In this document: positions 1-64,000 of the stretch, piece after piece
How the letters are laid out: every line of letters starts with the position of its first letter
How positions within the stretch are numbered: position 1 is the stretch's first letter
Origin: Candidatus Margulisiibacteriota bacterium
GTDB lineage: Bacteria > Margulisbacteria > WOR-1 > JAKLHX01
DNA length: 64,000 nucleotides
Assembly (NCBI GenBank): GCA_041650595.1
Contig: JBAZKW010000003.1
Coordinates: 44,843-108,842 of the forward strand
Direction of reading: 5' to 3'
The notes under the pieces: model-generated
The model's database searches: none
Told to the model about the DNA's origin: nothing
Seen by the model: only the letters and a program-made list of their open reading frames with translations
Translations under genes and position numbers: made by a program

Positions 1-680
1 ATATCCCTGTAGTCCAGTTCAAGGTAACTTCACCCGAAGTCGAGCCGCTTTTCTTATGCTTCGACATGACGCTTGCCAATGCGCTGATAAATTCTTCTGT
101 CGGAGGGCAAACGGACCTTGCGCCCGCAAAAAGCCTTACTGAAATTGAAGAAAACATCCTCGAACTGTGCGCTTCAAGCGGAGCCGACAAATTGTTGGGC
201 GGCCTGTCTAAGAACATCGAGGTCAAATATCTGAATTCTCCCAACATATATTTTGACCAGAGCATAGAAGAATCAGCAGTGCTGGTCCTGGGAAGATCAC
301 AGATAAATTTCGGAAAACTGAGCGGCCAAGTCTTTTTGATATCTCATCTGTCGACTGCTCAAGATATACTTTTTAGATCCAAGAACAAAATAGCTGCTCC
401 GGATATAAGCAAGATACCGGTAGCAATAACCGGAAAAATAACAATGCCGGTCTCATCTGTTTTGGGCAGCACTATGATATCGGCAAAAGAGCTTTATGAG
501 CTTGAAGCGGGAGATGTAATAGTGCTTGACTCTTCGATAAACAACCTGCTGCATATCTCAATAGGAGAAGACTTGAATATTCTGGGTCAACCTGGTATAA
601 AGGATGATAGATTGTGCGTACAAATACTGAAAAATGGAAACGGTAAGGTCGAAAAAATAAAACTTTCTGCGGAGGTGTGA
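1..680 (+). CDS. fliM: Flagellar motor switch protein FliM, C-terminal part (5' end outside window)
   Basis: The frame is open from nt 3 with no start in the window. It has a C-terminal FliN/SpoA-like segment (ELEAGDVIVLDSS...LGQPG) and lies directly upstream of fliN. Confidence 0.8.
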   Translation, partial: IPVVQFKVTSPEVEPLFLCFDMTLANALINSSVGGQTDLAPAKSLTEIEENILELCASSGADKLLGGLSKNIEVKYLNSPNIYFDQSIEESAVLVLGRSQINFGKLSGQVFLISHLSTAQDILFRSKNKIAAPDISKIPVAITGKITMPVSSVLGSTMISAKELYELEAGDVIVLDSSINNLLHISIGEDLNILGQPGIKDDRLCVQILKNGNGKVEKIKLSAEV

Positions 681-683
681 GTT

Positions 684-992
684 TTGGGAGAAAATGAAAG
701 CCATGAAGTCGACAGGATAAGGTTTACGGAACTTGATAATTCTGCCGTGGGCCCGAAGATCGACAAGAAATTGCTTGCCGATATCCCCATCGAGGCTACA
801 GTCGAGCTTGGAAGGACAAAACTCACCTTAAGAGAGATAATGGAACTGGCTGAAGGTTCGATAATCAGCCTTGATAAATTTGCCGGGGAGCCTTTGGAAG
901 TTAAAGTCGGGGGACAGACAGTCGCGATCGGAGAAGTGATCGCGGTGGATGATTGCTACGGCATAAGGATTGCCGAGGTAAAAATAAAATGA
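684..992 (+). CDS. fliN: Flagellar motor switch protein FliN
   Basis: 102 aa with a classic FliN core (TVELGRTKLTLREIMELAEGSIISLDK...EPLEVKVGGQTVAIGEVI). TTG start 6 nt after GGAGGTG. Confidence 0.9.
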   Translation: MGENESHEVDRIRFTELDNSAVGPKIDKKLLADIPIEATVELGRTKLTLREIMELAEGSIISLDKFAGEPLEVKVGGQTVAIGEVIAVDDCYGIRIAEVKIK

Positions 993-1366
993 AAAAGCTT
1001 GGTCTGATCATTTTGTTTTTCTCTTTAAAAGTATCCTCTTTCGCGCAAGAGCTCAGGTTCCCTTTCAGTCCGGAGGCCGGCGCCTCGGCTTCACCTGTAT
1101 CGTCGGCAGTAGTTTCGATCGGATATGTAATACAATTGTTCTTTTCTCTGCTCGTAGTACTGGGTTTTTTGTATGTTATCGCAAAATACCTGCTTCCAAA
1201 AATGAAGTTTTCCAGCAAAAGTGAGCACATAATCATCTTTGACAAGCTCGTCGCAGAACCGCAGGTAACGCTTTACATCGTAAAGGCAGCTAAAAAATCC
1301 TGGCTCATTTCGGTAAGCAACAAGAATGTCACATTAATAGACAAATTTGAAGAGGGAACTTTTTAG
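989..1366 (+). CDS. fliO: FliO-like flagellar export protein
   Basis: Small protein with a signal-like N-terminus (MKKLGLIILFF) and one TM helix, sitting between fliN and fliP. The ATG at 989 is preferred over the ORF-track start at 953. Confidence 0.6.
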   Translation: MKKLGLIILFFSLKVSSFAQELRFPFSPEAGASASPVSSAVVSIGYVIQLFFSLLVVLGFLYVIAKYLLPKMKFSSKSEHIIIFDKLVAEPQVTLYIVKAAKKSWLISVSNKNVTLIDKFEEGTF

Positions 1367-1372
1367 CCCCAA

Positions 1373-2113
1373 ATGAAAAAAACTCTTTGCCTGATCTTTG
1401 CTTTTTTCGCCGTTTCCGGCTTGTCTCTGGCTCAAACTGCTCCAATCGGTACTCCTATCAACTTTAATACGGTCTTGGGACCGCAACAGCTAAGCAGCAG
1501 CATGCAGCTTTTGATCTCGTTATCGATAATAACCCTGGTACCCTTCTTTTTAATCTCAACAACTTCGTTTCTCAGGACTGTAATAGTACTTAGTATGATA
1601 AGGATGGCCGTAGGCACTCAACAAACGCCTCCCAATGCCGTAATAATAGGATTGTCCATATTTATGACCATCTTTGTAATGACCCCCGTCTGGCAGGAAA
1701 TTAATACCAAGGCGATCGAGCCTTACAACCAGAAAAAGATATCCCAGGCAAAGGCATTTGAGCTAGGAGCCGAACCTTTGAGAAGATTTATGTTCAGACA
1801 AACTAGAGAAACGGACCTTCGGTTATTCATACAATTTTCCAGGATAAAGGCCCCTACCAAATTCGAAGAAGTTCCGACTTATGTGTTGATACCTGCCTAC
1901 ATGATAAGCGAGCTTAAAACAGCTTTCCAGATAGGCTTCCTCATATTCATCCCTTTTATCGTAATAGATCTTGTGGTTGCCAACATCCTGTTATCTCTCG
2001 GAATGTTCATGCTATCCCCTGTCATGGTATCGTTGCCGTTCAAAATACTTCTTTTTGTGTTGTCCGACGGCTGGAACCTTATATGCCGCGGACTTATGAT
2101 GAGCTTTAGATAA
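1373..2113 (+). CDS. fliP: Flagellar biosynthesis protein FliP
   Basis: 246 aa with conserved FliP blocks (TSFLRTVIVLSMIRMAVGTQQTPPN; ELKTAFQIGFLIFIPFIVIDLVV). Confidence 0.95.
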   Translation: MKKTLCLIFAFFAVSGLSLAQTAPIGTPINFNTVLGPQQLSSSMQLLISLSIITLVPFFLISTTSFLRTVIVLSMIRMAVGTQQTPPNAVIIGLSIFMTIFVMTPVWQEINTKAIEPYNQKKISQAKAFELGAEPLRRFMFRQTRETDLRLFIQFSRIKAPTKFEEVPTYVLIPAYMISELKTAFQIGFLIFIPFIVIDLVVANILLSLGMFMLSPVMVSLPFKILLFVLSDGWNLICRGLMMSFR

Positions 2114-2115
2114 AT

Positions 2116-2385
2116 ATGTCACAAGATTTTGCGACACAAGTAGTTTACACGGGTGTAATGACGTGCCTAACGCTGGCACTGCCGATAGTCGGGCTTGGGC
2201 TTCTTGTCGGATTTGTCATAAGCTTATTTCAGGCAGTCACACAGATACAGGAACAAACGCTTACTTTTGTCCCAAAGATGATAGTCGTCATGGGAGCCAT
2301 AGCTTTTTTATCTCCCTGGATGGCGGCCATACTTGTGGATTATATAACCACACTATGGAGTAACATACCTAATATGGTGAGATGA
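2116..2385 (+). CDS. fliQ: Flagellar biosynthesis protein FliQ
   Basis: 89-aa two-TM protein between fliP and fliR (QAVTQIQEQTLTFVPK). Confidence 0.9.
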   Translation: MSQDFATQVVYTGVMTCLTLALPIVGLGLLVGFVISLFQAVTQIQEQTLTFVPKMIVVMGAIAFLSPWMAAILVDYITTLWSNIPNMVR

Positions 2386-2389
2386 AGCA

Positions 2390-3157
2390 ATGATCCTTAC
2401 GCTTCCTCAAATGCAGGTATTTCTTCTGGTATTTGCCAGGGTAGCGGGAATGTTTATAGAAGCCCCGGTATTCAGTTCCAGGACTTTCCCCGCTACCGGA
2501 AAAGTCGCTATGGCGATCTGGATCGCTAGTGCTATGTGGTTTTCCGCACCTGTAACAATGCTTCCGCCCGATTCATTTGTCTTTATTATCATGCTGCTTA
2601 GCGAGTTTTCCATAGGATTTGCCATAGGTTTTGTGTGCAGTATATTTTTTGAAACCCTTCAGTCCGCCGGGAATCTGATCGACCTGCAGATGGGAACAAG
2701 TATAGCAAGCTCCGTGGACCCAAATACCGGAGCAATGTCCTCAATGATAGGACGGCTTGCTTTTTTCATGGGGCTGGTGGTTTTTTTCATACTCAACGGA
2801 CATCATATGATACTCGCGGGCGTACATCAGAGCTTTACCGTCATGCCGGTGGGCCATTTGATAAATTTTTCATCAAATTTCACTCTGCAGATAATCGAAG
2901 CAGTATCTTCCCTTTTGCTTATAGCCCTTCAGCTGGCGGTCCCGGCACTTCTGATAATTTTTTTATCGGATTTTTCCTTCGGAATAGTCTCAAGGGTCGC
3001 CCCGCAGGTGAACGTCTTTATGCTCGGCTTTCAGGTAAAACCTTCTTTAGGCATACTCGCACTTTTGTTTAGCGCACCGCTTTTGACAAGCCATGTCGGG
3101 ACATTGATAAACCAGATGATACAGGAGATAATAAAACTGTTAGCCAACATTCGATAG
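2390..3157 (+). CDS. fliR: Flagellar biosynthesis protein FliR
   Basis: 255-aa polytopic membrane protein (FLLVFARVAGMF...) in the canonical fliPQR order. Confidence 0.9.
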   Translation: MILTLPQMQVFLLVFARVAGMFIEAPVFSSRTFPATGKVAMAIWIASAMWFSAPVTMLPPDSFVFIIMLLSEFSIGFAIGFVCSIFFETLQSAGNLIDLQMGTSIASSVDPNTGAMSSMIGRLAFFMGLVVFFILNGHHMILAGVHQSFTVMPVGHLINFSSNFTLQIIEAVSSLLLIALQLAVPALLIIFLSDFSFGIVSRVAPQVNVFMLGFQVKPSLGILALLFSAPLLTSHVGTLINQMIQEIIKLLANIR

Positions 3158-3173
3158 GATCAAGGTGCATTAA

Positions 3174-4310
3174 ATGGGAGAACAGTCCGGAGATAAAAGC
3201 GAAGAACCTACTCCTCACCGGCTTAAAGAAGCGCGCGAAAAGGGACAGGTCGTAAAAAGCAAGGAAGTAACTACTGCTTTTTTGCTCATACTTTCTTATG
3301 TTGTACTCAGGTTTATCGGGGGATTCGCTTGGGAGGAGCTTTCTAACATGGTAAGGGCAATATACAGCCTTATCCCAAATATCCAGGACTTCGGCTATGG
3401 CTTTGTCGCGGCCGCCCTTATGATCGCTTTAAGGGCTTTTGCTCTGATACTGACCCCGCTCCTTGGAGCAGTCTTTCTCGCCGCAGTACTGGTGGAAGCA
3501 CTTCAAACGCAGGGGGTTTCTTCAATAGATCCTCTTTCCCCCAAGCTGGAGCGGATAAATCCGATCGAAGGCTTTAAGCGTATGTTCAGCATGCAGGGTA
3601 TATTTGAGTTGATAAAATCCCTCCTGAAGATAATAATAGTTTTTTGGATAACCTGGACCGCCATAAGCAGAGAGCTGCCGTTTGTCATCGGCCTTATCAA
3701 CGCGCATCCTTGGGAAGCGCTTGCTGTCGGGGGCTCGATCGCTTTTAACGTGGCACTCAGAGTATCGATCTTCTACCTGTTCATAGCCGTACTGGATTAT
3801 TTGTACAAAAGGTTTGAATTCATGAAGAACCTGCGGATGACAAAACAGGAGATAAAAGAAGAATATAAAAGGCTTGAAGGAGATCCGCACGTAAAGCAAA
3901 AGATGAGGGACCTCCAGAGAGCCATGTCAAATAACAGGATGATGTCATCCGTTCCGCAGGCGGATGTGGTCGTAACCAATCCTACCCACTTAGCGGTCGC
4001 GATCTCCTATCAGGCCCCCAAGATGAAAGCCCCAAAGCTTTTGGCTAAAGGGCGTTTTGAGATCGCGGAACAGATAAAAGCGATCGCCGAAAAAAATAAT
4101 ATCCCCATAGTTGAGAATGAGGAGCTCGCAAGAGCGATATACCGGTCCGCGAAAATAGGAGAAGAAATGCCCAACGAACTCTATCAGGCAGTTGCGGAAG
4201 TGCTCGCTTTCGTGTATAAATTAAAAAAAGACCGCGTCCGCCGGCGCAAGGAATGGCTTGGTCCTTTAAAAGGGATCAGAGACGATCTCCAGCCGGCAAT
4301 TAGGAGTTAA
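3174..4310 (+). CDS. flhB: Flagellar export switch protein FlhB
   Basis: N-terminal EEPTPHRLKEAREKGQV and the NPTH autocleavage motif (VVTNPTHLAVA). Confidence 0.95.
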   Translation: MGEQSGDKSEEPTPHRLKEAREKGQVVKSKEVTTAFLLILSYVVLRFIGGFAWEELSNMVRAIYSLIPNIQDFGYGFVAAALMIALRAFALILTPLLGAVFLAAVLVEALQTQGVSSIDPLSPKLERINPIEGFKRMFSMQGIFELIKSLLKIIIVFWITWTAISRELPFVIGLINAHPWEALAVGGSIAFNVALRVSIFYLFIAVLDYLYKRFEFMKNLRMTKQEIKEEYKRLEGDPHVKQKMRDLQRAMSNNRMMSSVPQADVVVTNPTHLAVAISYQAPKMKAPKLLAKGRFEIAEQIKAIAEKNNIPIVENEELARAIYRSAKIGEEMPNELYQAVAEVLAFVYKLKKDRVRRRKEWLGPLKGIRDDLQPAIRS

Positions 4311-4315
4311 TAAAA

Positions 4316-6397
4316 GTGGCCGAATCCGGCGGTCTCAAATTATTTAAGAATCTGTTTTCCGTTAATGACCTGGTTTTTGCGGGCCTTCTGGTCATTATAA
4401 TTGCCTTGATCATAGTCCCCCTGCCGCCATTCATCATGGATATTCTCATCGCCGGGAATATCGCGCTCTCTCTGATCGTCCTGCTCGTTTCCATGTTCTT
4501 AAAAGAGCCCCTTGACTTTGCGGCGTTCCCTTCAATGCTTTTGTTCGTCACCCTTTACAGGGTATCCATCAATATAGCTGCTTCGAGACTGATCCTGCTC
4601 AACGCTGACGCAGGGGAAGTAATCGCTTCTTTCGGAAACTTTGTTGTCGCCGGCAATTATATCGTCGGGGGAATTGTATACATTATAATCACGTTGGTGC
4701 AGTTCATTGTCATAACAAAGGGTTCCGAGCGCGTCGCCGAAGTCGCCGCAAGGTTCACATTGGACGCCATGCCCGGCAAGCAGATGTCTATCGACGCGGA
4801 CCTGAATGCGGGATTGATAGACGCCAACGAAGCAAAGGCCAGAAGAAGGAAGATAGAAAGAGAATCTACTTTCTTTGGCGCTATGGACGGTTCCAACAAA
4901 TTCGTAAGAGGCGATTCGATCGCTTCCATCATAATCACTATTGTTAACCTGATCGGCGGCATACTGGTCGGTTGGCTGCAAAGAGGAATGGATGTAATGC
5001 AGGCGGTACAGACTTTTGCGCTGCTTACCATAGGCTGCGGTCTTGTGATACAGATCCCGGCACTGCTCGTATCTATCGCCACCGGTATGGTCATAACAAA
5101 AGCCGCCACGGAAGAAAGTATAGGAACCGATATCTCCAAGGAGCTGTTTGCGCAGCCCAGAGCTTTTGCTTTTGTGGCTCTGATACTCGCGGCTTTTGCT
5201 CTGGTTCCCGGGCTCCCCACCCTGCCGTTCATGACAATAGCCATGGGTGCCGGCTTGATGACAATTTTTGTGCTTAGGGCGCAGCTGAAAAAAGAAGAGG
5301 TCGCGATGGTATCCGAAGAGTCCACCCAAAAAGATGCACTAAAAAAACCTGAAAGTATAATATCCACGCTTGGGCTCGACCCTCTCAGTTTAAAGACCGG
5401 CAGGAATTTGATCCCCATGATAGATCCGGCCAAAAAGGGCCCGTTGCTCGAAAAGATAACCCTTATCCGGTATCACATCGGTCAGGAGCTCGGCTTTGTA
5501 ATACCGGGCGTCAGGGTCATGGACGACCTGAGCCTTCCCCCGAACCAATATGTACTGGAAATAAGAGGAACAAAGGTAGCTACCGGAGAAGTGCTGGCAG
5601 ATCACGTAAAGGTGGATATGACCTCAGAAGAGTTGAAAGAAAAAAATATTTCCGGGATAGACGGCAAAAATCCTATTGATGGAGATATTATCACCTGGGT
5701 GCCTCAAACCGAAAAGCCTAAACTGGAGGAACTGGGAATAGCCTCAACAGACGCGGTCGATGTTATAGGCGACCACTTCAGGGAGACCGTAAAACGCTAC
5801 GCCGACGAAATAATAACCAGGCAAAATGTGCAATCGCTGGTGGAGCTTGTAAAAAACGCGAACGCGGCGATAGTAAGGGAGCTGATCCCTGACATGCTCT
5901 CTCTAGGTCAGGTACACAAGGTCCTTCAGCTGCTGGTAAGAGAGCGTGTTTCGATCAGGGACCTTTCTACCATTATGGAGCGACTGGCGGATTATGCGCA
6001 TCTAAGCCGTGATATTAATATCTTGGCGGAATATGTCAGACAGTCCCTTGCCAGGCAGATATGTGAAAGTTACACCAACAAAGATGACGTGATCACGGTC
6101 ATAACTATAGACCCTAACCTGGAAGAGACCATGATCGGAGCAGTACACCAGTCCGAATACGGTTCTTTTCTCGCACTGGACCCCAGCATCGGAGAAAGGA
6201 TCCTGGGCCAGATCGCGACACAGATCTCCGCTTTTAAAAAGATGAAGCTCGCTTCGGTCATTCTTTGCTCTCCCCGACTCAGGCCCCATTTAAAGAAATT
6301 TATCGAGCGAAGCTTCCCTGATACGGCCGTGCTGTCGTATAACGAAATAGTGCCCCAGGTAAAAGTCCAGTCCATAGGCATGGTATCATTGGACTAA
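4316..6397 (+). CDS. flhA: Flagellar export gate protein FlhA
   Basis: 693 aa with FlhA hallmarks (ERVAEVAARFTLDAMPGKQMSIDADL). GTG start after AGGAG. Confidence 0.95.
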   Translation: MAESGGLKLFKNLFSVNDLVFAGLLVIIIALIIVPLPPFIMDILIAGNIALSLIVLLVSMFLKEPLDFAAFPSMLLFVTLYRVSINIAASRLILLNADAGEVIASFGNFVVAGNYIVGGIVYIIITLVQFIVITKGSERVAEVAARFTLDAMPGKQMSIDADLNAGLIDANEAKARRRKIERESTFFGAMDGSNKFVRGDSIASIIITIVNLIGGILVGWLQRGMDVMQAVQTFALLTIGCGLVIQIPALLVSIATGMVITKAATEESIGTDISKELFAQPRAFAFVALILAAFALVPGLPTLPFMTIAMGAGLMTIFVLRAQLKKEEVAMVSEESTQKDALKKPESIISTLGLDPLSLKTGRNLIPMIDPAKKGPLLEKITLIRYHIGQELGFVIPGVRVMDDLSLPPNQYVLEIRGTKVATGEVLADHVKVDMTSEELKEKNISGIDGKNPIDGDIITWVPQTEKPKLEELGIASTDAVDVIGDHFRETVKRYADEIITRQNVQSLVELVKNANAAIVRELIPDMLSLGQVHKVLQLLVRERVSIRDLSTIMERLADYAHLSRDINILAEYVRQSLARQICESYTNKDDVITVITIDPNLEETMIGAVHQSEYGSFLALDPSIGERILGQIATQISAFKKMKLASVILCSPRLRPHLKKFIERSFPDTAVLSYNEIVPQVKVQSIGMVSLD

Positions 6398-6404
6398 TAA
6401 TAAA

Positions 6405-6812
6405 ATGGAACAGAGAAAGAATCTTAATATTCCCATCAGTGACCCGGTAAGGGACGCGTTTTTAAGAAGTTCCGTGATCCCCGAAAGGCTGTCATTTGAA
6501 AAAGACCGAATAAAAGAGGTCCCGCAGAAAGTTTTGTTCAAGCATGAAGGGGCATCGCAGTTCTGGCAGGAGCTTGAAACGGTCTTGCATCCCAATCTTC
6601 CCGCAAAAGACCTTATTTCCTCCATTGTAAAGACCGCTCTTCTTGTTCAAATGGGAAAATCCTTTACTTTGACACAGGGTTTTGATAAAATGGTTGAGAA
6701 GATCTCTGCCGTAGTAATGGCAGACCCGCTCTTAAGAAGGCAGGCCCTTGCGACAGTGAGCCTTGTGCTTGAAAATAAAAACATTCATGGCGGAAATATA
6801 AAAAATGGTTGA
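6405..6812 (+). CDS. Hypothetical small protein, paralog of 33448-33783
   Basis: 135-aa ORF starting 7 nt after flhA. Its C-terminal half aligns by eye with the ORF at 33448 (IVKTALLVQMGKS...MVEKISAVVMADPLLRRQAL versus MVKAALASEFGSS...MVKSISGSILADGELRRQAL). Confidence 0.6.
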   Translation: MEQRKNLNIPISDPVRDAFLRSSVIPERLSFEKDRIKEVPQKVLFKHEGASQFWQELETVLHPNLPAKDLISSIVKTALLVQMGKSFTLTQGFDKMVEKISAVVMADPLLRRQALATVSLVLENKNIHGGNIKNG

Positions 6813-7014
6813 ATCCGGAAGGATTTCTTCTCTAAATTCAAAAGTAAAGGTGACAGGCGCTCTTACAAGCGGCGCCGTAAAAGGCGTGCCTCCCGCTTTC
6901 CAAAGATTTTATAAATTCTCAAAAGACATGGCAATGAAGTTTTGCCGCCATCTGCAAAAAGACCGCACCGACGAACTGGTTGATGCGGTGATCAAGGAGA
7001 TGAAAAATGGCTGA
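6805..7014 (+). CDS. Hypothetical 69-aa protein, translationally coupled on both sides
   Basis: Its ATG overlaps the upstream stop (AATGGTTGA) and its stop overlaps the sigma-factor ATG (AATGGCTGA). No recognisable domain. Confidence 0.45.
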   Translation: MVESGRISSLNSKVKVTGALTSGAVKGVPPAFQRFYKFSKDMAMKFCRHLQKDRTDELVDAVIKEMKNG

Positions 7015-7585
7015 CCGCGACACCGAAGACCGGATCGTCGTCATTTTGCGCAAACACTTCATGAAATACTCCGATGAAGTACTGCAAAAATACAAAAATC
7101 AGATCGATGCTACCGTAAAATGGTATATCAACAACCTGCCTACCGCGGTTGCCGCCAGGGAAGCCGAAGACCTGACTTCGGAAGCCAAAATGGCTTTTGT
7201 AGACGCTCTAAAAGGATGGGACCCCCGCAAAGGGGACCTTTGGCCGTATGTAAGCATCCGTCTCAAAGGATCGATGCAGGATTATTTGAGAAAAAGAGGC
7301 ACAGACCCTGTCACCGGCATATACGAGTGGGTGACCCAGACGGCAAATGTATATCTTGCCTTCAACAAAGAGGTCGCCGTGACCGAGACCACAGAACTGG
7401 CCACACAGATAGACAGCGCGATGAAAGACCTGGATGAGAACGAACGAAAAGTGATCATTGGTTATTATCAGGACGACAAGACTTTCAAGGATATCGGCAA
7501 GGAAATCGGATTGTCAGAATCCCAGACCAGCAGGATCTGTAAAACAGCCACGCAAAAGCTCAAAAAGCTCCTATTTAAAGAATAA
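7007..7585 (+). CDS. Sigma-70 family sigma factor, FliA/sigma-28-like by context
   Basis: Region 2-like block (AFVDALKGWDPRKGDLWPYVSIRLKGSMQDYLRK) and a region 4 HTH (TFKDIGKEIGLSESQTSRICKTATQKLKK). It ends the flagellar operon. At 192 aa it is short. Confidence 0.75.
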   Translation: MADRDTEDRIVVILRKHFMKYSDEVLQKYKNQIDATVKWYINNLPTAVAAREAEDLTSEAKMAFVDALKGWDPRKGDLWPYVSIRLKGSMQDYLRKRGTDPVTGIYEWVTQTANVYLAFNKEVAVTETTELATQIDSAMKDLDENERKVIIGYYQDDKTFKDIGKEIGLSESQTSRICKTATQKLKKLLFKE

Positions 7586-7660
7586 GCCCCTTCCTTCACA
7601 ACTTCCACTCAAGTGGTTTCATTATTATGGACTTTTGTTGTAAAATGTAATTATCTAGAT

Positions 7661-7731
7661 GCGGGATTAGTTGACCGGTTCAATGTCAGCTTCCCAAGCT
7701 GAAGAAATGGGTTCGACTCCCATATCCCGCT
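7661..7731 (+). tRNA. tRNA-Gly (CCC)
   Basis: Manual cloverleaf: acceptor GCGGGAT/ATCCCGC, anticodon arm TCAGC-TTCCCAA-GCTGA, T arm ATGGG-TTCGACT-CCCAT. No encoded CCA. Confidence 0.85.
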
Positions 7732-7743
7732 CGTTAGTATAGG

Positions 7744-7795
7744 ATGGATTGCGGGTTCAAACCTGCCTGCCGGCAGGCAGGTCCCATCGCCCGCT
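7744..7795 (+). pseudogene. Decayed tRNA 3' fragment (tRNA-Gly-like T arm and acceptor) with a 20-nt palindrome in the T-loop
   Basis: The sequence ...GCGGGTTCAAA[CCTGCCTGCCGGCAGGCAGG]TCCCATCGCCCGCT resembles the tRNA-Gly 3' end (GGGTTCGACTCCCATATCCCGCT). Confidence 0.5.
7762..7781. repeat. Palindrome family A (CCTGCCTGCCGGCAGGCAGG), copy 1
   Basis: Perfect 20-nt palindrome, identical to the copies at 28744 and 35549. Confidence 0.95.
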
Positions 7796-7800
7796 TATTT

Positions 7801-7874
7801 GCGCGTTTAGCTCAGTTGGTTAGAGTACTTGCTTGACAGGCAAGGGGTCACTGGTTCGAACCCAGTAACGCGCA
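7801..7874 (+). tRNA. tRNA-Val (GAC)
   Basis: Acceptor GCGCGTT/AACGCGC, anticodon arm CTTGC-TTGACAG-GCAAG, T arm ACTGG-TTCGAAC-CCAGT. Confidence 0.9.
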
Positions 7875-7947
7875 TTGAAAGAAGTGAAATGCGCCAACAC
7901 CGCGAACGCGGGGGTGTTTTGCGCAAGCAAAAAGGTTGCTGGGTGCT

Positions 7948-8018
7948 GGCGGCATGGCCGAGTGGTCAGGCAGCGGTCTGCAAAACCGTTCACCTCAGTT
8001 CGATTCTGAGTGCCGCCT
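7948..8018 (+). tRNA. tRNA-Cys (GCA)
   Basis: Acceptor GGCGGCA/TGCCGCC, anticodon arm GCGGT-CTGCAAA-ACCGT, T arm CTCAG-TTCGATT-CTGAG. Confidence 0.9.
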
Positions 8019-8035
8019 AATTTCATAATTACTTG

Positions 8036-8089
8036 GTAAGGGAGTGGTCTGCAACCCCGACGAAGTCTGGGCGAATCTGGTCATCGCCT
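8036..8089 (+). pseudogene. Decayed tRNA-Cys-like fragment
   Basis: It shares GAGTGGTC and TGCAA with tRNA-Cys and has a degraded T arm and acceptor (GGGCGAATCTGGTCATCGCCT). It does not fold as a cloverleaf. Confidence 0.4.
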
Positions 8090-8092
8090 TAT

Positions 8093-8135
8093 TTGACAGG
8101 CAAGGGGTCACTGGTTCCAACCCAGTAATGTGTAC
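8093..8135 (+). pseudogene. Degenerate copy of the 3' half of tRNA-Val
   Basis: TTGACAGGCAAGGGGTCACTGGTTCcAACCCAGTAAtGtGtA matches 7833-7874 with 4 mismatches, running from the anticodon loop to the 3' end. Confidence 0.75.
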
Positions 8136-8216
8136 TATTTTTTGTTGTAGTTAAGAAGGAAATATAAAACGGAATTTTCTTCTTTTTCATTTATTGGGAA
8201 TTCTTCTAAGAATACT

Positions 8217-9113
8217 CTAAATATTAGTGGATTTCTTTAATTGATCAAGTTGGCTTTTAAGTATAACCGCTCCTGGGATCTGTGATAATTCTTGTAATAA
8301 TATTTTCAGTTTAGGAATAACACTTGATAGGTGGAAACACTCAATAATAATATCTGTGATAAGCGATATGTATTTTTCGATGTACAAATGGGATATTCCA
8401 AAAGAAGCAATATAATAGTTTTTATCAAATGCCAAAACTCCAGTTAGGCCACTATGAGTATCCCAGCATAACCTGGCATAGAGATATCGATAATCTTCGG
8501 CCATACCTACAAGATCGGCATTGCCAAAAATCTTTTTGCCAGTCCATGTGTCGGGCAGACTTGCCATTCCCCATAGTCGTTTATAAAGAATCTTATAATC
8601 TGCTGACTCGTTTTTATTAGCTACATATTTTTTTGCTTCACTTATAAAATCTTCGTTAATAATTGTAGCCGTTTTTGGATCTACCCCATTAATATACTTT
8701 TTTGCATACTCATATTTTTTTGCATCAACATATTGAAAATACTTGTTAGTGTCATCATTAATCATATTTAACCATAACAGCTTTGAATCAACTAATATTT
8801 CGAATATAGTTCTGCAATTGCTCGCAATAGTCTCATAGTATTTGATATTGTTTAATTCGATTACTGCATCCAGTCTTGAAACCATTCTTAGGTATAATCC
8901 TAATAGTATTTTCTCCTTATCTTTAAGTTTTAATTGCGACATCAAGATGGGAATGATGTATTTCCTTATAAAGACAAAATATTCTTTCGTACAAGTATAA
9001 AACGCATCTGCTCCTATCCTTGTAGTGCCTGGTTTCATGGTCTTTAAAAGTGCAAGATTCTCTTTGCTTAATTGATTGATCTCTCTTTCTATTGTTTCAA
9101 ACATTAGAATCAC
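8217..9113 (-). CDS. Hypothetical protein in a visibly AT-rich islet
   Basis: 298-aa uninterrupted ORF. Its composition is much more AT-rich than the neighbours (by eye). No confident domain call. Confidence 0.6.
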   Translation of the reverse strand: MILMFETIEREINQLSKENLALLKTMKPGTTRIGADAFYTCTKEYFVFIRKYIIPILMSQLKLKDKEKILLGLYLRMVSRLDAVIELNNIKYYETIASNCRTIFEILVDSKLLWLNMINDDTNKYFQYVDAKKYEYAKKYINGVDPKTATIINEDFISEAKKYVANKNESADYKILYKRLWGMASLPDTWTGKKIFGNADLVGMAEDYRYLYARLCWDTHSGLTGVLAFDKNYYIASFGISHLYIEKYISLITDIIIECFHLSSVIPKLKILLQELSQIPGAVILKSQLDQLKKSTNI

Positions 9114-9185
9114 TTCCTATCTTGTTTGGGCTAAATTATATTATACGTCAATTAGCAATAATCGAACAACTTAATGGCTTTATCT

Positions 9186-9201
9186 TGGAATGAAATTTGC
9201 T
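9186..9201 (+). promoter_or_regulatory. Candidate sigma-54 promoter (TGGAAT-N5-TTGCT)
   Basis: GG (9187-88) and GC (9199-200) are separated by exactly 10 nt, about 30-40 nt upstream of the ORF at 9230. Confidence 0.4.
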
Positions 9202-9229
9202 GCAAAATATATCGATGTTTAATTGAAAG

Positions 9230-10567
9230 GTGAATAAGATCATGCCGTTAACGATCGCTGGGCAATCAATAAGATGCGGGAATAGAAACTTTGTTGCAGC
9301 TGACCAACTTAAACATGAAAAGAATGGCCGTACTTTTGTGGTCAGAAGTCTTGTTGAAAGATGTGATTCAGGAGCGGCAAGAGCAGTAACGTGGCGCACA
9401 GAACCGGGGGCGGTTTGCACAAGTGATTTGATCACCGGAGGTCTTCCCGATCCCATAAATAAATTGTCGGCTGATCATCACACCCCGATAATATCTGAGG
9501 GCCGGCCATTGTTATTGTTAGGAAGCCCGTTAGAAAAAGCGTGGGGGTTTGAACATACTTTTACCATGATAGATCCACGCCAAGTGAACGATGTCTCTGA
9601 TGATCTAGGCCGGACCGCTAAATTGCCAGATGTGTTGAACCTATTCCCTGAAGGTTTCGGTATAAATCCAGAGACAAATCTAATCCTCTTAAAGATACTC
9701 AAGCCCGGCAGTACTCCGATAAAAAGCGATCTGTATCTTGAGGTCCATTGGGAAAAAGAAGAAGCTTATGTGGTCACAAAGATAGACAGGGAAGCTTGGC
9801 CGGACGGTGTTGCACAGATAGTTTGCGGACTTGATCCCGACTTGCTTGAACTATATAAATACAATTTTGCCGAATCCTGGGAAGCCAGATATAAGGCGGA
9901 TTTTAAAGCGGCTTCCGACGCTTATAGAATAGAAGTATACGAAAAATACACAGCGAACGGCGAAAGTGCGCCCGAAGAGGTTGAAAGTAAATTAAGACAA
10001 GAGGTATATCGTTTTATTGGGAAGAAAGATGTACGGGAAGGCGATGTTCTGGTATTCCCGAAAGGGACTGTACACTCTCTTCAGCACGGCATACAGGTAG
10101 CGGAGATACTCACCCCTCATTATGAAAGAGGGATAATACTCCCGACCCCGCAAAAAGTCACTTCTTTCGGAGGGGACTGGTCCACTGACAAGGCATTTGA
10201 CGCAATGATCATGAGATCTTATGAAAGCCCGGATTTTAACCTTGTCGCAAATCCGTTCGGCCATCAAATAGATGATCTCGTCTCGTTCCAAATGGGGAAC
10301 TATTTGCTGCGGGCGCACAGAGTCTACATGGAAAGTGGCGGCATATTCAATGATAATACGGAATATTATCCGAATTTAAGAAGTTACCATATGTTGCTTC
10401 CGATAAGCGGGAAGCTCACGGTGTCTTCAAACATAGCTGACAGCCTGCTTATAGGTCCGGAGCACGGACTGATAATACCGGCTTCAACCGGAGAATATGT
10501 GGTTGGCAACCCTTCTGGAGACGTATCAATATACTTAAAAATGTACCTGATGGCATGTTCAAGATAA
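9230..10567 (+). CDS. Cupin protein resembling class I mannose-6-phosphate isomerase
   Basis: PMI-like blocks (LEVHWEKEEAYVV; GDVLVFPKGTVHSLQHGIQVAEI). The start is ambiguous (GTG 9230 or ATG 9242). Confidence 0.5.
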   Translation: MNKIMPLTIAGQSIRCGNRNFVAADQLKHEKNGRTFVVRSLVERCDSGAARAVTWRTEPGAVCTSDLITGGLPDPINKLSADHHTPIISEGRPLLLLGSPLEKAWGFEHTFTMIDPRQVNDVSDDLGRTAKLPDVLNLFPEGFGINPETNLILLKILKPGSTPIKSDLYLEVHWEKEEAYVVTKIDREAWPDGVAQIVCGLDPDLLELYKYNFAESWEARYKADFKAASDAYRIEVYEKYTANGESAPEEVESKLRQEVYRFIGKKDVREGDVLVFPKGTVHSLQHGIQVAEILTPHYERGIILPTPQKVTSFGGDWSTDKAFDAMIMRSYESPDFNLVANPFGHQIDDLVSFQMGNYLLRAHRVYMESGGIFNDNTEYYPNLRSYHMLLPISGKLTVSSNIADSLLIGPEHGLIIPASTGEYVVGNPSGDVSIYLKMYLMACSR

Positions 10568-10834
10568 ATATACAGCAGCCACTAACGCGCGCCATTCTTC
10601 TGCTAGAATGAAGTAAGGAAACATAAAAATGCCACGTGACAGAAAACAGTACAACAAGGATATGACAAAACAAAAGATCGCTTACAGGAGCGCCCCTAAA
10701 CTATTTAGGACACAGCAAAGTTTATTTCACGGAAAACCTATACGGCAGGAGCCTGTTTCAAGTACAATATCGACAGAGCAAATTCCCGGTTCGCCTGCCC
10801 TGAACGACTAGCGTTAGCGAAGAGTCGAAGGGAA

Positions 10835-10851
10835 CCCTGCCGGCAGGCAGG
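10835..10851. repeat. Palindrome family A, truncated variant (CCCTGCCGGCAGGCAGG)
   Basis: It lacks 4 nt of one arm. It lies between the convergent genes 9230-10567 and 10872-11735. Confidence 0.7.
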
Positions 10852-10871
10852 CTAATAACGCTTGCCATTTT

Positions 10872-11735
10872 TTAACGCATCTCTTGTCCGCCGGTCACGT
10901 TTATGGCCTGGCCTGTCATGTAGCTGGAGTCATCAGAAGCTAAAAATATCATTAAGTTGCATACATCGTCATATGTGCATCCCCGCTTCATGGGTACTTG
11001 TTCAGTATAATACCTAAGGACATCTTCTACTGTTGTTGCGCCTGGTACTTTTCCGGCATCTAAATACTTTTGTAAAAGTCCTATGCCGGGGGTATTCCAT
11101 AGCGGCGAGTCTAGCAGATTTCCCGGACAGATCGCATTGACTCGTACATTGAACGGGGCAAACTCAAGAGCCAGGCTTTGGGTTAATCCTATGCCACCGA
11201 ATTTGCTTGTCGCATACGCAGCATTTGCTTGGCTGCCTTTTTTACCGGATTTAGAGTTGATCTGTATAATTGAGCCGCTTTTCTGCTCAATCATTACTCT
11301 TGCAGCGTGCTGTGCGAGAAGAAAGTAACCTGTGAGATTTACTGCTAAGACCTTGTTCCATTTCTCCAGATCAAATCCGATAGTTTTTCCTGACTCAACT
11401 ATCCCGGCATTTGAAACTGCGATATCGAGCCGCCCGAATTCTGATATTGCAGCATCAGCCAAACGTGCGACATCGGCTTCATCTCCAACATCCACCTTTC
11501 CGGCAACAAAGATTTTCCGGCCTGTTTTCATTGCGATTTGCTCCGCAGTTCTTAGTGCGGACTTGACGTTAATGTCCCCAATTATTACGTTTGCTCCTTC
11601 GCGTGCCAAGCGCTCAGTTATCGCCTGTCCCAATCCTTGTCCGCCGCCTGTGACGATCGCAACCCGGTCCTGCAATCTCGGCGCAAAAAGCGATTTCGTT
11701 GCAGAAAGATTTGTGCCAATTCCTGCTGCTCCCAT
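10872..11735 (-). CDS. SDR-family oxidoreductase (sorbitol-6-phosphate dehydrogenase-like)
   Basis: TGGGQGLG Rossmann motif and YATSK catalytic motif. The FGGIGLTQSLALEF...PGNLLDSPLW block resembles SrlD/GutD. Confidence 0.8.
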   Translation of the reverse strand: MGAAGIGTNLSATKSLFAPRLQDRVAIVTGGGQGLGQAITERLAREGANVIIGDINVKSALRTAEQIAMKTGRKIFVAGKVDVGDEADVARLADAAISEFGRLDIAVSNAGIVESGKTIGFDLEKWNKVLAVNLTGYFLLAQHAARVMIEQKSGSIIQINSKSGKKGSQANAAYATSKFGGIGLTQSLALEFAPFNVRVNAICPGNLLDSPLWNTPGIGLLQKYLDAGKVPGATTVEDVLRYYTEQVPMKRGCTYDDVCNLMIFLASDDSSYMTGQAINVTGGQEMR

Positions 11736-11828
11736 TTCTAATATCTCCTTTATGTTAAATTGCTTTCAATTTTTATCTCGACTCGATTTTTCAAAAATTT
11801 CACTGTTTTTTGATATTACAAGTTTTTC

Positions 11829-11899
11829 GCGCTTAGCTAAAGTTGGCTATAGTAATTGCTTGACAGGCAATGGATCACTGGGGAATCTCCAAACGTGCA
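11829..11899 (+). pseudogene. Full-length but degenerate tRNA-Val (GAC) copy
   Basis: GCGCTTAGCTAAAGTTGGCTATAGTAATTGCTTGACAGGCAATGGATCACTGGGGAATCTCCAAACGTGCA aligns along the whole of tRNA-Val (7801-7874). The acceptor and T stems no longer pair. Confidence 0.7.
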
Positions 11900-12044
11900 A
11901 AGAAAAGCCGGGATCGCATTGACATCTTTAGATGATCTCATATATGATATCTTTAGAATAACCCCGGAATATCACCCGTTCACACAATTGCATAAGCACT
12001 CAAGGTTTGCGTTGAGGAACTATTGAAATAAGGAAACAATTGAA

Positions 12045-12479
12045 TTGGCCTTTATAAAGCAGCTATATACTGAAAGTCCAATACCAAATACTCTTAAAGC
12101 CATTTTTGAATATCTTTACCTTGGCAAAAAGTCTGTCGGCAGTTATCAGGCTCCCAAAGCTCCAATAAGAATAAAACCCCAAATCGACCCCAACATCATA
12201 AAGACAACAACGAACATAGTTCAGGCAGTTGTTTTATTATCTCTATTGGCTTCTTCGATTGTTTTGATATTTGCTGTTTTGTCATTAAATTCTTCGCAGA
12301 ATATCTATGATTTCCAGACGATTGTAAATGATGAAGGGATATTTACCCAATTACTTGATAAAAGAACAGGAATAATATATACAAGTTTTTCAACACCCAC
12401 AAAAACTTATCAGTTAAATTGGAAGGTATCGTCCAAAACCGGTCTTCTTTCGATCATCAATAAAAAATACACCCGTTGA
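12045..12479 (+). CDS. Hypothetical membrane protein
   Basis: 144-aa ORF with one hydrophobic helix (VQAVVLLSLLASSIVLIFAVL). TTG start is uncertain. Confidence 0.4.
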   Translation: MAFIKQLYTESPIPNTLKAIFEYLYLGKKSVGSYQAPKAPIRIKPQIDPNIIKTTTNIVQAVVLLSLLASSIVLIFAVLSLNSSQNIYDFQTIVNDEGIFTQLLDKRTGIIYTSFSTPTKTYQLNWKVSSKTGLLSIINKKYTR

Positions 12480-12510
12480 CCTCTTGTACCGGGAAGTTTA
12501 TGTGCTCATT

Positions 12511-13080
12511 CTAAATACTTAGAAGCAATTCCTGGGCCTTCGGTCTTTCTATCTCCGCATATTCCCCGGGCTTGAGATCTCCCAATTGAATAGGACCGAT
12601 AGCGGTGCGGACAAGACGCAGGCAGGGTAGCCCGACAGCCGCAGTCATCTTCTTTATTTGATGGTTGCGCCCTTCACGGATCTTTATTTCCAGCCAGGAG
12701 GTCGGAATGCTTTTACGATAGCGTATAGGCTTAGATCTCGACCACAATTTAGGATCCTTATTCAATATCTCGGCCCGGGCCGGCAGAGTACGCCTGCCTT
12801 CTATTGACACGCCGCTCCTAAGTCCTGCCAGCATACTTTCTGTCGGGATCCCTTCCACCTGTGCAAGATAAGTTTTGAACTGCTTATTAGCCGGATTGCT
12901 GAATAATTGGTTAAACTCACCGTCGTCAGTGAGCAATAGCAACCCTTCGCTGTCCATGTCAAGCCGCCCTACCGCGTAAACACCGCCTATATCTATGTAA
13001 TCTTTTAAAGTAGGCCGTCCCGATAAATCCGTGAACTGGCATAATACGCCATAAGGCTTGTTAAAGATCAGGTATTTCAT
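12511..13080 (-). CDS. Pseudouridine synthase, RsuA/RluE family (no S4 domain)
   Basis: Catalytic motif VGRLDMDSEGLLLLTDDG. The 189-aa size fits RluE-type enzymes. Confidence 0.8.
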   Translation of the reverse strand: MKYLIFNKPYGVLCQFTDLSGRPTLKDYIDIGGVYAVGRLDMDSEGLLLLTDDGEFNQLFSNPANKQFKTYLAQVEGIPTESMLAGLRSGVSIEGRRTLPARAEILNKDPKLWSRSKPIRYRKSIPTSWLEIKIREGRNHQIKKMTAAVGLPCLRLVRTAIGPIQLGDLKPGEYAEIERPKAQELLLSI

Positions 13081-13141
13081 ATAAGCAGTATAGAATATAA
13101 ATCATGTTTTGTTTTAGGTGCTATAATCTTGTTCATCAGGC

Positions 13142-14068
13142 ATGAAAAGAGAATTCTTTTTCGTTATTAATCCCGCCTCTGCCGGAGGAAAGACCAAGAA
13201 GCTCTGGCCGCATATAAAAGCTTTGGCGGAAAAAGAAAATACCGAGTTCGGATTTTATCTGACCTCATACAGAATGGAAGCTTCAAGGATAACCTCCAGA
13301 GCTATTAAAGAGGGTTATAAAAGGATAATCGCGGTAGGCGGAGACGGCACTCTTAATGAGGTGCTCAACGGTTTTTGGGACGGGAACCGAAAGATTGCTC
13401 CGGACACATGCCTCGGATATTTTCCAAGCGGTACTGGAGAGGACTTTTCAAGGACTCTCGGCATAGAAAAACTCTCTATTGAGACACAAACAGAGAGGCT
13501 GCTTAAAGCACCGGGCACTTATATAGATATCGGCGAGGCGCATTTCCAAAAAGGTGACGGGAGTACTACCTCAAGAAAATTTATTAACGAATCCAGCGTC
13601 GGGTTTGGGGCGAACGTGACGGAGTTAGTAAACCGCTCCAATAAGATTTTCGGAGGTAAAACTTCATTTTTTACGGGTGTTTTGCGGTCCCTCTGTTTTC
13701 TAAAAAACCACTCAGTCCGTATAAAAGCTGACGGCAAAGACTTTTTTGAAGGAAAAACGCTCATAACTGCGGTAACCAACGGAAAATATTTCGGCGGCAG
13801 CATGATGATATCGCCGAAAGCCATGATAGATGACGGATTTTTTGACGTAGTGATCGCGCGAGAGATGAACAGAAAAGAAATATTAAGAGATATCGGCTCT
13901 ATTTATAGCGGCAATCATCTTTCTAACCCGAAAGTGCTGTCAATAAGGTGCAAAACGCTTTCAGTTCAAAGCGGGGAAAAGGTATTTCTTGAGATGGACG
14001 GGGAACCCGTAGGGCTGATAGACGCGCAGTTCAAACTGCTTGAAAAAGAGATAAGGTTTCTTCTTTGA
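13142..14068 (+). CDS. Diacylglycerol/lipid kinase family protein (YegS/BmrU-like)
   Basis: NP.SG N-terminus and the AVGGDGTLNEVLNG motif. Confidence 0.8.
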   Translation: MKREFFFVINPASAGGKTKKLWPHIKALAEKENTEFGFYLTSYRMEASRITSRAIKEGYKRIIAVGGDGTLNEVLNGFWDGNRKIAPDTCLGYFPSGTGEDFSRTLGIEKLSIETQTERLLKAPGTYIDIGEAHFQKGDGSTTSRKFINESSVGFGANVTELVNRSNKIFGGKTSFFTGVLRSLCFLKNHSVRIKADGKDFFEGKTLITAVTNGKYFGGSMMISPKAMIDDGFFDVVIAREMNRKEILRDIGSIYSGNHLSNPKVLSIRCKTLSVQSGEKVFLEMDGEPVGLIDAQFKLLEKEIRFLL

Positions 14069-14071
14069 TCT

Positions 14072-14629
14072 CTATTTTTCCGCAAAAAGGATGCCGCCCG
14101 GCGATTCCGCCAACAGATTAGGATCATTTATTTTCCAAAAAACAAATTTAATGGTCTTTATATAATGCTCGTAAGGCGGCTTTCCTTTGTAAACATAGAC
14201 CAGGTCTTTAATATTCTTTGTCTTTCGGTACTTGGCATAATATTTTGTGGTCGCTATCACTTCATGAGTTCTGTATATATTGTCGTATATTGACCTAAAC
14301 TTTGTATCGCAATTGTTAAAGCCCGTCAGATTGCGGGTGTGTTTTGGATAATGCTTGCCGAAAGTGCTCTCCGCTCCCGCTATCGCTACATATAGCCGCC
14401 AGTCAAGCTTGAACTTGTCCGCACAGTATAATATCTCGTTTATATGGCTTATCAGCGGGGTCCCCGGGTATCTGTAAAGGAATGCCCGAAGTCGTTCGGA
14501 CCTCAGGTCTCCGGATACCGTGGCCCCGGATAGTACTACGAAAACAAGCACTAATGTATATATAACTATATTATTAAGCTTGTTTTTAATTTTTTGGCTA
14601 AATTTTGCTATTTTCTTGTTCATATCCAT
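14072..14629 (-). CDS. Hypothetical membrane-anchored protein
   Basis: 185-aa ORF with an N-terminal TM helix. No confident domain. Confidence 0.5.
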   Translation of the reverse strand: MDMNKKIAKFSQKIKNKLNNIVIYTLVLVFVVLSGATVSGDLRSERLRAFLYRYPGTPLISHINEILYCADKFKLDWRLYVAIAGAESTFGKHYPKHTRNLTGFNNCDTKFRSIYDNIYRTHEVIATTKYYAKYRKTKNIKDLVYVYKGKPPYEHYIKTIKFVFWKINDPNLLAESPGGILFAEK

Positions 14630-14731
14630 CTACTTATATATCGTCATTTTTGAGGTGAAATTTCAGTAAATAAGGGAATTTTGAGCCGATGTCTTTGGGA
14701 AAGTCTTTATGGTTATATCTCGCTATTTGCG

Positions 14732-16117
14732 TTAATTTGCCACAAACATTTTTAGTATTTCGTGCAAAAATCGATCGGCATTGGCTTGCGGTAATCTTCG
14801 ACCAATCAAGGGATGAAGCCAAACAGCTTTCAGAACTAAATCGGGATCATTCTGTAAAAGACCGTTGACAAAATATATGCCGGCGTCTGCCTCCTGGATA
14901 ACAGAAGATCGAAATGGTTCGGGCAAAGAGGAATCCATTTTTTTGTCGAACCTTGGGCCTGTTCTATGCATGAAACAAGGGACTTCGACAAAGATATCCT
15001 TTGGGAGCCAGGGTATAAAAACTTTTCCGTCAGAATCCGAGTTTTTTGTACTTACGATTTGCCGGTCTTTTGAATCTGTCAAAATCGCAGCCAGTGCACG
15101 TGTGGCCATAAGCGCATAACCCGCCCCGCCGCGTTTTACAAGTTCAAAAAGGGTTTCGGAGATCGGCGAATTGGGATTTGCATATGCGTCAAGTTGATTC
15201 CTTTCCCATTGCATGACCTTGAATGCGCGAAAATCGGAGATAGCCGTAGCCTTTTGTTTTTCGACAACATCCGCGTGGTTCATCCGGTATTGCCAATACC
15301 AGTTTGGAAATAATCCGTGTTCCTTTACGATGTCAACATAAAAGGCGATGTCTTCCGTCTTCTCTATATCGAAATTCGCGGGAGGATTAGAAATAAATTT
15401 TATCACTTCTGCCGTTATATCTTCGCCGTCAAAAATGAAATGCCTAAAAAAGGAAAGGTGGTTTAGACCGATGGAATCTATTTGGATCCGGTCGGCAATT
15501 TGTTCATCTGTTTGACCGGACAATGAAGACCTTTGTATCTTTAGCGCACGGGCGATTTGGATCCTTATTTCAAACGGGATATTACAAAGACCGAGAACCG
15601 TATTAAAATTGGTCATCTGACCGACCGCCATTGAGAGCAGTCCTGCGGGGTTGGCAAAATTGAAAAAATAAGGATCTTTAGCAGCATTTGATTTTATTGC
15701 CGGAATAAGCTCTTGAAGAGCGTGGATCTGCCTGCTTAAAAGCCGCAAGCCCCCCAGCCCCATGGTCTCCTGGCCGATCAAACCATATAGAAGAGGAAGA
15801 GTTTCATCTTCCAGTCTTCCCGGCATTTTTCCCGCACGCATCATATTAAGAAAGATATGCGCCCCTTCAAAAGCCTTCTCTTTATCTGTGCTGACACTTA
15901 TAATAGAAGGATCAAGCCCATGGTCAGCCAAGACTCGCCTGGAAAACCTTCCGACGATTTCGACCCGTTCAGGCTCTTTATCATATAAAACAATTTTGCC
16001 GACTCTTTCTCTTAATATTGGCGAGAGGGCGTAATGAAGGATAAAATCCGGGAAATATGTGCTGGCTCCCCCGAGAGCTACCATGTTCAAATTTTTTGGT
16101 GCTGCAATTCTCATCAA
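14732..16117 (-). CDS. Glycoside hydrolase family 4-like (NAD-dependent phospho-glycosidase type)
   Basis: N-terminal Rossmann-like MVALGGASTYFP and a GLCNIP block typical of GH4. Confidence 0.6.
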   Translation of the reverse strand: MMRIAAPKNLNMVALGGASTYFPDFILHYALSPILRERVGKIVLYDKEPERVEIVGRFSRRVLADHGLDPSIISVSTDKEKAFEGAHIFLNMMRAGKMPGRLEDETLPLLYGLIGQETMGLGGLRLLSRQIHALQELIPAIKSNAAKDPYFFNFANPAGLLSMAVGQMTNFNTVLGLCNIPFEIRIQIARALKIQRSSLSGQTDEQIADRIQIDSIGLNHLSFFRHFIFDGEDITAEVIKFISNPPANFDIEKTEDIAFYVDIVKEHGLFPNWYWQYRMNHADVVEKQKATAISDFRAFKVMQWERNQLDAYANPNSPISETLFELVKRGGAGYALMATRALAAILTDSKDRQIVSTKNSDSDGKVFIPWLPKDIFVEVPCFMHRTGPRFDKKMDSSLPEPFRSSVIQEADAGIYFVNGLLQNDPDLVLKAVWLHPLIGRRLPQANADRFLHEILKMFVAN

Positions 16118-16146
16118 TCAGTTATCGGTTAGAAAAATGGAAAATT

Positions 16147-17289
16147 TCACACAATTTTGTGGAATGGGTTGCTATCCTTGCTTATAAAAAGGATCAATTC
16201 ATCTATATCTCTGGAAGATATGAACGGCACTCTTGCCATGAATTCAAAGAGTATGGGGAAGAATGCTTTTACTAATGTTCTTATTCCATCTCGTTGTTCA
16301 GAACCATCGGGGAACATCCTTTCGTCCACATGTCTAAAAATTCCGCTTACACCGTCTTGCCTATCGGCATTTGCAACAATAAAATCTATCATTGCGTCGG
16401 CGTCCTGCTCTGAACAAAGCCGCCTGATCGTATCTAGTTGTTCAAAGAAAAGTGCGGGTTGTATCGGTAATTCCGCGCTAAAACCAAAAGGAGTGTAATA
16501 AAATCGTTTTGTCGGTTCGTAATAATTGTACTGCATCTGGAGCATAAATTCAAAATAACTTCCGGTTGTCGCGTTGCGAGGAGGACAAATGTTGGATTTA
16601 AGCGTAGTTGCAAAAGTATCTGAGCCTCCCATATTTATTAAGGAAACAAACTTATGTTCGTCATCAGAGGTACTTGGCCAAAATCCCACCGCGGGATCAA
16701 TCGGATCGCCCGGATATTCCATCCTTTTCGGTTCTTCAACCTGAAATGAAGCTTCGATCCATTCTTTATAAGGATGTTCGTCCAGAGGGCACCAGATAGA
16801 GCCGTTGCCGACAGTGCGGTTCCACGGTGTTGTGTCGACGACATGATTCCCGTCGGTCAACAGAACTACATGGTAAGTCATGCGCTCCATATCATAATAC
16901 TTATTGCCCACATACTCTCTTAGATATACATCATAAAGATGGCAGTAATCGATCCTTGGAATAACATATCTGAGCATTCGTACGCCAAAATCATTTTGAA
17001 GAAGGATTTTGGATGCTAACCTTGAACTCCTTCCGCATTCGGACCAATGCAAACCCAAATCTTCCGGTTGCGATTCCAGCCTCAGCCCGTGATCATTCCA
17101 TTTATAATCCCCGTTTTTAATGAGCCATTCTATACCGTAAGCTTTTGTCCTTTCCTGTATTGATGGTGCAAGTAACGTCAATGATTCTCTTTCGGCAGCG
17201 GGAGAAAGAACCTGCGCTGCGGATCGACGCACTACCGGAGCAGCCGCGGCAATTTGTGATCTCTGCGGTATATTTCGTAGAAGCATCAA
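16147..17289 (-). CDS. Hypothetical protein with a possible Cys-His-Asp arrangement
   Basis: 380-aa ORF downstream of GH4. WSECGRSS ... YHVVLLTDGNHVVDTT is reminiscent of papain/transglutaminase-like folds (weak). Confidence 0.55.
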   Translation of the reverse strand: MMLLRNIPQRSQIAAAAPVVRRSAAQVLSPAAERESLTLLAPSIQERTKAYGIEWLIKNGDYKWNDHGLRLESQPEDLGLHWSECGRSSRLASKILLQNDFGVRMLRYVIPRIDYCHLYDVYLREYVGNKYYDMERMTYHVVLLTDGNHVVDTTPWNRTVGNGSIWCPLDEHPYKEWIEASFQVEEPKRMEYPGDPIDPAVGFWPSTSDDEHKFVSLINMGGSDTFATTLKSNICPPRNATTGSYFEFMLQMQYNYYEPTKRFYYTPFGFSAELPIQPALFFEQLDTIRRLCSEQDADAMIDFIVANADRQDGVSGIFRHVDERMFPDGSEQRDGIRTLVKAFFPILFEFMARVPFISSRDIDELILFISKDSNPFHKIV

Positions 17290-17360
17290 ATATTTATCGA
17301 TAGAATATTAGAGATATTTCATGAATATCCGGATAAAGTTTTGTAAAAGTTGGAGTATCC

Positions 17361-17774
17361 CTATATCCCCATAACCTTGACTATTATGCGTTTATTGCGT
17401 CTGCCGTCCCATTCGCCGTAAAAGATCTGCTGCCAGGGCCCGAAATCAAGCCGGCCGCCTGTGATGGGAACTATTATTTCGTGATTGAATAACAATGATT
17501 TCAAATGCGCATCACCGTTGGTCTCTCCCGTCTGATGATGCCTGTAATCGGGACGATCGGGAGCAATTTTTTCGGCCCATTCCAACAGGTCATGTTTTAT
17601 ACCGGGTTCTTCGTCGTTCACAAAGATCGAAGCGGTTATATGCATCGCGGAAACAAGCGCCATCCCGTCCTTTACGCCGGATTTATCAACTATATTTTCC
17701 ACCTGATGCGTTATATTCAGTATCTCTTTTTCTTTTTTGGTGTTGACGGTGATGTATTCGGTATGTGTTTTCAT
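17361..17774 (-). CDS. yjbQ: YjbQ/UPF0047 family protein (secondary thiamine-phosphate synthase)
   Basis: TASIFVNDEEPG...NGDAHLKSLL...GPWQQIFYGEWDG. The internal ATG (MKTHTEY) is preferred because the upstream extension translates a repeat. Confidence 0.85.
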   Translation of the reverse strand: MKTHTEYITVNTKKEKEILNITHQVENIVDKSGVKDGMALVSAMHITASIFVNDEEPGIKHDLLEWAEKIAPDRPDYRHHQTGETNGDAHLKSLLFNHEIIVPITGGRLDFGPWQQIFYGEWDGRRNKRIIVKVMGI

Positions 17775-17794
17775 GGCTGGAACCTCCTTTATAA

Positions 17795-17864
17795 GCGCTG
17801 AAGAACTGAAGGCTGAAGTGCTGAAGTCCAAACATGCACTTCTTCAGAGCTTCAGCTCTTCAGC
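17795..17864. repeat. Inverted array of CTGAAG/CTTCAG units
   Basis: GCTGAAGAACTGAAGGCTGAAGTGCTGAAGT ... ACTTCTTCAGAGCTTCAGCTCTTCAGC in the yjbQ/pyrK divergent spacer. Confidence 0.8.
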
Positions 17865-17887
17865 TCTATTATGTTAGAATTATACCA

Positions 17888-18682
17888 ATGATCTACCAGG
17901 AAAAATGCACGGTCCTTGAGAACATCAAGATCGCCCCTGATTATTTTAGATTGACCGTTTCTTCAAGAAATATAAATAAAAACGCTAAACCGGGACAATT
18001 TGTACAAATACAGGTATCGGATTCCCATACGCCGTTGTTGCGCAGGCCATTCAGCCTCCACAAAATAAACGATACCGGATTCACAATAATATATCACGTA
18101 ATCGGCAAGGGAACAAAGATACTGTCGGAGATTCATGTAAAAGCAGGTCGGGGCCTGCCTGTTTTGGATATAATCGGCCCGTTGGGCAATGGTTTTGCTA
18201 TCGAAGAAGACAAGATCGCAATACTTATCGCCGGCGGATGCGGAAGCGCGCCGCTATATTCCCTTGAAGAAGAATTGAAAAAGAAAGGTATTGAATCACA
18301 CTTTTTCATGGGAGCTACCACAAAGAATCTTTTGCTGTGCGGAGCCGATTTCGCCAAAATAGGCACAAAGCTATATATTTCCACAGATGACGGCTCCTGC
18401 GGCGAAAAATGCACCGTTTCAGCGCTTTATTCCTCCTATATAAAGACCCTTGACCCGAAAAAATGCATCATATACACCTGCGGGCCCAAAGCCATGATGA
18501 AAGCCGTAAGTGAAATTGCCGAAAAGAACGATATGCCATGCCAGGTATCGATTGAAGAATATATGGCATGCGGTATAGGTGCATGCCTGGGCTGTATGGT
18601 AGAAACCACCTCCGGAAATAAACGCGTATGCAAGGACGGTCCGGTATTTGATTCAAAGGAAATAATATGGCCATTAATTTAG
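17888..18682 (+). CDS. pyrK: Dihydroorotate dehydrogenase electron-transfer subunit PyrK
   Basis: FAD/NAD-binding fold and a C-terminal 2Fe-2S cysteine cluster (CGIGACLGC...RVCKDGPVF). It overlaps pyrD. Confidence 0.85.
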   Translation: MIYQEKCTVLENIKIAPDYFRLTVSSRNINKNAKPGQFVQIQVSDSHTPLLRRPFSLHKINDTGFTIIYHVIGKGTKILSEIHVKAGRGLPVLDIIGPLGNGFAIEEDKIAILIAGGCGSAPLYSLEEELKKKGIESHFFMGATTKNLLLCGADFAKIGTKLYISTDDGSCGEKCTVSALYSSYIKTLDPKKCIIYTCGPKAMMKAVSEIAEKNDMPCQVSIEEYMACGIGACLGCMVETTSGNKRVCKDGPVFDSKEIIWPLI

Positions 18683-19497
18683 CCGGGCTTAAGATGAAAA
18701 ATCCGGTAACTGTCGCGTCTGGGACTTTTGGGTTCGGCCTGGAGTTCGCGGACCTGGTCCCGCTTCACAAGCTCGGGGCCATAACAACAAAGACGTTGAC
18801 CATAAAACCAAGAAAAGGCAATCCCCAGCCGCGACTTATGGAAGTTGAGAACGGTCTTGTTAATTCTATCGGGCTTCAAAATGACGGGGTCGAATACTTT
18901 ATTGCAAATTATTTGCCCGAGCTGAAAAAGATACAAACTTCTCTGATCGTAAATATTGCCGGTGAAACCGTCGAGGAGTACGTGGCGACAGTGGAAATAC
19001 TTTGCAGGCAGGAAGGAATAAACGCTATCGAAGTAAATATCTCCTGCCCTAATGTAAAAAAGGGCTGTATAGCCTTTGGCAAAGACCCTGTCATGACAAA
19101 AGAGGTCATTTCCGCGGTACGGGAGGTTTGTAAGCTGCCGTTGATAGCAAAGCTCACACCAAATGTCTCTGACATAACGGTAATAGCAAGAGCGGCTTTA
19201 GACGGAGGAGCTGATATTCTTTCTATGATAAACACAGTCCAGCATACGGTCACCATCCCGGACAAAAATCAGTTAATAACCGGCGGGCTTTCCGGTCCGA
19301 CCATAAAACCCACGGCTTTAAGACTGATAAACCAGGTGCGGGCTGCTTTCCCGGGAATTCCGATCATCGGGATGGGCGGTATAATGGGTATAAAAGATGC
19401 CAAAGATTTTTTCGCGGCCGGCGCAAATGCGATCGCGGTCGGTACGGCCAACTTTGTAGACCCGCGGATAGTGATCGGGATTATCGACAGCTTGTAG
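18667..19497 (+). CDS. pyrD: Dihydroorotate dehydrogenase (class 1B) catalytic subunit PyrD
   Basis: LKMKNPVTVASGTFGFG, NISCPNVK, and GGI..G.DA.EF...GA.AV.VGTA. Confidence 0.9.
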   Translation: MAINLAGLKMKNPVTVASGTFGFGLEFADLVPLHKLGAITTKTLTIKPRKGNPQPRLMEVENGLVNSIGLQNDGVEYFIANYLPELKKIQTSLIVNIAGETVEEYVATVEILCRQEGINAIEVNISCPNVKKGCIAFGKDPVMTKEVISAVREVCKLPLIAKLTPNVSDITVIARAALDGGADILSMINTVQHTVTIPDKNQLITGGLSGPTIKPTALRLINQVRAAFPGIPIIGMGGIMGIKDAKDFFAAGANAIAVGTANFVDPRIVIGIIDSL

Positions 19498-19580
19498 TCA
19501 TTGCGAGCGAAGCGAAGCAATCCCATAGTACTTTGGGATTGCTTCATCGTCCCGATCGGATCGGGACTCCTCGCAATGAC
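19497..19580. repeat. Nested inverted-repeat element family B (GTCATTGCGAG ... CTCGCAATGAC), copy 1
   Basis: Outer stem GTCATTGCGAG/CTCGCAATGAC, inner stem GAAGCAATCCCA/TGGGATTGCTTC, extra hairpin CCCGATCGGATCGGG. Confidence 0.9.
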
Positions 19581-19631
19581 AGGTAATCCGATTTCTTGAC
19601 TATCTTCTCTCTAAAATGCTAATATCTCGGT

Positions 19632-20423
19632 ATGTTCTTTAACCCTTTCAGAAAGAAAAAAGTCGGGCTCGCCCTGTCGGGCGGCGGTGCGCGCGGGTTG
19701 GCTCATATAGGCGTCTTAAAAGTACTCCACGATCACAGGATCCCCATTGATTATATCGCCGGCACCAGTTCCGGGTCCCTCATCGGATCGCTCTACGCCG
19801 GCGGCGTGAACATAACCACACTGATGGAAATAGCCGGCAAGGTAAAATGGAAACATTTTTTCAGGATCGTGCTTTCAAAGACAGGCCTTGTATCCAGCGA
19901 AGAGATAGAAAAATTTGTAATAAGTTTGATAGGTAAAAAAACCTTTCCGGAAATGGAGATCCCGTTTTCGGCTGTTGCGACGGACATCTCTACCGGAGAA
20001 AAACTTGTCCTCAACAAGGGAGAGGTCTACAAAGCCGTACGGGCTTCCTGCTCTTTTCCTTGGATGTACATACCGCTCAAGACCGAACATCACCTGCTAG
20101 TGGACGGAGTGCTCAAAGAAAACCTCCCCTCTCATACCGTAAGACAAATGGGTGCGGATTTTGTGATCGGCGTCGATGTCATACCCCGCGTAAATAAAGT
20201 CGATTGTTTCAATAATGTACTTGAGATATTTGACAGGGCCCTGGATCTTTTCATTTTAAACCAGACCAAAGATTCCATAAAGGATTGTAATATATTAATA
20301 ACCCCGGTAAAAGAGAAACTCACTTCTCTTGAATTAGACAGGGCGCAGTATCTGGTGGAATTGGGAGAAGAAGCCGCAAAACAGGCGCTCCCTAAAATAA
20401 AAGCATCTCTCGGACTTGCTTAA
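19632..20423 (+). CDS. Patatin-like phospholipase
   Basis: GLALSGGGARG oxyanion motif and GTSSGS nucleophile elbow. TTGACT-N18-TAATAT ends 6 nt before the ATG. Confidence 0.85.
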   Translation: MFFNPFRKKKVGLALSGGGARGLAHIGVLKVLHDHRIPIDYIAGTSSGSLIGSLYAGGVNITTLMEIAGKVKWKHFFRIVLSKTGLVSSEEIEKFVISLIGKKTFPEMEIPFSAVATDISTGEKLVLNKGEVYKAVRASCSFPWMYIPLKTEHHLLVDGVLKENLPSHTVRQMGADFVIGVDVIPRVNKVDCFNNVLEIFDRALDLFILNQTKDSIKDCNILITPVKEKLTSLELDRAQYLVELGEEAAKQALPKIKASLGLA

Positions 20424-21331
20424 TTATATCTGTTCTTTGTCGCCCGTTCGATCATCTTTGCTTTTTCGATAAGATAAGGATCCAGCCCGTCCTGCTCCAA
20501 CACTTCTTCAAACAGCCTTTGTGCTTTTTCCTTTTTTGATATTTCCGCAAGCACCAGCTTGGCGCGGGCGGTCAAATCTTTGTGGACAGGAGAAATAATG
20601 GCTTTTTCACAAAGATTTTCTGCCTTGTGAAGATCAGAGGAAGAACCTCGTCTGGCTAGAAGCTCGGCCTCGATCACTCTTGCCTTTACTGCAAAATAAT
20701 CCAGCGGGCGCTCTGAAAAAATGCCGAGAGCTTCTTCGCACATTTTAATGCCGTTAGAAATAGAGTCTACGCCGAAATAAAGTGCCAGCTCGGCTTTCCC
20801 TGTCATTGCGCGCGCCCTAAAATACGGATGAGCTTTTTTATTGCCGACAAGTTTGCTGAAAAGGCGGGTAGCATCCTTTATTTCTTTCCGTCCTCCTTTT
20901 TTTACCAGCAATTCGGCTTCGACCGCTAAACATTTGGCTACAAAGAAATCATCGAGCTTGCCCTTGAGAAGGGAACAGCCCTCTTTGCAGAGCTTTATGG
21001 CCTCATCCTCGCTCATCTTGGCCACACCCGAAATTGTTAGTTCGGCCTTGCCTATCATTGAACGGCCTTTGAGCATCTGGTTCCTCGTCTTAGCGATGAT
21101 AAAGTTGTAGTAAGAGAGCGCCTCCTTGTAATCTTCGTCCTCGCCCCTGGCTACAAGAAGGTCTGAAAGAGCAAACTTTATATCGTCCATGTGCTCTTTC
21201 CATTTTTGGGCCTTTGAAAGCAGCTTGTACCGGCCTATGGCCTTGTTTATCTTGGTCTTGGCGGACGGCGACGGATAGCTCTCCTCTTCTTCGACCACTT
21301 TTTTCATTATCGGCGAAAGTATTCCGATCAT
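20420..21331 (-). CDS. Hypothetical helical-repeat (TPR-like) protein
   Basis: 303-aa ORF with repeated A..L.....G motifs (AELLVKKG, AELLARRG). No specific family recognised. Confidence 0.5.
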   Translation of the reverse strand: MIGILSPIMKKVVEEEESYPSPSAKTKINKAIGRYKLLSKAQKWKEHMDDIKFALSDLLVARGEDEDYKEALSYYNFIIAKTRNQMLKGRSMIGKAELTISGVAKMSEDEAIKLCKEGCSLLKGKLDDFFVAKCLAVEAELLVKKGGRKEIKDATRLFSKLVGNKKAHPYFRARAMTGKAELALYFGVDSISNGIKMCEEALGIFSERPLDYFAVKARVIEAELLARRGSSSDLHKAENLCEKAIISPVHKDLTARAKLVLAEISKKEKAQRLFEEVLEQDGLDPYLIEKAKMIERATKNRYN

Positions 21332-21334
21332 TTT

Positions 21335-22612
21335 TCAGCTCTCCATTCCTACCCGGATCACGCTGCCTACTTCTTTTATCGCGGACAATCCGGAAATTTT
21401 TTTTATCGCGTCCGAAAAGTTCCTGGCATTAACGTTATGAGTAATTATAACAATTGTAGCAGCATTATCAATCGTTTCTTTCTGCAGAGCGCTTTTTATG
21501 CTCACGTTCTTTTCTCCGAAGGCCCCCGCAATGGCGGCAAGAACCCCCGGCTTGTCATCTGCTCTCAGCCTGATATAATACTTGCCTTCGATATCGTCAG
21601 CGTTTTTTACTTTAATTTCTTTCAGCTCCGGATAATACGGTATGCCGTTTGCCGAAGCGATCTCGATGATGTCCGCTATCGCCGCGGAAGCCGTCGGCAG
21701 GCTTCCCGCCCCTTCCCCGTAGAACATCACCTGCCCTACCGCGCTTCCTTTTACATAGATCGCATTAAAAGCGTCTTTTACCGCAGATAGAGGGTGAAAA
21801 GCGCTTATCAAAGTGGGATGGACGCTTACATCTATAAAATTCCCGTCCCGTTTTGCCACGGCAAGAAGCTTTATTACATAACCCATGTCTCTTGCAAACT
21901 CCACATCCTCTAGCGAGACCTTATTTATCCCTTCAAACGGTACGTCCTCCCATTTTATCTTTGCGTCAAAAGCAGCGGAAGCCAGTATCGCCGCTTTATA
22001 AGAGGCATCATAGCCCTCTATATCGTTCTTGGGATCTTTTTCGGCAAACCCTCTCTCCTGTGCCAGTTTTAGGGCCTGCGAAAACTCCATGTTCTCTTCG
22101 GTCATCCTGGAAAGTATATAGTTCGTGGTGCCGTTTACTATACCGAATATCTCTTCTATCCTGTTAGCGGAAAGTCCTTGGCGCAGCTGACTTAGTATTG
22201 GGATGCCGCCGCCCACGGAACCTTCAAAAAGCACCCGGAGCGATCTTTCTCTTGCCAGAGTAAGTATTTTTTGTCCGTGTTTTGCTATGAGCTCTTTGTT
22301 GGTAGTAACAAAATGTTTTCCCGCTTTGAGACTGGCCAAAGCAAAATCCAGAGCCGGTTTTTCTCCTCCTATTGCTTCGACCACTATAGAAATAGACGGA
22401 TCGTTAATGATCTCATAGGCGTCCTTGGTGAGAAGATCCGCACCGACTCCGGCATCTTTTCCTCTCGAAAGATCGATATCGGCAATTTTTGCTATTTCTA
22501 TGGAGATCCCTGTCTTATCCTTGATATAGCCGGCATCCTTCTTCAGGACAGAGACGATCCCCCGGCCCACGGTTCCAAGCCCTATTAATCCTATTTTAAT
22601 ATCTTTTTTCAT
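21335..22612 (-). CDS. hom: Homoserine dehydrogenase
   Basis: IGLIGLGTVG NAD motif, central catalytic domain and a C-terminal ACT domain. Start set at MKKDIKIG because the upstream extension translates a repeat. Confidence 0.9.
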   Translation of the reverse strand: MKKDIKIGLIGLGTVGRGIVSVLKKDAGYIKDKTGISIEIAKIADIDLSRGKDAGVGADLLTKDAYEIINDPSISIVVEAIGGEKPALDFALASLKAGKHFVTTNKELIAKHGQKILTLARERSLRVLFEGSVGGGIPILSQLRQGLSANRIEEIFGIVNGTTNYILSRMTEENMEFSQALKLAQERGFAEKDPKNDIEGYDASYKAAILASAAFDAKIKWEDVPFEGINKVSLEDVEFARDMGYVIKLLAVAKRDGNFIDVSVHPTLISAFHPLSAVKDAFNAIYVKGSAVGQVMFYGEGAGSLPTASAAIADIIEIASANGIPYYPELKEIKVKNADDIEGKYYIRLRADDKPGVLAAIAGAFGEKNVSIKSALQKETIDNAATIVIITHNVNARNFSDAIKKISGLSAIKEVGSVIRVGMES

Positions 22613-22622
22613 ATTACATTTT

Positions 22623-22649
22623 CCGTACGGGCCGGTCGCGACCGGCCCC
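22623..22649. repeat. Palindrome family E (CCGTACGGGCSGGTCGCGACCSGCCCC), copy 1
   Basis: GGGCCGGTCGCGACCGGCCC palindrome between prs and hom. Confidence 0.85.
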
Positions 22650-22657
22650 AACATTTT

Positions 22658-23611
22658 TTAATCGAACAGCGAACTTATAGACAGATTGTCAAATGCTCTT
22701 TTTATCGCTTCTCCAAAAAGAGGCGCGACGGACAGGACTTTGAGCGCCGGGAACTGTTTTTCTTTTGGTACAGGGATCGAATCGGTGACGATGCATTCTT
22801 TGATCCCGACCTTTGTTATCCGCTCGACCGCCGGATCCGACAATAAAGGGTGGGTTGCCATCAGATAAATATCTTCTTCAGCCCCAAGCTCAAGAAGGGT
22901 CTTTACACCGTTTGTCGCCGTGCCCGCAGTATCGATCATATCATCTACAATTATCACGGTTTTGCCTTTTACGTCTCCGACGACATGGGTCACCTCAGAC
23001 TTGCTGTGCTCCGGCCTCTGTTTGTGGATTATCGCAAGAGGCGCGCCTATCCTGTCAGCCAGTTTTTTTGAGGTCTTTGCCCTGCCCGTATCAGGAGCGA
23101 CGATCACCGGGTTCTTCAGGTTTTTGCTCTTTAGATAGCTTGCGAACAGCGGCATTGCCGTTAGATTATCAACCGGAATATTAAAAAATCCCTGTATCTG
23201 GTCGGAATGCATATCTATGGTAATAACCCTGGTCACGCCGGCGGCAGTCAAAAGGTCCGCGATAAGTTTGGCGGATATCGGTTCGCGTGAGGCCGCTTTG
23301 CGGTCCTGCCTGGCATAAGGCAGGTGCGGTATGACGGCGGTTATGCTCCTGCAGGAGGCCCTTTTCATGGCATCGATCATTATAAGGAGCTCCATTATGT
23401 CTTCGTTCACATTATTCGATCCCGTCTGGACCAGGAATACTGATTTGCCGCGCACATTATCCTTTATCCTTGTGTATATCTCGCCGGAAGGGAATTTTGA
23501 GACTATAAGCCCCCCAAGTTTGATACCCAGGTAATCCGCCACTGCGGAAGCAAACATAGGAGCCGATGTCCCCGAAAATAACATCAAGGAATTATTATTG
23601 TCACTGGTCAT
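22658..23611 (-). CDS. prs: Ribose-phosphate pyrophosphokinase
   Basis: Full-length Prs (PYARQDRK; PRPP-binding VIIVDDMIDTAGT). Confidence 0.95.
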   Translation of the reverse strand: MTSDNNNSLMLFSGTSAPMFASAVADYLGIKLGGLIVSKFPSGEIYTRIKDNVRGKSVFLVQTGSNNVNEDIMELLIMIDAMKRASCRSITAVIPHLPYARQDRKAASREPISAKLIADLLTAAGVTRVITIDMHSDQIQGFFNIPVDNLTAMPLFASYLKSKNLKNPVIVAPDTGRAKTSKKLADRIGAPLAIIHKQRPEHSKSEVTHVVGDVKGKTVIIVDDMIDTAGTATNGVKTLLELGAEEDIYLMATHPLLSDPAVERITKVGIKECIVTDSIPVPKEKQFPALKVLSVAPLFGEAIKRAFDNLSISSLFD

Positions 23612-23630
23612 TTACATCTCCTTTTTTTTC

Positions 23631-23726
23631 GTCATTGCGAGGAGTCCTGAGCCTGTCGAAGGACGACGAAGCAATCCCATTGTCTTCGGGATAGCTTCGC
23701 CCCGACTTGTCGGGGCTCGCAATGAC
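23631..23726. repeat. Nested inverted-repeat element family B, copy 2
   Basis: GTCATTGCGAGGAGTCCTGAGCCTGTCGAAGG...GAAGCAATCCCA...CCCGACTTGTCGGGGCTCGCAATGAC between miaB and prs. Confidence 0.85.
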
Positions 23727-23735
23727 TCTATTATA

Positions 23736-25034
23736 TCAACCTAAAAGCTCTCCCTGCAATACCCAGGATTTCGCCGAAGTGATCCTGACACTTATAAAAG
23801 AACCGGGTTTTATCTCTTTATCTTTGAATCTCACTATTTTGTTGGTCCTGGTCCTGCCTATGCCCGCCGCCTCTACAAGTATCTCATGCTCTGAGCCCAA
23901 AAGCGACTGGTTTTTCTTGTGAGTCATCCGCTCGACCGTACGCATCAAAGCCTGGAGCCTTTTGCTTATCGTATCTTTTGGTAGCTGCCCGTTCATCCCG
24001 GCGGCATAAGTTCCGGGCCTCGGATCAAAGGCAAGAGTATTTACAGTGTCAAATTCCAGTTTCTCTATATTTTTCAAAGTATTCCGGAATTGCCCGTCCG
24101 TTTCTCCGGGAAATCCGGCGATAACATCTGAAGTTATTGCCGCTGCGGGGATTTTATCCCTTATTCTCTTTATCAGAGAAAAATAATATGCCATATCATA
24201 ACCGCGGTTCATGGATTTTAACACATTATCATCTCCGCTCTGAAGAGGAAGGTGGAAATACTCGCAGATCTTTTCATTGCCGGCCACGGCATCGATTATT
24301 TCATCGCTCATGTCCCTCGGATGTGACGTCATGAACCTGATCCTTGATATCCCGTCAATCTTTGAGACTTCTTTTAACAGTTCTGCAAGGCCGAATTCAT
24401 AAGAATTAACGTTTTGTCCAAGCAGCGTCACTTCCTTAAAGATATTTTTATCCAGGCTCTTGATCTCTTTGATAATATCAGCAAGAGGCCGGCTTTTCTC
24501 TCTCCCGCGCACGTACGGAACGATACAATATGAACAGAAATTATTACACCCTTCCATTATCGTGACCCAGGCATTAACGGAATTTTCTCTTTTGGCAAGG
24601 GAGGAATCTTTGAAATTTTGGGAATCTCCAACCCTCATCCCTCCTCTCGACGGCACATAGAGCTCCCCTCTCCCAGAGGGAGAGGGGTTGGGGGTGAGGG
24701 CTGCTATCTCCCCTTCCATATTCGGCCCAAGGACAAAATCCACAAACTTGTATTTTTTCAGAAGCTCCTCTCCCATCCTCTCGGCCATACAGCCGACGAC
24801 CCCGATCAGCAGATTTTCATTTTTTTTCTTGAGATGAACAAGGTCAGCAATAAACCCCCTGGCTTTTCTTTCGGCGCCGTCCCGGACGGAACATGTGTTT
24901 GTAATGATAATATCGGCGTTTTCCGGGATCTTTGCTTCTTTGTATCCTTTTTCTTCAAGGATCCCGGCGATTATCTCGGAATCGTTCTCGTTCATCTGAC
25001 AGCCGTATGTCTTAATAAAATATTGTGGGAACAT
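23736..25034 (-). CDS. miaB: tRNA (i6A37) methylthiotransferase MiaB, carrying an in-frame repeat insertion
   Basis: YGCQMN N-terminus, radical-SAM CNNFCSYC and a TRAM C-terminus. The linker contains ALTPNPSPSGRGELYVPSRGG, encoded by repeat family C. Confidence 0.9.
   Translation of the reverse strand: MFPQYFIKTYGCQMNENDSEIIAGILEEKGYKEAKIPENADIIITNTCSVRDGAERKARGFIADLVHLKKKNENLLIGVVGCMAERMGEELLKKYKFVDFVLGPNMEGEIAALTPNPSPSGRGELYVPSRGGMRVGDSQNFKDSSLAKRENSVNAWVTIMEGCNNFCSYCIVPYVRGREKSRPLADIIKEIKSLDKNIFKEVTLLGQNVNSYEFGLAELLKEVSKIDGISRIRFMTSHPRDMSDEIIDAVAGNEKICEYFHLPLQSGDDNVLKSMNRGYDMAYYFSLIKRIRDKIPAAAITSDVIAGFPGETDGQFRNTLKNIEKLEFDTVNTLAFDPRPGTYAAGMNGQLPKDTISKRLQALMRTVERMTHKKNQSLLGSEHEILVEAAGIGRTRTNKIVRFKDKEIKPGSFISVRITSAKSWVLQGELLG
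24665..24701. repeat. Palindrome family C (CCCCTCTCCC-N3-GGGAGAGGGG plus GGGGTGAGGG), copy inside miaB
   Basis: CCCCTCTCCCAGAGGGAGAGGGGTTGGGGGTGAGGG. Confidence 0.85.
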
Positions 25035-25118
25035 ATATGCTAATTATAGTGGTAATATCACAAAATCGGTAGGACCTTTTACTCTACTGGCAGGCAAAAA
25101 TACAAGTTCCGTTTGGGA

Positions 25119-25550
25119 TCAGAAACTTCTGCCGAAAGAAAAAGAAACGGTATTGCTGTTATTTAAGTCGTTACCTTCCGGCACACGGTTGTTGTAGTCT
25201 GCTGTGGCCTTAAAAACATATTTGTTGTTTTTGCTGACCGTGTACTCGACCCTGTCGGCATAGGTCCTTCCAGGAAGCAGGCTCGGCGCATTACGTGTGG
25301 CGATCACGTTCGGATCATGTTCGTCCAGTACTATCTGTGTTTTTGAAGAAGGGGATGCTTTGTCACCCTTATTTGTTACGGTAAAAGCGATAACAACTTT
25401 CCCGCTCACTTCAGAACTTGTTATCTTAATTGAGGTGACGGCAAGATCGGGAAGAGGTTTTTTGCTGGATGAAGCGGCAAACAACGGTATCGCGATCGCA
25501 AATATTGACACTGCCAACACAAACCATGCCGTTCTTATTTTGTTTTCCAT
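25119..25550 (-). CDS. Secreted protein with a CARDB-like domain
   Basis: Signal peptide, then DLAVTSIKI...FTVTNKGDKAS, which is typical of CARDB/Ig-like domains. Confidence 0.5.
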   Translation of the reverse strand: MENKIRTAWFVLAVSIFAIAIPLFAASSSKKPLPDLAVTSIKITSSEVSGKVVIAFTVTNKGDKASPSSKTQIVLDEHDPNVIATRNAPSLLPGRTYADRVEYTVSKNNKYVFKATADYNNRVPEGNDLNNSNTVSFSFGRSF

Positions 25551-25624
25551 GTCTGCCTCCTACTATGAATTCACCAACTATAATAGCATTTGACCGGCAG
25601 GAGTATCAATAGAAGTGTTTTATA

Positions 25625-26272
25625 TTAGAAGCGGCCCTTTTTAAAGAACACGACATTCTTGACCGGGATCTCAATGCCCCACCCGAAACTCTGTGCTATA
25701 TAGCGCATTGTTTCTTCTTTGTAAAAGACCACATGGGTAGGGTCGCGTCGGTAATGCCATCTCACAAACATTTCGTCATCTGTCTGAAAACAGGTCATAA
25801 CGGCAAGGAGCGCGCCGGGCTTTAGAAGACTGTCAAGCAGCTTTAATTCTCTCGATGGAGAATGCAGGTGTTCAAAAACCTCGGTACATGTAATAAAATC
25901 ATACTGCTTTTTGAGAAGCTCTTTATCTGGATAAAAGAATGGGTCATACAGATTTACTTTGTGCCCGGCTTCTTCAAGCATTTGAGAAAGCGCCGGCCCT
26001 GTCCCGCAGCCAAAATCAAGGCCTTCCTTGGGAGCGCCCAACCGCTCTATCAAAGGATCGGATAACTTCTTTAAAAATTCGCGGTATCCTATATCCGATG
26101 GATCGTTCTTGTGAAAGGCATATCGTGCTTTTTCTTCCTCGGGCTTTAGCAGGCGGGACGCATCAATGAACGTGGCAAGACACACAGGACATCTGAAATA
26201 ATCATTGCCGTCCGCAGAAACAAATAATTCTGCCTCGGCTCTTTCACAAACGCGGCATTTAGTTGGCGCCAA
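25625..26272 (-). CDS. Class I SAM-dependent methyltransferase with an N-terminal zinc ribbon
   Basis: CRVC...CPVC, then the LDFGCGTG SAM motif. Confidence 0.7.
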   Translation of the reverse strand: MAPTKCRVCERAEAELFVSADGNDYFRCPVCLATFIDASRLLKPEEEKARYAFHKNDPSDIGYREFLKKLSDPLIERLGAPKEGLDFGCGTGPALSQMLEEAGHKVNLYDPFFYPDKELLKKQYDFITCTEVFEHLHSPSRELKLLDSLLKPGALLAVMTCFQTDDEMFVRWHYRRDPTHVVFYKEETMRYIAQSFGWGIEIPVKNVVFFKKGRF

Positions 26273-26543
26273 GGTTTATACCGAATTTAGGCGGTTCCGG
26301 AGCTTCTTTTATAGGACCAAAAGATTTTTCAAAGTTTGATATATTCTCGCCCAGTGCTTTTAAAAATCTCTTCGCATGAGAAGGCGACATGATGATCCTG
26401 GATACCACTTTTCCTGCCGGCGGGTGGACAAAAGCAAAATCCGCAACAAATTCATTTTCGGTATGCGATATCATAGCGATATTGCAGTATTTACCCTCTG
26501 CTGTCTTTTCGTCCAAAGATATGCGTATCTGTTGTTCCGCCAT
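26259..26543 (-). CDS. DUF3467-like small protein
   Basis: AEGKYCNIAMISHTENEFVADFAFVHP...SRIIMSPSHAKRFLKAL. The internal ATG (MAEQQIRI) is preferred. Confidence 0.6.
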   Translation of the reverse strand: MAEQQIRISLDEKTAEGKYCNIAMISHTENEFVADFAFVHPPAGKVVSRIIMSPSHAKRFLKALGENISNFEKSFGPIKEAPEPPKFGINLGAN

Positions 26544-26554
26544 AAAAATCCTCC

Positions 26555-27238
26555 TTAAATATACTTTATCGTGATCTTCAGCAAAAGATCCCCTTTTTTT
26601 CCGCAGCACGGGCACGGCTCGCCCAGACCTGCAAGCCGGAGTTTTGTATTGTTTGTTACTCCTTTTGGGATATTTACTGTTATGTTCTTCCTGTTTGAAA
26701 GGGACAGGTCTACTTTGCCGCCGGTTGTAGCCAGGCGGGAGGGAATTTCAATTTGCGCGTTGATGTCTGTGCGGACCTGTTCACGGGCCGGAGCTCCTGC
26801 AGAATAAACACGGGAGTACCCTCTTCTCTCCCCGCTTGAAAATGAATCTCCGAAAATATCGTCAAATATATCAAAATCCATTTGCCCTGAGCGAGTCGAA
26901 GGGCCTCTTTTTGTCTTTGACGATGTTGCATATCCAAGATGCGATAAAAGATCTTCGATATCGAATCCCTGCGTATTGGCGTAAGACTGGCCTGCCCGTC
27001 CGTCATAGGCATAACCGCCTTTTCGCATCATGTCGTATTCCTGTTTTCTTTTTTGGTCGCCAAGAACATAGTAAGCTTCGGACATTTCTTTAAATTTTTG
27101 CTCGGCGCCTTTTCTGTCATTGGGATTCATGTCTGGATGGTATTTTTTCGCAAGCTTGCGGTATGCGGATTTGACCGCATCCGTCGACACATTTTCCGCA
27201 ACGCCAAGAATTTTATAATAGTCTTTAGTTGGTTCCAT
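26555..27238 (-). CDS. J-domain protein (DnaJ/CbpA-like)
   Basis: DYYKILGV...[10 protein letters not shown]-domain, a G/F-like linker and a short C-terminal beta domain with CPCCGKKG. Confidence 0.8.
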
Positions 27239-27277
27239 GCCCTCACCCCCACCCCCTCTCCCAAAGGGAGAGGGGCG
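27239..27277. repeat. Palindrome family C, intergenic copy
   Basis: GCCCTCACCCCCACCCCCTCTCCCAAAGGGAGAGGGGCG. Confidence 0.85.
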
Positions 27278-27281
27278 AACA

Positions 27282-27695
27282 TTATTTCACCTTTGAACCC
27301 GGTTCGACCGGTCTTTCCGGACTTATAAGGATCGGCATTCCGTCAGCCCCCGTTGCCGCCAGCAACATCCCGTTGCTTTCGACACCCCTCAACACTGCGG
27401 GCTCCAAATTATTGACAACTACGATGTATTTTCCGATCAAATCTTCCTTTGAATACGATTTTTTTATGCCTGCAACGATCTGTTTGTATTTTGGGGATGG
27501 GGAAATGGGATCTTGTACAGGCGCCGCATGCGGCGCCTCTTCCGTACGGGCGGGTCGCGACCCGCCCCCTACAATTCCCATTTCGCCGACATCGATTTTC
27601 AATACCAATAATTTATCGGCATTGGGATGATCCTGCGCATCTATTATTTTTGCGATCTTAAATTCAAATTTCATAAAATCTTCTATTGACGGCAT
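27282..27695 (-). CDS. tRNA-binding domain protein (CsaA/YgjH-like) with a composite in-frame repeat insertion
   Basis: [29 protein letters not shown] ... [11 protein letters not shown]...[19 protein letters not shown]. About 30 extra residues ([29 protein letters not shown]) are encoded by repeats. Confidence 0.75.
27514..27568. repeat. Adjacent palindromes of families D and E inside the tRNA-binding protein gene
   Basis: TGTACAGGCGCCGCATGCGGCGCCTCT followed by CCGTACGGGCGGGTCGCGACCCGCCCC. Confidence 0.9.
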
Positions 27696-27724
27696 GTATT
27701 TCTCCTTATCGGCTGGATATATTT

Positions 27725-27752
27725 TGTACAGGCGTCGCATGCGGCGCCTCTA
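27725..27752. repeat. Palindrome family D (TGTACAGGCGYCGCATGCGGCGCCTCTAC), intergenic copy
   Basis: Near-identical to the copies at 27514 and 27909, in the same orientation. Confidence 0.9.
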
Positions 27753-27760
27753 CGGAATCA

Positions 27761-28309
27761 TTACAACCACCCTATCATCGCGAACGACGCGATCGTCTTC
27801 GCATCTAATATTTTACCACTTCTGAACATTTTTCTGATCTGGGAACGCGATACGATCAGGGGCTCGATGATCTCATCGGGATCGCATTTTATGGGCGATA
27901 AATTGCCATGTACAGGCGTCGCATGCGGCGCCTCTACCAAAACTAATCCCTTTGCCTGAAAAATATGCAAAACCTCCGTCGAATAACCCGGACATGGGAT
28001 CAATTTGCCGATCTTTTTGATCGCCGTCGCTCTATAACCTGTTTCCTCTATCAATTCGCGTTTCGCACAGGCAAGCGGCTTTTCCCCCTTGTCTATGGAA
28101 CCTGCCGGCAATTCGTAGATATATTGATTCACTACTACCCTGAATTGCCTGATTATTACGACTTTATCCCTGGAGATAAGGGGAATGATGACTACCGCTC
28201 CCCTGTGTTTTACAAAATCATAAAGTTTTGTGATGCCGTTAGGCAGAGTGATCTTTTCTCTTACAAAATCAAAGATGCGGCCTTTGTGAACGAATGCTTT
28301 TGAGGACAT
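27761..28309 (-). CDS. NUDIX hydrolase (ADP-ribose pyrophosphatase-like) with an in-frame repeat insertion
   Basis: Nudix box GEKPLACAKRELIEETGY. The segment VEAPHATPVHG is encoded by palindrome family D. Confidence 0.8.
   Translation of the reverse strand: MSSKAFVHKGRIFDFVREKITLPNGITKLYDFVKHRGAVVIIPLISRDKVVIIRQFRVVVNQYIYELPAGSIDKGEKPLACAKRELIEETGYRATAIKKIGKLIPCPGYSTEVLHIFQAKGLVLVEAPHATPVHGNLSPIKCDPDEIIEPLIVSRSQIRKMFRSGKILDAKTIASFAMIGWL
27909..27936. repeat. Palindrome family D, copy inside the NUDIX gene
   Basis: TGTACAGGCGTCGCATGCGGCGCCTCTAC. Confidence 0.9.
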
Positions 28310-28320
28310 TTATGAATTCA

Positions 28321-28395
28321 TTACTCCTTACTGCTCACTTCTTACTCCTTAAATTCGCGAAGCGAGTAGCAAGGAATAAGAAGTAAGGAACAAGG
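28321..28395. repeat. Long imperfect hairpin (ACTTCTTACTCCTTA / TAAGGAATAAGAAGT)
   Basis: About a 15-bp stem with 1 mismatch around a TTCGCGAAGCGAG core, between the NUDIX start and the tRNA-fMet 3' end. Confidence 0.6.
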
Positions 28396-28418
28396 ATAAA
28401 TTTGCTATCGCAAATTTA

Positions 28419-28727
<309 letters not shown>

Positions 28728-28733
28728 CTCTGT

Positions 28734-28785
28734 CCCGACGAGCCCTGCCTGCCGGCAGGCAGGTACCAGGCTGCTCTACCCCGCG
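28734..28785 (-). pseudogene. Displaced 5' half of tRNA-fMet (nt 1-31) with palindrome A in the D-loop
   Basis: The minus strand reads CGCGGGGTAGAGCAGCCTGGTA[CCTGCCTGCCGGCAGGCAGG]GCTCGTCGGG. Outside the 20-nt insert (28744-28763) it is identical to the intact copy. Confidence 0.85.
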
Positions 28786-28897
28786 ATTATATTACTATTT
28801 TTGCATAGTTTGACGCTTAATTCAACTTTGGAAAAACATAAAAATCTGTAAAAAGTGAAATTTCTCAAAAATACACCCGATATAACTTTACAAAAGC

Positions 28898-30481
28898 ATG
28901 ACAACGAACACAATGATCCGGAATGTTAGGACACTTGCAAGAAGGGAAGCATTTGGGAATCCCAGGAATATAGCGTTCCATCTAAACACTCACAATCCAT
29001 TAAGGGCCGTATTTAGTCTGAGACCCCCACATACTTTAATAACCATTCCATTCCCTGAATTATCTGCCACAAGACAACCCGGACCTACCAATGCCAACTG
29101 GACAGATGTCTGTTATCACCAAAGTTATTCGTCTCTTATGGCAAGAGGCCCAAAAGAAAGTGCATATCGATATTCTACATATAGTTTTACTCCGGCATTA
29201 GTCAGACAGCTTGAATTTATTGACCCAAAATTCCTAAGACAACTGAAAGCAGCCGATGATCTAAGTGCTCATGATCTAAAAGGTCGCGGAGGTGCGATCG
29301 CAAGCGGGTTTGATCATACGATATTGCCATTGGGAATAAACATTGATAGAGCCATTCAAATCAAATGGAGCATTGAGCACTTTAAACACACTTTTGGTAG
29401 AAAGCCTGAAGGATTTTGGGCTCCTGAAGCTGCCGTAAGCAATGAAGTGATGAGCTCTCTCGCGAACAACGGGATAAAATTTACGATCCTTTCCCCGTGG
29501 CAGGTAGAGACAATCAATGGAGAACCGCCACTTCGGACAGGAGAAGGATCTCCGGTCATTGATTTTGGGATCCCTTACAAGATCGCAACCCGGGATGGGA
29601 AAGTAATCCACGCTTTCGTGTACAACCGCTATCTGTCCCAAGAGCTTGCTTTCACCGATTTTCTGGAAAGCGGGGACGGAAATCGCCTTGCAACAAGATT
29701 GAACGAGCACCTGATGTGTAATGCCGCTATTGCATGCGCTTTGGATACAGAAACCCTTGGACTGCACAAAAGAGGCGGAGTTGCAACATATTTGGATTAC
29801 CTTTCAAAAGCCGCGCAATACAATCATAGGCCCGTGAATTTCGCATTTCTTCTTGATCAGACGCTTTCTTCAGGAATACCAATACCGACTCTTGGGATAA
29901 AAAGCCCTTCATCCTGGAGCTGTGAACATGGAGTGGAAAGATGGAGATCAGATTGCAGGTGCCCGGACAATACCGACAACCCCTGGCGAACAGCTTTCAG
30001 GGAAGCTCTCAATTTTCTAGCAGAAAGGGCTGATAGCATTTTTTGTAAAACGACTGAAAGGCTCATCTCCGACCAGGAAGGCGCAAAGTTAAGGTATATT
30101 GACGTCCTATTAGGCAAAAAGACATTTGATACTTTCATCTCCGAAGAAACCGGCGGAAAAAGGTTGACAAAAAAGACTCTGAACGAGTTGTCCGCAGTTT
30201 TTGACGGGCTTGTCCCGAGACAGGGAATGTTTGTCAGCTGCGGATGGTTCTTCCACGGAATGGGGCTTGAAACGGGAATATGCCTGGGACAGGCGGCAGA
30301 CCTGATAGCAAGACTTGAGGATCTGGCCTCCGGACTTGAAGAAGAATTTCTTTGCAAATTAGGCGGCATTTATAATTCCGCGGGATTCAGAGAACGCGGA
30401 CAATGTGAAACGGCGGCCGATCAGTATAATCTCACCAAACAAGAACAGGCCTATTGGGCCCAAAGAATATCCGCGCTATGA
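28898..30481 (+). CDS. Glycoside hydrolase family 57-like protein
   Basis: IAFHLNTHNPLR, FDHTILPL and FGRKPEGFWAPEAAVS...GIKFTILS resemble GH57 catalytic-domain blocks. Confidence 0.55.
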   Translation: MTTNTMIRNVRTLARREAFGNPRNIAFHLNTHNPLRAVFSLRPPHTLITIPFPELSATRQPGPTNANWTDVCYHQSYSSLMARGPKESAYRYSTYSFTPALVRQLEFIDPKFLRQLKAADDLSAHDLKGRGGAIASGFDHTILPLGINIDRAIQIKWSIEHFKHTFGRKPEGFWAPEAAVSNEVMSSLANNGIKFTILSPWQVETINGEPPLRTGEGSPVIDFGIPYKIATRDGKVIHAFVYNRYLSQELAFTDFLESGDGNRLATRLNEHLMCNAAIACALDTETLGLHKRGGVATYLDYLSKAAQYNHRPVNFAFLLDQTLSSGIPIPTLGIKSPSSWSCEHGVERWRSDCRCPDNTDNPWRTAFREALNFLAERADSIFCKTTERLISDQEGAKLRYIDVLLGKKTFDTFISEETGGKRLTKKTLNELSAVFDGLVPRQGMFVSCGWFFHGMGLETGICLGQAADLIARLEDLASGLEEEFLCKLGGIYNSAGFRERGQCETAADQYNLTKQEQAYWAQRISAL

Positions 30482-30589
30482 ACACAAACAAATTCCTTAT
30501 CCTCGAATTATCGGTAAGTCTGTTATATAATAAATCAGTGAAATTTCCCAGGAAAACAATCTATAATAATACGAGGGATATATAACTAG

Positions 30590-31942
30590 ATGCAAATAGG
30601 GATATCTCAGAACATAGGTATGGAACTTTCTGCCGAACTCAGCGTTATGCTGAACCCCAAAATGCTGCAGACGCTCAAGATCCTCAACATGCCGTATGCC
30701 GAATTAATAGAAAAAATATCCTCGGAAGCCGAAATAAACCCTCTCATCGAAATAGAAAAAAGGGACGGCATGATGGAGTATCTGCGGTATCAAAGCTCTC
30801 TGCCGGTAAGGGAAAAAGAAGGGCAGACGGCCGATCCTGCCGAAATGGAGAGATACCTGAAGGCCGGAACCACGCTTTCACAGTTCCTTTTGACGCAGCT
30901 AGCGCTTTTGGATACGACCGAAGAGCAGAAAGAGATCCTCGAGCTATTAATAAAAAACCTGGATGAAAACGGATATATCCTAAGTTATGATGATCTCAAA
31001 ACTTCGATAGAAAAGGACCTTAAAGTATCCGGCAAAGAAATAGATCAGGCGCTAAAAGCCCTGCAGTCTTTTGAGCCGGACGGAGTAGCCGCCAGGAACT
31101 TAAAAGAAAGTCTTCTTATCCAGATAAATGAATATAATTTTGAGAGCGAAGAACTTAAAACTATCTTGGAGACTATCGTAAATGACCATCTGGATGATCT
31201 TGGAAAAGGAGATCTTTCAGGGATCGCCATAGCTTTGAGCATCCCGGAAGAAGGCGTTAAAATGGCGGCTGACTTTATAAAGGGCCATCTTACCCCTTAT
31301 CCGGGAGCGCGTTTTGCCGAAACTTCGACCCCAGCGATCCCGTCCTTTGCCGTGAAAAAGACAGCCTATGGATACGAAATTGTAAATCTGGAGACAAAGT
31401 ACGGCCCATCGATAAAGCTCAACGTTCAATACCAAAAGATGCTCAATGACCCGTCCACTGATGAAAAGACTGCATCTTATATCATGGAAAAACTATCCCA
31501 AGCAAAAGAGCTGGTCGAACAAATAACTAAAAGACATGAGACGGTAGAAAAAATAGTTTCCAAAATCGTCGAAAGACAGAGAAACTATCTTGAAGGATTG
31601 ACAAAGTTTCCCGAACCGATGACGCAAAAAGAGCTTTCCGAAAAGTTCGGGATACACCCTTCTACTGTAAGCCGGGCTGTCGCGGAAAAATATATCGAAA
31701 CCCCCATTGGCGTGCTGAAAATGAAATCTCTGTGCCCCAGGCAGACGATGGGGCTTACCGCCGCGCACATCAAGTCGGAGATCGCCGAAGTACTTTCCGG
31801 CGAAGACATGAAAAGGCCTTTTACCGACGCGCAAATAATAGAAAAACTTTCGGACAAAGGTATCAATCTTAAAAGAAGGACCGTTTCGGACTATAGGAAA
31901 AAGCTCCTGGTGGATACATCGATAAAAAGGAAGAGAAAATGA
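30590..31942 (+). CDS. rpoN: RNA polymerase sigma-54 factor
   Basis: Region I (LSVMLNPKMLQTLKILNMPYAELIEKI), core-binding region, HTH and an RpoN box (RRTVSDYRKKL). Confidence 0.9.
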   Translation: MQIGISQNIGMELSAELSVMLNPKMLQTLKILNMPYAELIEKISSEAEINPLIEIEKRDGMMEYLRYQSSLPVREKEGQTADPAEMERYLKAGTTLSQFLLTQLALLDTTEEQKEILELLIKNLDENGYILSYDDLKTSIEKDLKVSGKEIDQALKALQSFEPDGVAARNLKESLLIQINEYNFESEELKTILETIVNDHLDDLGKGDLSGIAIALSIPEEGVKMAADFIKGHLTPYPGARFAETSTPAIPSFAVKKTAYGYEIVNLETKYGPSIKLNVQYQKMLNDPSTDEKTASYIMEKLSQAKELVEQITKRHETVEKIVSKIVERQRNYLEGLTKFPEPMTQKELSEKFGIHPSTVSRAVAEKYIETPIGVLKMKSLCPRQTMGLTAAHIKSEIAEVLSGEDMKRPFTDAQIIEKLSDKGINLKRRTVSDYRKKLLVDTSIKRKRK

Positions 31943-33297
31943 CCCCCCGCAGAAAGAACATATTGGTGATTGATGACGAAAAAGGCGTCAGGGAATCTAT
32001 AAAAATGACGCTGAAAGATAAATACAGGATCTTGGAGGCAGCCGACGGAAAAAGCGCTCTGGCAAAAATGCTGAAAGAACCGGTAGATCTTGTGCTATTG
32101 GACGTGAACCTTCCGGACACGAATGGCATTAAACTGCTCAAAGAGATAAAGAGAATAGACGAGACGGTAAACGTTATAATGATAACCGCAGATAACTGCG
32201 TAAAAACCGCCGTACACGCCATGAAGCTGGGCGCTTACGACTACATAAACAAACCTTTTAATATAGAAGAACTCCTGCTGCTCACCGAAAAGGCAATAGA
32301 AAAAACTTCTCTGATAAAAGAGAATATTTACCTTAAAGCTTCTTCTGTAAGTAACGAAATGCAGATCGTCGGCAACAGTCCAAAAACCAGAGAGCTTCTC
32401 TCTCTTATAGAGACCGTAGCCCAAAGCCCGTCTACCGTCCTAATTTCCGGAGAGACCGGAGTGGGTAAAGAGCTCGCGGCAAGACAGATACACAAATTAT
32501 CCGCCAGGGCAAACAGGCTTTTCGTTACTGTTAACTGCTCCGCGATACCGGAAAATCTTATCGAATCCGAGCTTTTCGGTCATGAAAAAGGAGCTTTTAC
32601 CGGAGCGTTTGAAAGATATATAGGTAAGTTCGAAATGGCCGACGGGGGCACTTTGTTCCTGGACGAAGTGGGAACTTTGCCGCAGGCGATGCAGGCTAAG
32701 CTTTTAAGAGTGCTTCAGGACAAATATGTAGAGCGTCTGGGAGGCGAAAAACCGATAAGAGTGGACTCAAGGATAATCTCGGCCACCAACATAGATCTCA
32801 AAAAAGCGGTGAAAGAAGGAAAATTCAGGGAGGACCTTTTCTACAGGCTGAATGTCATCCCGGTGGTCGTCCCCCCGCTTCGAGAAAGAAGAGATGATAT
32901 AGAGCTTCTGACAAAATATTTCCTGAAAAAATATTCCGCCGCCTTCGGAAAAACCATGGAAGGATTTTCTCCGGAAGCCATGAGCATACTCAAAGATTAC
33001 AAATGGCCCGGCAATATAAGAGAACTTGAAAACCTGGTAGAAAGACTGGTAGTCCTGAGCAAGTCCCCATTGATAGACGAGGAAGACCTGCCAAAAGAAA
33101 TATCCAGGAACGAAACGGCGATAAGCGGACCGGAAATGGAGTACAAAAGCCTCAAAGAGGCCACGATAGCCTTCGAAAAAAGCATGATCGAAAAAATAAT
33201 ATCAAAAGCCGGCGGCAATAAGGCAAAAGCCGCAAAAATGCTTGGGATACACAGGAACACGCTGACGCAGATAGAAAAGAAATCGGGAGAGAAATAG
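31939..33297 (+). CDS. Sigma-54-dependent response regulator (NtrC family)
   Basis: REC domain (DLVLLDVNLPD), AAA+ domain with GETGVGKE, GAFTGA and GGTLFLDEVG, and a C-terminal Fis-type HTH. Confidence 0.9.
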   Translation: MTPRRKNILVIDDEKGVRESIKMTLKDKYRILEAADGKSALAKMLKEPVDLVLLDVNLPDTNGIKLLKEIKRIDETVNVIMITADNCVKTAVHAMKLGAYDYINKPFNIEELLLLTEKAIEKTSLIKENIYLKASSVSNEMQIVGNSPKTRELLSLIETVAQSPSTVLISGETGVGKELAARQIHKLSARANRLFVTVNCSAIPENLIESELFGHEKGAFTGAFERYIGKFEMADGGTLFLDEVGTLPQAMQAKLLRVLQDKYVERLGGEKPIRVDSRIISATNIDLKKAVKEGKFREDLFYRLNVIPVVVPPLRERRDDIELLTKYFLKKYSAAFGKTMEGFSPEAMSILKDYKWPGNIRELENLVERLVVLSKSPLIDEEDLPKEISRNETAISGPEMEYKSLKEATIAFEKSMIEKIISKAGGNKAKAAKMLGIHRNTLTQIEKKSGEK

Positions 33298-33322
33298 CCG
33301 GCACATAAAACGGGGCGTGTTA

Positions 33323-33340
33323 TGCACATTAAATCGTGCA
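33323..33340. promoter_or_regulatory. Dyad TGCAC-N8-GTGCA upstream of a sigma-54 promoter (candidate activator site)
   Basis: TGCACATTAAATCGTGCA lies about 45-60 nt upstream of the -24 element at 33384. It is nested inside an AACGGGG/CCCCGTT stem (33309-33357). Confidence 0.4.
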
Positions 33341-33382
33341 TCTGACCTGTCCCCGTTATGAAGCTCTCTCTCAAAAGGTCCG

Positions 33383-33398
33383 TGGCGAGATAGTTGCT
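33383..33398 (+). promoter_or_regulatory. Sigma-54 promoter (TGGCGA-N5-TTGCT)
   Basis: GG (33384-85) and GC (33396-97) are separated by exactly 10 nt, about 50 nt upstream of the ATG at 33448. Confidence 0.55.
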
Positions 33399-33447
33399 AC
33401 TGTATATAGAGTCGAAGGGTTTCAAAGACAAAAGGAGGGCAACAAAC

Positions 33448-33783
33448 ATGATAGACAACGATCTTCAGAAAATAAGCGCTTCAAAGCGCTTCGAAGCAAA
33501 AGAATCGGCCCTTTTGTTCGGCATAAAAGGCGAGGAAAAGATCGAGGCTTTTGAAAAAATGCTCTCCGAACTTCTGAAGTTTTCCGATACCATCCCCGAA
33601 GCGATCAGCAAAATGGTCAAAGCGGCGCTGGCAAGTGAATTTGGCAGCAGCATACTTGATAACAAAAAGTCGGAAATAATGGTAAAATCAATTTCGGGAA
33701 GCATCCTGGCAGACGGTGAACTCAGGCGCCAGGCGCTTCTTGTGATAGACAGGTTCGCAAAAGCCGATGAGCTTAATGCATGA
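33448..33783 (+). CDS. Hypothetical small protein, paralog of 6405-6812
   Basis: ATG preceded by AAGGAGG. Its C-terminal half aligns with the ORF downstream of flhA. Its stop overlaps the next regulator's ATG (ATGCATGA). Confidence 0.6.
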   Translation: MIDNDLQKISASKRFEAKESALLFGIKGEEKIEAFEKMLSELLKFSDTIPEAISKMVKAALASEFGSSILDNKKSEIMVKSISGSILADGELRRQALLVIDRFAKADELNA

Positions 33784-35141
33784 ACAGCGAGAAGCCCTGC
33801 ATACTGATAGTTGACGACGAAGAAAGTATAAGAGAATCGTTTTCCCTTATCTTGCAGGATGAATACGACTTGATCTCCGTTTCCACAGGCGAAGCCGCCC
33901 TAAAAAAAGCCGTTGACCACAAAATAGACCTCGTTTTTCTCGATATCAGAATGCCGGGAATGGACGGAATGGAAACCCTGACAAGGCTAAAAAAAATAGA
34001 CCCCTCGCTTGAAGTGGTTATGGTTACCGCGGTGAATGATGTCCAAAAAGCCGGCGAGTCCGTAAAGATCGGCGCCAACAATTATATAGTCAAACCTTTC
34101 GATGTTCCCCGCATACTTGCGATGGCCAAGACCTTAACAAGAAAAAAAAATCTTATGCGCACAGCCGCCGGGATGAGAAAAAGCGCCGACGGCCTGCCTG
34201 CATTCCCGGAACTTTCCGGACACAGCAAAACATTGCAAGCTCTTATCGAAAAAGCAGTCGAGCTTGCGAAAACTGACTTGCCGCTTTTGATAATCGGAGA
34301 ACCCGGGACAGAAAAAGAAACAGCCGCTTTTATTATGCATTCTTCTGGCAAAAGAAAAGACGCAGGTTTTGGAGTGCTCAATCTGCCAAAGAACGGCAAT
34401 GAAAAAGAACTTTACAAAGACCTGTTCGGTTCAGGAAAAGGTTCTTTTGTATATGATCTGGATAAAAAAGCCGGACTTGTAGAGCGATGCGCCGGAGGGA
34501 CCGTGCTTATAAACAACATTGAAAATGCGTCCCAACAGCTGCTCGCAGACATCTCGGAAGCCATCGAAAAAAAAGGGGCAAAAAGATACGGAAGCTCACA
34601 GGACATAGCCCTAAATGTCAGGTTCATTTTTTCGTCTTCCGAGGAACTTGCCTCTTCGGAAAATCCTGAACACAACATTCCGGGCAATCTTATTAACGAT
34701 TCTCTATTGATCCCCCCCCTGCGGTCCCGCCGCGAGGATATCCAGGATATCTGCTTGGAACTTCTTGCCCATCTAAACAAAGAACTGGGAAAAAGGGTCA
34801 AAGAGATCACCCCCGATACACAGGAAATACTTAATTCCTATCCGTGGCCGGGAAATTTTGAGGAGCTTAAGAATATCCTGAAAAAAACTGTTGCCGCAAG
34901 CGACAATGAGATATTAAGCACAAAAGATCTTCCTTTTTGTATCCTTATGTGGTCGCCGGCTTTTTCCTATATCGAAGAAGCTTCCGGCTTTTCTTTGGAC
35001 AGCCTGACTTCGGTCTTTGAAAAAGAATTTTTATTAAACATCTTGAGAAAGTCTAACTTTGAGATACAAACGGCCACGAAGGTCTTAAACATCAACAAGA
35101 ATATCCTTTTATCCAAGATAGAAGCACTGCAAATAAAGTAG
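33780..35141 (+). CDS. Response regulator with a degenerate sigma-54-activator (AAA+) domain and C-terminal HTH
   Basis: The REC domain is intact (DLVFLDIRMPGMDG). Walker A reads GEPGTEKE, GAFTGA is replaced by GSFVYD, and Walker B reads GGTVLINNIEN. Confidence 0.8.
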   Translation: MNSEKPCILIVDDEESIRESFSLILQDEYDLISVSTGEAALKKAVDHKIDLVFLDIRMPGMDGMETLTRLKKIDPSLEVVMVTAVNDVQKAGESVKIGANNYIVKPFDVPRILAMAKTLTRKKNLMRTAAGMRKSADGLPAFPELSGHSKTLQALIEKAVELAKTDLPLLIIGEPGTEKETAAFIMHSSGKRKDAGFGVLNLPKNGNEKELYKDLFGSGKGSFVYDLDKKAGLVERCAGGTVLINNIENASQQLLADISEAIEKKGAKRYGSSQDIALNVRFIFSSSEELASSENPEHNIPGNLINDSLLIPPLRSRREDIQDICLELLAHLNKELGKRVKEITPDTQEILNSYPWPGNFEELKNILKKTVAASDNEILSTKDLPFCILMWSPAFSYIEEASGFSLDSLTSVFEKEFLLNILRKSNFEIQTATKVLNINKNILLSKIEALQIK

Positions 35142-35145
35142 CACT

Positions 35146-35229
35146 TGCCGTTGGTCGGAGTCGAACCGACATGGGTTTGCACCCAAGGGATTTTAAGTCC
35201 CTCGTGTATACCAATTCCACCACAACGGC
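35146..35229 (-). tRNA. tRNA-Leu (UAA)
   Basis: The reverse complement reads GCCGTTGTGGTGGAATTGGTATACACGAGGGACTTAAAATCCCTTGGGTGCAAACCCATGTCGGTTCGACTCCGACCAACGGCA. It has a long variable arm and anticodon loop CTTAAAA. Confidence 0.9.
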
Positions 35230-35238
35230 GTTATGAAG

Positions 35239-35526
35239 CTATAAATTAACATCAATAGGAAATTCATGTTTGTTGACAAATTCCACTCTCTTCAACAATC
35301 TTTTAAGACCAGCCCTTCCACATCCGGATTTCATATATTTTTCCCGTTCGATGGCAGTAGATTCATTTTTCAAACATTCATAATATAGCATCTTAAAGGG
35401 CCTTCTGCGTCTGGTTGATTGTACTTTGCCGACATTGTGTTGATTGAATCGTCTCTTTAGATTGTTAGTATGACCAATATAAATATCCCCGTCTTTTTCA
35501 CTCTGAAGTACATATATGTAACACAT
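35239..35526 (-). CDS. GIY-YIG nuclease family protein (YhbQ/COG2827-like)
   Basis: MCYIYVLQSEKDGDIYIGHTNNLKRRFNQHNVG...AIEREKYMK. The stop lies 9 nt before tRNA-Leu position +1. Confidence 0.8.
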   Translation of the reverse strand: MCYIYVLQSEKDGDIYIGHTNNLKRRFNQHNVGKVQSTRRRRPFKMLYYECLKNESTAIEREKYMKSGCGRAGLKRLLKRVEFVNKHEFPIDVNL

Positions 35527-35531
35527 TAATT

Positions 35532-35585
35532 AGTCCCTCGTGTATACCCCTGCCTGCCGGCAGGCAGGAATTCCACCACAACGGC
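35532..35585 (-). pseudogene. Displaced 5' half of tRNA-Leu(UAA) (nt 1-33) with palindrome A in the D-loop
   Basis: The minus strand reads GCCGTTGTGGTGGAATT[CCTGCCTGCCGGCAGGCAGG]GGTATACACGAGGGACT. Outside the 20-nt insert (35549-35568) it is identical to the intact copy. Confidence 0.85.
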
Positions 35586-35591
35586 AAAAGA

Positions 35592-35870
35592 TCAGTCCTT
35601 TATTATTATCTTGTAGGCAAGTTCACTGTTCATAACATAGCCCAACCTGCGCCGGGCAACCATCTCTATATGGCTGTCTGTCTCAAGCTCTTTGAGCCTT
35701 GATAAAAGGATATTTTTTCTGGTCTGACCCGAAGCTATCTCTTTAATCAGCCTATTTTCCTGGTTTTTTAAAGAATCATACCTGTCAAGACCGTTCTTTA
35801 TGATGACAAGCGAAAGAGCGATCACAACTATAAGGAAAAAAAGATCGTACCGCACTTTTGAGCGTTTCAT
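35592..35870 (-). CDS. Septum formation initiator (FtsB/DivIC-like)
   Basis: 92 aa with an N-terminal TM helix, then a coiled coil and the conserved tail IEMVARRRLGYVMNSE. Confidence 0.6.
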   Translation of the reverse strand: MKRSKVRYDLFFLIVVIALSLVIIKNGLDRYDSLKNQENRLIKEIASGQTRKNILLSRLKELETDSHIEMVARRRLGYVMNSELAYKIIIKD

Positions 35871-35875
35871 GATAT

Positions 35876-38473
35876 CTATTTCAAATATTCCAACATTCTT
35901 CTGGCATATTCGTTTGAGCCGTCCGAGGCCAAGGCCTGTTTGAAAGACTGTGCAGCTTTCTGTCTGTCCCCTGTTTTCATATAATAAGCACCCAGTCCGT
36001 TATTCAATACGGCATTGTCCGGTTCTATCATCATCGCTTCCTGGAATTTGTTAAAAGCCTCCTTGTCCTTATTGGTCTGTAAAAGCACCATGCCGATCCC
36101 GACGATGGCTTTTACATCGGAATGATCTATCGCAAGGGCTGCATTGTATTTTTCGACAGCTTTTTTATAAAACCCTGCTTCGCGGTAAAGATCTCCGAGC
36201 AATACCAGCAGAATCCCGTTAGCCGGCTCGATCTGAAGAGGTCTTTCAAGTATTTCAAAGGCTTTCTCGCTCTGGCCGGCTTGTTTGTAATATCTGTATA
36301 TTGACAAACCTATATCCATATTTTTTGGAAATGCTTCGAACGCTTTTTCATATAATCTTATGGCTTCTTTCAGATCGCCCCTTTTTTCCGCTATATAGCT
36401 TAAGTTCTGGTATGCCTCCGCATAATAAGGATCGATGATTATTGCCTTTTCACTAAGACCTTTGGCAGTGCCGACATAATCACCCTGCCCCATATCGTTC
36501 AGTATTATATGCGCTCTTCCGGACATATAAAAATTGTCCGCATTATACGGATCGACTTTTTGTCCGCGCGCGAAGACATCTATAGCTTTTCTCATGAGCG
36601 CGGCATCGGGGGGCTTTCCTGCTCTGCTGTTAAGGACAGTCATGCCGTAATGAGTGTAATATCCTCCGTCAAAAGTCATATACTTCAACGATTTTTCAAA
36701 ATTCTCAAAGGACTCATCGAATTGCCCGCCCGCCGCATAGTTCTGGGCGGTCTTGAAATATTTGTCGCCTAAATAAGGAAACGAAGAAATATACAAAAAT
36801 ACCGCCACAACAAGCCATACGGCAATAATAAGCTCAACCTTGGCGGCGGCGGGTTTTGTCTCGCATCTTTCCTGCTCTTTCGGCACCATTCCCATAATTA
36901 TCCAAAAGAGAGAGGTCATGGCCACCACGCCGAAACTAAATTGGTTTTGTATCAAATAAGCGGCCATTGCACCCAGAAGTCCGGCTGTTAGAACATTGCG
37001 GCCGGGGTCTTCTTTCATATTATTGAGACCCAGACGGAAAACAGAGAATAAAAGCCAGACATATACCACAAGGCCGACTATCCCGCGGGTCACGGCCATG
37101 TCCAAAGTTTCATTGTGAGATCTGTCCTGCTTAACATGAAAAGCTTCTTTGAAGCGGAATTTAGGCGTCTCGTACTGAGGGAACCTCATTTTTACGACTT
37201 CCGGACCTATTCCAAACAGAACATTGTCGGCAATAACATGAAAAGAACTGGTCCATGTCTCGATACGGCTCCCCGCGGCACCTTGCGCTTCTACTCTGGG
37301 AACTCCTTCTTTTGAAGACACATCCACCTCTCCGACAAATCTGCCAACCTGATCGGCACCGATGGTAGCAAACGATATAATTCCGATGACGGTACAAAAC
37401 ACCGCAGAAATTATTATTTTGCGCCTGTACTCGTAAAGAGTCTGCCGGCCGCATATTATCGCAAATACAACAAGTCCGCAGGCCAGCCCGACCAATCCGC
37501 CCCTGCTTTGCGTGGAAAGAAGGCCTCCCAAATTTATGATAAGAGAAATGATTATCGCCAGAGATGAAATCCTGTAGTCGAGATGTTCAAAATTGAAAGC
37601 ATAATAAATTGCGAATGTGACTGCAATAAAGAACACCGCCAGCCAGCTCAAAAAATATACATTTCCGTCTACATAATATAAAGCAAAAACAAAAATGGAA
37701 GGGACACTGATAAAAGCGGCAAAGAATTTGGATTGAAAAATTATCTCTTGCCAGTTAACAGAATATGAGGCCGCCATCTTTTGAGGAGTATTTCTCTTTA
37801 ATAATTTTATTTGTTTTTTTGAAAGTGAGGACATGTTCTTTGCCGGCTCTTTTTTGGAAAAATAAATAGGCCTGTTGTTGTTCAGCGTAAAAAGAAGATA
37901 TATACCCATCAAAAAAGCCATGGCAAGATAGGCAGCCAAAAAATTCGGCTGGCCTATAGTCGCTATAACTCTCTCATTGGTAACTACCCCGCCCCACTGG
38001 TAAGGGTCCGCACCTATCCTTTGTATGATGCCGTAAAGGCCCATAACAAGCGAAGAAATTAGCGCAAGCATCATGATCCTGCGTTTTTTCCGGATAGTAT
38101 CTATATAATTGGCGGTCACAAAGAAAAGCACGACATAGTTGAGGATAGTGATAAAACCCTCATATCTGCCGTAGGAACCGATAAAGCTGATCCAAACATT
38201 TATAGAGATCAGGGTAGAAGCCGCCACTACGACGATATATGTAAGGACCGGAATGTCTAAAGGGGTCCGTATGAACTTATTTCCTTTGGAAGACAATAAT
38301 TTGGTGGCAATAAGCCCCAGTATTATAAATGTCAACGCCCTGATCCAAGTTGCCTTGGTAAGAGAAAAAACAATCCCTATGCGCCTGTCAAAAAAAAGAG
38401 GCGCGAACAATATCAACGCGTAAAAAGTTATCTCTATTGCCAGATCCAGATATTTTTGCAGTTTTTCAGGCAT
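35876..38473 (-). CDS. O-antigen ligase-like polytopic membrane protein fused to C-terminal TPR repeats
   Basis: Many TM helices, a Wzy_C-like loop (LSTQSRGGLVGLACG) and about 300 aa of TPR units at the C-terminus. Confidence 0.7.
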   Translation of the reverse strand: MPEKLQKYLDLAIEITFYALILFAPLFFDRRIGIVFSLTKATWIRALTFIILGLIATKLLSSKGNKFIRTPLDIPVLTYIVVVAASTLISINVWISFIGSYGRYEGFITILNYVVLFFVTANYIDTIRKKRRIMMLALISSLVMGLYGIIQRIGADPYQWGGVVTNERVIATIGQPNFLAAYLAMAFLMGIYLLFTLNNNRPIYFSKKEPAKNMSSLSKKQIKLLKRNTPQKMAASYSVNWQEIIFQSKFFAAFISVPSIFVFALYYVDGNVYFLSWLAVFFIAVTFAIYYAFNFEHLDYRISSLAIIISLIINLGGLLSTQSRGGLVGLACGLVVFAIICGRQTLYEYRRKIIISAVFCTVIGIISFATIGADQVGRFVGEVDVSSKEGVPRVEAQGAAGSRIETWTSSFHVIADNVLFGIGPEVVKMRFPQYETPKFRFKEAFHVKQDRSHNETLDMAVTRGIVGLVVYVWLLFSVFRLGLNNMKEDPGRNVLTAGLLGAMAAYLIQNQFSFGVVAMTSLFWIIMGMVPKEQERCETKPAAAKVELIIAVWLVVAVFLYISSFPYLGDKYFKTAQNYAAGGQFDESFENFEKSLKYMTFDGGYYTHYGMTVLNSRAGKPPDAALMRKAIDVFARGQKVDPYNADNFYMSGRAHIILNDMGQGDYVGTAKGLSEKAIIIDPYYAEAYQNLSYIAEKRGDLKEAIRLYEKAFEAFPKNMDIGLSIYRYYKQAGQSEKAFEILERPLQIEPANGILLVLLGDLYREAGFYKKAVEKYNAALAIDHSDVKAIVGIGMVLLQTNKDKEAFNKFQEAMMIEPDNAVLNNGLGAYYMKTGDRQKAAQSFKQALASDGSNEYARRMLEYLK

Positions 38474-38534
38474 TTCTTCTCTTACTTAAGATGATACCAA
38501 TTCTACTTACATTCTACAAGCCTGGCAAAAGGCC

Positions 38535-39293
38535 TCAGCACCTCAGATACCACCGCCACAACGTCTCACCCCAGAAGATCACAATGATGGCCGAAACCGC
38601 CAAATATGGGCCAAAAGGTATTTCCTCTCCTCTTTTTTTCATCTTAGTTGCCAGCAATACTATAGAGATAATCGCGCCTATAAGAAAAGAGAGCGCTATA
38701 GACAGTATTATTCCTTTTGGGCCGAAAAAAGCCCCTAGCATTGCGGCAAGGAGGACATCTCCTTCGCCCATCGCCTCTTTCTTATATATAAGCTGTCCAA
38801 GGATCCGGATACAAAAGAAAAAACCGGCTCCAATGGCCATCCCGTAAAAAGAGCCGATCAGGGAACCGGAATACAACCCGTACAAAAGACCGGCTATTAT
38901 TCCGGAAAAACTTAAATAATCATGTATGGTCTGTGTTTCAAGATCGGTAAACGCGACAGCTATAAGTATCGAGATAAAAACAAAGTAGAAAACGCTTACA
39001 AAACCGGCCCCGAATTTAAAATATATGGTAAGGAACAAAAATCCGGTGAGTGCTTCCACGATAGGATATCTTATTGATATTGACCCGCCGCAATAACGGC
39101 ATTTTCCGCGCAGAAAGATGTAACTTATTATCGGCAACAGGTCAATGGCAGATAGCCTGTGACTGCATTTCGGGCAATTTGAAGGCGGATATACGATGGA
39201 TTTTTCCTGGGGTAGACGGCATATGCAAACATTCAAAAAACTTCCTACGACCAGACCGAGAAGAAAAACCGTTATAATGAAAAACAAATTCAT
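38535..39293 (-). CDS. Prepilin peptidase (A24 family)
   Basis: CPKC...CRYCGG zinc module, then polytopic A24 peptidase blocks (AMGEGDVLLAAMLGAFFG). Confidence 0.85.
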   Translation of the reverse strand: MNLFFIITVFLLGLVVGSFLNVCICRLPQEKSIVYPPSNCPKCSHRLSAIDLLPIISYIFLRGKCRYCGGSISIRYPIVEALTGFLFLTIYFKFGAGFVSVFYFVFISILIAVAFTDLETQTIHDYLSFSGIIAGLLYGLYSGSLIGSFYGMAIGAGFFFCIRILGQLIYKKEAMGEGDVLLAAMLGAFFGPKGIILSIALSFLIGAIISIVLLATKMKKRGEEIPFGPYLAVSAIIVIFWGETLWRWYLRC

Positions 39294-39302
39294 GACAATC
39301 TC

Positions 39303-40520
39303 TTATGTACGGGCCCCGATCAAATCGGGGCCCCTTCTCTTATTTTTAAAATCTCTTACAATATCCAGATCCTTATCCCCTCTGCCGGAGAGACAAACAA
39401 CTACGATATCATTTTTAGACAGCCTGCCCCGCAGATTTTTCAAATAAGCTATCGCATGGGAAGATTCAAGAGCAGGGATTATCCCTTCTTTTTCCGAAAG
39501 CATATGAAAAGCTTCTATGGCTTGTTCATCATTTACCGTAACGTATTTCACTCTGCCTATCTTATTCAGATAGGAATGTTCGGGGCCGACTCCGGGATAA
39601 TCAAGCCCGGCCGATACTGAATGGGTAAGAGATATTTGTCCATCCCTGGTCTGCATGACGCGGCTTAATGACCCGTGAAGCACGCCCGGCCGGCCTCCCG
39701 CAATAGCTGCCGAATGCATTCCGGATTTTATTCCCATACCGCCTGCTTCTACACCTACCAATTTGACTTTTCTGTCTTCAATAAAAGGATAGAACATGCC
39801 TATAGAATTACTCCCGCCTCCCACACAAGCCAAAACGGTGTCAGGAAGTTTTCCTTCAATGCTTTTTATCTGCTTTTTGGTCTCATATCCGATCACCGAC
39901 TGAAAATCCCTTACCATCACAGGATATGGATGCGGGCCGATACAGCTGCCTATTATATAGAAGGTGTCTTTTACATTAGCCATCCAGTCGCGCATGGCCT
40001 CATTAACAGCTTCTTTAAGGGTCTTAGATCCGGCGTTGACACTTCTTACCTCGGTTCCCAAAAGTCTCATCCTGAAAACATTGAGTGCTTGCCGTTTTAT
40101 ATCGTCCGAACCCATATAAACAATGCATTTCAAGCCGAAAAGCGCAGCAACGGTCGCCGTGGCGACACCATGCTGGCCTGCACCGGTCTCGGCTATTATC
40201 CTTTTCTTCCCCATCCTCTTTGCCAAAAGTATCTGGCCGATGCAATTATTGATCTTGTGAGCTCCCGTATGACAAAGATCCTCTCTCTTAAGATATATCT
40301 TAAAACCATATTCTTTTGAGAGCTTTTCGGTAAAATACAAAGAAGTGGGTCTTCCCGCAAAGTTGTTAAGATAATAATTCAGTTCTTCTTTGAACTTCTT
40401 GTCTGTTCTTACTTCAAAATAGGCGGTTTTAAGTTCTTCAACGCATGGAACAAGGGTTTCAGGGACGAATGCGCCCCCAAACTCGCCAAAATATCCTCTG
40501 TTGTCAGGTTGATTGTACAT
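39303..40520 (-). CDS. trpB: Tryptophan synthase beta chain
   Basis: [22 protein letters not shown] (PLP lysine) and GGGSNSIG. Confidence 0.9.
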
Positions 40521-40528
40521 TGTAATTT

Positions 40529-40613
40529 GTCATTGCGAGCCCCGCCTTTGGCGGAGCGAAGCAATCCCATAGACCAATGGGATTGCTTCGTCGCTTACGC
40601 TCCTCGCAATGAC
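40529..40613. repeat. Nested inverted-repeat element family B, copy 3
   Basis: GTCATTGCGAGCCCCGCCTTTGGCGGAGCGAAGCAATCCCATAGACCAATGGGATTGCTTCGTCGCTTACGCTCCTCGCAATGAC in the trpB/leuS divergent spacer. Confidence 0.9.
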
Positions 40614-40665
40614 ACTTTCCATATTTTTGACTATTATATCACGCGCATATATAATTATGCTTATA

Positions 40666-43143
40666 ATGGTAGAGTATAATTTTCGTGAAATTGAGAAGAA
40701 ATGGCAGGATTTTTGGGAAGCCAACAAAACCAATGAAGCCCTAAACCAAAGTGACAAGCCAAAGTTTTATGACCTCGTGATGTTCCCCTACCCGTCAGGC
40801 GCCATACATATGGGACATGTCAGGAATTATGCCATAGGAGATATAGTAGCCAGATACAAAAAAATGCAGGGCTTCAATGTACTGCATCCCATCGGCTGGG
40901 ACGCTTTTGGCATGCCGGCCGAGAATGCCGCGATAAAGAACAACTCCCATCCCAGAGACTGGACCGAAAAATGCATAGAGAGAATGAAAGTACAGCTAAA
41001 GAAGCTGGGTCTTTCCTACGATTGGTCTAGGGAAGTCACCACCTGCAAGGAGGATTATTACAAATGGACACAATGGATATTCCTTCAGTTTTACAAGGCG
41101 GGACTGGCTTACAGAAAAAAAGCCACCATAAATTGGTGCAATACCTGTGAAACAGTGCTTGCCAACGAACAGGCAAAAGAAGGAAAATGCTGGAGATGCG
41201 ACAGCAAAGTCGAAGAAAAAGCGCTCGAACAATGGTTTTTTAAGATAACCGCATACGCCGACAAACTGCTCAACGATATAGACAAACTGGAAGGGTGGCC
41301 GGATTCTGTAAAAATAATGCAGCGCAACTGGATCGGCAAAAGTGAGGGCACCAAAATAATCTTTAAGATCGAGAATTCTGATAAGACGCTCGAAGTTTTT
41401 ACCACAAGACCGGATACTTTGTTCGGCGTGACATATATGACGCTGGCACCGGAACATCCGCTGACGCTTGAGGTTTCGCATACGAAACCTCAACACGAGG
41501 CGGTAAAAAACTATATAGAAAAAGTCCGTGAAGAGAAAAAGCTCACCAGAGAGTTGTCGGATGAAAAGACGGGTGAGTTTACCGGGGCTTTTGCAATAAA
41601 TCCCGCAAACAACGAAAAAATACCGATATGGACGTCCGATTACGTCCTTATGGAATACGGCACAGGCGCTGTTATGGCCGTTCCGGCACACGACCAGAGA
41701 GATTTTGATTTCGCGAAGAAATTCGGATTGCCGGTCAAAACAGTGATCGTTCCGGTTGACCGCGTAGATGTTGATTGTAATCGACATCTACCTTTGGAAA
41801 TCAACGGTGCCTACGTCGATCCCGGCGTCATGGTAAACTCCGCCCAATTCGACGGCACAAAAAGCCCCGATGCCATAAACGCGATCACCGACTGGCTCAT
41901 CGAAAAGGGCGTCGGTAAAAGGGAAGTGAATTATAAGATCAGGGATTGGCTGATATCACGCCAGCGCTACTGGGGCGCGCCGATCCCGATAATTTATTGC
42001 GAAAAATGCGGTGCCGTTCCTGTTCCGGAAAAAGATCTCCCGGTAAAGCTCCCTTATGATGTAAAATTCACGGGAGAAGGGGGATCCCCTCTTTCAAGAT
42101 CCGATAAATTCGTAAATACAACATGCCCAAAGTGCGGAGATAAAGCAAAAAGAGAAACAGATACGCTGGATACGTTCAACTGCTCGTCGTGGTATTTTCT
42201 GCGCTACATAAATCCTAAGCAAATGGACAAGCCGTTCACATATGATGACTTAAAATATTGGATGCCTGTTGACCAATATATCGGAGGGATAGAACATGCT
42301 ATCCTTCATCTTCTTTATTCCAGGTTTTTCACCAAAGCCCTTTACGATCTTAAGCTGGTCCCGGCGGACGAACCTTTCAAAAATCTTTTGACCCAAGGAA
42401 TGGTCGTCAAAGACGGGGCAAAGATGAGCAAATCCAAGGGCAACGTGGTCGATCCGGATTACATTACCGAAAGATACGGGGCCGACACTGCCAGGCTTTT
42501 TATATTATTCGCGTCCCCTCCCGAGAGAGAGCTTGAATGGAGCGACGCAGGAGTAGAAGGAAGCTACCGGTTTTTGACTAGGATATGGAGATTGATTACG
42601 GAACAAGCCCTCACCCCCATCCCCTCTCCCAGCACGCTCTCGGCGGGCGTTGGGAGAGGGGTGCCCGAAGGGCGGGGTGAGGGTGAGATCATCCAAAAAC
42701 TCCACAAAACCATCAAAGGCGTGACGGATGACATCGAAAGATTTTCTTTCAATACGGCAATATCAAAGATCATGGAGCTTGTCAATGCATTGCAGGGACA
42801 ATCTTTCAGCAAGGCAACAGCAGAAAAGCTTATTATCATGATCTATCCGTTTGCTCCTCATATAGCGGAAGAGTTGTGGCATATGTTGGGAAATAAAAAT
42901 ACAATAACATCCGAGACCTGGCCTAAACATGACGAAAACCTCGCAAAAGAAAGCCGGATCGAGATACCGATCCAGGTGAATGGTAAATTGAGAGACAAAA
43001 TAATGGCTCGGGCCGGGATCTCGGAAGAAAACGCTAAAGAACTCGCGTTAAATACCGATAAAATTAAACAGGCGATCGCAGAAAAACAGATAGTTAAAAT
43101 AATTTTCGCAGGCGGAAAACTCGTGAATATTGTCGTAAAATAG
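40666..43143 (+). CDS. leuS: Leucine--tRNA ligase, carrying two in-frame palindrome insertions
   Basis: HMGH (HIGH-type) and KMSKS motifs and a CP1 editing domain. Start set at MVEYNFREIEKKWQ. Confidence 0.95.
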   Translation: MVEYNFREIEKKWQDFWEANKTNEALNQSDKPKFYDLVMFPYPSGAIHMGHVRNYAIGDIVARYKKMQGFNVLHPIGWDAFGMPAENAAIKNNSHPRDWTEKCIERMKVQLKKLGLSYDWSREVTTCKEDYYKWTQWIFLQFYKAGLAYRKKATINWCNTCETVLANEQAKEGKCWRCDSKVEEKALEQWFFKITAYADKLLNDIDKLEGWPDSVKIMQRNWIGKSEGTKIIFKIENSDKTLEVFTTRPDTLFGVTYMTLAPEHPLTLEVSHTKPQHEAVKNYIEKVREEKKLTRELSDEKTGEFTGAFAINPANNEKIPIWTSDYVLMEYGTGAVMAVPAHDQRDFDFAKKFGLPVKTVIVPVDRVDVDCNRHLPLEINGAYVDPGVMVNSAQFDGTKSPDAINAITDWLIEKGVGKREVNYKIRDWLISRQRYWGAPIPIIYCEKCGAVPVPEKDLPVKLPYDVKFTGEGGSPLSRSDKFVNTTCPKCGDKAKRETDTLDTFNCSSWYFLRYINPKQMDKPFTYDDLKYWMPVDQYIGGIEHAILHLLYSRFFTKALYDLKLVPADEPFKNLLTQGMVVKDGAKMSKSKGNVVDPDYITERYGADTARLFILFASPPERELEWSDAGVEGSYRFLTRIWRLITEQALTPIPSPSTLSAGVGRGVPEGRGEGEIIQKLHKTIKGVTDDIERFSFNTAISKIMELVNALQGQSFSKATAEKLIIMIYPFAPHIAEELWHMLGNKNTITSETWPKHDENLAKESRIEIPIQVNGKLRDKIMARAGISEENAKELALNTDKIKQAIAEKQIVKIIFAGGKLVNIVVK
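41764..41791. repeat. Palindrome family F (GTAGATGYYGATTGYAATCGRCATCTAC), copy inside leuS
   Basis: GTAGATGTTGATTGTAATCGACATCTAC encodes VDVDCNRHL. Confidence 0.9.
42608..42684. repeat. Palindrome family C, long copy inside leuS
   Basis: CCCTCACCCCCATCCCCTCTCCC ... GGGAGAGGGG ... GGGGTGAGGGTGAG encodes ALTPIPSPSTLSAGVGRGVPEGRGEGE. Confidence 0.85.
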
Positions 43144-43180
43144 GCGGCTTATATTATACCGTACAAACCGCCTATCTTTT
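43141..43180. terminator. Possible bidirectional terminator hairpin
   Basis: TAGGCGG-N20-CCGCCTA followed by TCTTTT, between the convergent leuS and GH16 genes. The loop is long. Confidence 0.45.
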
Positions 43181-43191
43181 CAAACCAATAA

Positions 43192-44451
43192 TTATTTGCC
43201 GCTGTCCACCGCAAAACCCGATAATTTTACCGCAACAGGTTGTCCGGCTGCCATTAAATTGATCTTTGATGTGTTTTTTGGAATTTCCACACTCTGATCT
43301 GCAGTGCCCTCCGGGTTAATTACAGCTACGCCGGTATTTGCTTCATTTGAATCAATAAATACAATTTTGAACGGGCCCTTTTTATCGGTTCCATCCTTGA
43401 ATTCCCAAGAAAAAAGAAGGTTCCCTTCCAGCTTCTTGCCTTCAAAGAGCACCATGCCGTCATCATACTCGCTTCCTGAAAATTCCACGCCGTCACCAAC
43501 TTTATCCCCGCTTGCGCTGTTGAATGAAATCCCTTTAAGGCCTGTCAGCGGGGTTCCATTCGAAGTTTTTTCGGCTGGCGCGGCTGCTTTTGGAGCTGTT
43601 TCAGGCTTTACGACCTGCTGCTCACTGCCGCCTTTGGCATTTTCAGCTGATGGGATATAAGTAATACTGTCATAGTATGCGGCGATAGGGCCTTTGTATG
43701 TGAACGGTTTTAGCCATCCGTCAACACCTGTCCCTGGCCACAAATTCATCATTATTTTTCCTTCATGGGAAGGCAGCGGCCCATTTGAGCCGTCTTCGGA
43801 GTGGACCTGTTTCCCGTCAACATACCAGACGATCTTATCTTTTTCCCAATCGATCCTGTAAGAATGATAATCTTGGGAAGCATCAAAACCCAGGTCGATC
43901 ATTTTCTCGTGACCGCCCTTGCCATCTGTTATGTAATTTGTTTGCATCTGTGTCGGATCTTTGCCTAAGATCTCGACATCTATCTCGTCCCAAGGCTTGC
44001 CTTCACTCGGACCCGTGTAGAAGAACAATGAAGTAACAAGCCCGTTGCCGTTTGCGGCCTTGACGCTTGCTTCAAGGGAACCATAACCTAAGTGTTTGCT
44101 GCTCCTGTATTCCCCTGAAGTGTAAGGTGTGCCGCTAGAAGGCGTGTCTTCAAGTTTTAAAACAAGTTTCCCGTCTTCAAATGAAACATGATCGGATTTC
44201 CATCCGCAATTGAATGGCGCTCCGTTTGTCCAACCATTGGCCTTTTCCCACATTACATCGTTAAATTTGCTGAAATCATCTTCAAGAACCGGTTTTGCGG
44301 CAGCTTTTCCTGAGTTTTGCGCCGCGACAGTTATCGGCTCCGGCCTTGACTCCGGTGAAGGAGCTTTCTGCCCAGGTTTTTCCGACCTAAAACAACCCCA
44401 TCCGGAACCTACGGCGGAACCTGCCAACAACGACACAGCTGAACTTTCCAT
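43192..44451 (-). CDS. Secreted GH16 beta-glucanase (laminarinase/licheninase-like) with a C-terminal extra domain
   Basis: Signal-like N-terminus and the GH16 catalytic motif WDEIDVEILG. Confidence 0.8.
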   Translation of the reverse strand: MESSAVSLLAGSAVGSGWGCFRSEKPGQKAPSPESRPEPITVAAQNSGKAAAKPVLEDDFSKFNDVMWEKANGWTNGAPFNCGWKSDHVSFEDGKLVLKLEDTPSSGTPYTSGEYRSSKHLGYGSLEASVKAANGNGLVTSLFFYTGPSEGKPWDEIDVEILGKDPTQMQTNYITDGKGGHEKMIDLGFDASQDYHSYRIDWEKDKIVWYVDGKQVHSEDGSNGPLPSHEGKIMMNLWPGTGVDGWLKPFTYKGPIAAYYDSITYIPSAENAKGGSEQQVVKPETAPKAAAPAEKTSNGTPLTGLKGISFNSASGDKVGDGVEFSGSEYDDGMVLFEGKKLEGNLLFSWEFKDGTDKKGPFKIVFIDSNEANTGVAVINPEGTADQSVEIPKNTSKINLMAAGQPVAVKLSGFAVDSGK

Positions 44452-44525
44452 TTATATTCTCCTAAACAGTTATTTGGGTTTTACCCCTCTACATATATTT
44501 ATCGTCAATTTTACGGTTAGATTTC

Positions 44526-44546
44526 ATCACACCCTCATAGTGTGAT
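44526..44546. promoter_or_regulatory. Perfect 7-bp inverted repeat ATCACAC-N7-GTGTGAT upstream of gdhA
   Basis: It lies about 100 nt upstream of the gdhA ATG and has operator-like symmetry. Confidence 0.4.
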
Positions 44547-44574
44547 AAAATCTAATGTGGCACTAAGCTCGTAA

Positions 44575-45984
<1,410 letters not shown>

Positions 45985-46018
45985 TATATAAAACATTCGG
46001 TCCATTGTTTTCACACCG

Positions 46019-46047
46019 GTAGGGGTGGGTTTGAAACCCACCCCTAC
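46019..46047. repeat. Palindrome family G (GTAGGGGTGGGTTTGAAACCCACCCCTAC)
   Basis: 12-bp perfect stem downstream of gdhA. It may double as a terminator. Confidence 0.85.
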
Positions 46048-46085
46048 GTCATTATTCAACCGTAAAACAGTGTTAATATTGATAT

Positions 46086-47678
46086 ATGCACGATATTATC
46101 GAAAAGATCCTGCCCTCCGTCTCAAAACCGGGACGATATATAGGCAATGAACTGAACTCTGTCCACAAACCACATAAAGACAAGCTAAAGTTTGCCCTCG
46201 CTTATCCGGATACTTACGAAATTGGGATGTCGAACCTTGGACTTCAGATCCTTTACCATATTTTGAACCAAAGACCGGATATTGTCGCCGAGCGTTTTTA
46301 CGCTCCATGGCCTGACATGGAAGAAAAGATGAAAGAAAATAATATTCCATTATTTTCTCTGGAGAGCTGGACTCCTATAAAAACTTTTGACATAGTCGGA
46401 TTTTCGATACAGAACGAACTTACATACACAAATGTTTTGAACATGCTTCAGGTTGCAGGATTGCCCCTGATGCGAAAAGACAGGAACAACTCACATCCGC
46501 TCATAATCGCCGGCGGCGCATGCACTAATAATCCGGAGCCCCTATCCGATTTTATCGACGCGTTTGTTATAGGGGACGGAGAAGAGGTCATATTGGAAAT
46601 TGTTGATACGTATAAACAATGGAAATCTGAAAATATTGTAGATGCCGATTGCAATCGGCATCTACGCAATCATTTATTGACCGCACTATCCAAAATTCCC
46701 GGCATATACGTCCCTGATTTTAATGAATTTAAAGATATAAAACGCCGCATTGTCAAAGACCTGAATTCGATAGATTATCCCGCCTCCCCTATCGTCCCGT
46801 TCATAGAGATCGTCCATGACAGGGCTACGATAGAAATAATGAGGGGATGTCCGCATCGATGTAAATTCTGCCAGGCAGGTACGGTCAACAAGCCCGTGCG
46901 TATGCTTAGCCCGGAAAAAGTGATAGGGCTTGCCAAGGAAACCATAAAAAACACAGGATTTGAGGAAGTGTCTCTTGTATCGCTCTCCAGCAGTGATTAT
47001 CCGTATCTATATGATGTGGCAATTGAACTTGGAAAAGTGTTTTCTCCAAAAAGGATATCCCTATCGCTGCCGTCACTGCGAGCCGACAATCTTAAGGAAG
47101 AAGTCGCCAAAGAAATGCTATCAGTACGCCAGTCGGGATTTACCATAGCACCTGAAGCCGGGACCCAAAGATTAAGGGATCACATATGTAAAGACCTGAC
47201 GGAAGAAAAGATAATAGACTCCGTAAAGACAGCGATAAAAAGCGGATCTAACCGGATAAAATTGTATTTTATGATCGGGCTTCCTACCGAGACCGATGAG
47301 GACATAAAAGGCATTGTTGATCTGGCATATCTTTTGATAAAAGAAGCTAAAGCAATAACTTCTCGCGCAAAGATAATCGTAAATGTTTCCACTTTTATCC
47401 CCAAAAAGAACACTCCTTTTGAAAATGAAAAGATGATCGGCCTTGACGAGATAAAAAGAAAACAAGATTATCTAAAAAACAACCTGCGGCACAAAAGTAT
47501 CGAATTAAAATGGCATGACAGCGGCATGAGTACGATCGAAGGACTACTCTCTATGGGAGGCAAGGAAGCAGGAAAAGTGCTGCTCAAAGCATTTGAATCC
47601 GGCTGCAGATTTGATAACTGGGCTGAATATTTTGACTACTCAAAATGGGAGAAAGCGATTGCAGAGAATACGGCTTAA
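46086..47678 (+). CDS. Radical SAM protein with a B12-binding-like N-terminal domain (TIGR03960-like)
   Basis: EIMRGCPHRCKFCQAG radical-SAM cluster motif. It is followed by its usual DUF2344-type partner. Confidence 0.8.
   Translation: MHDIIEKILPSVSKPGRYIGNELNSVHKPHKDKLKFALAYPDTYEIGMSNLGLQILYHILNQRPDIVAERFYAPWPDMEEKMKENNIPLFSLESWTPIKTFDIVGFSIQNELTYTNVLNMLQVAGLPLMRKDRNNSHPLIIAGGACTNNPEPLSDFIDAFVIGDGEEVILEIVDTYKQWKSENIVDADCNRHLRNHLLTALSKIPGIYVPDFNEFKDIKRRIVKDLNSIDYPASPIVPFIEIVHDRATIEIMRGCPHRCKFCQAGTVNKPVRMLSPEKVIGLAKETIKNTGFEEVSLVSLSSSDYPYLYDVAIELGKVFSPKRISLSLPSLRADNLKEEVAKEMLSVRQSGFTIAPEAGTQRLRDHICKDLTEEKIIDSVKTAIKSGSNRIKLYFMIGLPTETDEDIKGIVDLAYLLIKEAKAITSRAKIIVNVSTFIPKKNTPFENEKMIGLDEIKRKQDYLKNNLRHKSIELKWHDSGMSTIEGLLSMGGKEAGKVLLKAFESGCRFDNWAEYFDYSKWEKAIAENTA
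46638..46665. repeat. Palindrome family F, copy inside the radical SAM gene
   Basis: GTAGATGCCGATTGCAATCGGCATCTAC encodes VDADCNRHL. Confidence 0.9.
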
Positions 47679-48243
47679 ATATAAAAAAGAACTTAAATTC
47701 ATCGGCCATCTGGATATGGTGCGCCTGTGGGAGCGCACTCTGCGCCGTACGGACCTGCCGGCCGCATATTCCGAAGGATTTAATCCCCGGCAAAAGCTTT
47801 CGTTCGGACCGCCTCTCCCGCTCGGGCTCACTTCGGAATGCGAGTTCTTGGATATATTTCTTGAGAGATGGATGAACCCTGAACTTGTAAAAGAACAGCT
47901 TGCTTGTGTTTTGCCGCCCGGCATAGAAATAATCGAGGCAGGAAACATCTTTCTCGCCAGAACTTCTCTGACAGCGGAAATAAAAACAGCGGTATATTCG
48001 ATCGCAGTGTCTTATGATTTGCGTGGCAAGATATCCGAGATACTTGGCTCAAAAGAGATATTCGTAAAACGCAAGGAAAAAGATATCAATATCAGGCCGA
48101 TGATAAAAGATATCGCTCAGAACGGGAATGTGCTCAGCATCGCTGTTCAATGCGACAACTTCGGGACGTTGAAAGGCAGCGAAATCTCCGGCCTTTTTTC
48201 TCATATTCCCACAACTTCCTTCAGAAGGATTGCTTTATATTAG
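47659..48243 (+). CDS. Radical-SAM-linked protein (DUF2344/TIGR03936-like)
   Basis: KFIGHLDMVRLWERTLRRTDLP...SEGFNPRQKLSFGPPLPLG. Probable TTG start overlapping the upstream stop by 20 nt. The start is uncertain. Confidence 0.7.
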   Translation: MQRIRLKYKKELKFIGHLDMVRLWERTLRRTDLPAAYSEGFNPRQKLSFGPPLPLGLTSECEFLDIFLERWMNPELVKEQLACVLPPGIEIIEAGNIFLARTSLTAEIKTAVYSIAVSYDLRGKISEILGSKEIFVKRKEKDINIRPMIKDIAQNGNVLSIAVQCDNFGTLKGSEISGLFSHIPTTSFRRIALY

Positions 48244-49175
48244 CTGGGCCAATACACGCCACCTACACCTGTTCCAGGGTCTGCCGCAACAAAAAATTGT
48301 CCATCATGCCAACGTGCAAACTCTAAGTTCTCAAAACCGACCGGCTTGTTCTTACTAAAGACTGCATTATAAAGCATTGCACCCCATACATCGGCACCTG
48401 TAAGGACCGCATCGGAAAAAGTCGCATTTGATAGCTCGGCGTTCCTAAAGTCCACAGAAGATAATATTGAACCGTTAAAAAACGTATTTTTTGCCTTTGT
48501 TCGATAGAGTACCGCCCCTTTCAGATTTGCGTAAGTCAAAAAAGAATTTTCAAGATTTACTCCACTTAGATTAACACCGCTCAGATCAATTCCGGTTAGC
48601 TCCATCTCTGAAAGATCCAATCCGCTGAGGTTAAGCGGGATCCATCCCATCTGTTCCCTGCATCTATTAAAGCCTTCAATCTTGCTCTTCGTCTCTGTTT
48701 CGGAATACAAAGTGCTGACTGCCGCTTCAACCAAGCTCTGCATCGGCCCGTAGACACTTCTGTGCATCCCGCAGGCTCTAGCGCATAAGGCTCTGATCAT
48801 TTGTTCCGGAATTTCACTGATTTCACCATTACGTGCGTTATCTAATCCCGGTTCTCTGAAATGCATGTATAAATCTACTTTATCTCGAACAGGACTGCGA
48901 CCTTCTCTGTATTCCTGCTTCAGCTTTCCAATATTAAGTCTCAATCCTTCGTAAGAGTCAATCTTTATAGCACCCAGCTCTGCAGATCCAAACATACTTT
49001 CCATATCAAAACATCCTCTATTAAGCAGTGCTGTAAATACTTCATCCGGAAAAATCGTCATTGGATTTATCCCCGGTCTAAACATGGGATTTCCTCTCGA
49101 TCCTGAAACAGTAAGAGGCTCATTGACTCTTAGTGTTCTTCCTCTAAAAACCATTCCCGTACTTTGAACGTTCAT
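48240..49175 (-). CDS. Pentapeptide-repeat protein with an unknown N-terminal domain
   Basis: The C-terminal ~110 aa are A(D/N)LXX repeats (LSGLDLSEMELTGIDLSGVNLSGVNLENSFLTYANLKGAVL...). The N-terminal ~190 aa are unassigned. Confidence 0.7.
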   Translation of the reverse strand: MNVQSTGMVFRGRTLRVNEPLTVSGSRGNPMFRPGINPMTIFPDEVFTALLNRGCFDMESMFGSAELGAIKIDSYEGLRLNIGKLKQEYREGRSPVRDKVDLYMHFREPGLDNARNGEISEIPEQMIRALCARACGMHRSVYGPMQSLVEAAVSTLYSETETKSKIEGFNRCREQMGWIPLNLSGLDLSEMELTGIDLSGVNLSGVNLENSFLTYANLKGAVLYRTKAKNTFFNGSILSSVDFRNAELSNATFSDAVLTGADVWGAMLYNAVFSKNKPVGFENLEFARWHDGQFFVAADPGTGVGGVYWPS

Positions 49176-49879
49176 TTTCTTTCTCCTTTCAATATTCTCT
49201 CTCCTTTAAATAATTCCTGTATAACGGCCTCTCTTATCACAGAAAGATCTATCATCGCCTGCAGCTGATCGGTCAAGCGGCTTTTTCTTTCATGCGCTAT
49301 CTCAAGCACAGCAGACAAAAGGTCTTGGAATTCATGAATTATATTCAGATTTTTTTGTGTTGCGTGATTAAAATAGAAATGCTGCCAGGGTTCCGGAGAT
49401 TCAAACATAACTGTTCTCCCATTCCGTATCCCAAGGAAACCGAGTCCCCACTTATACACTGCCACACAATCTTCGGGAGTAATTTCATAATAGATTTCCC
49501 CGCCCTCTCCCGAATTATCCGACCGTAATTTTGCACCTGCCCCAAAATATTCGGTATCAAATATGGGTCCCCATAATAATTCTATGCCCGGAAATAATTG
49601 CATTCCTTCATCCTTTAGTGAAAAAACAGCTTTTGCTTGAATTTCGTGCAGAATTTTCTGGCTCGCCGCAAATTCCTTTCCTGACGAAGAGTTCAGGTAG
49701 AGGTATTCTCCTGTGTTCCTTATTTCCGATAACTGTGCCCCAAACCTGGTTGCAACATCAATAATCTTTTGTTTTCTTTCAATAGGACGAAGGAAATCAG
49801 TTCTCTGTTCCGCCCTGAATGCGGCGTATTTTCCACTGTGTATTGCGTCAACCATGCGGCATAACATTTGTCCGATCAT
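49172..49879 (-). CDS. Hypothetical protein coupled to the pentapeptide-repeat gene
   Basis: 235-aa ORF with a 4-nt ATGA overlap with the downstream gene. No recognisable domain. Confidence 0.6.
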   Translation of the reverse strand: MIGQMLCRMVDAIHSGKYAAFRAEQRTDFLRPIERKQKIIDVATRFGAQLSEIRNTGEYLYLNSSSGKEFAASQKILHEIQAKAVFSLKDEGMQLFPGIELLWGPIFDTEYFGAGAKLRSDNSGEGGEIYYEITPEDCVAVYKWGLGFLGIRNGRTVMFESPEPWQHFYFNHATQKNLNIIHEFQDLLSAVLEIAHERKSRLTDQLQAMIDLSVIREAVIQELFKGERILKGERK

Positions 49880-50172
49880 TTTTTTCTCCTTTCAAAAATT
49901 CTGCTATCTACCGATACTAAGCAAGTTCTGCTGTGATACTCTTGGCTTCCCTTCCCTTTCCTTTCCCTTCTCTGCTCTATATATCTATCTGCACAATTTT
50001 GGCTTTATTTCATAGCTGTGTAAATACTGAGACAACAAACTCGCTTTTTTTGCTTTTGTTCCGCCATTTATATACACAAACGCCTCGTTCTACGCTGTAA
50101 ATTTTACTAATCAATTTTGTAAATATATGAAATTTCTTCCGAGTTTTGTCGATAATTAATTAGGTGAAATAG

Positions 50173-51189
50173 TTGGTAAAACGAAAGAAATTGATCACGA
50201 TCAAAGATATCGCAAAGGAAGCCAAAGTTTCCGCTTCCACTGTTTGTTTTGCGTTAAATGAACCTGACAGGGTCGCGACAAACACAAGACGGCATGTTCT
50301 GCGTATCGCGCGAGAATCCGGATATACAAGGGTCCGGAAGCTCGTTGAAAAAGGAGCCATCGGCCTTATTTCGGACGATTATTACAATCTGATATTCGGT
50401 GAATTTTACAATGCTGTCGCTTTCGGTATCCTAGAAGAGTTAAAGAAAAGACATATCAAGGTGCTGATCGAATCGACCGGCAAGGATCCAGAATATTTTC
50501 CCAAAATGATCACAAAAAACCTTGTCGACGGTGTGCTATTCCTCGGAAAGTGTTCAAGGGATTTGATCTATATCGCCCAACAAAAAGGGATCCCAACAGT
50601 GCTGGTCGGCCATCCTCTCCCTGAAACAGAAATTCCTGCTGTCGTATCGGATGGAAGATCAGGTGCCTTTCAAGCGGTCAACCATCTTATTGAACTGGGA
50701 CATAAGAAAATCGCGATCATGACAGGGGAACCATTATTTGACCCGATAACATCCGAAAGACTCGACGGTTATAGGTTTGCCCTTCAAAAAGCCGGTCTTG
50801 AAGAAAGAAAAGAATATATAATACAAGCAGATTACGGTAAGCCAAAGACCGCGATCGACGCAACCAATGAGCTGCTTTCTTTACCGGATCCGCCAACCGC
50901 GATCTTTTGCACAAGTGATTCTCTTGCCTATCGCACTTATCAGGCAATAAAAGCCAATGGGTTGTCTATTCCAAAAGATATCTCAGTAGTAGGATTTGAC
51001 GATATTACCGCGCCCGAGTATGCCGCACTCCCGGAACCTGAGCTTACGACAATTAATGTTGACAGGAGACAGATGGGTATTAGCAGCGTTGAGATATTAT
51101 TCGATCTAATCCAGAACAAATCTAAAGCTATAACAAGATATTCGATACCAGTAAGTCTTGCAATAAAAAACTCTACCTGCCAGATTTAA
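50173..51189 (+). CDS. LacI-family transcriptional regulator
   Basis: N-terminal HTH (ITIKDIAKEAKVSASTVCFALN) and a periplasmic-binding-protein-like sugar domain. Confidence 0.85.
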   Translation: MVKRKKLITIKDIAKEAKVSASTVCFALNEPDRVATNTRRHVLRIARESGYTRVRKLVEKGAIGLISDDYYNLIFGEFYNAVAFGILEELKKRHIKVLIESTGKDPEYFPKMITKNLVDGVLFLGKCSRDLIYIAQQKGIPTVLVGHPLPETEIPAVVSDGRSGAFQAVNHLIELGHKKIAIMTGEPLFDPITSERLDGYRFALQKAGLEERKEYIIQADYGKPKTAIDATNELLSLPDPPTAIFCTSDSLAYRTYQAIKANGLSIPKDISVVGFDDITAPEYAALPEPELTTINVDRRQMGISSVEILFDLIQNKSKAITRYSIPVSLAIKNSTCQI

Positions 51190-51523
51190 GAAGCTCTTCA
51201 AAGGCCCATTGTCCTCCGCGCTGCTCAGCGACCGTTATCATCTGTCCGCTAAAAACCGTTTTTGGTCTGAGGAGCAGAACGACAATATCCGCAAAACTTA
51301 GACCACTACGGGTCTCTTTTACAGGATCTGATACGGCAACTGTCAAATCGAAAAGCCCTGTCAGCACAGGCACCCTAGCAACAGCTGATCGCTTTGGAGG
51401 ATCACCAAAGAAGTTGCGCTGCCCAGCTCTTGAATTATTATGTCTTGCAAAAACATCAGGACGGAACGCTTTTCTTGCCAAAACATTGCAATCTATCAAT
51501 CGGGTGCGGTTAGTGCCCATCAT
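51173..51523 (-). CDS. Hypothetical protein (weak call)
   Basis: 116-aa ORF overlapping the GT2 stop by 14 nt. The region has no other coding candidate and no domain was recognised. Confidence 0.3.
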   Translation of the reverse strand: MMGTNRTRLIDCNVLARKAFRPDVFARHNNSRAGQRNFFGDPPKRSAVARVPVLTGLFDLTVAVSDPVKETRSGLSFADIVVLLLRPKTVFSGQMITVAEQRGGQWAFEELLKSGR

Positions 51524-52346
51524 GAGAATATTTCTCCCCCCAGTGCATCCATCTGACCCGCAAAACGTCCATAAACATATTGATGGGAGCGGTCAGAGGA
51601 TTAACTTTTGATCTCGGACAATCGAGCCAAGTGACCGGGAATTCTGCAACTTTTAAACCGAATTTGCTTGCTAGATATAAAAGCTCTACGTCAAAGGCAA
51701 ACCTGTCCATTTTTTGCCTGCTGAATATCATATCGGCAGCATCAGCGGAGAATAGTTTAAACCCGCACTGCGTATCTTCATAATTAATCCCGGCCAGCCA
51801 TTTGACGCAAAAATTGAAAGTCCTGCCCATCTGTTCTCTATACCAAGGCTGGCGTACGGCGATATTTGCTCCTTCTATGTTCCTGGAACCTATCACAATA
51901 TCAAAACCTTCATCGAGAGCGGACATCAAAAATTCAAGGTGCCTTATATGGGTTGAGCCGTCCGCGTCCATAAAAAGCCGGAGATCCCCTCTTGACGCAA
52001 GCATTCCCTGCTTAACTGAAAAACCTTTTCCTAAATTTTGTCTTTCGGGAGTTAGCATGAGATTGTTGAATTGCCCCTGCAATTTACCAACGACTGCTCT
52101 GGTGTCGTCTTGGCTTCCGTCATCCACAACGATCAACTCAAATTTCGGATATTTTTGCGGCATAAACTTATAAATATCCTCAATTGTCAGGCCAATTCTG
52201 TCAGACTCGTTAAGTGCCGGGATCACTATTGAATGCGAAATTTTTCTTCTTGCATCGGCCATTCTCACTAGCCTGCTCCAGTCAAGAGCAAGATGTTTTG
52301 CAAGGCGGGTATCACTTTTCCACGCATTTGATTTTCTGATCAGCAT
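51510..52346 (-). CDS. Family 2 glycosyltransferase (polyprenyl-phosphate glycosyltransferase-like)
   Basis: VIPALNE...VVDDGSQDDT...DADG motifs. Confidence 0.85.
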   Translation of the reverse strand: MLIRKSNAWKSDTRLAKHLALDWSRLVRMADARRKISHSIVIPALNESDRIGLTIEDIYKFMPQKYPKFELIVVDDGSQDDTRAVVGKLQGQFNNLMLTPERQNLGKGFSVKQGMLASRGDLRLFMDADGSTHIRHLEFLMSALDEGFDIVIGSRNIEGANIAVRQPWYREQMGRTFNFCVKWLAGINYEDTQCGFKLFSADAADMIFSRQKMDRFAFDVELLYLASKFGLKVAEFPVTWLDCPRSKVNPLTAPINMFMDVLRVRWMHWGEKYSHDGH

Positions 52347-52484
52347 AAGATTTCCCTCAAAGCCGACATTATCTCTGTCCTTGTCAAAACGGTCATAGAG
52401 ACCTCCTTGTGAGCCAACTGTTCATTTATATATCGCTATATTTTGAGTGGGATTTCAAGAAAAAACAGCCGATATATATTTGAA

Positions 52485-54623
52485 ATGACAACATTACAGG
52501 CCGCAGCAAAGACCGGACGGGTTTTTATGCCCCTTCTTTCTATCCCCCAGCTAAGGTCCGGCTTAGTTAGAGATTTTGGCTGCGGAAATCTCACCGCTTT
52601 TCGAAACATGGTGCGTATCACAACGCAGGCCGGGATCAGAGCGCTTTGTATGGCTCCTGTTAATGAGACAGAACCGCATCTTGCCAGCCATTTCAGCAGG
52701 TCCAGCAATAATGCTCTCAGCCACAGGATAATCGCACTGAATGAAGTCCCGGAAATCGCACACACCCCTAAGATCAAAGAACGTCTGGACTGGACCTTAG
52801 ATCTGCACTCATCAACAGTTGCCGGCGAGAAAATGAATATCCCACGAGTTGAAATGGAACATCCTGCTTTTCTTATGCAAGCTTATGATGTTTTCCTTGA
52901 GAGTTCAAAACGATCCGAAAGAAGAAAAGACATGGAAGCATTCTGTGAAGAGCAAGGCTGGTGGTTAAAGCCTTATTCCGCATTCAATGTCATGAAAAGC
53001 TTTTTTTATCCAATCCCTATGGAAAAATGGGATATCTCATACGCAGATTTATCCAGTAGCAAGTCAAAATCTCTCTTTGGAAAAATACAGGCAAAGTATC
53101 TAAGAGGCTTCTTTGAGTATTCCCAGTTTGAGATCCACCGCCAGCTTGCAGATTCTCTTAAATATGCACATGATATGGGTATAGAAGAAATTGAGCTTTT
53201 AATGGGAGTCGGGGTTTCTCGGATAAGTGCCGAAGCGTTTTTGATGGGAGATATTTATGACAGGTTCCGTCAGATCGGTTGCCTGCCAGAACCCGAAAAC
53301 GGCTATCCGTTACAGTTGTGGGGATTCCCTGCGGAGAGATCCAACAATCCTGCTGCTCTTGAATTTAAAGTGAGAAGTTTGCGGCACATGCAGCAGTTGG
53401 GTTTTGACAGGATCTCTCTCGATCATGCGGCTGGCCTTTTAGGCGGGTACTTCACATTTCCAGTATATGATGCGGATAGTATTTCTTCAGGAGAATTCAG
53501 ATTACTAAGAGCAAATATTCTCGACAATGAAAAACAGGCCTTGCAAGGCTGCAAATGGGATTGTGACGGAATGGATCCGAACGATCATGCTTACAGGACT
53601 CTATTTTCCATACTTGAACAAGTCCCCGGGATGCGGCTTTCCGCAGAAACTGTTGGTGATAAAACAAGAAGAAAAGCCGCTGAGGAAGCAATAAGACAAG
53701 CGATAGAAAAAGGATATGACATCACTCTTATGGAACCTCTTCCATGGTGGAATAATGAAACAACTCCGACCTTGAACCATTATTCATCTCAGGACAGATT
53801 AAGTCTTACACATGATATGCCAGCGCTTACTGCACTTTTGACAGGACGCGTTGGAAATCATGAATATCCGTGGATCAACGGCGAATCCGTATCGGGTCTT
53901 CTGCAGCGTTTTGGTGTACTATCACCACAAGTAACAAAACCCCTTGATATTTCCGAGCTGACACCGGAATTTATGTATGAATTAATGAAAAGGATCATTT
54001 GCGGATCAAGCGCCGGAACTGTGAGCATTCCGCTAACTACACTGCTTACTATGAAAATAGAATTCCTTGATGGCGGCAAATGGATGTGTATCAATATACA
54101 ACCGGGAACTGAAGGAGTAGTGAATGAATTAGAAAATTATGTAGGAAACTTTCTGCAAAGAATGCCTGCAATAGAGAACCTGCGGGGCATGGAACCGCAG
54201 ATAGGTGTTTTAGCGGCAAGAGAGTCTGAATATTGCTACCCTCCTTTTGATATATATCCCGCAAAACCTGTTGACGGATTTAGTTGTCAGGCGCGGAGAG
54301 CCGGCAGCTCTGTTGCTTATCAGGCCAAGGACGGCAAATGGACAGTTTGGACTCCGCCGCGCGGCCTATATCCGTGGGCGGAAATTTCTTTCGCCTACAG
54401 CGGAGGTGTCTTTGGTCCATATGAAGACAAGACGTGGGCTACTTACAAACTAAATCGTTTCGATTTGGACAGTTCAACAAGATATTGGTTATTTGATCTT
54501 TTAGGAAATGGTCAGGATATTTCAGCTTTTGGATGGGAATTAAAGGGAAACGGTATTTCTATAGGATTAAATCCCACCTGCAACAGACATCATTTCATCT
54601 TGACTTACGCGGACAAACAATAA
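52485..54623 (+). CDS. Divergent 4-alpha-glucanotransferase (GH77)-like protein
   Basis: GYPLQLWGFPA and FDRISLDHAAGLLGGYFTFP resemble GH77 catalytic blocks. It has a long unassigned C-terminus and the start is uncertain. Confidence 0.55.
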   Translation: MTTLQAAAKTGRVFMPLLSIPQLRSGLVRDFGCGNLTAFRNMVRITTQAGIRALCMAPVNETEPHLASHFSRSSNNALSHRIIALNEVPEIAHTPKIKERLDWTLDLHSSTVAGEKMNIPRVEMEHPAFLMQAYDVFLESSKRSERRKDMEAFCEEQGWWLKPYSAFNVMKSFFYPIPMEKWDISYADLSSSKSKSLFGKIQAKYLRGFFEYSQFEIHRQLADSLKYAHDMGIEEIELLMGVGVSRISAEAFLMGDIYDRFRQIGCLPEPENGYPLQLWGFPAERSNNPAALEFKVRSLRHMQQLGFDRISLDHAAGLLGGYFTFPVYDADSISSGEFRLLRANILDNEKQALQGCKWDCDGMDPNDHAYRTLFSILEQVPGMRLSAETVGDKTRRKAAEEAIRQAIEKGYDITLMEPLPWWNNETTPTLNHYSSQDRLSLTHDMPALTALLTGRVGNHEYPWINGESVSGLLQRFGVLSPQVTKPLDISELTPEFMYELMKRIICGSSAGTVSIPLTTLLTMKIEFLDGGKWMCINIQPGTEGVVNELENYVGNFLQRMPAIENLRGMEPQIGVLAARESEYCYPPFDIYPAKPVDGFSCQARRAGSSVAYQAKDGKWTVWTPPRGLYPWAEISFAYSGGVFGPYEDKTWATYKLNRFDLDSSTRYWLFDLLGNGQDISAFGWELKGNGISIGLNPTCNRHHFILTYADKQ

Positions 54624-54627
54624 AACA

Positions 54628-54660
54628 AAACCGCGGGCAACATTGCCCGCGGTTTATTTT
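54628..54660. terminator. Bidirectional intrinsic terminator
   Basis: AAACCGCGGGCA-ACAT-TGCCCGCGGTTT flanked by A and T tracts, between the convergent GH77-like and glnN genes. Confidence 0.8.
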
Positions 54661-54697
54661 CCTTTCAAATTTGAGCTTACAGCCGGGTCAGTGCTCT

Positions 54698-56734
54698 CTA
54701 CATCATGAACAGCATTTCGGCATAGACCGGGACCGGCCATATATCCTTGGGCACCATCTTCTCCAGCGCATCGACCGAGGTCCGGACCTTGCCCATCGCG
54801 TCAATAAGCTTATCAGCGCCGTGCGTCTTCTCCAGGACGGAAATGGCCTTGTAAAGGTTCTCGGTCTCGGAGCTTATCGCTTCAAGGCTGGCAGCGGCAC
54901 CTGTCATAGCGCTGCCGGCCACTGCCTTGATCGATCCCGCAAGCTCAGCCTGCGCCCTGACGGCGGATGGGATGAACATGGTCTTTGCCATGGTCAGCGT
55001 TACGCCGGCCTCGATCTCGATCATCTTGTCGTAGGTTTCGTTATATATCTCAAAACGTGAATGCAGCTCTTTTTCAGAAAGCACGCCGTATTTACTGAAG
55101 AGCTTCTTCGCCTTTTCCGTATTGAATGCCTTGAGAGCGTCCGGTGTTTTCTTGACGTTAGGCAGGCCGCGTTTTTCGGCTTCCTTCGCCCATTCTTCGG
55201 TATAATTGTCACCGTTATACAAGATACGTTTGTGCTTTTCAATGATGCCCGCAAGTATCTTTTGCAGCGATTCGTTGAAATTCCTGCCTGCTTTCACGTC
55301 GGCCTCCAGTTTTGTGCAGATCTCATCGAGCGCTTCCGCCACGATAGTGTTCAGCGCGACGTTAGACCCGGCACAGCTCTGATCAGAACCGACTGCCCGG
55401 AATTCGAATTTATTGCCTGTGAACGCGAACGGCGACGTGCGGTTGCGGTCCGTATTCCCTCTGGGCAGCGCCGGAAGGGTATCGACACCGAGGCTGATCT
55501 GCCCGCCGGTCTTGGAGCTCTTCGCCCCGCCTTTTTCGATCTGATCGATGATATCCGTGAGCTGATCGCCAAGGAAGACGGAGATGATCGCCGGAGGAGC
55601 CTCATTGGCGCCCAGACGGTGGTCATTGCCGGCAGTTGCAACCGTTGCACGCAGAATGTCGGCATGTGTATCGACCGCTTTCATCAGCGCGCAGATCATT
55701 GTCAGGAATAATGCGTTCGAATGAGGATTGTCCCCGGGAGAAAGCCAGTTCTTGCCGTCAGGACCGCAAAGGGACCAGTTATTATGCTTTCCCGAACCGT
55801 TGACGCCGGCAAAAGGCTTTTCGTGCAGCAGGCAGACTAAACCGTGCTTTTCCGCTGTTTTGCGCATCACTTCCATGGCGATCATATTGTGGTCAACAGA
55901 GAGATTTAATTCTTCATATATCGGCGCCATTTCGAACTGAGCCGGCGCTACCTCATTATGTCTGGTCTTTGACGGGACCCCCATCTTCCAAAGTTCGGCA
56001 TCCAGCTCCTGCATGAATAACCTCACTCTGGTCTTGATAGCTCCAAAATAGTGGTCTTCCATCTGCTGGTGTTTCGCCGGTTTGATCCCGAAAAGTGTAC
56101 GCCCGGTCTGCTGAAGGTCGAGACGCACATTGTAAAAAGCTCTGTCAATAAGGAAATATTCCTGCTCTGCGCCAAGCGTCGCATAAGCTTTCTGCTTTAT
56201 CGGGATGCCGAAAAGCTTGGCCATACGGTCGGCCTGCGTTCCGAGCGCCTTCATCGAACGGAGCAGCGGCGTCTTTTTGTCCAAAGCTTCGCCATGATAA
56301 CCTACGAAAACCGTAGGGATACAGAGGGTATCATCTTTAATGAATGCCGGGCTGCTGGGATCCCAGCCGGTATAGCCGCGGGCTTCAAAAGTGGCACGCA
56401 GTCCTCCTGACGGAAAACTGGAAGCATCCGGCTCACCCTGGGTCAGTTCAGCACCGGAAAATTTGCAGACTACGGACCCTTCCCCGTCAGGCACAATGAA
56501 AGAATCGTGTTTTTCCGCGGTCGATCCGGTCAGCGGCTGGAACCAATGCGTATAGTGAGTCGCACCCTTTGAAACAGCCCACTCTTTCATGGCTTCCGCC
56601 ACCTCATCCGCGATCCTCGCGTCAAGGCTCTTCCCCGTCTTTATCGTCGCCATAAGCGATTTATAGGTCACCTCGGACAGGCATTTCATGCTGAAAACGT
56701 TTTCACCAAATAATTCAGTAAGATTTTTCATCAT
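54698..56734 (-). CDS. glnN: Glutamine synthetase type III
   Basis: 678 aa with the GSIII N-terminus ([11 protein letters not shown]) and conserved GS catalytic blocks ([10 protein letters not shown]; [13 protein letters not shown]). Confidence 0.9.
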
Positions 56735-56758
56735 ATTTCTCCTTTCCTTAATTATATC

Positions 56759-57097
56759 TTACAGAGCTGCTTTGCCCCTCTCACCGGTCCTGACCCTCAC
56801 TACATCTTCAACTGCACTGATAAATATCTTGCCGTCGCCTACATTTCCGGTAGAACACACGCTCTGGATCACCGAGATCACATCTTCAACATTCTTGTCA
56901 TCCACAACAAGCTCTACCTTTGACTTGGGCATAAATTCTACCCTGTATTCGCCTACCCTCCATTCGAGCAGGACCCCTTTTTGTGTTCCCCTCCCTTTTA
57001 CTTCGGTAACGGTCATTTTGGACAGGCCTTTTACATCCAGCGCTTCTCTCAATTCTTCCAGTTTTTCCGGCCTGATAATTGCTTCAATTTTTTTCAT
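56759..57097 (-). CDS. Nitrogen regulatory protein P-II
   Basis: 112 aa: MKKIEAIIRPEKLEELREAL...TVTEVKGRGTQKG...DGKIFI. Confidence 0.9.
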   Translation of the reverse strand: MKKIEAIIRPEKLEELREALDVKGLSKMTVTEVKGRGTQKGVLLEWRVGEYRVEFMPKSKVELVVDDKNVEDVISVIQSVCSTGNVGDGKIFISAVEDVVRVRTGERGKAAL

Positions 57098-57114
57098 TAC
57101 ACCAACCCTCCTTT

Positions 57115-58329
57115 TTAAAATACGCTTTCAGCATGCTGGGAAATATCGAGGCCTACTATCTCTTCATTTTCCGAGACCCGAAGGCCCATGATCAGGTCTA
57201 CGGCCTTTGCTATTATTAGTGTTGAGACAAAAGCAAAAACTGCCGTGACCGCAACAGCCGTCAATTGTGTGAGCACGAGGCTTGGATTACCAAAAAGCAG
57301 TCCGTCAGCACCGGATGGGTTTATCATCTTGCTGGCAAATATACCGGTTGCTATGGCTCCCCATGCGCCCCCCATTCCGTGACAGGCAAAAGCATCAAGT
57401 GATTCATCGATCCTGAGCTTCATGCGCAGGACGATCATATAATATGAAATGACCGATGCAACTGCCCCTATCGCGATTGCAGAAAGTGGATCTACAAATC
57501 CCGAAGCGGGGGTTATCGCGACAAGCCCGACCACTGCCCCTGTGGCTACGCCAAGCACGCTCGGCCTGCGGTGTATCCAGGAAAGCACCATCCACATGAG
57601 AGCGGCGGCTGCCGCGGCAGTATTTGTCACCACGAAAGCGGAAACGGCCAGCCCGTTGGCGGCAAGAGCGCTTCCGCCGTTAAAGCCGAACCATCCGAAC
57701 CAAAGTAAAACGGCTCCCAGCACAACAAGAGGTATGTTGCTGGGCTCCATATTATCTTTTCCGTAACCTTTTCTTTTGCCTATTATCAGTGCAATTGCCA
57801 GCGCGGAAAAACCGGCTGTAACATGGACCACGGTACCACCTGCAAAATCAAGTGCTCCCATAGCGCGCAGCCATCCTCCTACACCCCAGACCCAATGAGC
57901 TACAGGACAATATACTATGGTCGACCAGATAACGGAAAATAACAAAAATGAAGAGAACTTTATTCTTTCCACAAAGGCTCCGACTATCAGAGAAGGAGTC
58001 ACAATCGCAAAGGCCGCCTGGAATATCATAAATGCGAGTGCAGGGATTGTCGCGGCATAGGCTGCATCGGGTGCCTGGCCTATACCAATGAGTCCAACCC
58101 AATTAAGGCCTCCGATGAGCCCTGCTTTTGAAGGACCAAAAGCAAGTGAATAACCAAAAAGCACCCACTGAATACTTATCACAAAAAGTGTGGCAAAGCA
58201 CATCATTATGGTGGACAAAATACTCTTTTTCCTTACCATCCCACCGTAGAAAAAACCAACCGCCGGGGTCATCAGTATGACCAGCGCCGTTGATATAAGA
58301 ACCCAGGCTGTGTCTCCACTGTTAATCAT
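57115..58329 (-). CDS. amt: Ammonium transporter (Amt family)
   Basis: 11-TM Amt blocks ([13 protein letters not shown]; [10 protein letters not shown]; [15 protein letters not shown]). Confidence 0.9.
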
Positions 58330-58362
58330 ATATTATCCCCCCTCTGATTATCTTCTTATTCA

Positions 58363-58377
58363 GCAATATTCCAGCCA
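58363..58377 (-). promoter_or_regulatory. Sigma-54 promoter (TGGCTG-N5-TTGCT) of the amt-PII-glnN operon
   Basis: The minus strand reads TGGCTGGAATATTGC. GG and GC are separated by exactly 10 nt, about 35 nt upstream of the amt ATG, whose SD is GAGGGGGG. Confidence 0.65.
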
Positions 58378-58433
58378 CTGACTGTTTTTATCTAAATTCA
58401 GCCATATTTTGCATTCATTTAAGCAAAAATGTC

Positions 58434-58475
58434 ACATTTATGTATGATTTATCTAAATAAACCTACATTTATGTA
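58434..58475. promoter_or_regulatory. Two ACATTTATGTA dyads (candidate activator binding sites)
   Basis: Copies at 58434-58444 and 58465-58475 are spaced 31 nt apart, 60-100 nt upstream of the sigma-54 promoter. Confidence 0.5.
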
Positions 58476-58478
58476 AGT

Positions 58479-58820
58479 TTATCCTATCGCACTACTTCCA
58501 GATTCCCCGGTTCTTATCCGTATGCATTCTTCAAGAGGCAAAACGAATATTTTGCCGTCTCCTATGTTACCGGTGCGCGCACCTTCCACAATAGCTTTTA
58601 TCGTGGCCTTGACAAAATTGTCGTTCACGGCAATATCCAATCTGACTTTCTTTAAAAGATTGACTTCGTGCAAAACGCCCCTGTAAGACTCGCTGTACCC
58701 TTTTTGTTGCCCGCATCCAAGGGAATTCGTTACCGACATCTTGAATATATCCAGATCAAACAGCGCTTTCTTAACGTCCGGCAGCTTTTCCGGTTGTATG
58801 AAAGCAATTATTAGTTTCAT
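58479..58820 (-). CDS. Nitrogen regulatory protein P-II (second copy)
   Basis: 113 aa: [20 protein letters not shown]...GDGKIFVLP. Confidence 0.9.
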
Positions 58821-58846
58821 GGATCCATCCCTCCTTTTTTCCGTAT

Positions 58847-60145
58847 TTATTGAGCGGTGAATATCTGGAAGCCCGAATATGCTTCCATTCCATGCTCTCC
58901 GATATCCAACCCCTTTATTTCTTCGTCCCTGGATACCCTAAGGCCGATCACAGCCTTAATGGCAAGCCATATCCCCAGAGCCAGTAAGAAAGTGAAACCC
59001 CCAACCGTAACAACACCGGTCAATTGAGACATCAAAAGTTTTGTGCCCCCGCCGAAGAAAAGTCCGTTGCCGGTAGTCCCGGGCATGAACATGTCTTGAG
59101 CGAACAAACCAACGGCAATAGTACCAAAAACCCCGTTGACAAGGTGCACGGACAGAGCGCCGACAGGATCGTCTATTCTAATACGGTCAAACATCATGAC
59201 CGCAAGAACAACGAAAATACCCGCCAAAGCGCCTATTATGATGGAACTCACCGGAGATATATAAGCACACGGAGCCGTCACTGCGACCAATCCGGCAAGG
59301 CATCCGTTTATAGTCATGCCAAGATCGGGCTTCTTGCTCAAAAGCCAAGAGGTTATAGTAGACGTGAGGATCCCTGCGGCAGCAGCCATATTTGTTGTAA
59401 TGACTATCCTTGAGATAGCATTTACATCCGCAGCCATGGTAGACCCGGGGTTAAATCCGAACCATCCAAGCCAAAGGACAAAAGCACCTATGGTAGCCAG
59501 CCCCATGTTATGTCCGGGGATAGCATTTGGAGACCCGTCCTCTTTGAACTTTCCTATCCTAGAGCCAAGTACAAGTGCTCCTGCAAGGGCCGCCCATCCG
59601 CCTACTGAATGGACTACAGTTGAACCCGCAAAATCCCAAAAACCAGAAGTAGCAAGCCAGCCTCCGCCCCATATCCAGTGCCCTACTATAGGATATATTA
59701 TGCCGACCATAAGGAACGAGAAAACTATGAACGAACTGTATTTTATCCTTTCTGCCACAGCCCCTGAAACTATGGTCGCGGCCGTACCGGCAAACACAAG
59801 CTGAAAAAAGAACTTCGCCAAAAGCGGGACCGTAGCCCATGATATTGCGGAGTAAGCCCCTTGGTATGCGGCTCCGGCAGCCGGGCTGTTATCAGCTCCG
59901 GAAAGCATAAAAAGTCCCTGAAGCCCTACCAGAGGGTTGCCATTACCGAACATCAGCCCCCATCCAAAAACAAAGAAAGCCAAAGAAGAGACGGCGAACA
60001 CAATAAAGTTCTTAGAAAGTATGTTCACGGCGTTCTTGGCCCTGGTAAATCCGGTTTCAACAGTAGCAAACCCTAGGTTCATAAAAAAAACCAGCATAGC
60101 CGTTATCAACACCCACATGGTGTCGACAGCAATCTTCATGTCCAT
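58847..60145 (-). CDS. amt: Ammonium transporter (Amt family, second copy)
   Basis: [23 protein letters not shown] and [16 protein letters not shown]. Confidence 0.9.
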
Positions 60146-60162
60146 CTTAAGACCCCCCTTTC

Positions 60163-60846
60163 TTATATGTTTATATCGACCTGGGTCGTGATCGTCGGTT
60201 TTGCCCCGTTATTATACGTGCCGTATCCGAGGATAACCGATGTGTTCGGAGCAAAGGAATAAGACAGGCCATAGAACAATGCCCCCAATGCGGAATTAGA
60301 GCTCGAATAATCAACGCAGGCCCATATCTTATCCGTCAAATACTTGTCCCATGTTAGGATAACTCCGGCATTATCAGGGTTCCCTGACGGGTCCTTCAAA
60401 ACAGAGGAATTGCCCGAAAAATAACCGGCGGTCAACCTGCCGACAGGAAACGTCTTCGCGGCAACGGCATAAAGAACGTTCTGGTCGGTAACGCCTTTTT
60501 CAGTACCGAAACCGAATCCCCCGACCGCAAAAGCCGGTAAATTCCCGCTCTCGGAGATCCCGTATTTGGCATTGAACACAAAAGGACTGGATTGCGGCAG
60601 GAACACATCGGCTCCCACTTCAAGACCCGGAAGAAGACCATAAGTCAAACCTGTATCCGTAGGGAACGCATATCCGCCGTCCGCGGGCCCCTGAGAAGTG
60701 AAATAATTGTCTATCCCCAGATGCCACACTCCGGTAGGCTGAATATCGGTAGACGGGTTCCATATCTGTGTCGAAGGGGTGGCCATGGCCCCTCCTCCCG
60801 CGGCAAGGATCATCGCGATCACAAAAAACAGCTTCTTTATGTCCAC
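60163..60846 (-). CDS. Secreted, probably outer-membrane beta-barrel protein, first gene of the second amt operon
   Basis: Signal peptide ([22 protein letters not shown]), then alternating aromatic and glycine-rich beta-strand pattern. No family was recognised. Confidence 0.5.
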
Positions 60847-60887
60847 ATGTTTTCTCCTTTCTTTTTGTTTTCGTCAAACCCATTACA

Positions 60888-60901
60888 GCAATTGTTATGC
60901 C
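60888..60901 (-). promoter_or_regulatory. Sigma-54 promoter (CGGCAT-N5-TTGCT)
   Basis: The minus strand reads GGCATAACAATTGC. GG and GC are separated by exactly 10 nt, about 40 nt upstream of the ATG, whose SD is AAAGGAG. Confidence 0.65.
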
Positions 60902-60967
60902 GCACGAAAAAATGGATATTTAAGAGGAAAAAAGCGGTGCGCCAAAGTGGTTCAAGATATAAATCAT

Positions 60968-61009
60968 ACAAATATGAAGGGTGGCATCAGTACATATTAC
61001 AAATATGTA
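60968..61009. promoter_or_regulatory. Two ACAAATATG(T/A)A sites (candidate activator binding sites)
   Basis: Copies at 60968 and 60999 are spaced 31 nt apart. The second is part of the dyad TACATATTACAAATATGTA. They lie 70-110 nt upstream of the sigma-54 promoter. Confidence 0.45.
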
Positions 61010-61012
61010 GGA

Positions 61013-62563
61013 TTAAAATTTAAACTTTTTGTGGTCGATCCCGTATTGCAAAACCTTATAACCGAGTATGCGTTCGGTGGTCTTTAGCATGATGGCGGCT
61101 TTTGTCTTATTGCCTTTGGTGCTCTTGAGCGCGTCTATGACCAGGTCTTTTTCAAAATTCTCGACAAGCGCGTCCAAAGAGTCCCCTATCTGGGTCTTGG
61201 ATGATTGCGGCGTCTGGAGGGTCGGCGGCAGATGGTGCGCAAAGATCACTTCCCCCTCACACATCAGAACGGACCGCTCAATAGTGTTTTCCAGTTCTCT
61301 TACATTGCCCGGCCAGTGATAGCTCATAAGAGCGTCGATCGCGGGAGTCGAGATCCTTTTTATGACCTTATGGTTCGCAGCCGAATACTTCGCCAGAAAA
61401 TGTTCCGCAATAAGAAGGACGTCGTCTTTTCTTTCCCGAAGAGGAGGCAGATATATCGGAAAAACGTTCAACCTGTAATAAAGGTCCTCCCTGAACCTTC
61501 CCTTTTTCACGAACTCTTCGAGATTTGTGCTGGTGGCGGCGATCAGCCTTACGTTGGATTTTATCGTTTCTGTACCGCCAAGTCTTTCAAACTCCCTCTC
61601 CTGTATCACGCGAAGAAGCTTTACCTGTGTAGCCGGGCTAAGGTCCCCGATCTCATCCAGAAATAATGTGCCGCCCTCTGCCATCTCAAACCTGCCGAGT
61701 TTTCTTTCGAAAGCTCCGGTAAAAGCTCCTCTTTCGTATCCGAAAAGTTCGGATTCTACCAGGTTTTCCGGAAGTGCCGCCATGTTAACTTTTACAAAGG
61801 GCCGTTTCGTTCTCAAACTATTGTAGTGTATGGCGTGAGCGATAAGTTCTTTACCGGTACCGGACTCTCCTCTTATCAGGACTGTGGCATCGCTCTTTGC
61901 CACCCGGGCTATCATCTCATAGACCTCTTTCATCCGGTTACTTTTCCCAACAATGTTCTTAAAACTGTATTTTTCCGTAAGCTCCTGGCGAAGCGTCTTA
62001 TTTTCCTCAATCAGCTGGTTTTTTTCTGCTTGAATGAGCTGCTGCATTTTTACCGTCTGCCCTATTATTGAAGCGGCAATAGAAAGGAACCGGACATCCT
62101 CTTCAAGCGGTATCTGAGGATCAAATACCTTGTCGGCAGACAATGCGCCTATGATCTCCTTACCGATCTTTATAGGTACACAGATAAAAGAAATATCCTT
62201 TTTGTCCAGGTCTTTCCTGGACCTGGTCTTATTAAGGAACAGAGGATCCTCCCCGATCTTGGGCACCACCGCGGCACTGCCGCTTTGAACTACCCTGCCG
62301 GTTATGCCCTCGCCTATCTTATATTTTCCGCGCTTTTTTTCCGCTTCCGTGAGCCCATATGCAGCCTCTATCAAGAGCTCTCCCGTCCCCGGGTTAAGCA
62401 GGGTTATAGTGCATCTTTTCATGCCGAGCAGATCGTCAAGTTTTTCAAGAACGCCGTATATGGACTTTTCTATATCCAGCGACATGCTCAGTGTCTGGCT
62501 TATTTCATAAAGCGCGGTGAGTTCTTTAATTTTTCTTTTTAGAAGAAGGTTCTTTTCTGTCAA
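61013..62563 (-). CDS. GAF-domain sigma-54-dependent transcriptional activator (NifA/NtrC-like)
   Basis: N-terminal GAF domain, AAA+ domain with GESGTGKE, GAFTGA and GGTLFLDEIG, and a C-terminal Fis-type HTH. Confidence 0.9.
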   Translation of the reverse strand: MTEKNLLLKRKIKELTALYEISQTLSMSLDIEKSIYGVLEKLDDLLGMKRCTITLLNPGTGELLIEAAYGLTEAEKKRGKYKIGEGITGRVVQSGSAAVVPKIGEDPLFLNKTRSRKDLDKKDISFICVPIKIGKEIIGALSADKVFDPQIPLEEDVRFLSIAASIIGQTVKMQQLIQAEKNQLIEENKTLRQELTEKYSFKNIVGKSNRMKEVYEMIARVAKSDATVLIRGESGTGKELIAHAIHYNSLRTKRPFVKVNMAALPENLVESELFGYERGAFTGAFERKLGRFEMAEGGTLFLDEIGDLSPATQVKLLRVIQEREFERLGGTETIKSNVRLIAATSTNLEEFVKKGRFREDLYYRLNVFPIYLPPLRERKDDVLLIAEHFLAKYSAANHKVIKRISTPAIDALMSYHWPGNVRELENTIERSVLMCEGEVIFAHHLPPTLQTPQSSKTQIGDSLDALVENFEKDLVIDALKSTKGNKTKAAIMLKTTERILGYKVLQYGIDHKKFKF

Positions 62564-62660
62564 AACATTATACCTAAGTTCTATTTTATACCCGATTTAT
62601 GTAGGATTCAATATGCATTCATACATTTTTGTATCTTTTTTCATATGCTATAATACTGCC

Positions 62661-64000
62661 ATGAACCTTCTTGAGGCCAGCACCGGGATCAAAGGTCTTG
62701 ACGATGTAGTGAACAAACTGCGCATCGGAGATAATGTCGTATGGCAGGTGGATGATCTGGCCTCTTACAAATATCTATCCAAAAGTTTTGTGGAAAATGC
62801 TTTAAAAGAAAAACACCGCGTTGTTTACCTGAGATTCGCTTCGCACGAGCCGGTGCTTAAAGACACAACAGGAATAAAGACTTATGTGCTTGACGCTGAA
62901 AGCGGTTTTGAATCTTTCTCAAAACAGGTGCATGAGATAGCGACAAAAGAAGGCGAAGGAGTATACTACGTTTTCGATTGTCTTTCGGACCTGCTATCCG
63001 CCTGGGCAAGCGACCTTATGATAGGAAACTTTTTTCTAATAACCTGCCCGTACCTGTTCGAATTAAATACTATAGCTTATTTTGCCATATTCCGGAACAA
63101 ACACTCTTACCGGACGATCGCCAGGATAAGAGAGACTACCCAGCTGCTCCTTGATGTATATAATATAAAGTCAAAACTCTACATACACCCCCTGAAGGTC
63201 TGGAACAGATACTCTCCGACTATGTTCCTTCCGCATTTACAGCAAAAAGACCGGTTTATCCCGATAACCAACAGTTTTGACGCTGCAAAACTTTTTTCTT
63301 CCGCCGCCCATACAAGGTTCGAGGATGCGGAAAGAGCCCTTGACTATTGGGACCGGCTTTTCCTGGATACCGAACAATACAAAGGAATGAAAGATTCAAA
63401 GGAAAAGCGAATAGCCACCGATATGCTCTCAAAGATATTGGTGGGCAAAGACCAGAAAATGCTGGGCTTTGCAAAACAATTCATCTCCCTTGAAGACCTT
63501 CTTGAGATCAAATCCCGTCTTATAGGCACGGGAATGATCGGAGGGAAAGCCGTCGGCATGCTTTTGTCCAGAAAGATACTTATCCAAGACTCTTCTTTTG
63601 ACTGGAAAGCCGAACTTGAGCCGCACGATTCCTTTTACATAGGCGCTGACGTGTTCTACGCATACATAGTACAAAACGGCTGGTGGCGCACATTTATGGA
63701 ACAAAAAACAAAAGAAGGGTATTTTGACGCGGCAAAAGAGCTCAGAGAAAAAATGCTTTCGGGAAAATTCCCCATGGAAATAAAGGAACAGTTCCAGCAG
63801 ATGCTCGAGTATTTCGGACAATCTCCGGTAATCGTCCGGTCTTCCAGCCTGCTGGAGGACGGTTTCGGCAATGTGTTCGCGGGAAAATATGAAAGTATTT
63901 TTTGCGTGAATCAGGGATCTCCGGAACAAAGATACAAGAACTTTGAAGAAGCCGTAAGACAGGTATTTGCAAGCACCATGAGCGAAGAGGCTCTGTCTTA
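62661..64000 (+). CDS. PEP/pyruvate-binding (pyruvate phosphate dikinase N-terminal type) domain protein, 3' end outside window
   Basis: Not in the ORF track because it is open to the window end. My translation gives MNLLEASTGIKGLDDVV...GGKAVGML...PVIVRSSSLLEDGFGNVFAGKYESIF. TATAAT ends 6 nt before the ATG. Confidence 0.8.
   Translation, partial: MNLLEASTGIKGLDDVVNKLRIGDNVVWQVDDLASYKYLSKSFVENALKEKHRVVYLRFASHEPVLKDTTGIKTYVLDAESGFESFSKQVHEIATKEGEGVYYVFDCLSDLLSAWASDLMIGNFFLITCPYLFELNTIAYFAIFRNKHSYRTIARIRETTQLLLDVYNIKSKLYIHPLKVWNRYSPTMFLPHLQQKDRFIPITNSFDAAKLFSSAAHTRFEDAERALDYWDRLFLDTEQYKGMKDSKEKRIATDMLSKILVGKDQKMLGFAKQFISLEDLLEIKSRLIGTGMIGGKAVGMLLSRKILIQDSSFDWKAELEPHDSFYIGADVFYAYIVQNGWWRTFMEQKTKEGYFDAAKELREKMLSGKFPMEIKEQFQQMLEYFGQSPVIVRSSSLLEDGFGNVFAGKYESIFCVNQGSPEQRYKNFEEAVRQVFASTMSEEALS

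Follow-up and report, generated by a model that had tools for sequence, protein, structure and literature searches.

A mobile 20-bp palindrome in the T-loop of a displaced tRNA-Gly remnant and its link to broken tRNA gene copies

The window analyzed here, a stretch of 64,000 nucleotides, carries functional tRNA genes interspersed with tRNA gene pieces at positions 7661 to 8128. The functional genes are tRNA-Gly(CCC) (7661–7732, forward strand; ARAGORN and Rfam, 58.9 bits), tRNA-Val(GAC) (7800–7875, forward), which is kept beside tRNA-Gly in congeners, and tRNA-Cys(GCA) (7948–8018, forward), a replacement allele that differs from the tRNA-Cys of the relatives G001 and G002. Only 18 nt behind tRNA-Gly(CCC) begins the 3′ stump of another tRNA-Gly, which is split by a 20-bp perfect palindrome, hereafter PAL. 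Farther downstream lie two stumps without PAL. One is a decayed old copy of tRNA-Cys comprising about positions 15–72 of the tRNA (8034–8089, forward), recovered by local alignment to the G001 and G002 genes. The other is a tRNA-Val 3′ stump comprising positions 28–69 (8088–8128, forward; 97% identity over 36 nt), which is older because a shortened version of it is present in G001.

The sequence from 7744 to 7795 reads ATGGATT GCGGGTTCAAA CCTGCCTGCCGGCAGGCAGG TCCCATCGCCCGCT. PAL, CCTGCCTGCCGGCAGGCAGG, occupies 7762–7781 (exact match, no strand assigned) and sits between T-loop positions 59 and 60. The left part of the stump, GCGGGTTCAAA (7751–7761, forward), comprises the 5′ strand of the T-stem and T-loop bases, and becomes contiguous with 7782–7795 once PAL is excised. 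The right part, TCCCATCGCCCGCT (7782–7795, forward), supplies the last T-loop base, the 3′ strands of the T-stem and the acceptor stem, and the discriminator, and is 100% identical to the 3′ ends of the G004 tRNA-Gly(CCC) and the genome's own tRNA-Gly(UCC). After excision, the flanks form 23 contiguous bases with 100% identity to positions 50–72 of tRNA-Gly(UCC) and, equally, to the tRNA-Gly(CCC) at the orthologous site in relatives. The insertion left no target-site duplication. What is left at this locus is the 3′ end of a tRNA-Gly(CCC) gene, its T-loop cleanly interrupted by the 20 bp of PAL at 7762–7781. As RNA, it is predicted to fold into a 9-bp hairpin within a 6-bp outer stem (−27.1 kcal/mol for the 7762–7781 locus). 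A search against Rfam gave no match in the stump, no intrinsic terminator was called between 7500 and 8250, and a metagenome scan returned no PAL-free allele of the stump. There is no nuclease gene near this copy.

The functional tRNA-Gly(CCC) at 7661–7732 represents a new allele, common only to one congener, G001, and an exact-pattern scan of 185,579 species genomes recovered it only from a G001-like record. It differs along its whole length from the tRNA-Gly(CCC) that G002, G004, and G005 carry in the same place after the sigma-factor gene, and theirs ends in the sequence of the stump. The alignment of the stump to this old allele spans positions 40–72, and weaker similarity may reach back to about 7742. 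Because the relatives' gene ends in the stump sequence and the stump holds its native position by tRNA-Val(GAC), with the native spacing of 4 nt retained, the stump is the remnant of the resident ancestral tRNA-Gly(CCC), intact in relatives, that was displaced by a different allele. A reading made earlier from the sequence alone (the sequence-only reading) had taken the fragment for a copy of the neighboring tRNA-Gly, on the grounds that the part after the palindrome matches its 3′ end with 2 mismatches. The mismatch count is correct, yet the better match is to tRNA-Gly(UCC) and the relatives' tRNA-Gly(CCC), and over the 23 joined bases the stump differs from its neighbor at four positions; the remnant of a displaced resident gene replaces that interpretation. 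The tRNA-Cys gene, 200 bp away, was replaced likewise, so that the locus has seen both tRNA-Gly and tRNA-Cys replaced, with three stumps left.

The window contains exactly three perfect copies of the 20-mer, starting at 7762, 28744, and 35549, and shuffled versions of the window contained none. The second copy (28744–28763) is inserted between positions 21 and 22, in the D-arm of a tRNA-Met 5′ stump comprising positions 1–33 (28733–28786, reverse strand). This PAL lies 16 nt upstream of an ORF for an 85-aa single-domain GIY-YIG nuclease (28470–28727, reverse; Pfam PF01541, E = 5e-17), which is followed by an intact tRNA-Met (28418–28493). The third copy (35549–35568) shows the same arrangement: it interrupts the D-arm of a tRNA-Leu(UAA) 5′ stump (positions 1–34; 35532–35585, reverse) between positions 17 and 18 and is followed after 22 nt by the gene for a GIY-YIG nuclease of 95 aa, again single-domain (35239–35526, reverse; PF01541, E = 6e-19), behind which lies an intact tRNA-Leu(UAA) (35146–35229). 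Upon excision of PAL, both stumps are 100% identical to the neighboring gene. In both proteins PF01541 covers residues 1–67 and no other domain was found; the nearest solved structures to the 95-aa protein are the UPF0213 proteins BH0048 and EF2693 (1zg2, 1ywl), followed by Slx1. Thus, as had been noticed from the sequence alone, all three copies lie within tRNA fragments, one in a T-loop and two in D-arms, and the five functional tRNAs of the window are free of the palindrome. The sequence-only reading had also suggested comparing orthologous loci. Relatives keep an intact tRNA-Gly(CCC) at the first site, the tRNA-Met cassette is missing from G001–G003, which have an empty site, and the tRNA-Leu(UAA) site is empty in G002.

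Across the source genome (1.89 Mb) we found 32 perfect PAL copies, a few of which may fall inside long ORFs, and about 13 copies with one or two mismatches. Thirteen of the 32 lie within 350 bp of a tRNA gene, a distance that covers 1.35% of the genome (binomial p = 1.4e-16); the same test with insertions confined to a tenth of the genome gave p = 1.4e-4. This enrichment is specific to PAL among the perfect palindromes of the genome, as 13 of 36 PAL-family palindromes were near tRNAs versus 2 of 102 other perfect palindromes of at least 16 nt (p = 2.8e-7). PAL was present in 8 of the 14 detectable tRNA stumps, and its excision yields 100% contiguous tRNA sequence at eight stumps. The stumps with PAL match their parent tRNA at 100% identity, are split by PAL into blocks of 7–21 nt, and are missing from congeners, whereas stumps without PAL are diverged, older, very short, or distant. 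All PAL-bearing stumps tested are young, of the same age as their cassette, and among them we found no PAL-free intermediate. Excising PAL genome-wide yielded no new tRNA gene.

PAL is a 20-bp hairpin element that is able to insert alone. It occurs as a precise insertion in several unrelated repeat families, with up to 30 PAL-free paralogues, and has also been inserted within older PAL copies. Small mobile palindromes with comparable habits are known from fungal mitochondria (the GC clusters of yeast and the PstI palindromes of Neurospora, which flank tRNA genes) and, as small dispersed repeats, from Nostocaceae; they are tiny and GC-rich, may be nested within further repeats, and are often neighbors of tRNA genes. 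These differ from PAL in organism and in sequence, and we know of none reported inside duplicated tRNA fragments or letter-identical across phyla. No target-site duplication was seen at the tRNA-derived PAL sites, and we found no sequence-specific target motif; only the two bases that flank PAL are biased (C^C/G^G at 33% and A^T at 21% of sites, with 19% expected for both together). Stems of at least 6 bp bracket the insertion point at 15% of sites in other genomes versus 5% of non-ORF controls. A general preference for hairpin tips is weak (a 3- to 5-fold excess of stems of at least 6–7 bp, at 10–15% of sites elsewhere), and hairpin apices are not enriched in the source genome. We rejected the possibility that PAL represents two 10-bp terminal repeats of a larger transposon, as no copies with cargo between the half-sites were found. 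An intrinsic terminator was rejected as well: T-runs follow 9% of copies here versus 8.5% at random, and 6% versus 7.6% elsewhere.

Outside the source genome, PAL is letter-identical in at least nine phyla, its carriers including Patescibacteria, Bacteroidota, Planctomycetota, Pseudomonadota, and viral contigs. This distribution is not due to chance or artefact, as about 0.5 matches are expected in 596 Gb versus more than 120 stretches found, cultured Bacteroidota isolates included; to our knowledge, PAL corresponds to no sequencing adapter. A literature search found no paper containing the 20-mer or its core and no description of the element. Elsewhere, 15 of 138 sites (about 11%) are tRNA-like versus 0.9% of control positions (odds ratio 14, p = 6.5e-11). 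Excision of PAL at 132 loci of other genomes restored no tRNA gene; the sole extra tRNA call was an 86-nt chimera of a stump comprising positions 1–45 with the adjacent tRNA-Val. In the source genome and at these 132 loci, PAL never lies in a complete tRNA, which extends to other genomes what had been noted for the window. The sequence-only reading had held that its proposal would be refuted if most copies genome-wide lay in ordinary intergenic DNA, and taken to the letter this is the case: 19 of the 32 copies here and about 89% of sites elsewhere have no tRNA-like flanks and lie far from any tRNA and any GIY-YIG gene. The enrichment at tRNAs nevertheless stands in both sets. PAL has a strong but not exclusive affinity for broken tRNA gene copies. 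That it also occurs outside tRNA remnants matters as well, and claims that it is found there "almost always" need tempering. The suggestion that the palindrome is a mobile REP-like hairpin, kept where the tRNA copy is dispensable, turned out to be largely right, in view of the precise insertions, the other repeats, the tRNA enrichment, and the freedom of complete tRNAs. The preference for loops as such was not demonstrated; the tRNA insertions fall in loops or one to two bases into stems, which is near random expectation.

PAL is specifically linked to the dead fragments that remain after DNA, chiefly cassettes of a minimal GIY-YIG nuclease gene and an intact tRNA, has invaded a tRNA gene. A GC-rich hairpin, most commonly PAL, lies 6–20 nt from the stump end in all 19 GIY-YIG cassettes whose stumps were resolved, with junctions as far apart as tRNA positions 21 and 76; the rule says little about short 3′ stumps, which have no position outside this range. 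Together with the youth of all PAL stumps tested, this lends some support to the second suggestion of the sequence-only reading, a deliberate association of the hairpin with tRNA remnants. PAL lies 16–22 nt upstream of GIY-YIG start codons not only here but also in distant lineages, namely a WWE3 genome (L063), L132, G003, G032, G033, and G035. GIY-YIG genes flanked by PAL, on the 5′ side only, are also found in L010, L063, L132, L220, L229, and L242, and 7 of the 10 PAL-richest relatives have such a gene with PAL within about 250 nt. Other hairpins can take the same place: of two stump copies in L266, one has PAL where the other, at the identical D-arm position, has a different hairpin, and tRNA-Leu(UAA) cassettes contain different hairpins, at 17|18 here versus 24|25 in G025. 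The association is also incomplete. Of the 138 sites elsewhere, only a few lie within 1.2 kb of a small GIY-YIG gene, and G022, G039, G014, G034, and G025 have four to seven PAL copies and no PAL-linked GIY-YIG gene. The PAL-linked nucleases do not form one clade, as the tree needs eight changes for eight rows, the same as with shuffled labels. With only about 37% identity among these nucleases but an identical hairpin, the pattern fits a promiscuous invader better than a co-evolving pair.

A related arrangement has been described for the single-domain GIY-YIG Ssn nucleases (about 94 aa), each of which binds the hairpin repeat beside its gene and cleaves the adjoining single-stranded DNA, a layout that the authors likened to an insertion sequence (Chenal et al. 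2025, PMC11893778). Like Ssn, the proteins here are bare GIY-YIG domains (85 and 95 aa versus about 90 aa), and in both systems a hairpin repeat (20–50 nt for the NTS/SRM repeat of Ssn) adjoins the nuclease gene and recurs through the genome in many solo copies (PMC11893778). However, PAL lacks the CGTC/GTC tag, has, as a perfect palindrome, no orientation, and does not fit the SRM search pattern HGTCWY...RNCYNB, so we do not count it as an SRM. That pattern gave 13 matches in the source genome versus 8.3 in shuffles, none within 600 nt of a GIY-YIG gene. A further difference is that the genes here lie inside split tRNA genes, and tRNA is absent from PMC11893778.

On our best reading, PAL is a mobile hairpin connected with nuclease cassettes that target tRNA genes, with nicking and repair capture as the proposed mechanism; we give it a probability of about 0.45. 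The minimal nucleases, which lack a DNA-binding domain and are similar to UPF0213, Slx1, and Ssn proteins, would recognize and nick the hairpin- or cloverleaf-forming single strands of tRNA genes and of PAL, and host repair of the nicks or breaks would copy or capture the hairpin element. GIY-YIG enzymes hydrolyze DNA and cannot join strands, so the insertion step would need further host functions. Selection would then remove insertions in the working tRNA copy, so that PAL would persist only in stumps and in further repeats that the cell can spare. In the tRNA-Gly stump, PAL could be either a solo insertion made in trans by nucleases whose genes lie 21 and 28 kb away or the leftover of a cassette whose nuclease gene was lost.

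If the link holds, PAL would be an active element whose targets are set by the structure of tRNA genes or by a tRNA-directed nuclease, neither of which we found described in the literature searched. It would help to explain the repeated overwriting of tRNA genes in small uncultured genomes, and PAL would be a simple annotation marker for dead tRNA copies and past invasions. The nucleases are very small and possibly have structure-specific single-strand activity, the practical interest of which has been argued (PMC11893778). As a more tentative extension, on which we would not bet, PAL and the minimal GIY-YIG nucleases may constitute an unrecognized two-part mobile system that targets the shape of DNA: a nuclease domain of 80–95 aa would cut folded single strands of tRNA genes, and repair would write in the hairpin, sometimes with the nuclease gene and a spare tRNA. 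Were this true, the universality of tRNA genes would let the same 20 letters spread through at least nine phyla and viruses, and the solo T-loop copy would be direct evidence of hairpin writing in trans into dispensable tRNA-shaped DNA.

The alternative that survives best, which we nevertheless consider unlikely, is a free REP-like hairpin unrelated to GIY-YIG. It would be moved in trans by another enzyme, such as a RAYT/IS200-like HUH transposase, and would prefer DNA that folds when single-stranded; stumps would be both foldable and dispensable, and nucleases would be nearby only because their genes make stumps. This reading accommodates that most PAL copies are solo, that the PAL-linked nucleases are polyphyletic, that PAL enters hairpin-forming repeats and its own older copies, and the excess of bracketing stems of at least 6 bp, although hairpin apices are not enriched in the source genome. 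REPs that insert into small palindromes are documented (PMC3733652). Moreover, the source genome has five RAYT-like genes (NCBIfam NF047646, 52–60 bits, below the 80-bit cutoff), while its four closest relatives, with zero to four PAL copies, have none. However, these five genes are flanked by GTAG...CTAC palindromes of 28–30 nt or by nothing, never by PAL, and copy numbers do not match across relatives: G024 and G035 have 12–13 PAL copies and no RAYT-like gene, while PAL is absent or single in G005 and G008, which have several such genes. A RAYT as the mobilizing enzyme is thus not supported. Furthermore, other perfect palindromes are not enriched near tRNAs, so foldable and dispensable DNA alone does not explain the tRNA link.

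PAL does resemble REPs and REPINs as a short GC-rich palindrome present in tens of copies, mostly extragenic (PMC3116915, PMC3733652), and some REP families likewise enter other small palindromes (PMC3733652). REPs, too, show no obvious target duplication. By definition, however, a REP is an imperfect 20–40-bp palindrome that bears a conserved GTAG (or CGTC) tag on one side (PMC3733652), whereas PAL is a perfect 20-bp palindrome, CCTG...CAGG, with no such tag, loop, or tail. It is also identical across phyla, while REPs are species- or genus-specific, and a strong bias to tRNA stumps has been reported for no REP family.

A quite improbable alternative is that PAL is the terminal hairpin of incoming DNA and arrived with the junction, through break-repair co-conversion or Campbell-type integration of a permuted circle, in which case the tRNA-Gly copy would be the end of the unit that brought the new tRNA-Gly allele. 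The constant 6–20 nt between hairpin and junction in the 19 cassettes would fit, as would the shared age of cassettes and tested PAL-bearing stumps and the missing PAL-free intermediate. In four 3′ stumps here and one in G024, PAL also lies exactly between a conserved module of about 135 nt, which gave no Rfam match, and the stump, at 61|62 or 59|60. In G002 and G006, though, this module joins its stump without PAL, and both flanks of PAL are contiguous local tRNA sequence, so the crossover was not at PAL. The insertion of PAL alone into unrelated repeats and the different hairpins at different positions of the tRNA-Leu(UAA) cassettes likewise speak against it. Least probable of all is the disabling or marking option of the sequence-only reading, a hairpin selected for a function in the stump, be it breaking a direct repeat so that the insert cannot be deleted, stopping a toxic tRNA-like transcript, or signaling RNA processing or stabilization: PAL does sit in, and break into short blocks, precisely those stumps that are 100% identical to a nearby gene, while stumps without it are diverged, very short, or distant, and different hairpins fill the same slot upstream of the ORF, but the tRNA-Gly stump, with its four mismatches to the adjacent gene, needs no protection, the frequency of T-runs argues against a terminator, most PAL copies lie outside stumps, and selection alone cannot supply insertions.

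Among other known elements, MITEs are defined by terminal inverted repeats and a target-site duplication, while PAL shows no duplication at any of its tRNA-derived sites, and no copy was found with cargo between the 10-mers. Elements that integrate into tRNA genes leave an intact gene followed, as here, by a direct repeat of part of the tRNA 3′ end. In our case, however, only 18 nt separate gene and stump, with no integrase and no cargo, the intact tRNA-Gly is a different allele over its whole length rather than at its 3′ end alone, and the att repeats of such elements (attL/attR) contain no palindrome insertion. The cassettes also recall SegB of phage T4, a GIY-YIG gene among tRNA genes whose spread is tied to tRNA gene sequences (PMC2330249). 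Homing endonucleases of the SegB and I-TevI type couple their catalytic domain to a DNA-binding domain for a long target, in contrast to the bare catalytic domain of 85–95 aa found here, and the architecture of stump plus hairpin has not been described for SegB (PMC2330249). The tRNA-Gly stump copy, which adjoins no nuclease gene, falls outside the comparison with homing genes, whereas at the tRNA-Met and tRNA-Leu(UAA) sites, which are empty in G001–G003, alleles with and without the gene, as expected for homing, both exist.

The window holds three perfect copies of PAL, a 20-bp palindrome (CCTGCCTGCCGGCAGGCAGG), at 7762, 28744, and 35549, and no further match at up to three mismatches; 100 shuffles of the window returned none. 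As the sequence-only reading had claimed, all three copies lie in tRNA fragments, and none is found inside the five tRNA genes of the window, on which ARAGORN and Rfam agree. The copy at 28744 interrupts a partial tRNA-Met (positions 1-33) between tRNA positions 21 and 22 (21|22), and that at 35549 interrupts a partial tRNA-Leu(UAA) (positions 1-34) at 17|18. The third lies in a 3' piece, or stump, of tRNA-Gly at 7744-7795, which reads ATGGATT-GCGGGTTCAAA-[CCTGCCTGCCGGCAGGCAGG]-TCCCATCGCCCGCT. The earlier observation that the sequence 3' of PAL repeats the end of tRNA-Gly at all but two positions was also borne out, with 14 bases differing at two positions from the adjacent tRNA-Gly(CCC).

The genome under study (G000; 1.89 Mb, 47 contigs) contains 32 perfect PAL copies and about 13 with one or two mismatches. 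Thirteen of the 32 fall in the zone up to 350 bp from a tRNA gene, which covers 1.35% of the genome (binomial p = 1.4e-16; p = 1.4e-4 when the target is restricted to a tenth of the genome). For a search of stumps, PAL was excised from the genome and all G000 tRNAs were then used as queries. Outside the tRNA genes themselves, this yielded 14 tRNA-like stumps that sum to about 405 bp, and PAL was present in eight of them, compared to a chance expectation of about 0.07 by our own arithmetic for 32 copies placed randomly over a tenth of the genome. The search missed PAL sites in shorter or more diverged pieces of tRNA-Ala, a tRNA-Leu, tRNA-Thr(GGU), and tRNA-Asn, as well as one more PAL-bearing stump, to which no parent tRNA was assigned. 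As a control, we took all 138 perfect palindromes of at least 16 nt in G000. The PAL family was near tRNA genes in 13 of 36 cases, as compared to 2 of 102 for all other palindromes (odds ratio 28, p = 2.8e-7). Thus, the link to tRNAs is a property of PAL and not of palindromes or neutral DNA generally, and the enrichment in tRNA stumps is specific to PAL. Genome-wide excision of PAL in G000 created no new tRNA genes. Within tRNA-like sites, PAL occupies the D-arm, anticodon loop, variable loop, or T-arm, either in a loop or one to two bases inside a stem. The proposed preference for loops could not be established, as about half of all positions qualify by chance.

Exact PAL was found in 27 of 41 relatives at 0-15 copies each, G000 having the highest count and its two congeners 2 and 0 copies. 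Species genomes yielded more than 120 stretches with the 20-mer, whose records include Patescibacteria lineages, Omnitrophota, Planctomycetota, Gammaproteobacteria, delta-proteobacteria/Thermodesulfobacteriota, Bdellovibrionales, Thermodesulfovibrio, Chloroflexi, and Bacteroidota, the last with cultured Winogradskyella, Flagellimonas, Longitalea, and Flavivirga, and viral contigs yielded 35 stretches. Of the sites in the genome collection (n = 138), a tRNA gene is at most 500 bp away in 18, and tRNA-like sequence spans the insertion point in 15, as compared to 0.9% of same-locus controls (odds ratio 14, p = 6.5e-11). Thus, the tRNA link is real across phyla. Among viral sites, 3 of 42 fall in tRNA-like sequence, and no complete tRNA interrupted by PAL was found in the loci from other genomes. 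The sequence-only reading had expected flanks enriched in tRNA-like sequence and had counted a majority of ordinary sites against itself. The enrichment proved strong both in G000 and elsewhere, yet about 89% of the copies outside G000 are not in tRNA-like DNA.

PAL adjoins the nuclease genes of tRNA cassettes, which consist of a 5' tRNA stump, a small GIY-YIG nuclease gene, and an intact tRNA. For both window copies at 28744 and 35549, a small GIY-YIG open reading frame (ORF) begins 16-22 nt downstream of PAL and extends into an intact tRNA gene matching the PAL-bearing 5' stump; unlike these two cassettes, the T-loop copy in the tRNA-Gly 3' stump has no nuclease gene alongside. The two ORFs encode bare GIY-YIG catalytic domains of 85 and 95 aa that share 37% identity; among solved structures, those of UPF0213 proteins and Slx1 come nearest. 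Both cassettes are missing from congeners, where the site is empty. We compared 80 small GIY-YIG loci from relatives (L205-L284), 6 of G000, and 4 from other phyla; one G000 locus of this class is at C9:46632-46892. The set splits into two well-supported clades. In many genera, clade A genes (product N terminus MPYFVYILEC...) are located 3' of tRNA-Asn or tRNA-Gln, with no stump and no cassette, while clade B is the cassette type, with nucleases clustering by the accompanying tRNA.

In 42 genes of the set, a tRNA gene starts within 150 nt past the ORF end, and 37 of these have a 5' stump upstream. In 19 cases, the stump was resolved as two collinear pieces with an insert between them, and this insert was a GC-rich hairpin in every one: PAL in five and other hairpins of 19-84 nt in the rest. 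Four further cassettes (the tRNA-Met cassette of the window, L220, L229, and L248) carry PAL 5' of the ORF, with the two-piece split not resolved. The cassette hairpin lies near the junction, 6-20 nt from the stump end in all 19, for junctions at tRNA position 21 and 76 alike; among the eight stumps of more than 36 nt, hairpins placed at random would all fall in this range with p of about 6e-4 (own arithmetic). At one locus of a relative (L266; G019 C2:179214-180420), a GIY-YIG gene lies between two copies of one tRNA-Leu 5' stump, of which one contains the hairpin tcccgatgcgcttttcgcgatcggga and the other PAL, both directly 3' of ...ggtaga at the same D-arm position. Of the 10 relatives richest in PAL, 7 have PAL no more than about 250 nt from a GIY-YIG gene; several genomes with four to seven PAL copies have no PAL-linked GIY-YIG gene.

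The reading we favor, tentatively and at a probability of roughly 0.45, is that these minimal nucleases move PAL. Minimal GIY-YIG enzymes would nick folded single-stranded tRNA-gene DNA and PAL, the hairpin would be copied into the break during repair, and hits in working tRNAs would be purged by selection. Three points speak against any nuclease model: GIY-YIG enzymes hydrolyse DNA only, the majority of PAL copies are solo, and the PAL-linked nucleases are polyphyletic, being scattered over at least four to five lineages (tRNA-Met, Ser-like, Lys, Gly, and Leu/Arg). The closest published precedent for the PAL/GIY-YIG pair is the Ssn family, single-domain GIY-YIG nucleases of about 94 aa that bind a hairpin repeat beside their own gene and cut adjacent single-stranded DNA, with hundreds of solo copies of the repeat dispersed in the genome (PMC11893778). 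However, PAL falls outside the published SRM pattern of that system, and tRNA is not mentioned in that paper, whereas the cassette-type GIY-YIG genes described here sit with tRNA stumps. The SRM pattern showed no enrichment in G000 and was absent beside its GIY-YIG genes. Small palindromic mobile repeats and pairs of GIY-YIG nucleases with hairpin repeats are already known; the 20-mer itself is in no paper of the literature searched, and palindromes in tRNA fragments are described neither in a REP survey (PMC3733652) nor in the Ssn paper.

PAL is a clean insertion, and elsewhere it inserts alone. For many copies outside tRNA sequence, G000 contains PAL-free paralogues that match the flanks once joined, and the families hit include ccctcacc|cctaacccctctccc (27-30 PAL-free copies), cattgcgaggagcgaagcgacg|aagcaatc (19 PAL-free paralogues of the site, 52 copies in total), and the hairpin family gggcgggttttaaacccgccc. 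PAL has also inserted into older PAL copies, and cargo between its two 10-mers was never seen. The sites share no target sequence motif beyond the two flanking bases, which across 170 sites (G000 and loci L001-L146) are C^C/G^G in 33% and A^T in 21%, with about 19% expected jointly (chi-square p = 1e-26), while TA, GA/TC, CA/TG, and AA/TT are depleted three- to fivefold. In other genomes, stems bracketing the insertion point are three to five times as frequent as at control positions, though at 10-15% of sites only; this excess is absent in G000. PAL was also considered as a terminator and rejected, as T-runs are no commoner 3' of it than at random positions. Some G000 copies are in ORFs of 300-700 aa, putative genes that PAL may interrupt or extend, at C2:93926, C2:119335, C6:27208, C7:42466, C10:33238, and C27:10242. 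The repeat family gtcattgcgaggagcgaagcgacgaagcaatcc, with 52 G000 copies (e.g., C5:77245-77300), is shared with a distant phylum (L075, a PVC-group MAG), bears PAL at two different positions, and outwardly resembles the Neisseria NTS (CGTCATT...AATC).

Solo insertion would also suit a free-living hairpin mobilized by some other enzyme, which we consider somewhat unlikely. A full IS200/IS605 transposase is absent from G000, and beside its five RAYT-like genes lie perfect GTAG...CTAC palindromes of 28-30 nt or nothing, and never PAL. Palindromes of this length, in this and related forms, flank two of the five (C8:42014-42090 and 42814-42843; C5:9248-9275). Among relatives, the presence of RAYT-like genes does not track PAL counts, and the four closest lack such genes. 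The GTAG...CTAC palindromes and RAYT-like genes are a separate REP/RAYT-type system.

Upon excision of PAL, the flanks of the tRNA-Gly stump fuse to GGGTTCAAATCCCATCGCCCGCT, 23 bases that are 100% identical to positions 50-72 of the G000 tRNA-Gly(UCC), which is encoded on another contig. Thus, PAL sits in the T-loop at 59|60, and it has no target-site duplication. Three relatives, G002 (same genus), G004, and G005, have a tRNA-Gly(CCC) of ordinary sequence 3' of the same sigma-factor gene; the G004 tRNA-Gly terminates in exactly the 23-mer of the stump, and in G002 tRNA-Val(GAC) begins 7 nt past the tRNA-Gly. The tRNA-Gly(CCC) of G000 and of the relative G001 at this locus is unlike this old allele over its full length, and an exact-pattern scan of 185,579 species genomes matched the new allele solely to a G001-like record. 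The stump retains the native location, 4 nt 5' of tRNA-Val, and fainter similarity to the old allele extends back to about position 40. Together, the relatives' locus, the native place, and this similarity show that the stump is the residue of a resident gene ousted by another allele, and not a copy of its neighbor. The surrounding tRNA cluster (7661-8128) is a hotspot of tRNA gene replacement, as both its tRNA-Gly(CCC) and its tRNA-Cys are replacement alleles relative to congeners. The tRNA-Cys, 200 bp downstream, was replaced likewise, the decayed old copy (8034-8089) lying after the new allele. The leftovers in the cluster are three, namely, the tRNA-Gly 3' stump, the old tRNA-Cys, and a tRNA-Val 3' stump (8088-8128). 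The last two are without PAL, and the tRNA-Val stump is older because its truncated form is also found in G001.

Among the 3' stumps of G000, PAL lies at 53|54 in tRNA-Thr(CGU), at 61|62 in an Arg(CCG)-like tRNA, tRNA-Lys (twice), and tRNA-Ser, and at 59|60 in tRNA-Ala and tRNA-Gly. For tRNA-Lys, tRNA-Ser, and tRNA-Ala, this is exactly the border of the stump and a conserved element, which has a long form of about 135 nt (G000 C28:2606-2740, minus strand; L018 in G002, L023 in G005, and L026 in G006) and short forms (G000 C17:15651-15692 and C1:54327-54368). The ~135-nt element sits between intact tRNA genes and duplicated 3' ends, with the terminus ...ATGGCCCGAAGC-hairpin-CGGAGGCCGAATC at the T-loop. 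The fold of this long form is conserved, with compensatory changes in 15 of 35 predicted pairs across four sequences, and it has no match in Rfam. It looks like an undescribed structured element targeting the 3' ends of tRNA genes. In G024, another relative, the sequence past a tRNA-Tyr cassette comprises a related element, then PAL at 61|62, then the 3' stump. Such border positions might suggest that PAL was brought in as the terminal hairpin of incoming DNA, a distinctly unlikely origin; in G002 and G006, the element abuts its stump without PAL. In G005, six extra bases (CCTGCC) at the junction of the element and the 3' stump in the T-loop, 370-395 nt past the sigma gene, may be a decayed PAL. 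About 30-100 nt past that gene, 5' of tRNA-Gly(CCC), is a pseudo-tRNA-Gly whose anticodon arm is swapped for a cccgctccgagcggg hairpin.

The PAL-bearing stumps are young. Seven of eight are 100% identical to the parent tRNA, while those lacking PAL have 88-97% identity, are very short, or are common to G001. Relatives lack the tRNA-Thr(CGU) stump as they do the tRNA-Met and tRNA-Leu(UAA) cassettes, and no PAL-free intermediate of any PAL-bearing stump was found, including in a metagenome scan. Thus, stump formation and PAL insertion belong to one recent burst in G000. Retention of the hairpin by selection for its role in the stump is quite improbable and would have to accommodate the many copies outside tRNA-like DNA. 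Many tRNA genes are also followed by a composite of a aaatttgcgaagcaaattt hairpin, a ccttacttcttactcc-type run, and its inverted complement aaggagtaagaagtaagg (window 28340-28417; G000 C1:54140-54330, C17:15700-15806, and C1:219299-219400).

Follow-up and report, generated by a model that had tools for sequence, protein, structure and literature searches.

Why does a perfect 20-nt palindrome interrupt the broken tRNA copies that lie beside small nuclease genes? The question is raised by CCTGCCTGCCGGCAGGCAGG at positions 28744..28763 of a 64,000-nt stretch of DNA from a Candidatus Margulisiibacteriota bacterium (the window), where an earlier note had read it as a precise insertion and a possible functional tag of the 5' leader of a GIY-YIG mRNA. 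Two cassettes in the window carry the palindrome. Both lie on the minus strand and share one order: an orphan tRNA 5' part (positions 1 to ~33), a GIY-YIG ORF and an intact tRNA gene. The features of the two cassettes, and of a third copy elsewhere in the window, are as follows (slashes within sequences mark insertion points).

28764..28786, minus strand: tRNA positions 1-22 of the orphan tRNA-fMet, ahead of the hairpin; no difference from the intact gene
28744..28763, no strand assigned: 20-nt perfect palindrome CCTGCCTGCCGGCAGGCAGG, inside the D-loop of the 5' orphan of tRNA-fMet
28734..28743, minus strand: orphan tRNA-fMet after the hairpin, GCTCGTCGGG; homology runs into the anticodon stem/loop and stops 6 nt short of the ATG
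28470..28727, minus strand: GIY-YIG ORF (SLX1/UPF0213-like), 85 aa, single-domain; stop codon within the 5' end of the intact tRNA
28418..28493, minus strand: intact tRNA-Met(cat)
35605..35632, minus strand: promoter-like site TGAACA-16-GATAAT, ~14 nt upstream of the Leu orphan, a consensus match only
35569..35585, minus strand: orphan tRNA-Leu before the hairpin, positions 1-17
35549..35568, no strand assigned: second copy of CCTGCCTGCCGGCAGGCAGG, inside the D-loop of the 5' orphan of tRNA-Leu(taa), at GGAATT/GGTATAC
35532..35548, minus strand: orphan tRNA-Leu after the hairpin, GGTATACACGAGGGACT; homology runs into the anticodon loop and stops 5 nt short of the ATG
35239..35526, minus strand: GIY-YIG ORF, 95 aa, single-domain; closest solved structures UPF0213 1zg2 and 1ywl, then SLX1
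35146..35229, minus strand: intact tRNA-Leu(taa)
7762..7781, no strand assigned: third copy of CCTGCCTGCCGGCAGGCAGG, which splits a T-loop-like stretch of a decayed 3' tRNA fragment
7750..7795, plus strand: fragment resembling a T-arm and acceptor 3' strand, TGCGGGTTCAAA/TCCCATCGCCCGCT, between tRNA-Gly(ccc) and tRNA-Val(gac)

Excision of exactly 20 nt restores the tRNA sequence in both cassettes. When aligned to its adjacent intact gene, the tRNA-Met orphan is identical at 33/33 positions apart from one 20-nt insertion (...CCTGGTA/GCTC), which falls where the loop meets the 3' side of the D-stem; the tRNA-Leu(taa) orphan is identical at 34/34 positions, again with one 20-nt insertion (GGAATT/GGTATAC). 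The boundaries are unambiguous, and the alignments show no target-site duplication at either site. The earlier note's description of clean insertions without duplication, at GGTA/GCTC in fMet and before GGTA in Leu, is thus confirmed. It had also stated that the hairpin lacks a U-tract and is not an intrinsic terminator, and here too the data agree: on the transcribed strand, the hairpin is followed by GCTCGTCGGG (Met) and GGTATACACG (Leu), no T-run follows any of the three window copies, and a terminator scan calls none of them. A terminator function is therefore rejected. The 20-mer forms an RNA hairpin with a computed energy of -13.9 kcal/mol. Among Rfam covariance models run on the window, the gathering score was reached by five tRNAs only, and the hairpin had no match.

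The window holds three matches to the 20-mer when up to three mismatches are allowed, versus none in 100 dinucleotide-preserving shuffles. The copy at 7762-7781, a site absent from the list made by the author of the earlier note, breaks a T-arm-like sequence (GGGTTCAAA/TCCCATCGCCCGCT) that matches the 3' end of the tRNA-Gly gene at 7661-7732 in 19/23 positions (counted by eye). It has no GIY-YIG ORF nearby, and its tie to a tRNA T-arm is one of sequence resemblance only.

The two cassette ORFs match Pfam PF01541 with E values of 5e-17 and 6e-19. Their products consist of a GIY-YIG domain only, of 85-95 aa in the window, with no separate DNA-binding domain. They are nearest to UPF0213 and to SLX1, whose family consists of structure-specific nucleases; with the model for group I intron endonucleases, the window proteins reached 21 bits against a cut-off of 56. 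The Leu orphan, hairpin, GIY-YIG gene and tRNA-Leu probably form one transcript from the promoter-like site at 35605..35632, since the sole promoter-like site precedes the orphan. The fMet cassette has its own promoter-like site just upstream of the intact tRNA.

We compared these cassettes with 80 GIY-YIG loci from metagenomes that had been picked by protein similarity alone, using a search profile built from a 3-sequence alignment; 79 had enough upstream sequence. In 51/79 loci an intact tRNA on the same strand starts no more than 40 nt from the ORF stop, as it does in both window cassettes. In the window and across ~55 independent cassettes, the first base of the orphan is tRNA +1 and its identity with the neighboring tRNA is 97-98%. 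We read the cassettes as small selfish genes of ~250 nt, each placed directly before an intact tRNA gene (or, in the mirror form, behind it) and leaving a partial dead tRNA copy on its other side. The cassette GIY-YIG clades track tRNA type. The same palindrome accompanies many of these clades, so there is no clear covariation of protein and hairpin. Look-ups by exact protein for empty sites among strains yielded nothing beyond same-sample contigs that break at the repeats, and sequenced phage genomes gave just one weak protein match.

The hairpin is a regular companion of these cassettes. The exact 20-mer lies within 120 nt upstream of the gene in 30/79 GIY-YIG loci, and a variant with up to three changes does so in 45/79; the remainder of the same loci gave 9 hits in 139 kb, so that the upstream density is ~70 times higher. 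By a strict test, 42 of the 51 standard cassettes have a GC-rich hairpin upstream, compared with 20 of 560 control windows. When imperfect hairpins are counted, the figure rises to ~48/51, and ~94% of orphan tRNA copies carry a GC-rich hairpin, a near-universal presence. The link to GIY-YIG/tRNA cassettes proposed in the earlier note is therefore real and general. Its specificity did not hold up, as only ~11% of 170 exact copies of the 20-mer touch tRNA-like DNA.

The insertions show clear target preferences. Insert length peaks sharply, at 20 nt in 36/72 cases and 19 nt in 9/72, and the 5' flank on the tRNA strand is an A in 30 of 39 non-redundant events. Insertion positions cluster at 12, 14-17, 20-23 and 32-33, which correspond to the D-loop and anticodon loop, and bases 1-7 of the acceptor strand are never disrupted. 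Three mirror-image cassettes (L192, L202 and L211) have the hairpin in a 3' orphan, downstream of the ORF, and in tandem arrays every orphan has one. The hairpin thus follows the orphan and not the leader, and the proposal that it tags an mRNA leader is not supported.

Several loci depart from the standard arrangement. Multiple and nested insertions, including a palindrome inside its own center, occur in L018, L042 and L203. One cassette (L060) lies within an hsdS-like ORF, with no tRNA, repeat or orphan, and has the palindrome 21 nt upstream. Four orphans (L001, L004, L015 and L030) have a hairpin and no ORF, and dead tRNA fragments free of a hairpin occur in hairpin-bearing genomes (window positions 8093-8128; L029). 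Point variants of the hairpin pass down along cassette lineages.

Some simpler regularities were tried and dropped. An in-frame PACRQAG peptide, seen in the first nine cassettes with spacings of 16, 19 or 22 nt, proved to be a small-sample coincidence: over ~55 cassettes the distance from hairpin to ATG is 11-43 nt, in all three frames. Nor is there a fixed ruler from the ATG or from the junction; the hairpin-to-junction distance of 6-28 nt is largely what short orphans and the loop preference would produce, and so indicates no fixed spacing. A donor-derived segment between hairpin and ORF was rejected because mismatches to the local tRNA (2.2% before and 3.6% after the hairpin) show no clear asymmetry, and a snap-back origin from an ORF half-site failed with that half-site missing in 88/90 ORFs.

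Searches by sequence alone traced the palindrome well beyond the cassettes. The identical 20-mer was found in 120 species-level genomes, which belong to about a dozen phyla, and also in 35 viral contigs. Its carriers include seven cultured Bacteroidota isolates, candidate-phyla-radiation bacteria, Omnitrophota, Planctomycetota and metagenome-assembled genomes labelled Proteobacteria. Winogradskyella echinorum KCTC 22026, Flagellimonas yonaguniensis, Longitalea luteola, Flavivirga and Aquiflexum lacus are cultured carriers. This identity across phyla and viruses goes beyond vertical descent or chance, so something must copy the 20-mer and carry it across phyla. Around the canonical sequence CCTGCCTGCCGGCAGGCAGG are relatives with a 6-bp stem, a 3-4-nt loop, the second 6-nt arm of the stem and a CAGG or CAAG tail; in asymmetric relatives the CAGG tail is on the same side. 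Many cassettes have other hairpin types (TCCGCC...GGCGGACAGG, CCCGCC... and ATCGAGCTCAGCTCGAT).

Among the 170 exact copies, a GIY-YIG ORF lies within 150 nt of ~7%, and ~90% are solos: intergenic, away from tRNA and GIY-YIG genes, with no GIY-YIG ORF within several kb. Copies fall inside long ORFs in 16% of cases versus 73% of random positions. One viral contig has six copies in 29.5 kb, with no GIY-YIG gene detectable in the ~28 kb retrieved. Solos occupy hairpin loops with stems of at least 5 bp in 29% of cases versus 18%; loop targeting was dropped as a general rule for solos, this enrichment being just ~2-fold. Lengths resembling target-site duplications at solos were near those of the control, except at four sites in tandem repeats. 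The earlier note had named abundance of the 20-mer without association to tRNA fragments or GIY-YIG genes as a refutation of its reading; this is half borne out, with solo copies abundant and yet a ~70-fold association. In our reading, the 20-mer belongs to a widespread family of ~20-nt GC-rich hairpin insertions that behaves as miniature mobile DNA.

How is this DNA moved, and why is it so regularly present in orphans? The explanation we favor, and hold tentatively, is a miniature mobile hairpin coupled to tRNA-targeting SLX1/UPF0213-like GIY-YIG cassettes, pasted at nuclease breaks and kept for disabling the orphan. We infer that the GIY-YIG protein supplies the breaks or mobilizes the hairpin; the route of copying and ligation and the selective benefit are likewise proposals. 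The SLX1/UPF0213-type nuclease would cut close to its own gene, in the exposed loops of the orphan tRNA and usually 3' of an A, and a hairpin copy would be pasted into the break without target duplication. The insertion would be kept because it permanently disables the orphan: it would split a direct repeat of 26-50 bp through which recombination or slippage could otherwise remove the cassette, and it may also destroy a residual nuclease target. Moving cassettes, which could pass between phyla because their tRNA targets are conserved, would bring the hairpin along and seed new genomes, from which solos would spread into intergenic DNA. GIY-YIG nucleases are hydrolytic and are not known to transfer strands or to ligate, which means that the model needs a ligase or repair step. 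In many cassettes the longest repeat that the insertion leaves uninterrupted still measures 22-32 nt, and the protection from deletion is therefore not obviously complete. Counted against the coupling are the share of solos (~90%), the viral contig free of GIY-YIG, the lack of covariation, the weak loop enrichment and the dead tRNAs without a hairpin.

A less likely possibility is that the hairpin is an independent mobile element resembling REPs, moved by another enzyme (for example of IS200/IS605 or RAYT type), with orphans as its commonest neutral sink. It would prefer the exposed loops of highly transcribed, hairpin-forming DNA, tRNA genes among them; insertions in functional tRNAs would be purged, and dead copies would keep theirs. 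This is close to the earlier note's suggestion of an unrelated REP-like hairpin surviving in dead tRNA pieces, which came nearest to the data of its three hypotheses. Most copies are intergenic solos depleted from long ORFs; the lack of duplication, the A flank (30/39) and the one-sided CAGG tail are hallmarks of single-strand "peel-and-paste"; and a hairpin with a tetranucleotide tail has the architecture of REPs. The same hairpin beside many GIY-YIG clades, its presence in orphans that lack an ORF and its copies on viral contigs without GIY-YIG also fit. However, the word "unrelated" fits poorly, because young orphans (97-98% identical) are near-universally occupied and because the L060 copy, in a protein-coding gene rather than a dead tRNA, has no orphan at all. 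Occupancy of ~94% of such orphans would need an extreme insertion rate or selection, while other dead tRNA fragments in the same genomes lack the hairpin. In addition, all-against-all clustering of ORFs from 120 loci of up to 8 kb identified GIY-YIG as the only recurrent mobile-type neighbor of exact copies; no transposase-like, TnpA-like or RAYT (Y1 HUH) family recurred in these loci.

It is improbable that the hairpin acts at the RNA level, either by stopping the orphan from mispairing with the tRNA or as a processing or stabilizing stem-loop that tunes a toxic nuclease expressed from a tRNA promoter. The standard architecture, with the hairpin 11-43 nt before the start codon, would suit such a role, as would the probable single transcript of the Leu cassette and the stable stem without a U-tract, through which transcription would continue. 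Against it stand the mirror-image cassettes with the hairpin downstream of the ORF, the variable distance to the ATG without a reading-frame constraint, the many solo copies and the promoter-like site just upstream of the intact tRNA in the fMet cassette. The mispairing version, which the earlier note had raised, is weakened further: bases 1-7, the part that would mispair, are left free, and mirror-image orphans carry the hairpin too.

We give an equally low likelihood to a protein-binding site, akin to the nuclease or regulator site of the earlier note, in which a GIY-YIG dimer would recognize the palindrome as an operator or recognition site for autoregulation, loading or immunity, hence its conservation. 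A perfect dyad conserved base for base across phyla beside a nuclease gene would be expected of such a site, and domain-only GIY-YIG restriction enzymes such as Eco29kI are dimers that recognize short GC palindromes. Yet the unrelated hairpin types listed above replace the palindrome in many cassettes, its position and distance to the ORF vary and may be downstream, nested and multiple insertions are hard to square with an operator, and the majority of copies lie far from GIY-YIG genes. An adapter or chimeric sequence from sequencing or assembly is hardly credible: identity over unrelated assemblies can resemble contamination, but many laboratories and pipelines have produced assemblies with the 20-mer, the seven cultured isolates have it, its tRNA-loop positions are reproducible and biologically meaningful, its point variants are inherited along cassette lineages, and it is strongly depleted from coding sequence.

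The hairpin coupled to GIY-YIG cassettes remains our preferred reading. We think it unlikely, though less so than an RNA-level or protein-binding role, that the mini GIY-YIG protein and the 20-nt hairpin are an undescribed two-component mobile system in which a structure-specific nuclease cuts the single-stranded loops of tRNA genes and other hairpins and a free hairpin is ligated in. If that were true, the nuclease's own cassette would be immunized or stabilized while the hairpin spread through the genome, and the pair would have crossed about a dozen bacterial phyla and their viruses by way of universal tRNA gene conservation. The pairing provides a concrete and testable role for the bacterial SLX1/UPF0213 family, which is large and of obscure function, and suggests a new self-stabilizing route for selfish genes, the disabling of a duplicated target copy. 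It also accounts for recurrent broken or mis-called tRNA genes and for contig breaks in metagenome assemblies, and a nuclease that really pasted a defined hairpin at structured sites could become a tool. A full-text literature search, the sequence itself included, found no description of the pairing of hairpin and GIY-YIG. A 2006 paper on GIY-YIG phylogenomics mentions that SLX1-like domains have recently and sporadically been inserted into other genes; it mentions no tRNA cassettes or hairpins.

Among known systems, the Seg proteins of phage T4 are free-standing GIY-YIG homing endonucleases, and SegB lies in a tRNA gene cluster (PMC2330249). Like them, the cassettes are small selfish GIY-YIG genes beside tRNA genes that leave the host function intact, and their clades follow the type of tRNA targeted, a pattern that homology-driven spread would be expected to give. 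They differ in that their 85-95-aa proteins lack a DNA-binding domain and are nearest to SLX1/UPF0213 rather than to I-TevI/Seg, and in that the cassette duplicates part of the tRNA. We know of no Seg system with a conserved hairpin in the duplicated piece. Integrative elements of tRNA genes also leave an intact tRNA and a partial duplicate; these, however, rely on tyrosine or serine integrases, supply a replacement for the 3' end, span kilobases and have att duplicates free of hairpins.

With respect to the hairpin itself, MITEs differ in their terminal inverted repeats and target-site duplications, since the insertions in tRNAs have no duplication. Yeast mitochondrial GC clusters and Rickettsia palindromic elements are likewise tiny GC-rich non-coding palindromes scattered in AT-rich genomes, sometimes within genes or structural RNAs; unlike the hairpin described here, they are 30-150 nt long, are confined to a single lineage and have no tie to nuclease cassettes or tRNA orphans, and the yeast clusters usually make short target duplications. 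The peel-and-paste elements of the IS200/IS605 group may be comparable in being defined by a hairpin, in leaving no target-site duplication and in inserting, on one strand, 3' of a short motif. The present case has one 20-nt hairpin, a motif of little more than A and no TnpA-like gene seen nearby. In the REP/REPIN-RAYT systems of Proteobacteria, short GC-rich palindromes with a conserved 4-nt tail are dispersed extragenically, a repeat flanks a protein-coding gene, and non-autonomous copies are presumed to be mobilized in trans, all of which parallels the present family. The hairpin here is only 20 nt, with a 3' tail of CAGG or CAAG (CCTG on the other strand) versus GTAG, and its neighbor is a GIY-YIG nuclease rather than a Y1 transposase. 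It occurs in three copies in 64 kb, compared with hundreds per genome, and prefers the loops of tRNA genes; and whereas REPs are lineage-specific, this hairpin is identical over about a dozen phyla and viruses.

The 20-nt GC-rich palindrome CCTGCCTGCCGGCAGGCAGG is present three times in the window, at 7762, 28744 and 35549; a search allowing up to three mismatches found no fourth copy there, and 100 dinucleotide-preserving shuffles contained none.

Palindrome copies in the window (position, arrangement, setting)
28744-28763, minus-strand arrangement: copy 1, in a partial 5' tRNA-Met copy, between GGTA and GCTC
35549, minus-strand arrangement: copy 2, in a partial 5' tRNA-Leu(taa) copy, between GGAATT and GGTATAC
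7762, between tRNA-Gly and tRNA-Val: copy 3, splitting a T-loop-like sequence, GGGTTCAAA from TCCCATCGCCCGCT, in a decayed tRNA 3' fragment

The copies at 28744 and 35549 share one order of elements, the standard cassette: a partial 5' tRNA copy (the orphan), an ORF of 85-95 aa, and an intact tRNA lying immediately past the ORF or overlapping its end. Both ORFs encode a GIY-YIG domain (PF01541; E 5e-17 and 6e-19), and the copy at 7762, absent from the earlier note, has no ORF nearby. Aligned with the intact genes, the tRNA-Met and tRNA-Leu(taa) orphans showed 33/33 and 34/34 identities, each broken by a single exact 20-nt insertion with unambiguous boundaries and zero target bases duplicated. 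These alignments bear out the earlier note, which had described the sequence at 28744-28763 as a precise insertion without target duplication, entering the fMet and Leu copies at different points. It had also reasoned that the hairpin, lacking a U-tract, is not an intrinsic terminator; no T-run follows either cassette copy, and a terminator scan called neither. The RNA form of the 20-mer makes a hairpin of -13.9 kcal/mol, its 8-bp stem capped by a CCGG loop; Rfam recognized the five tRNAs in the window and nothing else. Downstream of tRNA-Cys, ~210 nt past the intact tRNA-Val, lies a second, hairpin-free copy of the tRNA-Val(gac) 3' part (8085-8135; fragment 8093-8128, 97% identical, tRNA positions ~34-69), which could be an att-like duplicate or the remnant of a mirror-image cassette, the form with a 3' orphan.

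A survey of one genome per bacterial or archaeal species (596 Gb) returned the exact 20-mer in at least 120 stretches, no two of them from the same species-level genome; chance would give a random 20-mer ~0.5 matches.

The 120 listed genomes with the exact 20-mer, grouped by record title
Bacteroidota: 38
Patescibacteria/CPR: 36
Labelled Gammaproteobacteria/Pseudomonadota: 12
Omnitrophota: 10
Planctomycetota: 6
Delta-type (Bdellovibrionales, Thermodesulfobacteriota and similar): 6
Unclassified: 4
Thermodesulfovibrionales: 3
PVC group/Verrucomicrobia: 2
Elusimicrobia, Ignavibacteria, Chloroflexi: 1 each

Viral contigs supplied 35 further stretches with the exact 20-mer. The 29.5-kb viral contig IMGVR_UViG_3300037242_000417 (loci L141, L148 and L149) holds six copies, and no GIY-YIG ORF was detected in its retrieved parts; some of these copies occupy the loop of a CCCATCCTCG...CGAGGGTGGG hairpin as part of a larger repeated unit. 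On viral contig L145 (2239-2330), and also at L122, a full-length tRNA-Met carries the palindrome between anticodon stem and T-arm. ARAGORN reads the L145 gene as a tRNA of 92 nt in which the hairpin serves as a long variable arm, and because it adjoins phage structural genes it may be an attachment-site copy.

Flanking sequence differs between copies and shows no relation from site to site. Copies avoid coding sequence, with 16% inside ORFs of at least 120 aa versus 73% of random positions. Solo copies, those away from tRNA and GIY-YIG genes, tend to have A as their left-hand and T as their right-hand neighbour (33/124), and their location in hairpin loops exceeds local controls only ~2-fold; no true target duplication was found among them. 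Many solos lie in short degenerate tandem repeats with 7-8-nt units (L101, L082, L050, L058, L045, L080, L121/L150), which may be targets, footprints or coincidence; around four solos in such repeats, identical 7-mers on both sides resemble target duplications.

Sites were also healed, that is, compared with tRNA sequence after removal of the 20 nt in silico. Healed sites resembled tRNA in 18/170 cases versus 9/827 control positions, and 14 of the 18 matches continued unbroken over the junction. An HMM built from the window proteins placed a GIY-YIG ORF within 150 nt of ~11 genomic copies. All-against-all clustering of every ORF in the 120 listed loci identified the small GIY-YIG protein as the most widely shared neighbour and no recurrent transposase-like family near the copies. 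Most copies are therefore solos, yet the sole recurrent partner among the 120 listed loci is the GIY-YIG cassette.

The decisive test began from the protein. A search with a three-sequence GIY-YIG alignment gave at least 600 candidate stretches, 516 encoding relatives among the matches listed, and 80 metagenome loci were picked by protein similarity alone. A same-strand tRNA started within 40 nt of the ORF stop in 51/79 loci, the cassette tRNAs being of Leu, Arg, Lys, Asn, Gly, Gln, Glu and Met types. Within 120 nt 5' of the ORF, the exact palindrome was present in 30/79 loci and a variant with up to three substitutions in 45/79; since the rest of the same loci held 9 such matches in 139 kb, the enrichment is roughly 70-fold. 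A GC-rich perfect hairpin (stem at least 6 bp) lay upstream in 42/51 standard cassettes versus 20/560 control windows, and six of the nine cassettes failing this test had imperfect versions.

The orphans start at tRNA position +1, align with the intact gene at 97-98% identity, and are nearly all occupied by a hairpin despite being young. The insertions are clean and most often 20 nt (36/72) or 19 nt (9/72) long; 23 of the 72 are the canonical 20-mer. Insertion points cluster at tRNA positions 12, 14-17, 20-23 and 32-33, in the D-loop and anticodon loop, and the base 5' of the insertion, read on the tRNA strand, is A in 30/39 non-redundant events. In many cassettes the ORF brings no stop codon and ends in the 5' end of the intact tRNA (window 28470-28493; L166-L169, L178, L195), often at its D-loop TAG; the inserted DNA therefore comprises hardly anything beyond the ORF.

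The association between hairpin and cassette is real and general, and it is an attribute of the orphan copy, not of the mRNA leader. Mirror-image cassettes (L192, L202; nested palindrome in L211) run from an intact tRNA with terminator through the ORF to a 3' orphan, and the palindrome lies in that orphan, downstream of the ORF. Tandem arrays carry it in each orphan (L189, L215, L233), and hairpin-bearing orphans also stand immediately ahead of an intact tRNA with no intervening ORF (L001, L004, L015, L030). Thus, of the earlier suggestion that the palindrome tags the cassette leader, the cassette link is upheld and the leader role is not supported.

At L060 (3862-4178), a 277-nt GIY-YIG cassette lies within an hsdS-like ORF, with the palindrome 21 nt upstream of the cassette junction and neither tRNA nor duplicated segment at the locus. 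Cassette and palindrome together make 297 nt (99 codons), so the host frame continues uninterrupted across hairpin and nuclease domain and further on, which could reflect a compensating frameshift or a 1-in-3 coincidence. The ORF-less array at L029 (4640-5180) has four or five tRNA-Thr 3' fragments and the palindrome in one only, in its T-loop; hairpin-free dead tRNA fragments in hairpin-bearing genomes include three of four fragments compared in this array and window 8093-8128. Another ORF-less array (L118, 2500-2860) comprises three tRNA-Gly 5' copies in which GATCCGCCTGAGGCGGATG or a related hairpin stands in place of the anticodon arm.

Judged by consensus match, the sole promoter-like site of the Leu cassette precedes the orphan; transcription of tRNA-Leu therefore probably runs through the hairpin, in agreement with the hairpin not being a terminator. 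The corresponding match in the fMet cassette (GGGACA-17-TATAAT, 10/12; window 28504-28532, minus strand) is located in the 3' end of the GIY-YIG ORF and precedes the intact tRNA-Met by ~10 nt, and the cassette may supply a promoter for the displaced tRNA.

The cassette proteins are single-domain GIY-YIG proteins; their nearest solved structures are the bacterial UPF0213 proteins 1zg2 and 1ywl, then SLX1, and the window proteins score far under the cut-off of the group I intron endonuclease model. A 2006 phylogenomic survey (PMC1564403) described the members of this bacterial Slx1-like group as minimal, stand-alone domains whose role is unknown, with recent insertions into other genes seen occasionally. 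Cassette proteins cluster by tRNA type (Leu, Arg and Lys/Asn clades; Gly, Gln and Glu clades), and the two window proteins belong to different clusters. Such clustering would be expected from homology-driven spread within one tRNA family, which would not require long-sequence recognition by an 85-aa protein.

Related orphan hairpins have a 6-bp stem, 3-4-nt loop, 6-bp stem and CAGG/CAAG tail. TCCGCC-NNN-GGCGGA-CAGG occurs in orphans (L182, L183, L207, L231) with the tail facing the ORF in 4/4 cases, and the canonical palindrome fits the same scheme as CCTGCC-TGCC-GGCAGG-CAGG. The canonical form is common to most cassette-protein clades, and CCCGCC-type hairpins accompany the Gly, Gln and Glu clades; host lineage could explain this partial covariation just as well. 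A solo GC palindrome, TCCGCCAGCTGGCGGA, also recurs across genomes (L011, L015, L016, L032), which makes the canonical 20-mer one member of a wider hairpin family. The commonest variant affects one symmetric position of the palindrome, whichever way this faces the ORF (GGCAGG to GGTAGG in one orientation, CCTGCC to CCTACC in the other; L186, L187, L214 and L180 versus L194, L197, L169 and L189). It is a recurrent C-to-T change beside the central CCGG, perhaps at a deamination hotspot.

Hairpin insertion recurs independently at different positions, even inside one cassette clade. The palindrome has entered another copy of itself, at the centre or one base off (L018, L042, L203), degenerate copies (L021, L028, L125/L147), and the loops of other hairpins (L019, L067, L079, L091, L113). 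It occupies one tandem-repeat unit at L063, the remaining units being empty, and longer orphans often carry two hairpins; nested hairpins are also seen (L184, L203, L216, L244).

We tentatively prefer a reading in which the neighbouring structure-specific nuclease would break DNA near the gene that encodes it, and a copy of the hairpin would be pasted into the break. Once interrupted, the 26-50-bp direct repeat around the ~250-nt cassette would be unable to delete it, so the orphan would persist, and it may also cease to be a nuclease substrate. Transfer of cassettes between phyla via conserved tRNA sequence would bring the hairpin along and seed solos. Against this reading, the bulk of copies are distant from any GIY-YIG gene, uninterrupted repeat segments of 22-32 nt are often left in cassettes and GIY-YIG enzymes hydrolyse and are not known to ligate.

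We consider it possible, though we lean against it, that a separate single-strand element of REP-like or IS200/IS605-like kind simply builds up in orphans, which would be neutral sites for it. Such an element fits the missing target duplication, the strand asymmetry and the tail motif, but leaves unexplained the near-saturation of young orphans, the L060 case and the lack of a recurrent transposase in the 120 listed loci. Action of the hairpin in the RNA leader is improbable, being contradicted by the mirror-image cassettes and by an acceptor strand left free. An operator for the nuclease is just as improbable, given the interchangeable hairpin sequences, their variable position and their nesting. 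An artefact is extremely unlikely; seven of the 120 listed genomes are cultured Bacteroidota isolates, so metagenome binning does not account for the palindrome.

It is unexpected to find one 20-mer, the same at every base, in about a dozen phyla and linked with a nuclease family that is still uncharacterised; the finding can be tested directly. Neither the palindrome nor tRNA-duplicating mini GIY-YIG cassettes were found described in a full-text literature search that included the sequence, and as its coverage was incomplete an earlier description is possible. REP elements with their flanked RAYT gene are closest in working, but the hairpin lacks their defining GTAG motif and is not restricted to one lineage, and no Y1 transposase recurs in the 120 listed loci. 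Another resemblance is to two sets of very small GC palindromes lying in AT-rich DNA, the Rickettsia palindromic elements and the mobile GC clusters of yeast mitochondria. The host cassette resembles free-standing GIY-YIG homing endonuclease genes such as T4 segB in a phage tRNA cluster, although its protein is of the SLX1/UPF0213 branch and has no DNA-binding domain. That the pair forms a truly new mobility system of two components is unlikely, and we rate it as combining a mobile palindromic repeat with a homing-type cassette.

Follow-up and report, generated by a model that had tools for sequence, protein, structure and literature searches.

Positions 35585..35146 of the window (the whole stretch of 64,000 nt from a Candidatus Margulisiibacteriota genome analyzed here), read on the minus strand, carry a cassette in which nt 1-17 of tRNA-Leu, a perfect 20-bp palindrome that we designate P1, nt 18-34 of the same tRNA, a junction of 5 nt, a GIY-YIG open reading frame (ORF) of 95 aa, a spacer of 9 nt and an intact tRNA-Leu(UAA) gene follow one another (Table 1). 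The insert measures 356 bp. An earlier note, made from the letters of the sequence, had described this anatomy with its coordinates, and all of it was confirmed. Both partial pieces are 100% identical to the intact gene. In the ARAGORN model the anticodon is at raw position 35, so that raw nt 34 corresponds to canonical U33, and the duplication does run from mature +1 through U33 as had been stated, with the sequences of the two tRNA-Leu copies diverging right before +1 (cttTT vs ataaC).

Table 1. Features of the cassettes in the window, and cassettes of the same design elsewhere
Feature	Position or locus	Strand	Basis or remark
Displaced 5' tRNA-Leu fragment, nt 1-17, GCCGTTGTGGTGGAATT	35569..35585	-	100% match to intact gene
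P1, perfect 20-bp palindrome, CCTGCCTGCCGGCAGGCAGG	35549..35568	.	Between tRNA nt 17 and 18 (D-loop), without target duplication
Displaced tRNA-Leu fragment, raw nt 18-34, GGTATACACGAGGGACT	35532..35548	-	100% match to intact gene
Junction aatta (5 nt) between displaced fragment and ORF	35527..35531	-	Sequence
95-aa GIY-YIG ORF, ATG to TAG	35239..35526	-	Pfam PF01541, 68.7 bits
Spacer cttcataac (9 nt), ORF stop codon to tRNA +1	35230..35238	-	Sequence
Intact tRNA-Leu(UAA)	35146..35229	-	ARAGORN; Rfam 60.6 bits; aligns with plain tRNA-Leu of relatives
fMet cassette	28418..28786	-	Displaced nt 1-22, P1, nt 23-32, 85-aa GIY-YIG ORF, intact tRNA-Met(CAT)
P1 in fMet cassette	28744-28763		Sequence
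85-aa GIY-YIG ORF of fMet cassette	28727-28470	-	Reads into tRNA-Met
Gly-like tRNA 3' fragment	7745..7795	+	Just downstream of tRNA-Gly(CCC); P1 in T-loop
Third P1 copy	7762-7781		In T-loop of the Gly-like fragment
Same design at Arg(CCT)	L001		
Same design at His	L004, L206		
Same design at Lys(TTT)	L043, L146, L156, L177		
Same design at Gly(TCC)	L112		
Same design at Leu(GAG)	L124		
Same design at Met	L083, L147		
Same design in viral contig	L244		

The fragment with nt 1-17 retains the native upstream flank, i.e., the DivIC stop codon plus 9 nt, which is homologous to the flank of plain tRNA-Leu in relatives; the intact gene holds the native 3' flank, where a convergent response-regulator gene ends at 35141. 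The ATG is preceded, at a distance of 7 nt, by GAGGGA from the former anticodon stem, a motif that from its sequence is a plausible Shine-Dalgarno element for the GIY-YIG ORF. The promoter-like match that occurs upstream does not exceed chance level. Folding of the 5' region as RNA produced the P1 hairpin, with a total energy that was unexceptional (z = -1.03). The ORF is foreign by composition, having a GC content of 34.7% vs 45.1% for the window.

A sister cassette of the same design was identified at tRNA-fMet. The proteins of the two cassettes are 37% identical (29/78; E 2e-14), which agrees with the one third of shared residues previously estimated by eye and establishes the relationship of the two loci by alignment statistics. 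The palindrome is identical at both loci, as had been noticed. It occurs three times in the window, where the expectation from shuffled sequence is 0.00 and no degenerate copies at 1-3 mismatches were found.

Comparison with relatives established that both cassettes are insertions. Three relatives (L207, L209 and L211), whose neighbouring response regulators are 81, 75 and 67% identical, lack both the ORF and P1 at the syntenic site and have there the DivIC stop codon, ~9 nt and a plain tRNA-Leu, and one relative (L248) has a plain tRNA-Met at the site of the second cassette. Since plain tRNAs occupy the same sites in relatives, both cassettes are lineage-specific insertions. At the Leu and Met sites alike, the displaced fragment still adjoins the native upstream sequence, and the intact tRNA still adjoins the native downstream sequence. 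Presence/absence polymorphism, a hallmark of homing-endonuclease genes, was thus observed at two loci.

Group I introns are carried by cyanobacterial tRNA-Leu(UAA), where the insertion point is 34/35, and by tRNA-fMet, whose intron contains a homing endonuclease. The cassettes resemble them in the two tRNA identities affected, in an insertion point at or close to the anticodon loop and in the involvement of a mobile nuclease gene, and one family member (L136) lies beside a group I intron. However, the search for residual intron structure with the Rfam covariance model Intron_gpI yielded zero matches at the gathering threshold or even at E<=1, and the intact tRNA-Leu is continuous. The cassettes are inserted at 33/34 (Leu) and ~31/32 (fMet), have no ribozyme, restore function by partial gene duplication rather than by splicing, and belong to a family that hits many other tRNAs. 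Islands and prophages that target tRNA genes are likewise inserted within the gene, which is regenerated by a duplicated flanking tRNA segment. In contrast, the 356-bp insert contains the 95-aa ORF as its sole gene, with no integrase and no reverse transcriptase, and what is repeated is the 5' portion of the tRNA (nt 1-34), not the 3' portion; within the family either part may be duplicated, and the inner boundary is variable. The cassettes are thus not integrase-borne, in line with the earlier note, which an integrase-borne island would have refuted. The notion that the Leu locus is what remains of a group I intron and its homing endonuclease, or of a tRNA island brought in by an integrase, is effectively refuted and receives next to no credence from us.

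Judged from profile comparisons, the 95-aa protein is a minimal GIY-YIG domain of the SLX1/UPF0213 type. The Pfam GIY-YIG model (PF01541) places both window proteins in the superfamily, with E 5.6e-19 for the 95-aa protein and 62.3 bits for that of the fMet cassette (cut-off 22.6), and the catalytic motif is conserved, residues Y5, Y16, G18, R26 and H30 being invariant across nine aligned sequences. Against the PDB, the family profile matched 1zg2 (1.1e-12), 1ywl (4.1e-9), SLX1 (1.7e-6 to 1.4e-3) and I-TevI (5e-3). The best-matching solved structures are those of prokaryotic SLX1/UPF0213 proteins (YhbQ, BH0048, EF2693), which are also single-domain and ~80-100 aa long, and the family, with lengths of 79-103 aa, is a stand-alone domain nearer to UPF0213/SLX1 than to the I-TevI/UvrC lineage. 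The kinship with classic homing endonucleases suggested previously has to be revised in this respect, as the closest relatives are not of the I-TevI type. The Pfam match spans residues 1-67 of 95, no separate DNA-binding module such as those of I-TevI and SegB was found, and the NCBIfam model for group I intron endonucleases scored 20.9 bits on the window protein, below its cut-off of 56. SLX1-type enzymes are structure-specific, and sequence-specific homing is hard to picture because the protein has 85-95 aa and no DNA-binding domain. At E<=1e-10 the family comprises 4,865 clusters (50% identity).

The genomic placement of this family was surveyed by a metagenome scan with a five-sequence alignment (A2) as the query. 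A co-oriented tRNA or tmRNA lies within 200 nt of 42/80 metagenomic relatives; among those with flanks of at least 200 nt the fraction is 37/64, and the other 27/64 have no adjoining detected tRNA. The GIY-YIG homologues are therefore placed non-randomly, as had been anticipated. Relatives adjacent to a tRNA are always on its strand, occur in either gene order and represent at least 21 anticodons. Cassettes of the same design were found at several tRNA identities and in a viral contig (Table 1), and mirror-image cassettes bear a displaced 3' fragment instead (L005, L153/L154). Other members reside in a 23S rRNA helix of a CPR genome (L099) and within hsdS (L066). With anticodons this numerous, and with tmRNA, 23S rRNA and hsdS among the targets, the proposed link to the cyanobacterial Leu(UAA) and fMet introns finds no support. 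Nor is the anticodon loop supported as a shared insertion point, as the earlier note had suggested: the outer ends of the displaced fragments mostly coincide with tRNA +1 or the 3' end, and the inner ends are scattered between nt 28 and nt 62.

Recent transposition is not seen in the family, because no pair of proteins more than 80% identical occurs at different tRNAs among the relatives; the clades partly follow the target. Decayed and frameshifted copies were found (L080, L112). Most displaced tRNA fragments in the family are broken by GC-rich hairpins, which in other cassettes are unrelated to P1, and GC hairpins are 22-fold denser in the zone of the displaced fragment (1.12 vs 0.05 per kb). 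Literature searches with the P1 sequence and for GIY-YIG genes with tRNA fragments found no description of such cassettes, and a look-up of the exact sequence of the window protein found no record.

Minimal prokaryotic proteins of the SLX1/UPF0213 type have been regarded as repair enzymes passed on by vertical inheritance, and the fusion of one Slx1-like domain with a TrmH-like methyltransferase was taken as a hint of a part in RNA metabolism (PMC1564403). The ORF could accordingly be a housekeeping repair nuclease of this type, or a tRNA-related enzyme, co-transcribed with tRNAs next to which partial copies are incidental; its constant co-orientation with the tRNA and the close spacing would fit. 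We consider this very unlikely given the presence/absence polymorphism at two loci, the foreign GC content, the several diverged copies in one genome, the decayed and frameshifted copies, the insertions in 23S rRNA and hsdS, and target duplications that are specific to each tRNA. Insertion polymorphism, target duplications and decay are selfish behaviour and set this clade apart from the SLX1/UPF0213 proteins described so far.

The exact +1 boundary, present in the Leu cassette and in most others, had led to the suggestion that the duplication derives from a mature tRNA, and reverse transcription of a mature tRNA or a tRNA half would produce it. The copy that begins at +1 keeps its native upstream flank, however, and is hence the 5' portion of the gene that was there originally. 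In L146, L198 and L206, moreover, the repeat runs 4-38 nt upstream of +1, into the 3' ends of ORFs; mirror cassettes duplicate the 3' part to the gene end with no evidence of CCA, and a reverse transcriptase is absent. An origin by reverse transcription can therefore be given scarcely any weight.

Altogether, we hold it to be fairly likely that the Leu locus is a selfish 356-bp insertion of a free-standing, homing-endonuclease-like GIY-YIG gene that uses tRNA sequence as its homology anchor. The best reading of the family as a whole is that it acts like homing-endonuclease genes aimed at tRNA, tmRNA and rRNA genes. The homing idea of the earlier note thus survives as regards lifestyle and is abandoned as regards Leu(UAA) and fMet as special targets. 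For the insertion itself we infer the following course. The nuclease would break a tRNA gene, in the Leu cassette near the anticodon loop, and one broken end would be repaired by copying the donor ORF together with its tRNA, with conserved tRNA sequence serving as the homology arm. The other end would be joined illegitimately just upstream of the ORF. The product would consist of the native upstream flank, a dead tRNA piece (1-33), the ORF, a complete tRNA and the native downstream flank. The essential tRNA would be regenerated in this way, and therefore no intron would be needed. The ORF would probably be transcribed from the native tRNA promoter, the orphaned GAGGGA of the anticodon stem would act as ribosome-binding site, and RNase P would free the tRNA. 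An occupied locus is not obviously immune to further attack, because the regenerated tRNA is the presumed target sequence.

The closest precedent is SegB of T4/T6 phages, a protein of ~220 aa with a C-terminal DNA-binding region that belongs to the homing-endonuclease/UvrC lineage. Both systems share a GIY-YIG catalytic domain, a gene beside tRNA genes and duplicated segments of tRNA plus nuclease. SegB is, however, phage-borne, whereas the window proteins are SLX1/UPF0213-type domains of 85-95 aa in cellular genomes, and insertion in the window family leaves a truncated tRNA copy that is colonised by hairpins. As a free-standing homing endonuclease whose gene is associated with tRNA genes of no preferred isotype, SegB cuts inside such genes, and its breaks followed by homologous recombination led to segmental amplification of tRNA plus segB (PMC2330249, PMC13096335); it recognises a 27-bp site (PMC2330249). 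In addition, GIY-YIG ORFs have been described in non-intron insertions of CPR rRNA genes (PMC11270868), to which the member in the 23S rRNA helix corresponds. The main text of that report has 0 occurrences of tRNA and describes neither tRNA association nor target duplication (PMC11270868).

The palindrome needs to be considered separately from the nuclease gene. The 20-mer is present in at least 120 genome stretches and at least 35 viral stretches, letter-for-letter identical across at least 10 bacterial phyla and in viruses, and its carriers include Flavobacteriia isolates. About 95% of its copies are solo and only ~5% of family members carry it, which speaks against the palindrome as a fixed part of the cassette design. 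P1 is a separate mini-element, mostly solo, that entered the dead tRNA fragment. Its resemblance to REP/RAYT sequences, Rickettsia palindromic elements and MITEs lies in being a short, GC-rich, multicopy palindrome, such as sometimes occurs within genes. It differs from them in being only 20 bp and perfect, in having no GTAG as a head or in its flanks and no core framed by terminal inverted repeats, in the absence of a target duplication at 95% of sites and of an associated transposase, and in its identity across phyla. Clustering of ORFs of at least 70 aa in the 8-kb flanks of 120 loci revealed no recurrent transposase or RAYT.

Several candidate properties of P1 were rejected. Insertion at hairpin tips was not supported, as 36.6% of junctions fell in a predicted loop after removal of P1 vs 39.6% at random, and 9.8% vs 7.2% fell at the tips of stems of at least 6 bp, which is not significant. 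Target-site duplication was rejected as well: 167/176 sites (95%) have a flanking repeat of 0-2 nt, the same as in controls, and a 7-nt repeat at five sites is part of 7-nt tandem repeats. P1 is also not a fixed upstream regulatory element of the ORF, since in mirror cassette L005 it lies 14 nt past the stop codon.

A different possibility is that P1 and the mini GIY-YIG form one system, in which P1 would be the recognition or cleavage site, or a 20-bp passenger excised and inserted in trans, with solo copies as non-autonomous forms and the copy beside the ORF marking the cut site. All positions of P1 (20/20) are the same in cassettes located at different tRNAs, the proteins of which share only 37-72% identity. 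Its place in a cassette is without exception within the displaced piece of the target, at 5-21 nt from the junction with the ORF, whichever tRNA loop this may be, and the same distance holds in hsdS (L066) and in the virus (L244); the Lys cassettes were entered at no fewer than two different sites. GIY-YIG is the only protein family found repeatedly in the neighbourhood of P1 (at 6 loci, with a median distance of 32 nt), relatives without cassettes also have no P1 over 21 kb, and neither a transposase, a target duplication nor degenerate copies were found for it. On the other side, the family lies within 700 nt of only 6/125 genomic P1 sites, P1 occurs in only 4/80 family members and 4/149 representatives, and other cassettes have unrelated hairpins in its place. 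A viral contig with at least six P1 copies has no such gene in three stretches covering ~28 kb of its 29.5 kb (the stretches may overlap), and recognition of 20 bp by a domain of 85-95 aa is unprecedented. We regard a single system as doubtful on this balance.

The most economical reading of P1 in the dead fragment is that its interruption is harmless there and breaks a direct repeat that could otherwise delete the ORF. This recombination lock leaves unaccounted for the copy in L066, where there is no repeat, and the invariance of the sequence across phyla. A broader and more speculative proposal, which we rate as improbable, is that P1 represents a new kind of mobile DNA: a perfect 20-bp palindrome, non-coding, devoid of terminal repeats and target duplication and distributed over bacterial phyla and phages, which minimal SLX1-like GIY-YIG nucleases would mobilise or preserve in trans. 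To these nucleases it would be either the sequence that they recognise or cut, or a passenger filling breaks, and the nuclease genes would cross between distant taxa via universally conserved tRNA homology, replacing the broken gene.

If the selfish-insertion reading is correct, the smallest GIY-YIG nucleases, those of the SLX1/UPF0213 type, which until now were classed among conserved repair proteins without a known function, can be selfish, and in many uncultivated lineages they invade the essential genes for tRNA, tmRNA and rRNA. The problem of residing in an essential gene would then be solved by a partial duplication that regenerates it, not by an intron, and a homology arm made of tRNA sequence would explain the passage of such a gene across phylum boundaries. 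The cassettes would also account for a group of tRNA gene fragments that complicate annotation. Additionally, the analysis brings to light a 20-bp palindrome that spans many phyla and whose lack of variation calls for a factor that reads it sequence-specifically. A family of several thousand clusters is at stake, and it is open to a cheap biochemical test.

The third P1 copy of the window, overlooked in the earlier note, lies in the Gly-like tRNA 3' fragment downstream of tRNA-Gly(CCC) (Table 1). By its likeness to L005, this fragment is probably what is left of a decayed cassette in which the tRNA preceded the ORF.

The Leu locus is a mobile cassette that carries a predicted nuclease gene at tRNA genes. 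All parts that the earlier note had described at 35585..35146 (-) were confirmed (see table), and so was the cassette of like design at the fMet locus (28786..28418, -), where the palindrome P1 is the identical 20-mer. The two cassette proteins, said to share about one third of their residues, are 37% identical (E 2e-14). The GC content of the Leu-cassette ORF is 34.7%, versus 45.1% for the window. The fMet-cassette ORF has no stop ahead of the tRNA and overlaps tRNA-Met by 24 nt (28470-28493), with its TAG within CTGGTAGCTC; the ORF of L004 (L-numbers denote loci from genomes, metagenomes and viral contigs) likewise runs into tRNA-His.

Parts of the tRNA-Leu(UAA) cassette in the window
Feature	Position	Strand or placement	Evidence
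tRNA-Leu nt 1-17, displaced	5' start of 35585..35146	-	sequence read
P1, perfect palindrome CCTGCCTGCCGGCAGGCAGG	35549-35568	within displaced tRNA-Leu	sequence read
tRNA-Leu raw nt 18-34, displaced; last base is canonical U33	3' of P1	-	sequence read
Junction aatta, 5 nt	between displaced tRNA-Leu fragment and ORF	-	sequence read
GIY-YIG ORF, 95 aa	35526-35239	-	68.7 bits vs cut-off 22.6
Spacer, 9 nt	ORF to intact tRNA-Leu(UAA)	-	sequence read
Intact tRNA-Leu(UAA)	35229-35146	-	ARAGORN; Rfam 60.6 bits

Both cassettes are insertions. The gene order response regulator, tRNA-Leu, DivIC, Wzy/TPR protein is common to the window and three relatives (response regulators 81, 75 and 67% identical), in each of which the response regulator-DivIC gap measures about 90 nt and holds a plain tRNA-Leu(UAA). 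When these loci are aligned, tRNA +1 of the relatives directly follows the DivIC stop and native leader, a place taken in the window by the displaced fragment; the window's 356 extra bases consist of P1 (20) and 336 nt that comprise the junction, the ORF, the spacer and the repeated 5' part of the tRNA. At the site of the fMet cassette, the NUDIX and GH57 genes of L248 are separated by a plain tRNA-Met, and its leader shows homology to the sequence that flanks the displaced tRNA-Met fragment in the window. The relatives with empty sites contained no P1-like sequence at up to 4 mismatches, and their two longest syntenic loci (21 and 16 kb) no perfect palindromes of at least 16 bp.

A nine-member family profile searched against solved structures matched UPF0213 proteins BH0048 (1zg2, 1.1e-12) and EF2693 (1ywl, 4.1e-9), SLX1 down to 1.7e-6, and I-TevI at 5e-3 only. 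Since, additionally, no NCBIfam model exceeded its own cut-off, the Leu-cassette protein is the minimal SLX1-like form of the fold, without a DNA-binding module. Motif residues Y5, Y16, G18, R26 and H30 are invariant in the family alignment. A full HMMER run over 1.84 billion representatives returned 4,865 family clusters at E<=1e-10 and 19,922 at E<=1e-3.

Placement of the family near tRNAs is non-random. Four of five close homologues traced adjoin a tRNA or tmRNA gene and three of the five have P1: those at tRNA-Arg(CCT) (L001, L002), at tRNA-His (L004) and, in mirror-image layout, at tRNA-Arg (L005) carry it, and that at tmRNA (L003) lacks it. Of 80 metagenomic relatives sampled without bias (42-63% identical), 42 lay within 200 nt of a tRNA or tmRNA gene (37 of 64 when both flanks had to measure 200 nt or more), all 42 on the strand of that gene. 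Their order was ORF-tRNA in 26 and tRNA-ORF in 16, and their targets comprised 21 anticodons and tmRNA. Protein clades track the target in part (tmRNA clade, 70-77% identity; Lys(TTT) clade, 71-72%); pairs at 70-74% identity occupy different tRNAs (Phe/Thr, Ile/Gln, Leu/Thr), and no pair above 80% did so among the relatives compared. Family members were also found within an hsdS gene (L066), within a 23S rRNA gene helix of a CPR genome with a P1 copy on the locus (L099), beside a group I intron (L136; 59.6 bits) and 363 nt upstream of a 16S gene (L167), and decayed copies were truncated (L080) or frameshifted (L112). The L099 insert (4600-5300) is closed by an inverted repeat of its flanks, and no intron is present there.

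Displaced partial tRNA copies are common on the ORF side opposite the intact tRNA. In the upstream type the outer end is always tRNA +1, and in the downstream type it is always the 3' end; the inner end falls at various places between nt 28 and nt 62. L153/L154 combine a displaced 5' part, intact tRNA-Leu(GAG), the ORF and a displaced 3' part. In L146, L198 and L206 the repeat reaches past +1 by 4-38 nt on the upstream side, into what is left of an ORF 3' end, a pattern that a second invasion of an occupied locus would be expected to leave.

Any mechanism must account for four features: the dead fragment has the native 5' flank, the intact gene has the native 3' flank, the outer ends coincide with the gene boundary, and the inner ends, beside the ORF, vary. 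The simplest explanation would be a break within the tRNA gene, after which one broken end may invade an ORF-plus-tRNA donor through conserved tRNA sequence and the other may be joined illegitimately beside the ORF. The identical product would result if a small tRNA-plus-ORF circle recombined in Campbell fashion and a deletion followed. An integrase-borne island was not what we found, as the Leu insert is a single ORF with no integrase or reverse transcriptase. The proposed link to the tRNA-Leu and tRNA-fMet introns of cyanobacteria was not supported, given the 21 anticodons and tmRNA targeted and the lack of any intron: Rfam covariance models gave no intron match at the gathering threshold or at E<=1, and hence no residual group I structure. 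Nor was a mature-tRNA-derived copy, because the dead fragment keeps its native upstream flank. It is plausible that the tRNA promoter drives ORF expression, that GAGGGA serves as ribosome-binding site and that RNase P frees the tRNA from the cassette transcript; the sole promoter-like match upstream was no better than chance.

P1 occurs three times in the window versus 0.00 expected by chance, with no variants there at 1-3 mismatches. Exact matches were found in at least 120 genome stretches (exact scan, one genome per species) and in 35 viral stretches (viral-contig scan); among the genome matches listed, hosts were Patescibacteria (many classes), Bacteroidota (cultured isolates included), Omnitrophota, Planctomycetota, Gamma- and Deltaproteobacteria, Bdellovibrionales, Thermodesulfovibrio and Chloroflexi. 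A palindrome forming part of a fixed design, as first proposed, was not borne out: P1 is carried by 4/80 family members (its peptide translation by 4/149 representatives) and is mostly solo, with the GIY-YIG family within 700 nt at 6/125 genomic sites among the matches listed. The link between the two is nevertheless specific, because GIY-YIG is the sole recurrent protein family beside P1 in those matches (6 loci, median distance 32 nt) and the placement near the ORF junction is constant. Co-occurring P1 lies within the displaced target fragment, 5-21 nt from the junction whatever the host feature, 13-39 nt ahead of the start codon or, in the mirror cassette, 14 nt past the stop codon. It occupies the D-loop in Leu, Met, His and Lys cassettes, the anticodon loop in Arg and Gly cassettes, the T-loop in the window's third copy, a codon boundary in hsdS (L066) and a viral cassette in L244. 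In Lys cassettes it is found at two or more distinct sites, and therefore inserted repeatedly.

No target duplication accompanied P1 at 95% of sites and no transposase lay nearby, among the matches listed; an apparent 7-nt flanking repeat at L051, L086, L088, L107 and L231 arises because P1 is embedded in tandem repeats (AATTACG, TCTAAAA and others). Flanks in these matches showed a mild A…T preference (41/179 sites), and a preference for hairpin tips was rejected among the sites tested. The tRNA-Lys array at L177:1200-1930 has three P1-interrupted pseudo-copies, all at GGTAGA|GCAGC, flanking intact tRNA-Lys(CTT), the GIY-YIG ORF and intact tRNA-Lys(TTT), so that P1 brackets the ORF-plus-tRNA unit on both sides, as in L156. 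In the hsdS gene of a Thermodesulfobacteriota MAG (L066:3800-4200), the central conserved region holds two insertions, P1 between codons …GRLVP|QDPNDPP… and the GIY-YIG ORF 21 nt downstream, which jointly preserve one open reading frame across the gene. On viral contigs, P1 lies in the variable loop of tRNA-Met at L237:2239-2330, where it would give a class-II-like extra arm, and at L214:8560-8660, where the T-arm is partly deleted.

The third window copy (7762-7781), overlooked in the earlier note, sits in the T-loop of a Gly-like tRNA 3' fragment (7745-7795) between tRNA-Gly(CCC), directly upstream, and tRNA-Val; this looks like a decayed tRNA-then-ORF cassette that lost its ORF. Cassettes without P1 often bear other GC-rich hairpins at the same place (for example CCCGCCCGCAACGCCTGAGCAAGC…GCGGGCGGG in L154, L198 and L163), and hairpin density there is 1.12 per kb versus 0.05 per kb in controls. 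Another conserved hairpin family, CCCGCCCGCAACGCCTGAGCAAGC…GCTTGCGATGGCGGGCGGG, recurs across unrelated metagenomes, where displaced tRNA fragments carry it in their D-loops and anticodon loops (L154:1320-1365 and 1750-1830, L198:1424-1470, L163). Interrupting the displaced repeat would prevent recombination from deleting the ORF, or would close off a cleavage site; both ideas leave the cross-phylum invariance of P1 unaccounted for, and that invariance implies a sequence-specific reader.

Among known systems, the nearest is that of the SegB-type free-standing GIY-YIG homing endonucleases of phage tRNA clusters. SegB cuts tRNA genes at the TψC motif, accompanies tRNAs of all isotypes in phage genomes and drives recombination-dependent segmental amplification of tRNA plus segB (PMC2330249; PMC13096335). 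In contrast, the present family belongs to the SLX1/UPF0213 lineage, is single-domain and resides in cellular genomes of many uncultivated phyla, and its cassettes regenerate the target by partial duplication, with remnants colonised by hairpins. SLX1/UPF0213 proteins were earlier regarded as vertically inherited repair enzymes (PMC1564403), and a survey of CPR rRNA insertions reported GIY-YIG ORFs in non-intron insertions and did not treat tRNAs (PMC11270868). The literature searched, with incomplete coverage, contained neither an earlier description of the tRNA cassettes nor the P1 sequence. Altogether, the observation in the earlier note held, as did the mobile cassette in its interpretation; the cyanobacterial-intron, mature-tRNA and fixed-palindrome readings were not supported. 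It is possible that P1 and the mini-nuclease form one system.

Other tRNA scars in the window (8040-8140 and 11841-11881) include a tRNA-Val leader copy fused directly to Val nt 36-69, with nt 1-35 missing, a Cys anticodon-arm-like fragment downstream of tRNA-Cys, and a Val pseudogene truncated at the T-loop (88% over 41 nt). Further GC-rich 20-nt palindromes with GTAC…CTAC flanks (22629-22648, 27517-27572, 27729-27750, 27913-27934) are REP-like because the other strand reads GTAG. Some lie within ORFs, adding peptides like EAPHA(A/T)PV to a 152-aa protein and the NUDIX protein, and recall the in-frame Rickettsia palindromic elements. C/G-rich segments of the type CCCTCACCCC / GGGAGAGGGG…GGGGTGAGGG occur at 27239-27258, inside the + strand ORF 27229..27630, and at 42628-42683.
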